Notes under the pieces: generated by a model | The model's input: the letters and a program-made list of their open reading frames with translations, nothing else | What the model was told of the DNA's origin: nothing | Database searches by the model: none | Source of the DNA: Diadema antillarum | Taxonomy: Eukaryota | Assembly: GCF_040938485.1 (NCBI RefSeq) | Contig: NW_027271264.1 | Location: 620,001-684,000 of the forward strand | Length of the DNA: 64,000 nt | Reading direction: 5' to 3' | Made by a program: the position numbers and the translations under genes | Shown here: positions 1 through 64,000 of the stretch, in pieces | How positions within the stretch are numbered: the stretch's first letter is position 1 | How the letters are laid out: each line of letters starts with the position of its first letter

Positions 1-14176: not shown

Positions 14177-15345
14177 AACTAGAAATGTCGCTATGGCGAC
14201 TGGTATGCCTCCGCCATAATGCATGATTCTCCTAATAGGTCTAGATAGTACATGTGGACAATGTGTGATTACATTTTCACAAAACTGGCAAAATATTGAA
14301 ATGACAAGTTTGTCGCAAATGTGTTGAATGTTCACCTTCCTTGACCTTGGTTTAATTGGATGAATAGGAGAGCATGAATTTGGGGATTTAAGGACTTTAA
14401 CTTGACTTTGACCCATTCATACATTTATAAATGCATTGAGTAATTTTCATGGTACCGGTATGGAGAAAAAGTGCAATTTCTGTACTGAATAGTAAATTGT
14501 TACCATGTTCATCTGTCCTTTGACCCTAAAATTCATAAGATAATCACTTTCAGGTAGAACATGCATACATATGCAGTAAGTTTCACGATAAATTGAGCCA
14601 CTTCCGAGATATGGAGGAAAAAGTTAGTTTAGCACTTTTACTTGATCTTTGACCTTTTGACCTTTGAGGCAAAAAAGAAAAAGAAAAAGAAAAAAAAACT
14701 CTCCAGAGAATTTCTATTAGGTTACACATGCATACACCAAGTGTAAAAAAAAAAAATCCTGCTGGCATTGCATGAACATGAGGGAAATAGTAAAATTTTG
14801 AAGTGTTGCACTTGACCTTTGACCCCTGACCTTTGACCCCATGAACCCTACATTCTCTAGATAATCACTGCCAGTCAGTACATGTATATACTATGTTCCA
14901 TGAAGATACCTTGAACAATTTTCCAATTTACAGAGAAAAAAAGAAGTTTTAATACTTTTGCTCGACCTTTTGACCTTTGACCTTTGACCTCATAACCCAA
15001 ACTTTCACCAGAGAATCTAAATTGGGTAATACATGTATACACTAAGTTTCAAGAAAATATCTTGAGGCATTGCATAGATATGGTGGAAATAGTGAAATTT
15101 TATGTATTTGACCTTGACCTTTTGACCTTTGACCTTGAGCACGTGCACCCAAAAGTTGATAGGCACAACTTCACCCCCTAATACACATACATGCCAAGTT
15201 TCATTAGGATACCTCAACAGGTTTTGATAGTTACCTTGTCCACAAAATTCATTACGGACGGACGGACGGACGGAAGGACGGACGGACGGACAACCCGAAA
15301 ACATAATGCCTCCGGCACCACTTCGTGGCGGAGGCATAAAAAAAC
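14177..15345 (+). mobile_element. Pearl/Tsp/HINE-type (Helentron-associated) non-autonomous element
   Basis: 5' AACTAGAAATGTCGC start; subterminal inverted repeat TATGCCTCCGCC (14204) / GGCGGAGGCATA (15327); diverged ~150-bp core repeats rich in TGACCTT; (ACGG)n at ~15254-15292; 3' hairpin ATGCCTCCGGCACCACTTCGTGGCGGAGGCAT then an A-run. This is the established modular layout of these elements. Confidence 0.85.
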
Positions 15346-15550
15346 ATGGTGTATTCATATATAACTCACTGGTAGTAAAATGATACAATTTGTCTGCTTG
15401 TTTACAGATGCTTGGGCATTCGCTTTCTAATCTCAGTGTTGTTTGGAATCATACAAACCTTTGCTGCTTTTAATTCTGCATCAATCAAAATGCAATGCCA
15501 AATTTGATGAAATGTCTACTATTAAGTCCATCTGATTTTACTCCATTTAC

Positions 15551-15590
15551 CAGAGAGAGAGAGAGAGAGAGAGAGAGATACATATACACA
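15551..15590. repeat. (GA)n microsatellite with AT tail
   Basis: Direct reading. Confidence 0.9.
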
Positions 15591-16638
15591 CATATGTTTC
15601 AAATTAGAGATAAAACTCCTTTCATTTTGTTTGTTTGATTCCACTTTTAGTTATAGGGTGAGTCTCTATGTTTGATGTGGAGTTCTGGCACTCAGCAGAT
15701 GTGAGGGGCCAGTGACCTACCATGACGGATCCATTTGACATTTGGGTGGAAAAAATTTGGGGGAAACAGAATGGACCACAAAATATCTCAGTTAACAATT
15801 ACCAAATGTCTGCAGTGGGAGCGAACCTTTTATGGTGAAGCGCGGGGGAGCCACGTGGAAATGCGGCAGTTTGCTGTCGCTCTTCAAAATTCTGAGCATA
15901 TCCACGATGAATCAAAACGCATCAACGGCAGCTGAAGGATGTCAACTTCATGGGTGGAGTTGAGACCAACGATGCAGTTTTGGTTGCCATGACAGTCCTG
16001 ATGGAGATGCACACAGTCTACACTTCACCATCATTCTGCACAATTCAAAGCCTCCTCTCTCTCCCTCCCCCCCCCCCCCCCAAAAAAAGCCTGTAGTATT
16101 CCTGATGGACTTCTATTTCTAACTCTACCAAGGACTTCTATTTCTAACATGGTAGAGTTACAGCCGCTTGATCTTAGGGCCTTATTAGAGAAATTAAATT
16201 CTTTGCAGCAGGTTGTAGTTGTCATTCTTCTTCTTTGTATACCTGAGAGAGGAGTGGCCATGAGGCATTCATTTCTGCTCGATGTCCAAGGAGGAATAGG
16301 AGGGATAACACAGAGTGACAGGTAGTAGCTATTTTAATGATGTGGAGACTCATAATGTTAACAATTTACCGGCGCACGAGGGGGTCTCACAGAAAGTGAG
16401 GTACTCAGAACTGGACACACGGAAATGAGGTGTGACCCCAGAGAGAGATGGAGAGTGGGGAAGGGAAGGAAGAGGAAAAGAAAAGAAGAGGAAAGGAAAG
16501 AAGGGAGAAAAGAGAGAAGGAAAGAGGGAGAGAATTTCAAGCAGTGTTGGGGGCTGAGCTAGAGAACAAATTTACGAAGGAAAGAAGACCAAAATAGAGC
16601 AGAGAGGAATCACACCAGGTCAAAGTGACATATATGAA

Positions 16639-16847
16639 TACTGTAAAACAATAATTTCGTGGCATGAAATTTTCACGAACTGGAGCTGACGGTCTTTTTC
16701 GCGGCATGAAATTTTCGCGAGTTGCCTCTAACATTCAATGCGTACATTGTAGATAAAAACTTTCACGTGCATTTTAATTTCACAAATCTTGGCTCTCGCG
16801 AAATTCGCAAAATTAAAATGCATGCAAACATTCCTTGTTTTACAGTA
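16639..16847. mobile_element. CTGTA...TACAG MITE, subfamily C
   Basis: TACTGTAAAAC...GTTTTACAGTA; collinear with 28298 and 33470. Confidence 0.9.
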
Positions 16848-19800
16848 ATGAATTTGGTTGGACTTCAAGACTCCTTTTTTTCTTCCTTGGCAAAGCTGTT
16901 GCTGTTTTGTGATGCTGGGGGGGGGGGGGGGGAGGAGGAGAATGACCTCAAGACTGATCCCTCCATGCTATAACTAACAGAGAAAGATAGACTGATGACA
17001 CTAAGTAGCTCATAATTAAGAACACTGGTGAGATGGAAAGTGATGCAGAATTAATGGGGTCCAGGAAGAGGGCAGTTGGCCGAAGCTATGAGGGGACAAG
17101 ATCAATCATGGCATGATGTTGTTGAGGGGGATACATCTAAAAAGGGGACACAGAGAAAAAGAGAAACAAGGTGTACGTTCATCACACCAAAACTGGGGGG
17201 GGGGGGATGCCTAAATGGCTCTGATTGAGAAAGTAGACCAACATTAATGTATGTACCCATTTTCACTCCCTAAGAGGGTTGTGCATGAGGAATGCAAGAA
17301 ATTAGCCTGAAGTTTGGTAATTGCACAATATGTCTGGGGGCCATGGCACATCACTAGAACAGTTAAGATTCCAAAATCATACCATTTCATTTAGCACTAT
17401 GCACTACATTTTTTTTAAAAGAATAATGTTGATAAATATGCGAGTGCACCAAGTGTAATTCTAAGGATAATGTTAATATGTCGAGTGTACATAGACTGCA
17501 AAAACTTATTTATTCACACACGTATGCATAAATCACCTATTTTGAAATCAGCCCTTCTTCTGTGTTATCTTGCATGTTGCTTGACATTTTTTCAGTAATT
17601 TTTTTTTTGTGTGTGGATAAGTCGTTGATAGGTCTTACCTTCATTCGTCCCCTGCATTTGATATTATTCTGTTTTCTATTTCATTATCTGTTTCAAATGT
17701 GGTGTACCTTTGCATCTTGTCAGTCAGTGTTTCTTTTTTACCAGTTTTTGTATCTCTGTTTTTATCAAGTGTGAAATAAATAAAATTGAATTTGAATTTG
17801 AAATGGGACAACAAACGTACACAACCCAGCACACACTACTCAGATGTATACACCAGACAGAAATGATGTATTTCCAGCATCCTGTTGGAGGAAGGGAGGG
17901 AAGTGCATGATGGGATTGAGAGATTTTCTCCCCTGCGTCCAAACCAGAAGTTGAGGTACTATTTTGCAAACCAGATCCAAGCTTTACTCGAGATAGATAT
18001 CTCACAACATCCTAATGGTCCACTCCGTCGTACATAGTAGCGTCTTTACTTGCAAATAACGTGATATTTTGTGTACGGGCTTATTTCCCAAATTGAAAAG
18101 TAGTGAGCTCCTTTGAATCTTTGGGATGATGGTAACGACATGCTGACAGAGAGGAAGAGAGTGGAAGAGATCAGCTGTGCAAGCAGTGTGCAAGTAATAC
18201 ACACTGGTGGGACTAGGAAGTGAAAATGAGCTGAGAAGGAAAATAAAATAAAAATACAGATAGTAAAAGAGGAAGAAGATGATCAGATTTACACGGAAGA
18301 AAATTATTGGCAAGGTAAAGCACTGAAGTATACCAGTTTCGGAGCTAACACTTTGCCAAAATACGGAAAAATGAGAAGAAAAATAAACAACAACAACGGC
18401 AGCAGTAAATAGAACATGGATCCCATCTTTTATTTGGACTTCTTTGTTTTTAGATATCCCATTTCGAAATCGATTTTCATCAAATAAACTATGAATTCCT
18501 CTTAGAATTATATGCTCTTTGGCATTTCAGAAGAGGTTTCTGATTATCTCACAAAAAAAAAGTTGGAAACCTGAAGCTCCATTTCAACTAAAACTATATC
18601 ATCCCTTTCAGACAGACGGTTTACCCTCCATGATATATCTCTTAGCTACCCTTTCATTGTTCTCCCTATTATAATCACCTGGCAGCTGACAGGTGTGATT
18701 TTAAGAGGAGCACTATAATCTCCTTCTTTGATCAGTAGCAAATTGGCAATCTCTACCATGGTTTTATTGCTTTTAGTCTCATAAATTGGTTACAATTCAC
18801 ACATAGACCCAACACATTTCTTTGTAGTACTCATTAAGGAGAAAAATAAGTGAGACTTTTGATCACTTTTGTTTCTTCTGTTTCTACATTTCTTCATTCT
18901 TATTTCCTTTTGTCTTTCTGTATTGCAGGGTAATAAATGATGACTTAAATTATGACTTCTAGACATAAATTGCTTACTGTGCATTTCTTTTTAAATTCAA
19001 AATGCAACTACCAGTTTGGATATATTTACATTATTACTCCTTTAAAAATGTAACTGTTAGAAATTTAGCTTTAAGAGAACCACGCTTGACTTGGCACCCC
19101 AAAAAGGCAATCACACACAACCCTGAACATCAGTCATCAGTCACCATATTGCCAATCCTGTCTAACAGAAATAACCCTGTATTCGTCAAAAGCACCCTCA
19201 CGCTTGACTTAGGACATAATCACCCAGTGCACAATCTAGTGAAAGTGTGAAGGCCTGCTATTCGACCTATACAAATCCTCGCCGGAGGACTATCCATCAT
19301 AAAAAAAGAATGAATAAATGATGGAATTGCAAATGAATTTGCAAAGGCTTTGGCTAAATCCAGTTGTTTGGACAACGATGTGACGTGGGACAGGTCAAGC
19401 TGTGAATGGACCAGTAGTCATTTGTTCACGTAGGGGGAAGTAATACATTCCTACAGTTGGGGCCTTTCTATTGTGTCTTTTTGGCCCCTTGTGTTTCATA
19501 TACTGCAGCTACATCCAGATTTTGTTTTGCTGATGGTAAATAGCAACATACATATGTAAGATTATTGAAGTTTAAAAAGATAAGAATAAATTGTAAACCA
19601 GTAAAATGACCACATCAAAAGTCAGGAGCCTTACTATGTGCTTGACCATCCATTATTTGTCCAGTCGTGATACAGTCCAGTTCCGACCATTTACCTCTCT
19701 CTCAACTGGCAGCGAATCCTCAAGAATTTAATCATCAGTTCAAATCAGTCATAGTTGTATCAATGACAAATCTGATCCTAGCAAGGCATTGATCATTGGT

Positions 19801-20359
19801 CAGTGGGCTTTCACCTCTATCAGCTTTCTAGATTCTACTTGTGGATCATTTCCTTCACAGATGCCCTCCCAAGATAGCGACCACTTATTTGTCATGAAAT
19901 CGAGTGCATTGTGGATAAATTATCAAAAGGAAACCATGGTCAGAGATATTGAATCACAGCACCTAATAAAACGAATATCAATTTCTAGAGACTTTATCCT
20001 GCATGGAGCGAGGAGTGGGGTTGAACAGGTAGAGAATAACAGCACGTAGTCAGCAGAAATTAATCATGAACTATCTCCAGCACACGTTGGAGGGGGCACG
20101 TGGTAGGAACAGCTGGTAGCTGCATTCTCAAACCCGACAGTTTCCATAAATATCAGATGTTCGCGAAAGAAGCATCATGGATTTAGCAAAGCTCGCTGCC
20201 TCAGACGTTGAAATTGCGAAGAGAACTCTGTCATTCTGCTAACGTTACCTCTGAGCTCTTATTAGCAGTTATAAAATGGGTTCAAGAATGTAGCCAATTG
20301 GAAGCACTGAAATGAGTCACATGTGCTTGTATTAATTTCTCACTAACATCCACGGCCGA

Positions 20360-20712
20360 TGTCACAATGTTTGCACTAGCAGTGCGCACTCAATCAGTTG
20401 TTACAAGTGCGTCGCGCGCTACTATACGCGCTGTCAATCCTGTGAACAACTTCTAGTTCGGGCTGCCGGCCGGCCTTTCTTGTGTGCATAACATGTGTGG
20501 CGTACGTATACTCTTTTACGTACAGTACTTATATGTGCGGGATTTCCGAGTGCGACGTGCGTAAATGTTTGGGACGAACATCTTCGGACATCTTGATCCA
20601 CAAAAGTACGTGAAAAATGCTGTTAGTTTTCGACCCATTTTGTAAAACAAATGATGCACAGGATTATTTCGTGGCATTAGTGGAGATAACCGTGCATCAT
20701 TTGTATATTATC
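20360..20712. mobile_element. CpG-rich fragment ending in a hairpin, Crypton-like architecture
   Basis: Inverted arms ACAAATGATGCAC (20647-20659) / GTGCATCATTTGT (20692-20704), with the same AAAACAAAT...ATTTGTATA framing as the 41868-42030 hairpin. The family call is inference. Confidence 0.45.
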
Positions 20713-21173
20713 ATTCCCTGGCACAATGTTTCGATAAGACACGGTGTGTCAGAAGTTTACCACAGTTGATTGCAAACTCTATTAACTGTCACTCCCCAGG
20801 AACTAAATATGGCAGAGACATACTCTGACCTGACATTATAGTACTTTTCAGTCCTGAGAACATTTTTCTTTGAATTTGAAAACCTCAGTCTGTCTCACTG
20901 GCAAGCCATGTCATTCTCTACAGACAGCAATACATATCATATCTGGCACAATAATGGCCTTGTGATTGCCAGAGTGGAATTAATAATAAAATCTTTTTCA
21001 TACATTAGAAATGAAACTGAAAGTATAACAGTAAGGATTTCAAAATTCATGAATCAGGGACATATAAACACATTGAACTGAAAGCACAATTACATGTAAA
21101 CATTGAAAAACTTCATGTAGTGTGCATAACTGCAATTTAAAAAAAAAAAGCTTCATCAAAATTTATCAGTGAT

Positions 21174-21620
21174 CAGATGGATAGATGGATGGACGGATGA
21201 ATTGGCGGGCATACAGATTGATGAACATACGGATGGATGANNNNNNNNNNNNNNNNNNNNNNNNNNNNNNNNNNNNNNNNNNNNNNNNNNNNNNNNNNNN
21301 NNNNNNNNNNNNNNNNNNNNNNNNNNNNNNNNNNNNNNNNNNNNNNNNNNNNNNNNNNNNNNNNNNNNNNNNNNNNNNNNNNNNNNNNNNNNNNNNNNNN
21401 NNNNNNNNNNNNNNNNNNNNNNNNNNNNNNNNNNNNNNNNNNNNNNNNNNNNNNNNNNNNNNNNNNNNNNNNNNNNNNNNNNNNNNNNNNNNNNNNNNNN
21501 NNNNCTGGCAGAATGAATGACTGAACATCTGGATGACTGTCTGACTGGATTGACTAACCACTTCTGGTCTTTATCCCCGAGGGTTGGGCAAAAATGGATT
21601 GATTGACTGGCTGATTATTC
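21174..21620. repeat. Degenerate (ATGG/GACT)n-like repeat spanning the assembly gap
   Basis: Tetranucleotide-like repeats on both sides of the N run. Confidence 0.7.
21241..21504. other. Assembly gap (264 N)
   Basis: Direct reading. Confidence 1.
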
Positions 21621-22060
21621 ATACGAGCCACTTGACATAGCCACTGAATTCTACATGGAGTACTTAAAGGTTCATTGTTATACATCAATTCCATAATAAA
21701 ATGCAAAGAGAAAAGCATGCCATTTTTTTTTTTCATGTTGGCAAAATAAGAAAAAAAAAAGATAGGTGGTGGTTGGGGGGGGGGGGTATTTTCTATGTCT
21801 GGTTTTTCTTTGCTGAGGTTTAATACACAGGGCATATTGAAAAACAGCTACAATATTCTATACAAAACTGGCTTTAGTCCTTTCTCTAGACTGGAAGCAT
21901 GCCAGGAGGACAGAAGATGTACCGGCGAACAAGAACAGGATTAAAAACCGGAAAATGGCGATACAATTAATATAGAAATAAAAGTAAGTCATACTATTGT
22001 TTGTTGAGCCAACATGTATGCGTCTATATAGCTATACAACATATGGACAATTTTTTTTAA

Positions 22061-22144
22061 CCCATTGAGGACAGTTTGATTTTGCTACAACACGCATTTC
22101 CCACAGACACCTGCCGAGTATACTCGGGACTCGTCCTCAACGGG
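22061..22144. mobile_element. 84-bp piggyBac-like MITE
   Basis: TTAA-CCCATTGAGGAC...GTCCTCAACGGG-TTAA (TTAA TSD, CCC/GGG ends); internal palindrome CCGAGTATACTCGG; second copy at 50079-50163. Confidence 0.9.
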
Positions 22145-22430
22145 TTAAAGGTAAGATTATATTACATGAAATATAATATGCAACTATTCAAATCTATTGA
22201 TACAAGTAAACATCTTCATAATAACTGCAGAATATTGATTTTCTCCAATGCACATCTTACTTCCTTGTGTATGAATAATCATGGTACATAATTACTATGG
22301 GAGAGAAGATAATGCAATTAAATGAGATGGATATCTTATTTCTCAACGATGGATCCATCGTAATAATTTCTCATTACTGAACAAGAATTTGGGATTTAGC
22401 TCTCATCATCCAGATACTGCACTGTCCTAC

Positions 22431-22613
22431 AGAATTAAAGCATGGCACATCAGGGCCTCATTTCATAAAAGATGTTAGGATAGCAACTCTTGCTGGAATG
22501 ACAACTTCAAATAGCAACAGCCAATCACGAAGCTGGACTCTTGCCGTTACCATGACATTTGCCATCCCAGCAAAGAGTTGCTATCATACCAACTTTTTAC
22601 GGAACAGGGCCCT
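22431..22613. mobile_element. Harbinger-like MITE (CAGGGCC...GGCCCTG)
   Basis: Imperfect TIR CAGGGCCTCATTTCATAAAAG / CTTTTTACGGAACAGGGCCCTG, plus inner inverted GATAGCAACTCTT / AAGAGTTGCTATC. Confidence 0.75.
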
Positions 22614-23067
22614 GGTTCCTGCATGCAAAGGATTAGGAAATATCTCAATATGGATCGCTAGCACACTGCATTCTTTTGCCCTTATTCTTTAATTTTTTTG
22701 AATGTGTTAAATGTATGCTCTCATAATTGTTGCATAGCAGTTATGACTGAGACTACATGGAAAAACATGTATCCTATATTTGCCTGTCACCTTTTTTGTT
22801 GTTGGGGGATTACTAATCTATGAGGGTGATAAAAAAAAAAAAGAAAATGCATCTGATGAAGATGAATATTAAACAGAAAATCCAAGCTGAAGGTTCTTAA
22901 ACAAACATGCCCAATGACTTTTGCTAATTACAATGCTTTCCTCCTGGGTCGCTGAAGAATCGCTCATCGTTTCTCCTCTCTGGCGCGTATTCATAATTTT
23001 TTTTTTTTTTAAAGTGCAACAAGGCCTTGCGCCTCTAATTGGCTTTAACAAGAGAAGAAATGAGAAA

Positions 23068-23246
23068 GAGAAATATAGAAAGATATGAGAGGGAGAGACA
23101 AGAAAGAGAAATATAGAAAGATATGAGAGGGAGAGACAAGAAAGAGAAATATAGGGAGAGAAATACAGAGAGAAATATATAGACAAATGAGAGAGGGAGA
23201 ATGAGAAATAATAGAGTGATGTGAGAGAGGGAGGGAGAGAGAAAAG

Positions 23247-23315
<69 letters not shown>
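23068..23315. repeat. AG-rich 38-bp tandem duplication followed by (TA)n
   Basis: GAGAAATATAGAAAGATATGAGAGGGAGAGACAAGAAA repeated, then (TA)n at ~23250-23315. Confidence 0.9.
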
Positions 23316-23318
<3 letters not shown>

Positions 23319-23349
23319 GTTCAATTTGTGTTTTTGTACCGTCATTGTC

Positions 23350-23400
23350 GAGACTCCTGAAGAAGGTGGAGGCCATCAAAATTCGAGTCGAATAAACTCA
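23350..23400 (+). ncRNA. Degenerate minimal hammerhead-ribozyme motif, probable Penelope pseudo-LTR relic
   Basis: CTGAAGA core (23357-23363), stem II GGTGG/CCATC, AAAA in place of GAAA, short stem III around a TCGA loop, GTC triplet, then AATAAA. The G12 position is mutated, so it is probably inactive. Confidence 0.4.
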
Positions 23401-23476
23401 TTCTTTATTGGCAAAAAAATGCATTACAAGTTTATTTCTTGATTCTTCTTTATATTGGAGCCAATACGTGAATTCT

Positions 23477-23480
<4 letters not shown>

Positions 23481-23558
<78 letters not shown>
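23481..23558. repeat. (TA)n microsatellite, interrupted
   Basis: Direct reading. Confidence 0.95.
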
Positions 23559-23563
<5 letters not shown>

Positions 23564-24087
23564 AAGAGAGACATAAAAGAAAGGAGAGAGAAATTTAACA
23601 GACAATAGAGAGAGAAAGAGACAGGAAAAACAGAGAAATATACCCAAGGGTATCAAGCAAAATGTGGCAAAGGGTTATCACACTCTGTTTTAATCCTCAA
23701 GAGTTTTACAGGGACGGCTGCACTATACTGAAGTGTCATCCATGAAAAGAGCAGAATATAGAAGGCAACACAATCCAACTTGGTTGCTCGGTTTGTCCTT
23801 GCCACAGTAGGTGATAGCTGATAATAGAGACTGATTACTCACGTCCATTATCGGGCTGAACATGCTTGTCGGTCGATTCATTAATCATCTTTACCCAAAC
23901 AGCATCAATAATAAATGTGACCCTGCATCACAAAATGAACAATATGTCACCAGGCATGAATTTATAACTTGATGCAGATTTTTGTTGTTGTTGTTGTTGA
24001 AAGAAGCACTTTGTACCCTTGGTATGATGGATAACTTGTCAAAAATTCAATGTTCTCCACCATGTTACATAAGGTTTCATAGCATTA

Positions 24088-24286
24088 GATCCTGCGACAA
24101 TTGCTCCCATGAAATATCTGCATACTAAGCCAAACAAACAAAAAACTACCCTCAAACATAACCCTAACCCTAATACTAATCCTCACATCAAACTCGAAAA
24201 CCCTATCACTACCCTAACCCTAACCCTTGGTCCTTGGAGAGAATAAGACCAAAGCAATTGTTGCAGGAGCAGATGTTGTGTCACCG
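24088..24286. mobile_element. Dispersed element with a telomere-like (CCCTAA)n core
   Basis: Inverted repeats CCTGCGACAATTGCT (24091) / AGCAATTGTTGCAGG (24253) enclose TAACCCTAACCC repeats. Confidence 0.6.
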
Positions 24287-26589
24287 TTACATAGGTGATG
24301 AGAGAAGTGAGAATTTCAAGAACTTAATCTGTGGGAAAATGGTTCCCAAAATTATGTATCTATTTAAGTACAAAGGCCTGCACTTTATTGTGTGCACACA
24401 AAATGTGGGAGTCAAAACATCATGGTAACCACTATAAGGGATTGTTGGATTATCATGAATCTTGGTGTAGTCATTAAGCACACTCTATTCATGATTATTC
24501 AAATTTTCAATACCAAGAAGGACTAGCTGTTTCATAAAGTGTCTATCAAGGTTTCTCAACTGAAAAAAAACAAAACAAAACAAAACATCAATAAATTGTA
24601 GAACATATCATTTGTGCTCTAAAACTACAGGTTTAGATAGGAGTAGAATTACTTGTTTAGATAACACCAAATCTACAAATCAACATTGTTGACACAAAAT
24701 AATTCTCTCCTGCGTGACATCTGTGTTGATTTTATGTTGCACAGTCATATAAGACTCTAATAGACTTAATATATGCATGCAAGGTCAACATGTGATCAAA
24801 AGTACTGGTAGATCCATTTTAAGCAGAGAGACAGAAAAAAATCTCACCTACTTTTCCAGCTAATGGCAGAACTTCTCAAAATACTTCCTGCAAAATTATA
24901 AGGTCACTGTCAGAAGCTACTTCAAATTTTCATATCAAATCTAAACCACAGATATAAATCTACAAGCAATCTCAAATTGTTTGTTGGGTTCAGCATGAGG
25001 TTAGTACATGCAATGAATGGTATTATGTGGTGACATAGCAACTGCAGAACAAAATCATCAAATCCCTCTCTTTTTTCTTTTTTTCTTCTTTTTTTTTTTT
25101 TTGTTACTCGTCATGTGAGTGGGCAGGAATCTGGAATCTTGCCATAATTTCTTTGCCGCAATTCCTGCCAAAACCAACATCACCACTTGCTGGACGGTAT
25201 AATCCGAGTATTTGCCCCACAAGAGATGTGTCCAAAAATAGGCAGGGGCTTACATCTTTATTCATTTCGCACATATCTCAGTTCATCCATGTGGAAAGTG
25301 ATTTTTTTTTTCCCTTCCCCCATACTGCACAAAGTGCATACACTATTGAGTATAATGTGATTACACACGGCTGACACACCATAGTGTATATGATTATGAA
25401 CAGAAGTACATTGTACATTGTACAATGTAGAAAGGAGATTTCCATGATCACAATTCCTATTTAACTATCAATCCTATTTAACTATATATCCTATTTAACT
25501 ATGAATAAAATTGACACCAATGTCTTGTTTATTGCACAGACCACACTGTCAGCCTAGCTTTTTAATTGCCAGTCCACATTAAAAAAAAAATGAAAGGAGA
25601 AAAAAACAACTGAGAAATACATGTACATAACCAACAAGCTTATAACACAAAGAGAGGAGATTTTGACCACAGATATTTGTTACATGCATGATTCTTTTTT
25701 TTTTTTAATATATTGCCTGACTTTGAACCATTATTTGAGAAATGTTGTCAAGCAGAACTTGAGATACAATGTTGATGGGTAAAGGGCAAAAGCTTCATCG
25801 TAAATAATAGAGAGACACCCATTTAGAGTTTCACCGATTCTCACATTTTCTAGCTTAAAATTTGTCACTTTCTGTCCAAGTGCTCACACTCTATTTCCGA
25901 AGTGAATTTTTGTTCTCTCTCACTCTTTCATGCACAATGCTTGCCATTTAGTGACTTAGTGAGCTTTTGATGGCTTAAGGGCCTATATAGGCTGCAGCTG
26001 AAATGCATTGCACTGACCACCAGATCAAATCTCCTCTAACACCGTATCTAAAGCAATATTCCCTTTTTTCTTCCCCGGGAAAAGCGTGGCGTCTGTTCAC
26101 CTAAGCCCTCTGGCCTCATTCAATTTCCTGGGCCGAGATCAAGCTTTCCGCGTCAAGTTTAGAGTGCAATTATTTTTGTCAGTTTTCTATTTCAAACTGG
26201 TCTTGATTGGATAGGCTACCAAGACAGAATCTATCTGAATGCCTTTCCTACATAGAATAAGGCTGAGGAAACAAAACATTTTTTTTTATAACTTTTCACC
26301 TTTTTTCCCTTCAACAACCATTTTTTTTTCTACTCACTGCATTTAGCTCTGTGGTGATTTTAAGACAGTGGAAAAATATAATCATATTGTTTCCCCACAG
26401 GCAGGAGCAAATGAAGGATTGCCTGTTGACAAAACTGATGCAGCCTTGCGGGACAAAATGAATCACAAAATTATGATCTATCATCTTCTCATGGTTACGA
26501 TGGGTGACTTTATTGCGTGCGAGTATGGCCCTAAATATTTCGTATTATCTTCTAGTGATCGTGAATTCTGTAATTTCATTGGTCAATCA

Positions 26590-27060
26590 CGTAATTGATA
26601 AAATCCCATATTACCTGTGTTACTCAGACCAACCACTGAATATTTACCGTATTCTGTGAATAAGGTCATATTGTATGCATGTGCTAAATCTGCCATTGAA
26701 TATTCTCCGTATTCCATGATATGACATCATGATATTACACAGCTAGCTGCGCGTGTACGTATGTGCGCATAATCAGTTCGCGAGATGTAAGTCAATATGG
26801 CTGACAGCCGGTGATTTCAACATCACTCACGAGAGGAAATCAGCAAGAAGAAGACTAGAACAACACCCAAAAATACAGCAAAGGCCAGATCTACACTTAA
26901 AAAGATAAAATCGTGACCCCCTGCTTGTTCTTACGAAATACGAGAAATATCTACGGTCTGGTGCCATATTTCATGAGGCCACAGGCTGAATGGAATATGG
27001 CACCAGACCGCAGATATTTGCCCGTATTTCGTGAACAAGCAGGGGGTAACTAATAATATC
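26590..27060 (+). mobile_element. Internally deleted Crypton-like element retaining the start of its ORF
   Basis: From the ATG at 26797 it reads MADSR*FQHHSREEISKKKTRTTPKNTAKARST, resembling the SRF..s.EEI...TPKNT..AT N-terminus I recall for animal Cryptons. It is followed by a ~130-bp hairpin (26916-27047, arms ~55 bp). No TSD seen. Confidence 0.65.
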
Positions 27061-41444: not shown

Positions 41445-42523
41445 GCTATCCGATTGATCGATTGCCCATCACCTGACATTTAGTTAAAAGTTCCATCTCA
41501 CACTGTGGCTGTCAGCCGTGCAAGTTTATTTGAGCAAAAATGGATAGCGCATGGCAGACATCACCCATTTCCATTGACTCCTGTGTTGAACTCACGATTG
41601 ACTCAAAGTTTTTGTTCCATCACACGGCTCTGAAGTCACAATTAACAAACATTTGCCGTGCACACTCTACAATATTACAAGCGCGCTTTAATACAAACAC
41701 GTACTTTTGTCACTCATTTTTGTAAACAACTTCAACTGATCGGCTTCGCGTATGTATGTACATGGTGACTTTGACTGTGAAGCTACTCATTCGTCTTTCA
41801 TGGAAAATGGTTCCATTTCTGTGCTAAATTCAAGAATCTGTGTGGATCACATCTGTTGACGTTTGAGGTGTTGTATAAAACAAATAGTGCATGGTCTTTA
41901 CTCATGCATTGGAACAAGATTTCGCACTCGGTGAAAGATGAGCCTCATTGAATAAAGCGCCTCTATCTTTCACCTCATGCGAAATCTTGTACCATCACAC
42001 TTGTGACCATTCACTATTTGTATACAACACTTTAAAAGATTCTAGCTGTATGATTAGTCAATCGCTCATCACGACATGCAGTTAAATGTACTATTGCACA
42101 CTCTGTCAGCCATACAAATTTTTTTGAGCAAAAATGGACAGCATACAGCTAACGTCACCAATTTCCATCTTACTCCCATACTAAACTCATGATCAACTTT
42201 TAATTTTTGTTCCATTTTGTTCCATTGCACAGCTCTGATGTCTCAATAAACGAACCTTTGCTGTACATGCTCAATCAGTTGCAAGTGCGCATTCAGTCAC
42301 TCATTTTACTGTCAATTTCAACTGATCAGTTTTGTGTACAACTGACTGTGACTGTGCCACTCATTTGTCTTTCGAGGCAAAAATGGTCGCCACTTCTGTA
42401 CTAAATGCAAGAATCTGTTTGGATATGTTGACGTCTGATGTGTTGTATAAAACATAATAGTGTATGGCCTTTACTCGTGCAATGGAACAAGATATTGCGC
42501 TCGTGACCATTCACTAGTTGTAT
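41445..42523. mobile_element. Head-to-tail pair of diverged Crypton-like elements
   Basis: Copy 1 (~41445-42035) and copy 2 (~42046-42523) share TTTGAGCAAAAATGG, CAAGAATCTG and TGTTGTATAAAACA landmarks. Copy 1 ends in a nested hairpin (41868-42030); copy 2 lacks the inner hairpin. The Crypton call is inference from architecture. Confidence 0.6.
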
Positions 42524-43117
42524 GTATATCATCACATCCTGGTAGAGTGAGTCTTGCTGCATAGAGAGAACACTGCATAAAGCTGGTAATTGACATTCAC
42601 ACGCTGAATAGTGGAATCAATAATCTAAACAATTGAGGAAATGGGAAAAGCAATTGAAATTCTTTGGACTCTAAGTGACAGTGAAATGGTTTTAGGATTT
42701 CTATCACAAGAGAGGAATTCTCCTCTTTGTCAAAAGCCACTGTTCATTTCTCTCTCTCCCTTGATCTGATCTCTCTCCCTTGATCTGATCTCTCTCCCTC
42801 TCTTCCTCTTACTCCCTCCCCCTCTCCATTTCAAAAAAGCATAAAACCCAAACTTTGGTGCTACAGCAACACCACAGGTATACTAAAATCATCCTACATT
42901 AACACTTTCTTTAAAGAGGCATCTCATTTTTCAAAAATGTTCTCAAAATAAACCTATTAACACACCTCTTGCCCCATCACATATATTTGGATCTTTTCAT
43001 AAAGTAAGCAATTTCACTTTTAAAAATACAAACAAACTCATACCTGTACTTTTATCAGTGCCTCATATTTGATCCTTTAAGATGTTTGTAATCTTCAAAG
43101 TTTTAAACTTTGATTAT

Positions 43118-43343
43118 TGCCGTATAAGCTGTTAATTTCGCGCGCAGATATTTTCTCGAATGAGGAGGTCGTGGACATTTTGGCGAGATGTTGTTTTTAC
43201 GAATTGACAGAAAGCTGTCACAAGTGCACTATTACACCAGTACATGGGCCCCATTTTCACGTGTTGCTAAATTTGCAGTCCAACAGTGATTCGCAAAATT
43301 CACGAAATTTAAACCCTCACGAAAATAACAGCTAAATACAGTA
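43118..43343. mobile_element. CTGTA...TACAG MITE, subfamily E
   Basis: CCGTATAAGCTGTTAATTTCGCG...CGAAAATAACAGCTAAATACAGTA. Confidence 0.75.
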
Positions 43344-44605
43344 GCTTGTAGTTTTAAACTACAAGCTCATCATTGAAGATTGAAACTTTGAGCTAATCTT
43401 CAAGTTTAGGAACATTGTGTGAACGTAACTAATGATGGGCTTATGAGATAAGCTGTAGCACCACGCCCCAGACATCTAAAAACTGCACTATTCAGCATTT
43501 ACAAGCTGCATAAAAAGTTGAGGGGTGATGTATATCCAACTGATGAGATGAGACGTGTACTGTTGACTTCCTGTCTACTTCAGAGGAAAAGCAAAGGAGG
43601 GAAGTGGGGGAGAAACAAGCACTCAATCAAAGATTTCCAGATCCAAGCCATCTGCTCACAGATTCTTGATTTATCGGACAATTTCTATCTGGATTCAGAT
43701 CCATTATGTGAGCGGAACTGGATGTGGAAGGAGGGGGGGGGGGGGTGGGGAAGGGGAAGGAGGATGAGGGGGAATTTTGCACTTGGAATGCTTTATCAAT
43801 CACGCCAGGAAACAAATATTGGATTGCTCAATCAAGGATGCCTGAACAGCCATTTTAAGATTCTTGCGTTGGTTGGGAAGGAGGTTCTACGAGCCCGCCA
43901 GCCAGCCAGGCAGCCTCAGTCACTCGATGACGAAGGAGCAAAGCCAGAGTAACAGGATTTGTTGACGACTGAGTTAGAAAACGTGTTTGCACGAGGGTTT
44001 ATACCGCATGGGCACCTCCACGCATTAGCTGTATGTCATGTTATTGTCTGAGCTTCTCAATGCAAAATAACATGCGGCTGCTAAAATGTCTGACGGGAAT
44101 TACTCTGGAAAAAGATGCGAGCATCTCAAGTCAGATAGTGCAGATCTTGTGCGAGTGTGTATGTGTGTGTGTTTAACCTATCCAATATTACTTGCTTTAC
44201 CAGCAATGTCTCCGACAAATTATGTTCAACGTATGTCAATTGGTGTCACCAATAAGATCTCTTTACAATTTTTGTTGTTCCCGGAAGGAAACAGAGAATT
44301 AAAAAAAAATATTCTTCAACACACTCAAATTGTACTGAAAGCGATTAGAGGACTGGTCTTGGAACCTATTTCCCCACACCACCTCTCAAGGTCCAATCCA
44401 CTGTGTACAGAACCCACTGCATTACCATAAGCAAAGGTTTAAAATCTAAGGCACTAACGTAATAACAAGGCTGCCAGCACCTGAAGATCCAAAACAAACT
44501 GAAGCACAGAAAAAAGAAAAATACTTTTTTAAGGTAAAAAATCATTTTTTAGGGCAAAAATCACATTCTGGTGTAAAAAATAGGAAAAAGAAAAAATGCA
44601 CATAC

Positions 44606-45262
44606 CGTAGGCGGTCATCCAAACCGTTGTATATCCCAATTTTCCATCAAATTTTCGATTTTGAGATTTCCAGTCATTTCGATAGTGGACATTCCGTTAT
44701 ACATACTGTGAAATTTTTAGTTTCTAATTTTATGTAATTTTTGGTGTAATTATTATTTTTATAGAGCCTTGTCATTTCATTTTGTTCATTTCCCCGATGG
44801 TGCGCGTATTAAAAAACAATGATATGCCGTCCTCTCCTATATACAACGGTTTGGATGACCGCAAACACGGTGCGTGCGGTCACAAACCTTCGTATGTCGC
44901 GCACATTGACTTGGCGCATAATAGAAGTGATATATGAAAGTTCGGTGACCACAAGTACTGTGAGCACGGTCAACAAAACTGTCGTATACATGGTAAATGA
45001 CAACAGTCTTCACAAACCGAAAAAACATGCATGTCGCTCTCTTGCGATTTCTTGCATAATTCCTAACAATACAATTCAACAAAGACATCACATGTTAGAG
45101 TAAGAATTAAAGTCTGACGTGTTACAATAAAAAATAATTGGAAATGCCAGTAATAAAAGAGTGCCATAATGATTGAAAAATGGGTAAACTTCCACGCGAT
45201 TATCTCGAAATGTCATTCTTGCGCGTAAATTGCATATACAACAGTTCTGATAAACGCTGACG
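44606..45262. mobile_element. Short degenerate relative of the 51291-59949 Sola1-like element
   Basis: Left end CGTAGGCGGTCATCCAAACCGTTGTATAT resembles the large element's TIR. The right end reverse-complements to CGTCAGCGTTTATCAGAACTGTTGTATAT. Flanks are ATAC/ATAA; inverted motif pair at ~44839-44900. Confidence 0.7.
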
Positions 45263-46549
45263 ATAATAAGCACACTAATTCAAATTTCCAGAAGAGCATA
45301 TTTTCATTTAACAATTTTTGAAATTAATTGGAATAAGTTGAACAAGTCTTTGCTTAGGCTTTGTGGTTGTCAAAAATAACTCTTACTGGAAAGATATGCT
45401 AAAGTACGTTAGTTAAGCAGTCTAGTACTTGTTGCAATGAAGAAAAAAAAAGTGAGCTAAAAATTGTCACTGTTTTTTTTTTTAATGCAAGAGCAATCTA
45501 ATTTAATAATCCTTACCTGCACATCTGCAGTGATGTTTTATTCTAATTCTCATTCAAAGCAAACATGAGATTATTTGGGGTCACCAAAACTTCAAATTTA
45601 AAGATTTTAATGGTCCCAAAGGGCTACTAGAAAATAGATTTTTAAAAAAGTTAATGCCGCCCCCTCGATATATAAATATATACTACCCAAAACACAATTT
45701 CTTGATGTCACAAATCTCTGTTTCTCCTTTAACATCTCTTCTTAAAAAAAAAAGAAACCCCCTAAATTTCCTCCAAGGAAGCTAAGGAGCAAAAATTTAA
45801 GGAGTACGGACCATTAACTCTGCAGAAATTGGTGACAAGTGAAATGTCTTTGGACGAAGCTTCCACTGTGTAAAAACAGCAAATATTTGTCCAGCCAATC
45901 GGGCGTAAACGGAAACACCCCGGCCGCAAGTGCGTAGTGTGCACTCCACACTTCAGATTCCTGATCCACTCAAACATGAACTGAAAGACGGCGGATGACA
46001 GGACAGCGTTTTCCTCCTTTCTTAAATTTTGGCCGAGACTGCTACCTATGGTGTCCTCGTCACATCTTGTGACATATTACCCAACAAAAAAAAAATTGTG
46101 AGCCCCTCCTTAAACAAACGAACAAGAAAAAAGGAAAATCCTGAAAAGGCATAGCCTTCTTTCTTTCTGATAGATTATCAGAGCAAGCATAGAGTAATTG
46201 GAAAAGATGTTAACATAACCAAACATTAAATGTCAAGGAACAAGTTAGAATACATAACAACTTAGGTGCAATGCATACACATTTCTTGACATGCGATGCT
46301 CATACACTTTTAACAATGCATGCAAGGAGGGATGTTACGGCTAAAACACTTACTTTGGCATTACACAATCACTAAAACAAAAACAAAAAAATCACAGGAC
46401 TGCTTGAAATTAAACTTACAAGAAAATATTGATTTTAGTCTATCATATCCATCCTGCAGTAATGAAGGTCTATGGCATTCTGGTTCAGAATGAGAGCATA
46501 TTCACACCCAGTATTTACAAATCTTACTATGTTGGCATATAAATCAAAT

Positions 46550-46595
<46 letters not shown>

Positions 46596-46643
46596 ATGTG
46601 CGTGTGTTTGTGTGTGTGTGTGAAGACAGAGAGAATAAAATGG

Positions 46644-46722
<79 letters not shown>
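46550..46722. repeat. Compound (GT)n-(TA)n-(GT)n microsatellite
   Basis: Direct reading; it explains the CV/HT/YI ORFs here. Confidence 0.95.
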
Positions 46723-46724
<2 letters not shown>

Positions 46725-48305
46725 CACTTGGTGAATAATGTACAATGTTTGTGTATAATGCAGTTTGTCTTTGTATGATGTTTTGATTTTGTTTCTGTGA
46801 ACGTTTCTGTGTCTGTGATATGAAATTGAACGAAATTCGAAGAAAGAATTATCCAAAAAATAAAAAATAAAAGATATGTACTATTTTTCATCTGGTGCAA
46901 CAAGAACATTATCTGCATAAAAATCTACTTAGTCTGTTTATCATTTTGCCAGCCGTGGGATGCACGTTTGTTGGAGGGGAAAAAAAAAAACCTTGCTTAA
47001 GTTTTACATCAGCTTTACACCCTCCCGACTGAATGTCTCGGATTTCTCTCTTTGATGTTTTAAATCATTTACTTAGCCACATAAGCTCCTTAAATGTAAT
47101 ATACATGTAGATGTTGTGCCATGTTGAATATCGCCTACGGCCATGATAATCAGATAGAAGGACTTTCCGAAGCTGGATTTGAGCTAGGCTCTGCACCAGG
47201 AGACAAACAGCCGCATCAATGTCGGCGAACAAAATCAACACTCAGATTCTCAGATTCTGAGCACAAACCTCAACTATATTGTCTCTATGGAGCATTTAAT
47301 TACTTCAGTTTAGTTCAACCCCTTTTGACTTTTTTCCACTAAATGAACCTCAAAATAAAAGAACCTCAATGAAAAAACAACAACAAAGAAACAACACAAG
47401 AATCTGAAGACTTGTTTTCATGACTACAACACAGCTCAAGTGCGTGTATTTCAAAAAATAAAATCAGTAAATAATAAGCAAAACGTAGGAACCCACCAGG
47501 GCAGTGCCTTAACTGTTAATTATGGAAAACAAATAAACATATCTGCTTCAGTCATTTCACTATGTTCTATTACTGACAATCTAACAATTTTCACATCAAA
47601 ATATAAATAAGAGTACTATAAGAATAAAGAATACTTAGAAGAAATAGTCTATAGCTATGTGTAAACACAAACATATGTTTCATTGTTTCTGAAGTAACAG
47701 GCGGAGGAGCCTTTATCAATAAGCAATTATCTAAAGTCATATTGATACCTCTGGTTCTCTCTCCAGCTCTCAGAGTCACGCAAGAATTTCACGCTTCTCA
47801 GAGATCTCTCATTCACGGGAATCGCATTACTCCAGTGCGTGCGACCGCTTCTTGTCCTTGCACTCCGATTACCATCTCGTGGTCTCGGCGGGTCGACCAC
47901 TTGACTCCGTGGTTTCGACAGCAGACGTGACGGCGCAAGAACACACGCGAGTAGCCCCCCGTCTGAGGTTTGTCGATTTGGGGGGGAAAGATTTCTCCCT
48001 GGCAAGTGAATCCTTTAGGCCAAGTGCCTTGCTTTGATACGATCCACCCTTACCGCAAAGCATCGCATCCTGTGGACTCTACCTTGGTGCACGCTTGCTC
48101 AGTAAGCTTGGGGGGGGGGGGGGGGGGGGAAAGGTGTCTGTGACAAAATGATGCAATCCTTATCTTCTTAATATAATGAATGTCAGTCCTTGAATCAACT
48201 GCCAATCATAGACCCCACCTGTATTTCTTTAATAATGACTGTGATTTGAGCAATTTTTGTGCAAAATCACAGTCAGATAGACAGTGTAGTAAACAAGAGA
48301 TGGGA

Positions 48306-48490
48306 GATCTGGGCACTGCTTCATGAAAATTGTCAGCCCATACAAGTTCTAAGTCTCTAACAATTACCTTGGTAACAGTCAGTGACCAGAACTTCTCAGC
48401 CAATTAAAACCAAGGGTTTTATAATACTGAAGTTGTCAGAGACTGACAACTTGTCAGGGCTGACAACTTTCATGAAACAGTGCCCAGATC
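48306..48490. mobile_element. Harbinger-like MITE
   Basis: ~33-bp TIR GATCTGGGCACTGCTTCATGAAAATTGTCAGCC / GGCTGACAACTTTCATGAAACAGTGCCCAGATC. Confidence 0.85.
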
Positions 48491-50078
48491 ACCCCTAATT
48501 AAGTTTGGAGATCCAGGTCACTTGACAGGATCATGATTAGACCAGTCTCCAATTTTTATGCTGAGAGTTTTAAAGAAAGGTCTGGACTTGAAGGAATACA
48601 TACCATTCATCATGCAAAGATGCTCAAAAGGGCATTGCTGGTGTTGCTTGCGTTGCTTGCGTTGCTGGCATCGCTGGCCGGAAGGACAACAATGAACTTT
48701 ACACCTCTAGGCAGCTCAACTCCGCTGACAACATTGTCCTCACCCTGTGGGGGCTTTTAATGTGCGTGCATGATTTATTCCAGCATGTGAAGATATTATC
48801 CTAAGAGGATCCAAGCCATGTTCAGCTCCAATACAGACACCTGCCACACAGAATTGACTTGTATTCATGCTTCAGGGTTACCATTCTCATGTCTTTGCTC
48901 TATAAGCAAAAAGTCTAAAGTCTCCCATTGATCTATACGCAAATCTTTCTCCGCTAGATTTCCTCATTTTGCAGTTGCTAAATCATCAACCAGAAACATG
49001 GTTTTGATAACCTTTTCGTGCACAAACAAACAAGAGACTTGCGAGGTGATAACATCCTCCATATCCTCAAATTTCCATGTTTTCTATGAAAACATGTGAA
49101 ACATGTGAAACTATACAATATCACAACTTCCTACTTTTGCACCCAAATTCATCAAATTTCAATCTCTCTTTTTATTTTTGGCCTTGATTTCACTTTGTTT
49201 ATCACAGCCAACTTGATCATGGCTTGGAACTGCAAATTCTTAGGCAATATGCCCGTTGCACTGGAATGCAATAGCGAGAAATTATAGTAATTAGGGGGAA
49301 AAATGAACTGAAATTTGATCTAGAGGAAGATGAAGAGCAGCATGATTTCCTGGTAGACAGCATTGTTATACCTTCATTAGGAGTCCCCAGGATATATAGA
49401 GGAAAAGTTTGATTACTGCGTAAACACCACTTAACACCAGACGGAACAGCGAGGGTCAACACAGAAGAGTAGTAATTCAAACTTAATGACCATCAGCGGC
49501 GGCGCAGCACTCCTCGTTAAAGGTCAACATCTATTGTTTCTCGTTAGCTACCCACGAAGAGGTGAGGCTTTAATGTGCAAATTATCCCCCTCATCCGATC
49601 AGTTATGAAGGAGGAACTCGTCTACCGCGACATGGGGGCGGTCTTGAGATAGGTGCTGGGAAGCACACATATGGTCGGATGCTATTTTGTGGTAGCTGGT
49701 TGTGGGATGCTGCGGATTACTGGGATTGTAAGGAGAATGGAGGCTTGATCGGGCTCTTATTTGTTTCCTGGAAAATGTAACAAACTTTGAGAGCTTGATA
49801 ATGTGATACTGAAAACACTTAAATTTCCAGCAAAATTGGTATGCCAAAGCCACAAACGTGGAGGTGTTGTGGTCCTGTTGACTGTGGTTTACGTTAAAAA
49901 TCAGTAGGTGCACAGTTCAAGCCCTGTCTTTGCACACATTAACAATACGTTTTGCCAGCACAGCTATTTCTCTTATTTGGGTTGTTGCTGTAGTATTAAA
50001 CAACAATAATAGAAATTGCCGAGCGTTTCAAACACCTTAATAGCCGCGATCACACTGGCAATAGATCGCAAAGTTTAA

Positions 50079-50163
50079 CCCGCTGAGGATGGACTGATTT
50101 TGCTACGCCACGCATTTCCCATAGATACCTGCCCGAGTATACTCGGGACTTGTCCTAAATGGG
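50079..50163. mobile_element. piggyBac-like MITE nested in the left TIR region of 50042
   Basis: TTAA-CCCGCTGAGGA...GTCCTAAATGGG-TTAA; homologous to 22061. The host's opposite end has a single TTAA at the equivalent position. Confidence 0.9.
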
Positions 50164-50544
50164 TTAAGATCGCAATCTTTCAGATTTTGAAGTTTTACCA
50201 GTGTTACCGCAAACTTCCCGCCAAACTTCTTGCGAAACTTTCCACTCCAACTAGGAATATTTCCCCTACCTCCGCCAAACTTCTCAATCTTTTGCCAGCG
50301 TGATCACTAGAAACTGAAACTTTGCGATCTCTGTCACGTGACCAGTCAACCACCTGTTTGCAGGCAGTACCTCTAAAGCACACGGTCATTGTGATGAACA
50401 GGAGTGTATTGTGACATAACAATCACCAGCTGTCAGACGGTGTACTCTTTCTTGCACAAGCGTACTAGTGACCCACACTTCTTGATCCAAAGATCGAGAA
50501 GTTTGGCTGCCTCTGTGACTAGACGACAAAAGATCTTGAAAACT

Positions 50545-50709
50545 CAGGCGCGGATCCAGGAATTCTGTAAAGGGCGGGGGACTCAAGTAACATTTCTGGT
50601 GCCACTTCCGGGTTTCATTTCATTTTTTCTTTTTATTTTTTTTGTTTTTAACAAAAAAAAATAAAGGGGGGGCATGTGCCGGTTGTGCCCCCCTCTGGAT
50701 CCGCCAGTG
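50545..50709. mobile_element. hAT-like MITE (CAGGCGCGGATCC...GGATCCGCCAGTG) nested in 50042
   Basis: Imperfect TIR with GGATCC; it interrupts the host's right terminal repeat. Possible degenerate duplication AAAACT/AAGATT. Confidence 0.75.
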
Positions 50710-51557
50710 AAGATTTCACGATCTTAAACTTCTTGATCTTTTGCCAATGTGACCGCGGCTATTGATACAGGTACCTTGGTACATGCATGAACCTGTTAAG
50801 TGGCAGGCTGGCCTGGAATCCACTCACAAAGTGAATGAGTGTCATGCAGGTTCAGGTTTGATTCAAGTGACTAGGGCAATAAAATGCATTAGCTAGAACA
50901 TTCTACAAGCAACAGCATGATTTTGACTGTCCACTGTCATTCATTTGAATAATTCATGTCATTGCAATGACCATCAATATTGCCAATATTAATATCAATA
51001 GTACCACTGTCATTATTATTCTTGATATCATCATTACTATTAAAATTATATTGGTAACTGTTTACCGGTACATCATTATCACTAGATGTTTGTAGTTGTT
51101 TATGTAATAGAAAAAATTTCTATTGATGTAATCATTCTCATGATGGAATACATTTATGGTATGTCATGTATGACAGACATTTAACATGGCAACTGGGGAA
51201 ATATCACTTCTCTCTTTCTATCAAATCCATCACCCCACCCCCTCCTCGCTTACGGCAATACTTCATGAAAAATGGATCTACATGATAAATCGTCGGCGAC
51301 CATCCGAACCGTCGTATCTGTCAGCGGCGTGCGAGAACACGTTTTCGAGAAAAACGCGTTTGAAGTTTGGTGGTCCTTTGAAGTCTAGTGTAAAGAAATT
51401 TCTTGCTTTTATTCCCGATCTTTTTATATGAAAAGAAAGGCAAATTCCAGACGATTCGTATAATATATGTATTTAAAATCATGTATGAATAAAACTAATG
51501 CTACGTTCACAAAAAGAAAGGCCTCCGCACAGGAAGAGTCGAAAAACAGGTATACAA

Positions 51558-51663
51558 CGGTTCGGAGATCGCACTCTCAGTACGCGCGGTCATCCGAACT
51601 GACGTATCGGGGTGATACGTCAGTTTGCTGAACGCGCGTACCGAAAGTGCGATCTCCGAACCG
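51558..51663. repeat. Subterminal ~105-bp palindrome built from TIR-core motifs
   Basis: CGGTTCGGAGATCGCACT...AACTGACGTATC / GATACGTCAGTT...AGTGCGATCTCCGAACCG. Confidence 0.85.
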
Positions 51664-53604
51664 ACGTATCCTATTCTTATAACACGCGCGTCTATGCGAT
51701 ATGCATGGTTACGTGGTATTTATCTGTAAAACGAGTGATTTCGTGCATATTTTTGTGTAAATGCAACTATTCTGTGTCATAATTTCATAAGATGTAGTAC
51801 AAATATGTCCAAGGTCCAGTTTTGTCATGCATGATGAAACACTGGTAGGGGAGGGGGAGATTCCTCTGCAGATTTTTTGTTTGTTTGTTTTGTTTTGTTT
51901 TGTTTTTTGACATGAATTACGCTTCAGGCATCAGACGAGAGTTCCTTTGATGTAAAAAACAAACAAACAGACAGACAAACAAACAATCAAAAAACCCACT
52001 CCATGTTTAGGACACATTATCTTTAATCAGTTTGTATCTAATTTGTATCACGCAAAAAGTGGTTATACATGTATTGTGAAAGAGGTGGGGCCTATGAAAT
52101 TATTGCTTTTTCATTGCAGCCTGCCTCTTCTTTTTCCTCTCATTTCATCTTCTCACTCCTCTCCTCCATGGACCTCTTCTCTTTCCCTTGCAACGCTTTA
52201 ACCCTCTCTCCCACTCTCCAATACTGTAAACAAAAACCAAAATCACACATCCAAGCCTTGCTATTCTTTGTGATAATTCATGCCGCAATCATGACTGCAA
52301 TGACCTAACTTTCATTCTTTCTAAGCTGCCATGATGAATACTGTACATTTTAACCCATGAATAAAGATTTTCTTTTATAGCTTACATGCATGGCAGACAT
52401 AATTCATGATCATTCAGTTGGGTAAAACTCAATTATCAGCTTGCTCATCGGAAATAACATGCAAAAAATTTACTTAGCCACACGTCTGTCTCACATTATT
52501 GTTTTTTTTTTATATAATTATACATGTATATACGTTCAGGACTCTGAAACAGATGCAAATTAATTTTCTACGCAGAAACATCCACACACACAAACATGGA
52601 TTGTACTTGTTCACACAAATAATAAAAGGTGTATTGTCCTACAGACTTAAATGATATTCAAGTAGTACTATGAATATCATTTCACTTCCAATTATATATG
52701 CTGACATTTTAGTGTGCATAATACACTATGATTTCCTCACGATATGAGATCACAGTACATAGAAGAGAAAAACAAAACAAAACAAAGAAAGTGAGTCTTG
52801 AGACAAGGCTGCATTAAAATGCAGCAATATTTATTTCAAAATCAATCCATATCTCACATCCAAAAAGAAAAGAAAAGGAATGAACATGTCCTTAAATACA
52901 ATGGTAAAATTTCATTAAAAATTTCTGAATTTACAGAATGATCAAGATGTCTGTGGTAAAATAGATATTATTCAAATTCATTGATAATGAACATGTCCTT
53001 TAATACAATGGTTACATTTCCTCGAACATTTTTAAATGTACAAATCAAAATGTCTTTGGTTAAATAGATATTGATCTAAATCAATTGTTAAACCGATTTT
53101 AACATGAAAAAATTGTACACAATACAGTTTATATTGAAAAACATTCTGAAACATTCATCAGATGGAAGTAGCTTACAGCAGAAGGCAACTTCCTCCTAAT
53201 ATCAGTGAATCTCTAATAACTCAGGTCTTAGGGCTAAAAAAAAAAAGTACATTGTATGATTTGAGTTGTTATTATGTGCATGTTTGTGATTGTACTTTCA
53301 TTTCGATATAACGGTAATATCTACGCAACGGTCCTACAGAAATCAAATCACATTTGGAAGGAGGAATAAAGCTGTTACATGTACATCTTTCACATGAAAA
53401 AATATGACAATTATTGTTAAAGAAATATCAAAGCTTATTATGATATCATAGAATATTTAATAGCTATAGAATAGACAAATCATAACATGGCGAATTGTGG
53501 TGGGGAGATAGTGCGGAGTGATAAATTATCAAAAATTTGAATACATAGACGAAATTGCTTTTGCATGCACAAACAACTGTAGGCACCATAGGCAAGCAAT
53601 AATT

Positions 53605-53728
53605 AGTGAGAAGTTGGTCAGAGCTGACATTTTGCTGGGATGGAACTGATGGTGCTTCATTGTTCAATTCTGGTACAAAGTGTGTATTGGTATCTCTTGA
53701 ATGCAGTCCATGTCCTTGGTGATGCCCA
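53605..53728 (-). pseudogene. Repeat exon 3f (10-bp insertion, no donor; possibly the terminal exon)
   Basis: Acceptor CATTTCCAG intact; reads VGITKDMDCIQEIPIHTLYQN*. GTGAGT is absent and the sequence runs into AT-rich, UTR-like DNA. Confidence 0.6.
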
Positions 53729-54221
53729 CTGGAAATGAAGAAAACAAAAAGGAAAACAAGATACATATGGTGCATAGATATTACATTTGTTTTATCATAT
53801 TTATCAAAAGACTGAATTTATCATTTCTTTGAAAGGACAAGATGTCATCCAGCTTACAACTCATGGTGGATCCATGCGAGGACATATGGGGTGTAAGATG
53901 CCCTTATTGTTTTTGTTTTTTTGAACAAAATATCAACAGAGAAAACTGGAGGAAGTGCATGTGGTCCCCCCCCCCCCCCCCAGACACACACTTTACAGAA
54001 TTCCTGGACCCACCACTGACAACTGCAAAAAAAAAATAATGGTACATATTAGCCAGGATGCTACATTCTATGCTTGTGTATAGTTGATGTCATTCTTTTT
54101 ATTTGTTATTATATGACAGCAATAGCATCATTTATTCCGGATAATGGTTATTCCAACAAGATTGAGTCAGCAATATCTGGTTGGGTTTCCCGATTAGATT
54201 AAGTGCTTTACAAACACTCAC

Positions 54222-54337
54222 CAGTGAGAAGTTGCAGGTCAGAGATGACATTCTGCGGGATGGATCTGACGGTGCTTCATTGTTCAATACTAGCATTGGT
54301 ATCTCTTGAATGCAGTCCATGTCCTTGGTGATGCCAA
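54222..54337 (-). pseudogene. Repeat exon 3e (116 bp, frameshifted, mosaic of the two subunit types)
   Basis: Splice sites intact; the 5' half is like 3b (TKDMDCI) and the middle like 3a/3c (PMLVLN). Confidence 0.7.
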
Positions 54338-55084
54338 CTGGAAATGAAGAAACAAAAAGAAAAACAAATGCATATGGTGCACAAACATTTTATTTGTTTC
54401 CATCATATTCATTGAAAGATTGACTTTATAATTTCTTTTACTAAGATTAACCTTTTAATAGCACAATTTTCAGGTAGCCCTTTGTAAATGTCCACAAACA
54501 AGAATTTTTTTTTTTGCCCAGCAGAGATCGGACAGATTGGTGATCTGCATCAATGCAAAAGCAGTCAAACGGTACATGCATCCTCATTTGAAAATTGCTC
54601 ATAGATTATCACTCAGCTTGGAAGGTCCAGGTACAAATGGCAGACAAGCTACATTCTCCAGTTGTGTGTTAGCCATTTGCTACAATATGACAAGAAGGAT
54701 AACATGTCATCCAGATTGCAACCAGTGGTTAATTCATGTGGGGCACATCAGGTGTAAGATGCCCTTTATTTTTGTCTTTTTTTTAACAAAAGAAATAAAC
54801 AGAAAAACTGGAGGACGTGCGTGTGGTCCCTCCTCCCCCCCCCCCCCCAACTTTCACAGAATTCCTGGACCCACCCCTGACAACACAAACACTGGTACAT
54901 GGTAGCCAGGATACTACATTCTTTGCTTGTGTGTAGTTTATGTCATCCTTTTTAATTGCTATTAAAGTGTATAAGACAGCAATAGCATCATTTAATCTTA
55001 ATTACTGATGGATATTCCAACAAGATTAATGCAGCAATATCTGGTTGGGTTTCCCAACAAGATTAAGGCTTTACAAACACTCAC

Positions 55085-55176
55085 CAGTTAGAAGTTGGTC
55101 AGAGCTGACATTGCTTCGTTGTTCAATTCTGGTACTGGTATCTCGTGAATGCAGTCCATGTCCTTGGTGATGCCAA
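55085..55176 (-). pseudogene. Repeat exon 3d (92 bp, 22-bp deletion, frameshift to TAA)
   Basis: Splice sites intact; 22 bp shorter than 3b between GAAGCA and ATGTC. Confidence 0.7.
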
Positions 55177-55662
55177 CTGGAAATGGAGAAAACAAAAAGA
55201 AAAAGAAAATACACATGGTGCATAACTATTACATTTTTTTAAAAATCATATTTATTGAAAGATTGACTTTATCATTTCTTTCAAAGGACAAAATGTCATC
55301 CAGATTACAACCCATGGTGGATCCATGCGGGGTCACATAGGGTTTAAGATGCCCCCCCCCCCTTTTTTTAGCAAAAAAATTAACAGAGAAAAACTGGAGG
55401 ACATGCGTGTGGTCCCCCCCCCCCCCTCCCCAATTTGCAGAATTCCTGGACCCACCCCTGAAAACTGCAAAAAATACTGGTACATGGGAGCCAGGATGCT
55501 ACATTCTATGCTTGTGTATAGTTGATGTCATTCTTTTTATTTGCTATTATATGGCAACAATAGCGTAATTTAATCCGGATTACTAAGGGATATTCCAACA
55601 GGATTGATTCAGCAATATCTGGTTGGGTTTCCCAACAAGGTTAAGGCTGTACTAACACTCAC

Positions 55663-55779
55663 CATTGAGAAGTTGGTCAGAGCTGATATTCTGCTGGGGT
55701 GAATCTGACGGTGCTCCTTCATTGTTCAATACTAGCATTGGTATCTCAGGAAGGCAGCTGATGTCTTTTTTTATGCCAA
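55663..55779 (-). CDS. Repeat exon 3c (117 bp, phase 1-1, open)
   Basis: CATTTACAG|...|GTGAGT; VGIKKDISCLPEIPMLVLNNEGAPSDSPQQNISSDQLLN. Confidence 0.7.
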
Positions 55780-56519
55780 CTGTAAATGAGGAAAACAAAA
55801 TATACATAGCCTATGTTTATTTTATTGTTTCTATCAGGTTTTTTTCAAAGATTGAATTTATCTTTTTTATATTAAGATTAACCTTTTAATACCACAATTT
55901 TCAGAAAGCCCTATTTAAATGTCCACAAACAAGAGGGTTTTTTTTGCCCATCAGCAGAGATCGGACAGACTGGTGATCTGCATTAATGCAAAAGTAGTCA
56001 AACGGTACATGCATCCTCATTTGAGAATTGCTCATATAAATTATCACTCTGCTTGGAAGGTCCAGATACAATTTGCAGACAAGCTACATTCTCCAGTTGT
56101 GTGTTAGCCATTTGCTACAATATGACAAGAAGGATAACATGTCATCCAGATTGCAACCAGTGGTTGATTCATGTGGGGCACATCAGGTGTAAGATACCCT
56201 TTATTTTTGTCTTTGTTTTAAACAAAAGAAATGAACAGAAAAACTGGACGACATGCATGTGGTCCCCCCCCCCCCCCCAACTTCACAGAATTCCTGGACC
56301 CACCCCTGACAACTGCAAAAAACACTGGCACATCGTAGCCAGGATACTACATTCTTTGCTTGTGTGTAGTTTATGTCATCCTTTTTAATTGCTATTAAAG
56401 TGTATAAGACAGCAATAGCATCATTTAATCTTAATCACTATTATGGATATTCCAACAAGATTAATGCAGCAATATCTGGTTGGGTTTCCCAACAAGATTA
56501 AGGCTTTACAAACACTCAC

Positions 56520-56633
56520 CAGTTAGAAGTTGGTCATAGCTGACATTTTGCTGGGATGGATCTCCTGGTGCTTCGTTGTTCAATTCTGGTATTGGTATCT
56601 CGTGAATGCAGTCCATGTCCTTGGTGATGCCAA
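56520..56633 (-). CDS. Repeat exon 3b (114 bp, phase 1-1, open)
   Basis: CATTTCCAG|...|GTGAGT; VGITKDMDCIHEIPIPELNNEAPGDPSQQNVSYDQLLT. Confidence 0.7.
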
Positions 56634-57106
56634 CTGGAAATGAAGAAAACACAAAGAAAAAGAAAATACACATGGTGCATAAATATTGCATTTTTAAAAA
56701 AATCATATTTATTGAAAGATTGGCTTAATCATTTCTTTGTCATCCAGATTACAACCCATGGTGGATCCGCGCAGGGACACATGGGGTTTAAGATGCCCTT
56801 TTTTTAAACAAAAAATAAACAGAGAAAAACTGGAGGATGTGCATATGTTCCCCCCCCCCCCCCCCCACCAATTTACAGAATTCCTTGACCCATCCCTGAC
56901 AACTGCAAAAAATACTGGTACATGGTAGCCAGGATGCTACAGTCTTTGCTTGTGTATAGTTGATGTCATTCTTTTTATTTGCTATTATATAACAGCAATA
57001 GCATAATTTAATCCGGATTACTAATTGATATTCCAACAAGATTGATTCAACCATATCTGCTTGGGTTTCTGAACAAGATTACTAGTAAGGCTTTACAAAC
57101 ACTCAC

Positions 57107-57223
57107 CATTGAGAAGTTGGTCAGAGCTGACATTCTGCTGGGATGGATCTAACGGTTCTCCTTCACTGTTCAATACTAGCATTGGTATCTCTAGAATGCA
57201 GCTGATGTCCTTTTTGATGCCAA
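57107..57223 (-). CDS. Repeat exon 3a (117 bp, phase 1-1, open)
   Basis: CATTTACAG|...|GTGAGT; VGIKKDISCILEIPMLVLNSEGEPLDPSQQNVSSDQLLN. Confidence 0.7.
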
Positions 57224-58053
57224 CTGTAAATGAGGAAAACAAAATATACATAGTGCATACATTTTACACTGTTACTATCCTATTTTTTTTTTAAGATGAT
57301 TTTTTTTTAAAATTAAGATTAACCTTTTAATACCACATTTTCAGATAGCCCTATGTAAATGTCCACAAACAAGAGTTTTAATTTTGCCCATCAGCAGAGA
57401 TCTGACAGACTGTGGTGATCTGCATTAGATGCAAAAGCAGTCAAGCGGTACATGCATCCTCTTTCCACAGTCAATTGCATGTGCTTATGAAGAATACAAA
57501 AACATTGGAAGTGAGGCACAAAAATATCATTTGCTGATAGGCTTACAAACTCTTTTGTTACGTATAGGGCACCCGAATGGGGTCAGTAAGCCAAAATTCT
57601 TTAAACTCAGCCTTGCTGGCTACACACATAGATTTTCAGTTTTGCAGCAAAACAAGGCATTATGAAATTGGAAAAAGTAACTAACACAAAATACAAGCAG
57701 ATGTGACACAGAAAAAGAAAAGAAACTGATAGAAGGTCTAATCTGTTCATTAAAGTTTTTTTTTTTTTGTAGGCATAACACAAATAAACATGAATTAAGG
57801 CTACACAAGTACACGCTCATGTCTTTATTGTGAAAACTTGGTATACCAGGTTGTGCTGTCTATGAGTTGACACCATGGAAACCTTATATACCAGGCACTA
57901 CTTCATTGCATTCATACAGTATGGAGTAAGCTACTTCTAACATTGCAGCACAGTTATGAAGTTATTAGAGGCATTGAATAAACACACACACACTATACAC
58001 TGTCCATACTTTTTACTACAAGTATGTATTCGTTTGTGTGCGCACAATCTTAC

Positions 58054-58350
58054 CTAATTTCGCCAGGTAAATGCTGTCATCATCGTCATAATCAGAAGTA
58101 TTATCTTCGTCACTGCTGTCTGCGGTGCTTGTGTTTCCATCATCGCTACTGCTTTCAGAATTCTTTCCCCCATACACAGCAGTAACTGTGCCTTTCCACA
58201 GTTTCCTGTGCCATCGCATTGACACACGAACTCCAAGTCGTGGGAAGCATGCCCTTCCTGAATTTCAGCTGATCATCAGCTACGGTATTCCTTGTACCAT
58301 CTTTGTCCCAAAGGACTTCAACATCTGTTGGTTTCCCTGAGGACAAAGAG
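58054..58350 (-). pseudogene. Exon 2: Trp-containing module plus acidic linker, with one +1 frameshift near 58235
   Basis: Acceptor TTTTTGTTTGTTACAG|, donor TTAG|GTAAGA. The exon is 297 bp, one base over a phase-2 to phase-1 exon. Removing one T gives SLSSGKPTDVEVLWDKDGTRNTVADDQLKFRKGMLPTTGVRVSMRWHRKLWKGTVTAVYGGKNSESSSDDGNTSTADSSDEDNTSDYDDDDSIYLAKL. Confidence 0.75.
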
Positions 58351-59614
58351 CTGTAACAAACAAAAACAAAAACATTCACTACAAGTGTACTAAAAATATA
58401 TTTTTTAATTTTAGCAGAAATGTTTTACCTCAAGCCTATCTAGTGGTCTATTTTTACATTGATCATAAAAATGCAAAAGCACAATTCAACTCATATTATA
58501 AACGGATAGAGGGCGAAGATCCCCTGTGCTTATGGTACTGCAAAACTACTCTCTAGAATGTGTGGGCACCTATAGCCTAGCTAGGCTAGATCTGACAATT
58601 GGAACATTGCATTAAGACCTCAATTTATATATCTTAATTGTAGAACATCAACATATTACTATTAGATATCACAGGAGGGGCTTACTCAAGTACTGCCCTC
58701 TGGCCTGTTAACACACTAAAGCCTTCATTGCAGTGATTTCAATATTATGGAGACTTGGCACTCACAGCGACATAAAAATGCATGCGATAAAAATTCATAC
58801 TCAGTACCGTGTGCGGTACCGTACAAAGCATTTGCAGTTGGCTAGATCTCTGAACAACACACATGTATTTATGGGCCAGCATAATCTAATCCTACTCCTA
58901 GAGTCCTAGGAATCCTAGTATCAGATGAATTTACAGATGTTGGTAATTTATAATCGTTCATTTTACTATAGCCAGTATAGCCTATACTAGGCCCTTCTAC
59001 TACTAGATCCTTGGCTTACATTGGCAAATTCACATGAGATACATTACACTCAGATTTGGGTGTTTTTCTTTGTGTGTGTTTGAAAGCTTGGGGCTCAATC
59101 GGCCATAAAAACATTATAAGTAAGTAGAACCTATCATCAGAACTCTAGGGTCCTACACTCAATGATGAACCAGCGATTAGCGGCTCTAAATTGTTGGCTG
59201 TGACTACGACTCTACGTAGTTAGACTCGTCTAGTAATCTCGTACTTTTTGTGGTAATTCCCAAACAACTCACCCAGAAGTGTTAACAGTTTGGCATTGCC
59301 CACACCCACTACGTATGAGGTCCGTATATGGACCATAAGCACATAAAGCCAACTCAATGAGATCATTGTGAACGTTGTTTTCTTCTAGATTAGTAAGGGT
59401 CTATGATTTTAAACCCTACTAGAGTATCCCTTTGTACCCACATATTTATCTATACACAGGACTACACCTAACAACACGACGAAATATTTGGGGAAACCCA
59501 CGACAATCTGCGTATTTATCTTGACAAGTGACAATCTTATGGATAGAACTTGCTTGGGTCTGTTCATTTTAATTGAAATCGCATGATTTCATAGCTACTC
59601 ATAATAAAACTCAC

Positions 59615-59646
59615 CGGTCCTGGGGAGGGTCCAGTTGACGCTCCAT
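59615..59646 (-). CDS. Exon 1 of the transposon-borne gene (MERQLDPPQD-R)
   Basis: ACG-ATG-G start context; ends CG|GTGAGT (phase 2), which matches the phase of the exon 2 acceptor. Confidence 0.65.
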
Positions 59647-60303
59647 CGTCTGCTTCTGCCAGTTCTGGCTGATCCGGGGCGATACGACACCTTCACTGAA
59701 CGCGACTCGAAGTTTCGCGTCCACCCGAACCGACGTATAGCGATACGTCGGTTCGGATGAACGCCTTCAGCCAATTCGCGTTCAGGCAAAATGACGTATA
59801 TCAAATTTCTCTGTTAAAAACACAAAATCCGGTTCCAAAATTTTGTGAGTAGAAAGAGTGTGTGCTGGGCTTTCTTAAAACGGCAAAATTTGAAATTCGA
59901 AAAATTTACCGAATTTTGACATATACGACGGTTCGGATGGTCGTCGACGAAATAGCACAGGAACATCATGTTAGTGGGACATCGATTGTTATGTACCATC
60001 AGTTTACATTGCTCTAGTTGCACATGCAATTAACTGCTGTTCTTCTATACATCAGAACAACTTCTTCTTCTTCTTCTTCTTTTTTTTTGACCAACACTTT
60101 GGATCTGTGAATAAGGAGACATGAACATGAAATAAGAATATGAGGAAGGACATGTTAAAATTGGGATAAAATAAGAATAAAAGAAGGGCATTCACATTCA
60201 AGAAATGGCTACTGTGACAATGATAACATGACACCAGGTGTACAGTTGGGTGGGGGAGGGGGGAGGGGTGTGGGGGGGGGGGGGGGAGAGACCAATAAAA
60301 GCT

Positions 60304-60481
60304 CAGGGCTACCAACACTGGAAACTAGTTGAGAGTGAGACTCCCATAGGCCAATGCTATAATGTAGGAGTCAAAATGAGTGAGATCAATAGAAATGCAT
60401 GCAAACGAAATAAAGTTTTAGAGTGAGAAAGGACCAAAATGAGTGAGTCTCACACTCAATGCGTGAGAGTTGGCAGCCCTG
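60304..60481. mobile_element. hAT-like MITE with a 6-bp TSD
   Basis: TIR CAGGGCTACCAAC / GTTGGCAGCCCTG; AAAGCT directly repeated at 60298-60303 and 60482-60487; internal GTGAGA repeats. Confidence 0.85.
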
Positions 60482-61841
60482 AAAGCTGATGTTAGAAACG
60501 TGTCACAGTTTCTTCCTGTACCCTGCTACCCAATTAGTTAGGATGCCATGGAAGTTTCGAATGCACCGAGTCGTTAAATTCAGTAAACATGTTTGCTGAT
60601 GATAAGGAGGAGGCATGGGCATGGCTGAATGGCAGGTTGGCTGTAGCACCACAGGTGTTTACAACCCCCATAGTCCAGCCCCCTGAGGCCACACATGTAT
60701 CTCTAAATAGACGGGTACTTACTGATGCAGCTTCCATCCAGAGTAGATGTGAAATTGGTATTGACTCGCCCAAAGCAACTTTATACAAACCATTTTTCCT
60801 CTGTTAAATGGTGATATTGCACGAAAATCTACAGAAAATGTAATTAGCAGACTATCAATATTCCATCCCTTCTGATTTCTCATACAAAATTCATACTTTG
60901 ACCTATCCAAGAGAGGCTTTCTGTGCAGGATGGCACGGATGTGCTATGGTCCAGAGGATTGTCAATTGCATTTCAACGAAAAGATTTAAAGTTCAAGAGT
61001 TCAAAGTTCAATGCCAAGGCATTTGAGTCTGTGGGGACAAGATACTACCCCCCCCCCCCCCCCCACACACACACCCCTCTACCCAGTCTACCCAGGGGTA
61101 AAAATTTAGGTACCTTGGCTTGAAGTTGACTCTTATTGTAGTTAATTTTAGCATGCGCATGCCATACAATGGAACCCTTCACAGAGAAAGGGGTTAATGC
61201 ACTCTACGGATAGGTTTCATTTCAGCAATTGAGTAACAATAATGTCATCTGTAGAGTGCTTTGCGCACTATCCAACACAAAGGAGTGGTTCAAGCCCAAC
61301 TGTTTTATAGATATTACCAAAAAAAAAAGACTTTTCACTGACATTTTCTCTCTGTCGTAACTTTATCATTTTCCTGTTGTCTCAACTTGCCGATCTATGA
61401 AGGTACTTGCTTTCAACGTACCTCCCCTCATAACCCTCTTTTTCTTTCTATCTACATAGATTTGTATATAATCTACTTTTCTTCTTTCATTATATCTTTC
61501 CTTGGTGTCTCAGGATCTATCTTAACTTTCACTTCCAATATTGAATGTGTAAGACTATCTATCGTTTTAAAGCAGTAATGGGAGAAATATAAGGCAAAAA
61601 GGAAAAACAAAAAACTAACAGTGATATAGAAACCATTAACACATCAACATTTTGTGGGAAAATGCCTGTAAAACCTTGACTGGAAAATGCTCCCTGCATC
61701 ACGCATTTCGCCACTATTGTGAATATGAAGTCATGTTTGTCATATCAGTGTAACAAAAGGTATGAGATTACATAAAAACTGTTCCTCTATAATATCATAT
61801 GATATGCATATTATGCCTGTACACCTTCAAACTGACTCAAT

Positions 61842-62312
61842 AGCTGCAGTCACACTGGCCAAAGATCAAGAAGTTTAAGATAGCAAAGTCTTCGCGATCT
61901 TTGGTCATCCGTTCACACTGGCTGCCAAACTTCTAGATCTTTGGATCGAGAAGTTTTGGTCACGAGTGTGCATGCGTAAGGAAGAAGAAAGAGTACGACG
62001 TGCGATGGCTAGTGATTGTGATGCAACAATAAACACCAGCACAGCACAATAGCTGTGTGCTTCTGAGGCACTGCCTGAAGACAGGTGGTGGACTGGTCAC
62101 GTGACAAACTTTGCAAAGTTTCAGTTTCTGAAGTGTTCACACTGGCAAAAGATTGAGAAGTTTGGGGAAATATCCCTAGTTTGAGAGGGAAATTTAAGCG
62201 AGAAATTTTGCAAGAAGTTTTGCAGGGAGTTTGCGTTCACACTGGCAAAAGAATGAGACCTTACAAATCACATTCTTCAAATTCTCAATCTTTTGACAGT
62301 GTGATCGTGGCT
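61842..62312. mobile_element. Second, inverted copy of the 50042 family, without nested inserts
   Basis: Ends AGCTGCAGTCACACTGG / CAGTGTGATCGTGGCT; its interior is the reverse complement of 50170-50540. Confidence 0.8.
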
Positions 62313-62925
62313 TTTCTCATCTGTTGAAACAACATTGACATTTATTCTTTGAAAAAGAATAAAATTATATAAATCATTGAATGCGCTTCTGTCATATTTA
62401 CAAAAGACAGCATCTTACCTGAAGCTATGAAATTACAAGTTTGGTTTTTGTTGTTGCTTTACATGCACTACACACTCTATGCTGTCAATGTTCATTCCTT
62501 TCACAGCAACAAAAGCCCACTTTCAAACAGGGAAGAGCACAGCAAATTTATATTTTGCAGACAGGATGTTCTTTGAATTTGCACGCATTCATTAATGCAT
62601 CTGCCTACACATTATACATATATCACTACCTCAATGCCCTGGGCTTGGTTTTCAATGTCAACAACAGGCTGATTCTAAGGTTGAATTTCTGGAATGCAAA
62701 TGAACAGTCTCATCTATACACACAATACTTTTTTTTCCTGTTTTAGTTTCTGCTCCTTATGTACCTGATGGACAAAAATAAATGAGTAAGTGGGGACATT
62801 CCTATTGATTGAGAAAGCCAATAGTGATTGTAACCTTCACTGCATGCAGCTGTTTTTCCCCATCTGTCATTCATAGATTTATTGATTTCAAATTACGGCA
62901 TTGATGCTTTTGAAGTGGATCAGCA

Positions 62926-62942
62926 GTGTGTGTGTGTGTGTA

Positions 62943-62991
<49 letters not shown>

Positions 62992-63020
62992 GTGCATGTA
63001 TGACAGAGAGAGAGAGAGAG
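62926..63020. repeat. (GT)n then (GA)n microsatellite
   Basis: Direct reading. Confidence 0.95.
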
Positions 63021-63153
63021 CAAGGGAAAAATGGAGAGAGAGAGAAGGAAAGAGATGCTTTCTTTCAATAGCTAGGGTTGTAAAAACATCAATAAGTGAA
63101 GCCTAGTGAATGGGAAAAACACAAAATTTGTTGCTTTAGTGACTGTAGTTTAA

Positions 63154-63515
63154 AGGTCTTGTTTACCTTTGGGGACAGTGATTTTAAAAATTTTCAAGAT
63201 ATGACATTTAATGCATAATGTGTAGGTATGTTGTACTACAAAACATCGTATCATATAAAATTTTCGCGATAAAGCCTAAATTATAAGGAGATATCTGTAT
63301 TTTTCTAAATAAACCATAACTGTAGACAGTTTAGTCTGGAAACATTTTTATTATAACTATTGTTCATATTTTGTATATATTTAACAATACTTAACATAAA
63401 TTTTACCAATTCAAATTTTTACAGGGGTTGTCTCTTTCCCTAACTCATATTTTAGAACTATTTTAAAGCACTATTGCTGGGTTTTTGTTTCATCTGCAAA
63501 TAGTAAATTAGGCCT
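63154..63515. mobile_element. Kolobok-like non-autonomous transposon
   Basis: TTAA-AGGTCTTGTTTAC...GTAAATTAGGCCT-TTAA; imperfect TIR, TTAA TSD, RR terminus. Confidence 0.7.
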
Positions 63516-63558
63516 TTAAGTTTAACATCTTCTCCTCACTCTCTCTTTCTCTCTCTTA

Positions 63559-64000
63559 GGCCAAAAAAAAAAAATTGTTGCATTGGCGTAACCCGCCCGA
63601 CCCTAAAAATTCCGCCGACCCCATGTTTTTTCATTATTTTTTTTTTGCTATCGATATCAAATATCTTGTTGATTGCGATTGCGATCGCACAAACCCGGAA
63701 GTGGAAACGGCTCTGGGGATATCGGATGTACGAGGGAGAGATCTAGCGCCTCGCATAAGCCTTCCTTGATCAGTACGTCATCTGTTTCCAACACGGACAC
63801 GTACTCTAACAAGATTTATTCAGTGTATACGTAGCATTCAGACTGCGATGTATTGTGCACAGTTTTGCCATATAGGTTTCTTGTGTGGAGAACTTACACG
63901 AATCTGTATATGTGGGACTGTAATAGAGATCGCCGTGTGCGATGAAAAGATCATACATATGGGTCAATTTGCATCTATCTTATCCAAGTCAAAATAGTAA
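63559..64000. mobile_element. Probable left end of an unclassified transposon running off the window
   Basis: Abrupt start TTA-GGCC(A)n followed by CCCGCCCGACCC/CCGCCGACCC repeats and CpG-rich sequence; the other end is not visible. Confidence 0.45.

What the first reader, a model, noticed from the sequence alone, without database searches (positions are those of the whole stretch)
51291..59949. 8.7-kb Sola1-like transposon carrying a multi-exon gene but no visible transposase core
Seen: 31/33-identical TIRs, an exact AAAT TSD, and between them a minus-strand gene. Its ATG lies ~300 bp inside the right TIR, and its splice phases (2, 1, 1, 1...) join correctly from exon 1 through the repeat exons. 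No ORF or remnant of a DDD/E catalytic domain is visible in the remaining ~2.3 kb. Known: 4-bp AWWT TSDs typify Sola1. Inference: this is either a deletion derivative that kept and amplified the 5' exons of a transposase gene, or a Pack-type element carrying an accessory or captured gene. The six-frame track misses it because the exons are short.
Basis: partly seen in the sequence, partly recalled or inferred. Interest (0 to 1): 0.9.

Follow-up and report, generated by a model that had tools for sequence, protein, structure and literature searches.

The report
Defective cut-and-paste transposon with decayed gene
This is a real 8.7-kb cut-and-paste DNA transposon that has lost any transposase, and the multi-exon gene inside it is broken, so it is an ordinary dead-cargo mobile element, not a new kind of gene carrier.

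Summary
The anatomy is real. 33-nt inverted ends at 51291-51323 and 59917-59949 match at 31 of 33 positions, and AAAT flanks both sides. A 15-nt motif recurs seven times in the two end regions.

A second, CpG-decayed 657-bp copy at 44606-45262 has both end types fused. So this is a transposon family that produces internal-deletion derivatives.

- Exon 2 has a +1 frame break at the C-run 58244-58242, which leads to a stop at 58157-58155.
- Three of the six repeat exons are damaged.
- The intact duplicates differ in a neutral pattern.
- No transposase ORF or domain was found.

Exon 2 has one true homologue among 1.84 billion proteins. It is an unbroken 123-aa ORF on a metagenome contig, with no Pfam or PDB match.

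The ends are CpG-rich (observed/expected 1.25-2.0) and the interior is CpG-poor (0.1-0.5). I read this as selection on the ends only, in a lineage moved in trans.

Assignment to Sola1 rests only on the 4-bp AWWT-type duplication. Whether the gene is a transposase remnant or captured DNA stays open. Two other notes of this scan cover parts of the same stretch.

The parts
51287..51290 (.). Left target-site duplication AAAT
   Evidence: Read directly; identical to 59950-59953
51291..51323 (+). Left terminal inverted repeat, 33 nt
   Evidence: 31/33 complementary to 59917-59949
51291..51812 (+). Family-specific left end region. It is CpG-rich and holds motif copies at 51303, 51552(-), 51593 and 51655.
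   Evidence: nhmmer aligns positions 80-657 of the 657-bp copy to 51812-51291, E 8.9e-13. Motif map. CpG o/e 1.25-2.0.
51813..53603 (.). Interior with no recognisable coding sequence. It holds microsatellites and a 107-bp repeat present 1.8 times.
   Evidence: No ORF over 88 aa in six frames. TRF results.
53604..57690 (-). Tandem array of six intron-plus-exon units. Long units (~860 bp) and short units (~585 bp) alternate, giving a ~1.44-kb higher-order period. Each intron holds a copy of the MITE seen solo at 50544-50710.
53604..53728 (-). Repeat exon 8, broken: 11-nt insertion, in-frame stop, no GT donor
54222..54337 (-). Repeat exon 7, broken: 116 nt, 1-nt deletion plus 3-nt insertion
55085..55176 (-). 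Repeat exon 6, broken: 92 nt, 22-nt deletion
55663..55779 (-). Repeat exon 5, intact: 117 nt, phase 1 at both ends
56520..56633 (-). Repeat exon 4, intact: 114 nt
57107..57223 (-). Repeat exon 3, intact: 117 nt
57367..57852 (.). Dispersed repeat inside intron 2. It is 67% identical to 31617-32108 in the opposite orientation.
58054..58350 (-). Exon 2: Trp-rich module plus acidic tail. It has a +1 frame break at C-run 58244-58242 and a premature TGA at 58157-58155.
   Evidence: Frame A aligns to P0003 residues 1-45 and frame B to residues 45-119. Sequence.
59615..59646 (-). Exon 1 coding part: ATG plus 32 nt, then a GTGAGT donor
59713..59949 (-). Family-specific right end region. It is CpG-rich, holds a motif palindrome at 59724-59757, and is the presumed promoter and 5'UTR.
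   Evidence: nhmmer aligns positions 2-261 of the 657-bp copy to 59948-59713, E 8.8e-07..
59917..59949 (-). Right terminal inverted repeat, 33 nt
59950..59953 (.). Right target-site duplication AAAT
44606..45262 (-). Second family member: a 657-bp CpG-decayed internal-deletion copy in the opposite orientation. Its flanks are ATAC and ATAA.

Best explanation
This is a non-autonomous member of a cut-and-paste TIR transposon family.

A transposase made elsewhere in the genome, most likely of the Sola1 type, would recognise the 33-nt ends and the repeated 15-nt subterminal motif TCCGAACCGWCGTAT. It would excise the element and reinsert it with a 4-nt staggered cut, here at AAAT.

The interior is the decayed 5' part of an intron-containing gene transcribed from the element's right end:
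- exon 1;
- exon 2, which encodes an orphan Trp-rich module;
- a short phase-1 exon whose intron-plus-exon unit was tandemly duplicated to six copies before this copy inserted.

Only the ends have been kept by selection for mobility; the interior drifts.

Shown: the ends, the TSD, a second family copy, the exon anatomy, the breaks, and the neutral divergence of the duplicates. Inferred: mobilisation in trans, the Sola1 type of the transposase, and that the gene was the element's own.
For: - TIRs and TSD are present.
- Seven motif copies lie only in the two end regions, against 0.04 matches expected by chance in the window.
- The 657-bp copy at 44606-45262 joins a right-type end (~260 nt) to a left-type end (~580 nt). 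So the main element's two ends belong to one element type.
- CpG o/e is 1.25-2.0 in the ends and 0.1-0.5 in the interior, with a window mean of 0.49. The old small copy shows CG decayed to TG/CA inside the same motifs.
- The ATG lies 67 bp inside the family-specific right end.
- Exon 2 has a frame break and three of the six repeat exons are damaged.
- Exon 3 and exon 5 differ at 11 sites, spread 4/4/3 over the codon positions, giving 2 synonymous and 8 non-synonymous codons.
- Introns are about as similar as exons among the units.
- Exon 2 has an unbroken homologue, P0003, with 21 of 22 residues identical in one block. A second ORF follows P0003 at a spacing like our exon 2 to exon 3 distance.
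- AWWT is called a Sola1 hallmark (PMC3845634). Sola elements have 4-bp TSDs and sizes of 2-9 kb (PMC10741241).
Against: - No transposase of any kind was seen, and no Sola profile was available. The superfamily call therefore rests on TSD length and sequence alone.
- The second copy's flanks (ATAC/ATAA) are imperfect and do not fit AWWT.
- If targets are restricted to AWWT, an AAAT match at two independent ends has about a 1 in 4 chance, so the TSD alone is weak evidence.
- No protein joining the exon 2 module to a transposase was found among 1.84 billion representatives.
- The introns hold MITEs and a dispersed repeat and are CpG-poor like host gene bodies. That also fits captured host DNA.
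Confidence: 0.6

Rival explanations
1. This is a Pack-type element: a non-autonomous transposon whose interior is a captured fragment of a host gene (promoter-proximal exons and introns), not a remnant of the element's own gene.
For: - The interior is CpG-depleted like methylated host gene bodies.
- Its introns hold a MITE and a dispersed repeat that are also found outside the element.
- The small family copy lacks every exon.
- No transposase is linked to the exon 2 module anywhere in the database.
Against: - The ATG is only 67 bp from the family-specific end, so the captured piece would have to begin almost exactly at the gene's start and borrow the element's end as its promoter.
- The gene points inward from one end, as transposase genes do.
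- No parental host gene could be searched for.
- Pack-TYPE elements are described as a plant phenomenon (PMC8903248).
Confidence: 0.25
2. The two ends come from two independent insertions (or solo ends) of the same family that happen to bracket 8.6 kb of host DNA holding a host gene fragment.
For: With a strict AWWT target, matching 4-bp flanks occur by chance about 1 time in 4.
Against: - No partner ends exist anywhere in the 64-kb window.
- The left end is of the left type and the right end of the right type, in the correct inverted arrangement, as in the 657-bp copy.
- Both ends are equally undecayed.
Confidence: 0.05
3. The gene is alive. The exon 2 break is an assembly error, and the element's promoter and 5' exons give a spliced transcript. 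That transcript either uses small unrecognised exons in the left 2.3 kb or splices onward into host exons.
For: - Kozak context and splice sites are good, and three consecutive repeat exons are intact.
- Exon 2 keeps more CpG than its introns (o/e 0.77 against 0.1-0.2).
- A 22-residue block is almost identical to P0003.
Against: - The break is in a run of only three C, a poor candidate for a homopolymer error.
- Exons 6-8 carry independent indels and a stop.
- The duplicates diverge neutrally.
- No terminal exon was found.
Confidence: 0.07

Closest known systems
Non-autonomous Sola1 elements (e.g. Sola1_NA of insects, PMC3845634)
   Same: TIR-bounded, no transposase, and a 4-bp TSD fitting AWWT. 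Sola elements are long (2-9 kb, some over 15 kb) with very variable termini (PMC10741241).
   Different: The termini here (CGTCG...) do not resemble the insect Sola1_NA termini printed in that paper. No Sola1 DDD transposase has been linked to this family. The second copy's flanks do not fit AWWT.
Internal-deletion derivatives of autonomous DNA transposons (the Ds/Ac and dSpm/En-Spm pattern; from general knowledge)
   Same: Both end regions are kept, and the interior is shortened and decayed. The 5' part of the element's inward-pointing gene is retained. An even shorter sibling (657 bp) consists of the fused ends.
   Different: The autonomous parent has not been seen. The interior was enlarged by tandem duplication of a 1.44-kb intron-exon unit.
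Pack-TYPE transposons (Pack-MULE, Pack-CACTA; PMC8903248)
   Same: A non-autonomous TIR element whose interior looks like gene fragments with introns.
   Different: Those are described in plants and carry fragments of identifiable host genes. Here no parental gene is known, and the gene starts 67 bp from the element's own end sequence.

Membership tests
Sola1 (Sola superfamily) | 4-bp target-site duplication, AWWT preference | tested here: met
   AAAT lies on both sides of the main element. AWWT is the hallmark per PMC3845634. The 657-bp copy has ATAC/ATAA, a 3 of 4 match that does not fit AWWT, so the family-level preference is unsettled.
Sola1 (Sola superfamily) | Encodes, or is mobilised by, a Sola1-clade DDD transposase | tested here: not met
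   This copy has no ORF or Pfam domain of any transposase. Whether a Sola1 enzyme moves it in trans cannot be tested here. No Sola profile or genome-wide search was available.
Sola1 (Sola superfamily) | Terminal ~11 nt matching a known Sola1 family (Repbase rule for non-autonomous elements, PMC4455052) | not testable with these tools
   Repbase was not available. The only printed Sola1 termini (PMC3845634) are unlike CGTCGGCGACC.
Ginger | TIRs ending 5'-TG...CA-3' with 4-6 bp TSD (PMC10741241) | tested here: not met
   The termini are 5'-CG...CG-3'.
Non-autonomous deletion derivative of a TIR family | Shares both end regions with other family members and lacks a transposase | tested here: met
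   The 657-bp copy aligns to 51291-51812 and to 59713-59949. No transposase was found.
Pack-TYPE element | Interior derived from a host gene that still exists outside the element | not testable with these tools
   The rest of this genome could not be searched. The only homologue is one ORF on a metagenome contig whose DNA could not be fetched.

The most novel reading that the evidence does not exclude
Exon 2's Trp-rich beta-strand module, which has no Pfam, PDB or other database relative beyond one metagenomic ORF, is a new N-terminal targeting or DNA/chromatin-binding domain. It would belong to an intron-rich Sola-type transposase, or to a transposon accessory gene. The symmetric phase-1 exon array would then be a transposon-borne expandable linker that is still spliced.
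Probability: 0.1. Interest if true: 0.5.

Novelty: new member of a known kind. Interest (0 to 1): 0.25.

Why it matters
It gives a clean, annotatable family for this genome: the TIR, a 15-nt subterminal motif, the 4-bp duplication, one 8.7-kb copy and one 657-bp copy. It also shows that an exon-like tandem array flagged as a hidden gene is decaying transposon cargo.

If longer siblings link exon 2 to a transposase, that would add an unknown N-terminal module to Sola-type enzymes. Otherwise this is routine repeat annotation.

Tried and rejected
- Pfam on the exon 2 pieces, on exon 3 and on P0003 gave nothing above threshold.
- Word-indexed protein searches with the exon 2 ORF, with P0003 and with the exon 3 ORF found no relatives besides P0003 itself.
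- The exhaustive HMMER search with 41 aa of exon 2 gave four hits. Only P0003 is real. P0001 and P0002 are bacterial repeat proteins and P0004 is a repetitive, low-complexity protein, all matched on short repeats.
- The P0003 contig's DNA could not be fetched.
- Metagenome scans with the TIR 20-mer and with P0003 returned nothing.
- Viral contigs gave one 17-mer match, which I take as chance, and no P0003 relative.
- PDB sequence search gave nothing significant.
- AlphaFold on P0003 alone reached pLDDT 40, and on a 3-row alignment pLDDT 51. Both are too poor for a fold search, so none was run.
- The Atlas feature search gave only sub-threshold leads to PWWP, Tudor and BAH clusters. My Royal-family fold guess stays untested.
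- Rfam found nothing in the window.
- Pfam on ten long ORFs elsewhere in the window found nothing.
- A search for a paralogous empty site in the window found none.
- The Bao et al. 2009 paper is not held.
- Earlier-notes look-ups gave titles only.
Full report
**Observation**

The two ends are real.
- 51291-51323 and the reverse complement of 59917-59949 match at 31 of 33 positions.
- A 21-nt core of the repeat occurs exactly only at these two places. It occurred 0 times in 100 shuffles of the window.
- AAAT lies directly outside both ends, at 51287-51290 and 59950-59953.
- The element is 8659 bp long.

**Family**

A 15-nt motif, TCCGAACCGWCGTAT, occurs seven times in the element, always within about 400 bp of an end. 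Its positions are 51303, 51552(-), 51593, 51655, 59724, 59743(-) and 59923(-). Chance would give 0.04 matches in the whole window.

The same search found two decayed copies at 44618 and 44841. Following these showed a 657-bp element at 44606-45262.
- Its left ~260 nt align to the main element's right end, 59713-59949.
- Its right ~580 nt align to the main element's left end, 51291-51812 (nhmmer E 8.8e-07 and 8.9e-13).

It is therefore a fused-ends internal-deletion member of the same family, in the opposite orientation. Its CpGs have decayed to TG/CA. Its flanks are ATAC and ATAA, a 3 of 4 match.

This shows three things:
- The family is multi-copy.
- The main element's left and right ends are the two proper ends of one element type.
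- The family-specific sequence is limited to about 520 bp at the left end and about 236 bp at the right end.

**The gene (minus strand)**

| Exon | Coordinates | Length | State |
|---|---|---|---|
| 1 | 59646-59615 (from the ATG) | 32 nt coding | GTGAGT donor |
| 2 | 58350-58054 | 297 nt | broken |
| 3 | 57223-57107 | 117 nt | intact |
| 4 | 56633-56520 | 114 nt | intact |
| 5 | 55779-55663 | 117 nt | intact |
| 6 | 55176-55085 | 92 nt | out of frame (22-nt deletion) |
| 7 | 54337-54222 | 116 nt | out of frame (1-nt deletion plus 3-nt insertion) |
| 8 | 53728-53604 | 125 nt | in-frame stop, no GT donor |

- The ATG at 59646 has A at -3 and G at +4.
Read from the ATG, however, it runs into TGA at 58157-58155.
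- The frame that leaves exon 2 in phase 1 is offset by +1.
- Alignment to the one homologue places the break at the C-run 58244-58242. Frame A matches P0003 residues 1-45 and frame B matches residues 45-119.
- No ORF over 88 aa lies between 51291 and 53620.
- No Pfam family matched any piece.

So in this copy the gene is a pseudogene without a visible 3' end.

**The array**

Six intron-plus-exon units lie at 53604-57690. Long units (~860 bp) and short units (~585 bp) alternate, giving a ~1.44-kb higher-order repeat.
- Every unit's intron contains a copy of a MITE that also sits alone at 50544-50710, outside the element.
- The long units also carry part of a dispersed repeat, 57367-57852, which is 67% identical to 31617-32108.
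- Among the units, intron identity (0.80-0.90) is about the same as exon identity (0.79-0.98).
- The two intact 117-nt exons differ at 11 sites, spread 4/4/3 over the codon positions. That gives 2 synonymous and 8 non-synonymous codon changes.

The duplications were DNA-level events. Since then the copies have drifted without coding constraint.

**Relatives of the gene**

An exhaustive HMMER search of 1.84 billion representative proteins with 41 residues of exon 2 gave one true hit, P0003.
- P0003 is a 123-aa ORF from a 4131-bp contig of ENA metagenome assembly ERZ26222911.
- It is unbroken.
- It is 65% identical over the first part and 57% over the second, with one block identical at 21 of 22 residues.
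- It also matches across the translated intron edges, so acceptor and donor are at the same places.
- A second ORF of 60 aa follows it after 818 nt. In our element the exon 3 ORF follows the exon 2 ORF after 765 nt.
- The contig's DNA could not be fetched.

Nothing else was found by word-indexed searches, metagenome or viral scans, Pfam or PDB. Two structure predictions were too poor to use, at pLDDT 40 and 51. The fold is therefore unassigned. The Atlas leads to PWWP, Tudor and BAH clusters are below its own threshold.

**Age and selection**

CpG observed/expected:

| Region | CpG o/e |
|---|---|
| End regions (51100-51699, 59500-60099) | 1.25-2.0 and 1.14-1.43 |
| Most of the interior | 0.1-0.5 |
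| Exon 2 region | 0.77 |
| Whole window | 0.49 |

The old 657-bp copy shows that these end motifs do lose CpG once a copy sits in the genome. I infer three things from this:
- The 8.7-kb copy inserted fairly recently.
- Its lineage has long kept only its ends under selection.
- The array, whose units differ by 10-20%, predates this insertion.

That is the expected signature of a non-autonomous lineage moved in trans.

**Classification**

| Source | What it says |
|---|---|
| PMC3845634 | An AWWT 4-bp TSD is a hallmark of Sola1. |
| PMC10741241 | Sola elements have 4-bp TSDs, DDD transposases, sizes of 2-9 kb and very variable termini. Ginger elements end TG...CA. |

The termini here are CG...CG, so Ginger is excluded. 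The TSD criterion for Sola1 is met by the main copy. The transposase criterion is not met in this copy and cannot be tested for the family. Sola1 is therefore the best guess, at roughly even odds, and not a demonstrated membership.

Unchecked notes from this scan mention Sola-like elements with intron-rich transposase genes elsewhere in this genome. That makes a trans-acting source plausible, but I did not test it.

**Origin of the interior**

Two points favour a remnant of the element's own gene. The ATG is 67 bp inside the family-specific right end, and the gene points inward. Two points fit capture equally well: the interior looks like a host gene body, and no protein joins the exon 2 module to a transposase. 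I put the odds at about 0.6 to 0.25. A genome-wide search would settle it.

**Verdict**

This is a genuine but ordinary non-autonomous DNA transposon carrying a decayed, tandemly inflated gene fragment. The claim of correctly joining phases is not, and the interest was overrated.

Noticed in passing
window 44606-45262: A 657-bp CpG-decayed, fused-ends member of the same transposon family, in the opposite orientation. Its flanks are ATAC and ATAA (a 3 of 4 match).
   Followed up: yes
window 50544-50710: A MITE of about 167 bp with GGATCCAG-containing inverted ends and poly-G/poly-C tracts. Copies of it sit in every intron of the tandem array, at 53992, 54853, 55434, 56282 and 56872.
   Followed up: partly
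window 31617-32108 and 57367-57852: A dispersed repeat of about 490 bp, 67% identical between the two places, in opposite orientations. Part of it is also in the long units of the array.
   Followed up: partly
window 51100-51699 and 59500-60099: The element's end regions have CpG observed/expected of 1.1-2.0. Its interior is at 0.1-0.5 and the window mean is 0.49.
   Followed up: yes
window about 21200-21500: A run of N (264 in the window), read as X in two ORFs.
   Followed up: no
P0003 (ENA assembly ERZ26222911, 4131-bp contig): The only database relative of exon 2. It is an intact ORF at 1680-2051 of its contig, followed by a 60-aa ORF at 2869-3051. The DNA is not retrievable, and the sample's origin is unknown to me.
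   Followed up: partly

What the first reader, a model, noticed from the sequence alone, without database searches (positions are those of the whole stretch)
53605..57461. Hidden tandem array of symmetric phase-1 exons inside an apparent satellite
What looks like a 1.45-kb higher-order repeat is six exon+intron duplications. Each has a pyrimidine-tract/CAG acceptor and five have GTGAGT donors. The 114/117-bp exons encode a 38-39-aa repeat (VGI.KD..CI.EIP...LNNE.P.DPSQQNVSSDQLL). Two types alternate, so a two-exon unit was itself triplicated. Symmetric phase-1 exons can be included or skipped without changing frame, which would allow length-variable isoforms (inference).
Basis: partly seen in the sequence, partly recalled or inferred. 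Interest (0 to 1): 0.8.

Follow-up and report, generated by a model that had tools for sequence, protein, structure and literature searches.

The report
Exon-like repeat array inside a transposon
The six "hidden exons" are real, splice-site-bearing repeats, but they lie inside an 8.7-kb jumping gene present in dozens of copies in the sea urchin Diadema antillarum; half are frame-broken and none shows clear protein-level conservation, so this is not a host gene with a tunable repeat domain.

Summary
The repeat is real. Six minus-strand exon-like units (window 53604-57223) alternate in two types. All six have pyrimidine-tract/CAG acceptors and five have GTGAGT donors. Only three are in frame (117, 114 and 117 bp). 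The other three are 92, 116 and 125 bp, with frameshifts or stops, and the last has no donor.

The array is not at a single locus. It lies inside an 8,659-bp element (51291-59949) with 27-bp inverted ends, a 4-bp AAAT target duplication and about 47 end pairs in the genome. Copies are 89-99% identical and every copy read has the same array where covered. I read it as a non-autonomous, Sola1-like DNA transposon. The scan had already noted this element at these same window coordinates (s1-224538).

Substitution rates in the exons match those in the introns, and pN/pS is 0.3-0.8 (not significant). The repeat has no protein relatives outside Diadema.

NCBI RefSeq models in D. antillarum and D. setosum do join these exons at exactly the predicted junctions. 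Those models use varying exon sets and reading frames, and one splices into an exon 7.5 kb outside the element. No RNA reads could be obtained.

Verdict: these are splice-competent, decaying exon copies carried by a transposon. The idea of length-variable isoforms of a host gene is not supported.

The parts
51291..59949 (-). Whole 8,659-bp non-autonomous DNA transposon (Sola1-like); the carried gene runs on the minus strand
   Evidence: Similarity to 20 other genomic copies starts and stops sharply at these positions, and the flanks are unrelated
51291..51317 (+). Left terminal inverted repeat, 27 bp (CGTCGGCGACCATCCGAACCGTCGTAT)
   Evidence: 94 genomic matches versus 0 for the reversed control pattern
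59923..59949 (-). Right terminal inverted repeat, 27 bp, one mismatch to the left one
51287..51290 (.). Target-site duplication AAAT; its partner is at 59950-59953
   Evidence: Flanks of 16 other copies are mostly A-W-W-T
51552..51669 (.). Three subterminal copies of the end motif TCCGAACCGWCGTAT; two more lie at 59724-59757
   Evidence: 9 matches in the window versus 0.04 expected by chance
59615..59646 (-). Exon 1 coding part (ATG, 10 codons, phase-2 GTGAGT donor)
   Evidence: Used in RefSeq models P0002 and P0005
58054..58350 (-). Exon 2 (Trp-rich part plus acidic Ser/Asp linker). In this copy the frame entered from exon 1 stops, and the frame that leads into the array opens only from an internal Met
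   Evidence: P0003 starts at that Met
57107..57223 (-). Unit 3a, type B, 117 bp, open, phase 1-1
56520..56633 (-). Unit 3b, type A, 114 bp, open, phase 1-1 (113 bp and frameshifted in older copies C152 and C321)
55663..55779 (-). Unit 3c, type B, 117 bp, open, phase 1-1
55085..55176 (-). Unit 3d, type A, 92 bp (22-bp deletion), shifts the frame; 114 bp and open in older copies C18 and C6
54222..54337 (-). Unit 3e, A/B hybrid, 116 bp, frameshifted. An alternative GTAAAG donor lies 10 nt downstream (54206-54211)
   Evidence: A junction 10 nt past the canonical donor is inferred from the peptide of P0002, which comes from an older-subfamily copy
53604..53728 (-). Unit 3f, type A, 125 bp (11-bp insertion), in-frame stop, no GT donor
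56104..56114 (-). Extra acceptor inside the long intron, followed by a stop after three codons. It fits the C-terminal three residues of model P0003. A twin lies at 54669-54679
   Evidence: site use is inferred from the peptide

Best explanation
The array is an internal tandem duplication of an exon+intron module carried by a young, multi-copy, non-autonomous cut-and-paste DNA transposon. The element has 27-bp inverted ends, repeated subterminal motifs and a 4-bp AWWT target duplication, which is the Sola1 type. The genome is Diadema antillarum. The duplications happened before the family spread: a module of about 590 bp duplicated and diverged into types A and B, and then the A-B pair was triplicated. 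The three downstream copies have since decayed. Each module keeps a good acceptor and, in five of six, a consensus donor. Transcripts that start near the 5' end of the element can therefore be spliced through the array in several patterns, and can splice onward into host exons downstream of an insertion. Shown here: the element, its copy number, the array anatomy and the lack of clear coding constraint. Inferred: mobilisation in trans by a Sola1 transposase encoded elsewhere, actual splicing in vivo (supported only by RefSeq models), and the absence of a functional protein product.
For: A 1.56-kb piece of the array matches more than 30 other loci at 89-99% identity, each with the same shifted self-matches. 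Element ends are sharp at 51291 and 59949, and 16 other copies have flanks unrelated to each other. There are 48 forward and 46 reverse matches to the terminal repeat and none to the control; most pairs are 8.5-8.8 kb apart. The target duplication is AAAT and other flanks are mostly AWWT, which PMC3845634 calls a hallmark of Sola1. The defects in 3e and 3f are shared by all copies examined. The 3d deletion is shared by the whole young subfamily and absent from older copies. Within the array, exon identity (0.91, 0.98) is no higher than the identity of the adjoining introns (0.86-0.955). Between types A and B, the 150 nt downstream of the exon are more alike (0.87) than the exons themselves (0.79-0.84). 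Across 21 copies, distinct substitution variants are 0.094 per site in the open exons and 0.084 in the introns (p=0.5). pN/pS is 0.33-0.77 between paralogous exons and 0.53 among copies; none is significant. A profile of the repeat searched against 1.84 billion proteins found only Diadema RefSeq models. Those models use the predicted junctions but different exon sets and frames. One model (P0001, contig C1402) joins 3d to an exon 7.5 kb beyond the end of the element.
Against: There is a mild, consistent hint of constraint on 3a-3c. Distinct indel variants number 1 in 320 sites versus 47 in 2,352 intron sites (p=0.025). Every pN/pS estimate is below 1, and none of the 33 variants is a nonsense change. 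Exon 2 is fully open in one subfamily (C40, C1048, C70). No transposase was found, so assignment to Sola1 rests only on the target-site pattern. Splicing rests on gene models whose RNA support I could not inspect.
Confidence: 0.6

Rival explanations
1. The transposon carries a working ORFan gene. Its protein would start at the internal Met of exon 2 (or at exon 1 in the subfamily where exon 2 is fully open). It would contain an acidic linker plus three or four 38-aa repeats. Exon duplication would be how this accessory protein grows.
For: 3a-3c are open in nearly all copies, with a marginal deficit of indels. pN/pS is below 1. Exon 2 is open in C40, C1048 and C70. RefSeq models P0003 and P0010 have this architecture in two species.
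Against: The constraint signals are weak or not significant. Subfamilies differ in which frame of exon 2 is open. The young subfamily spread after losing the frame in 3d. The Atlas model has pLDDT 0.43, and there is no Pfam or PDB match. There are no relatives outside the genus.
Confidence: 0.15
2. The units are never spliced in vivo. On this view the RefSeq models are prediction artefacts on repeat DNA, and the array is only an internal tandem repeat that happens to keep splice-like motifs.
For: No RNA run was found, and the three runs laid are genomic-looking contigs with no exon-exon joints. Public protein collections hold no transcript-derived ORFs, only NCBI models.
Against: Only a few of the roughly 47 near-identical copies carry models, and those models differ in structure. 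That pattern is more like patchy transcript evidence than uniform ab initio calls. The assembly preprint says RNA-seq was integrated by the NCBI annotation pipeline. Acceptors and donors match the consensus in all units but 3f.
Confidence: 0.2
3. One reading: a host gene with a tandem array of symmetric phase-1 coding exons that gives length-variable isoforms.
For: Splice motifs are present, three units are in frame, and models exist that skip units.
Against: The array is in a dispersed element with terminal repeats and a target duplication. Half the units are out of frame. Exons show no excess conservation over introns.
Confidence: 0.03

Closest known systems
Non-autonomous Sola1 DNA transposons (Bao et al. 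2009, as cited in PMC3845634)
   Same: Terminal inverted repeats, a 4-bp AWWT target duplication, many near-identical copies, and no transposase of its own
   Different: At 8.7 kb it is far larger than the Sola1 MITEs described in that paper (0.2-0.7 kb). It carries a promoter-proximal multi-exon ORFan with an internal exon-intron array. No Sola1 transposase was linked to it here
Exonised transposable elements and TE-host chimeric transcripts
   Same: Splice sites inside the element are used in gene models, and one model runs from element exons into a flanking exon
   Different: The usual case is single cryptic exons. Here a ready-made array of up to six donor/acceptor modules travels with the element
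Tandem exon duplication in host genes (cassette or mutually exclusive exon arrays)
   Same: Exon+intron modules were duplicated in tandem, they enter in phase 1, and three units preserve the frame
   Different: This is not a host locus. Half the units are frame-broken, exons are not conserved above introns, and there is no conserved reading frame
Higher-order-repeat satellites
   Same: Two-unit 1.45-kb period with alternating subunit types
   Different: Only about 2.7 periods are present, embedded in a mobile element and repeated genome-wide as part of it

Membership tests
Tandem symmetric coding exons of a host gene | All unit lengths are multiples of three, with matching entry and exit phase | tested here: not met
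   Lengths are 117, 114, 117, 92, 116 and 125 bp
Tandem symmetric coding exons of a host gene | Exons are better conserved than the flanking introns | tested here: not met
Tandem symmetric coding exons of a host gene | A single genomic locus outside mobile DNA | tested here: not met
   About 47 terminal-repeat pairs; 17 insertions with distinct flanks were seen directly
Tandem symmetric coding exons of a host gene | Spliced transcripts across the junctions | tested here: inconclusive
   RefSeq models use the junctions, but no RNA reads were available
Sola1 superfamily DNA transposon | Terminal inverted repeats and discrete ends shared between copies | tested here: met
Sola1 superfamily DNA transposon | 4-bp target-site duplication with AWWT preference | tested here: met
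   AAAT on both sides of the window copy. 15 of the 17 flanks of the 16 other copies plus the window's right flank start with A, and 14 of 17 end with T. The criterion is taken from PMC3845634
Sola1 superfamily DNA transposon | A Sola1-type DDE transposase, in the element or in an autonomous partner with the same ends | not tested
   No transposase-sized ORF is in the element.
Gene-fragment-capturing transposon (Pack-MULE-like transduplication) | A parent host gene elsewhere in the genome with the same exons | tested here: inconclusive
   Nearly all six-frame hits to exon 2 and to the repeat fall on contigs that also hold a family end match or a listed partial copy. Two weak hits (C157, C758) were not inspected

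The most novel reading that the evidence does not exclude
The element acts as a mobile 5' exon cassette. Its promoter-proximal exon 1 and the string of strong donors in the array would capture downstream host exons wherever it lands in the right orientation. That would generate TE-host fusion transcripts at many loci, as in the model on contig C1402. The duplicated modules would be retained because extra donors and acceptors make such capture, or the element's own transcript processing, more robust.
Probability: 0.12. Interest if true: 0.55.

Novelty: new member of a known kind. Interest (0 to 1): 0.3.

Why it matters
It corrects an attractive but wrong reading: what looked like a private, tunable repeat domain of a host gene is cargo of a recently active transposon. 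It also documents a large non-autonomous Sola1-like family in Diadema. The family's splice-competent internal repeats already produce inconsistent "uncharacterized protein" models in two RefSeq annotations, including at least one TE-host chimera, so the finding is useful for repeat curation and for filtering gene sets. It offers a small natural example of exon-intron modules that duplicate and decay without clear coding constraint.

Tried and rejected
RNA evidence. The one run search returned three runs of unknown kind. When laid on the window, their contigs cover introns and exons alike. The only joints reflect the 1.45-kb repeat period, so the runs look genomic and say nothing about splicing.

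Fetching more of the genome. I did not try to get round this.

Family and fold searches. Pfam, PDB sequence search and the ESM Atlas gave nothing credible for exon 2 or for the repeat.

Weak profile hits. P0007-P0009 are unrelated repetitive proteins.

Separate dispersed repeat in the introns. I considered whether the poly-C/GAATTCCTGGACCC intron segment is an independent repeat. All scored genomic matches lay inside this same family.

Surroundings. Rfam and Pfam scans of the rest of the window found nothing.

Joined exon model. I did not build or send any joined exon model of my own. Exons were searched one by one by reference, and the only spliced sequences used were database proteins, referred to by id.
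Full report
**The observation**

Reading window 53000-58200 shows that the signal is on the minus strand. Direct-repeat analysis finds families with alternating start-to-start spacings of about 580-610 and 840-865 bp. That gives a two-unit period of about 1.45 kb over 53605-57464.

Six exon-like units can be delimited:
- 3a: 57107-57223, 117 bp
- 3b: 56520-56633, 114 bp
- 3c: 55663-55779, 117 bp
- 3d: 55085-55176, 92 bp
- 3e: 54222-54337, 116 bp
- 3f: 53604-53728, 125 bp

All six follow a pyrimidine tract ending in CAG. Units 3a-3e are followed by GTGAGT; 3f is followed by ATTATT.

The other three do not. 3d has a 22-bp deletion. 3e has a 1-bp deletion plus a 3-bp insertion. 3f has an 11-bp insertion and an in-frame stop.

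Types alternate. 3a and 3c are 91% identical. 3b, 3d and 3f are 92-98% identical. 3e sits in a type-B slot but has a type-A acceptor and 5' half.

**The array belongs to a dispersed element**

A 1,561-bp piece covering 3a-3c matches more than 30 other places in the window's own 1.75-Gb assembly at 89-99% identity. Each place shows the same pattern of shifted self-matches.

I compared the window with 10-kb stretches from 20 of these places. Similarity starts sharply at 51286-51291 and ends at 59950-59957. The flanks are unrelated, both to the window and to each other: 16 other copies plus the window give 17 distinct insertions.

The ends are 27-bp inverted repeats with one mismatch. The window copy is flanked by AAAT on both sides. 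The other flanks are mostly A-W-W-T.

The terminal pattern occurs 48 times forward and 46 times reverse in the genome, against none for the reversed control. Most pairs are 8.5-8.8 kb apart. Copies of the inner end motif recur subterminally at both ends.

No transposase-sized reading frame exists in the element. A 4-bp AWWT target duplication is described as a hallmark of Sola1 transposons in PMC3845634, citing Bao et al. 2009. I therefore call the element a non-autonomous, Sola1-like DNA transposon. Superfamily membership remains open because no transposase was linked to it.

**The organism and the copy count**

Proteins that match the repeat are named by NCBI as Diadema antillarum and D. setosum. 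Their contig lengths equal those of contigs in this assembly, for example C1402 and C10.

The assembly size matches approximately (1.75 versus 1.73 Gb) and the contig number nearly (2,963 versus 2,964) with the preprint 10.64898/2026.05.24.727502. That preprint reports 84% duplicated BUSCOs, so copy counts may be inflated by retained haplotypes.

**The carried gene**

On the minus strand there is an ATG about 300 bp inside the right end. It is followed by 10 codons and a phase-2 GTGAGT donor (exon 1, 59615-59646). Exon 2 follows at 58054-58350, and then the array.

In the window and in most young copies, the frame entered from exon 1 stops inside exon 2. The frame that leads into the array in phase 1 opens only from an internal Met. 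Other subfamilies carry different indels, and one subfamily (C40, C1048, C70) has exon 2 open throughout.

The defects in 3e and 3f are shared by every copy examined. The 22-bp deletion in 3d is shared by the whole young subfamily (12 copies read) but absent from older copies C18 and C6, where 3d is 114 bp and open. 3b is frameshifted (113 bp) in older copies C152 and C321. The family therefore kept transposing after individual units lost their frame.

**Tests for coding constraint**

*Within the array.* Between the first two periods, exon identity is 0.91 (type B) and 0.98 (type A). The adjoining introns are 0.86-0.955 identical. Between the two types, the 150 nt downstream of the exon are more alike (0.87) than the exons (0.79-0.84).

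*Between paralogous exons.* pN/pS is 0.71 (3a/3c), 0.33 (3b/old 3d) and 0.57-0.77 (across types), from 9-24 differences each.

*Among 21 copies*, after masking homopolymers:
- Distinct substitution variants are 0.094 per site in 3a-3c and 0.084 in the array introns (p=0.5).
- Distinct indel variants are 1 in 320 sites versus 47 in 2,352 (p=0.025).
- Eleven synonymous and 22 non-synonymous variants give a ratio of 0.53 (p=0.09).

There is no clear purifying selection, only a weak and consistent lean towards it.

**Relatives and transcripts**

A profile of the repeat searched against 1.84 billion representative proteins returned six real hits, all from Diadema. Three further hits are unrelated repetitive proteins. 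A word search added two more Diadema models and nothing from transcript-derived sources.

All of these are NCBI "uncharacterized protein" models. Their peptides cross from one unit to the next exactly at the predicted junctions (the split codon reads Val), but their structures differ:

| Model | Species | Exon path |
|---|---|---|
| P0003 | D. antillarum | exon 2 (internal Met), 3a, 3b, then a three-codon terminal exon that fits an acceptor inside the long intron at 56114 |
| P0011 (on C10) | D. antillarum | 3a, 3b, 3d, 3e; skips 3c |
| P0002 | D. antillarum | exon 1 directly to an older 3b in another frame, then 3c, 3d, 3e, 3f; its peptide fits a GTAAAG donor 10 nt past the usual one after 3e |
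| P0001 (on C1402) | D. antillarum | 3a, 3b, 3c, 3d, then an exon at C1402:323014 |
| P0010, P0012 | D. setosum | resemble the older subfamily |

The P0001 exon at C1402:323014 lies 7.5 kb beyond the end of the element and begins after a proper AG. That model is a TE-host chimera.

The splice sites are thus treated as real by a pipeline that integrates RNA-seq. I could not see the evidence behind these particular models.

The only sequencing runs found look genomic and show no exon-exon joints. Exons were sent singly by reference.

**What it is and how it works**

The best reading is an exon+intron module that was duplicated in tandem inside a transposon before the family expanded. Divergence between periods is 5-14%, while copies in the main colinear alignments differ by at most about 7%. 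The array has since decayed from its 3' side.

Because five modules keep consensus sites, transcripts from the 5' end of the element can be spliced in many ways, and can splice into neighbouring host exons.

Mobilisation must depend on a transposase made elsewhere. I did not test whether it shares these ends.

A functional ORFan protein from the few intact copies cannot be excluded, but it has little support.

**Verdict**

The feature is real. It has been reclassified from "hidden exons of a host gene" to [quoted passage not shown]. It is of modest interest, mainly for annotation hygiene and as an example of TE-borne exon modules.

The assembly gap at 21241-21504 was left untouched.

Noticed in passing
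window 44606-44866: A roughly 260-bp MITE-like element. Its inverted ends (core GCGGTCATCCAAACCGTTGTATAT) resemble the 27-bp ends of the 8.7-kb element, so it is probably a small relative of the same end family.
   Followed up: partly
G000 C1116:1171153-1188299, C380:478774-496152, C2:6500291-6509533, C58:4835443-4844106: End pairs that are either longer than usual (17.1 and 17.4 kb) or have the same end variant on both sides. C58 and C1116 seem to have exon 2 open across the break seen in the window. They could hold nested insertions or an autonomous version.
   Followed up: no
G000 C157:403465-403572 and C758:168332-168439: Weak matches (69% identity) to the 38-aa repeat, inside 108-109-aa open frames. 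These contigs have no match to the terminal repeat. They could be fragments, a retrocopy or a source gene.
   Followed up: no
L034 (C1402:323014-323196) and L033 (C1243:1750216-1750398): The flanking exon joined to unit 3d in model P0001 occurs at two loci that both match the query at 97% identity. These may be the two haplotypes of one place in this redundant assembly.
   Followed up: partly
window 52879-53072: A 107-bp tandem repeat (1.8 copies, 81% match) in the 3' non-coding part of the element.
   Followed up: no
window 58249 and 58296: The dominant contigs of three public runs differ from the window in exon 2 by one base left out and one put in. This shows that another subfamily with a different exon 2 frame is the more abundant form in those samples.
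   Followed up: partly
   Followed up: no
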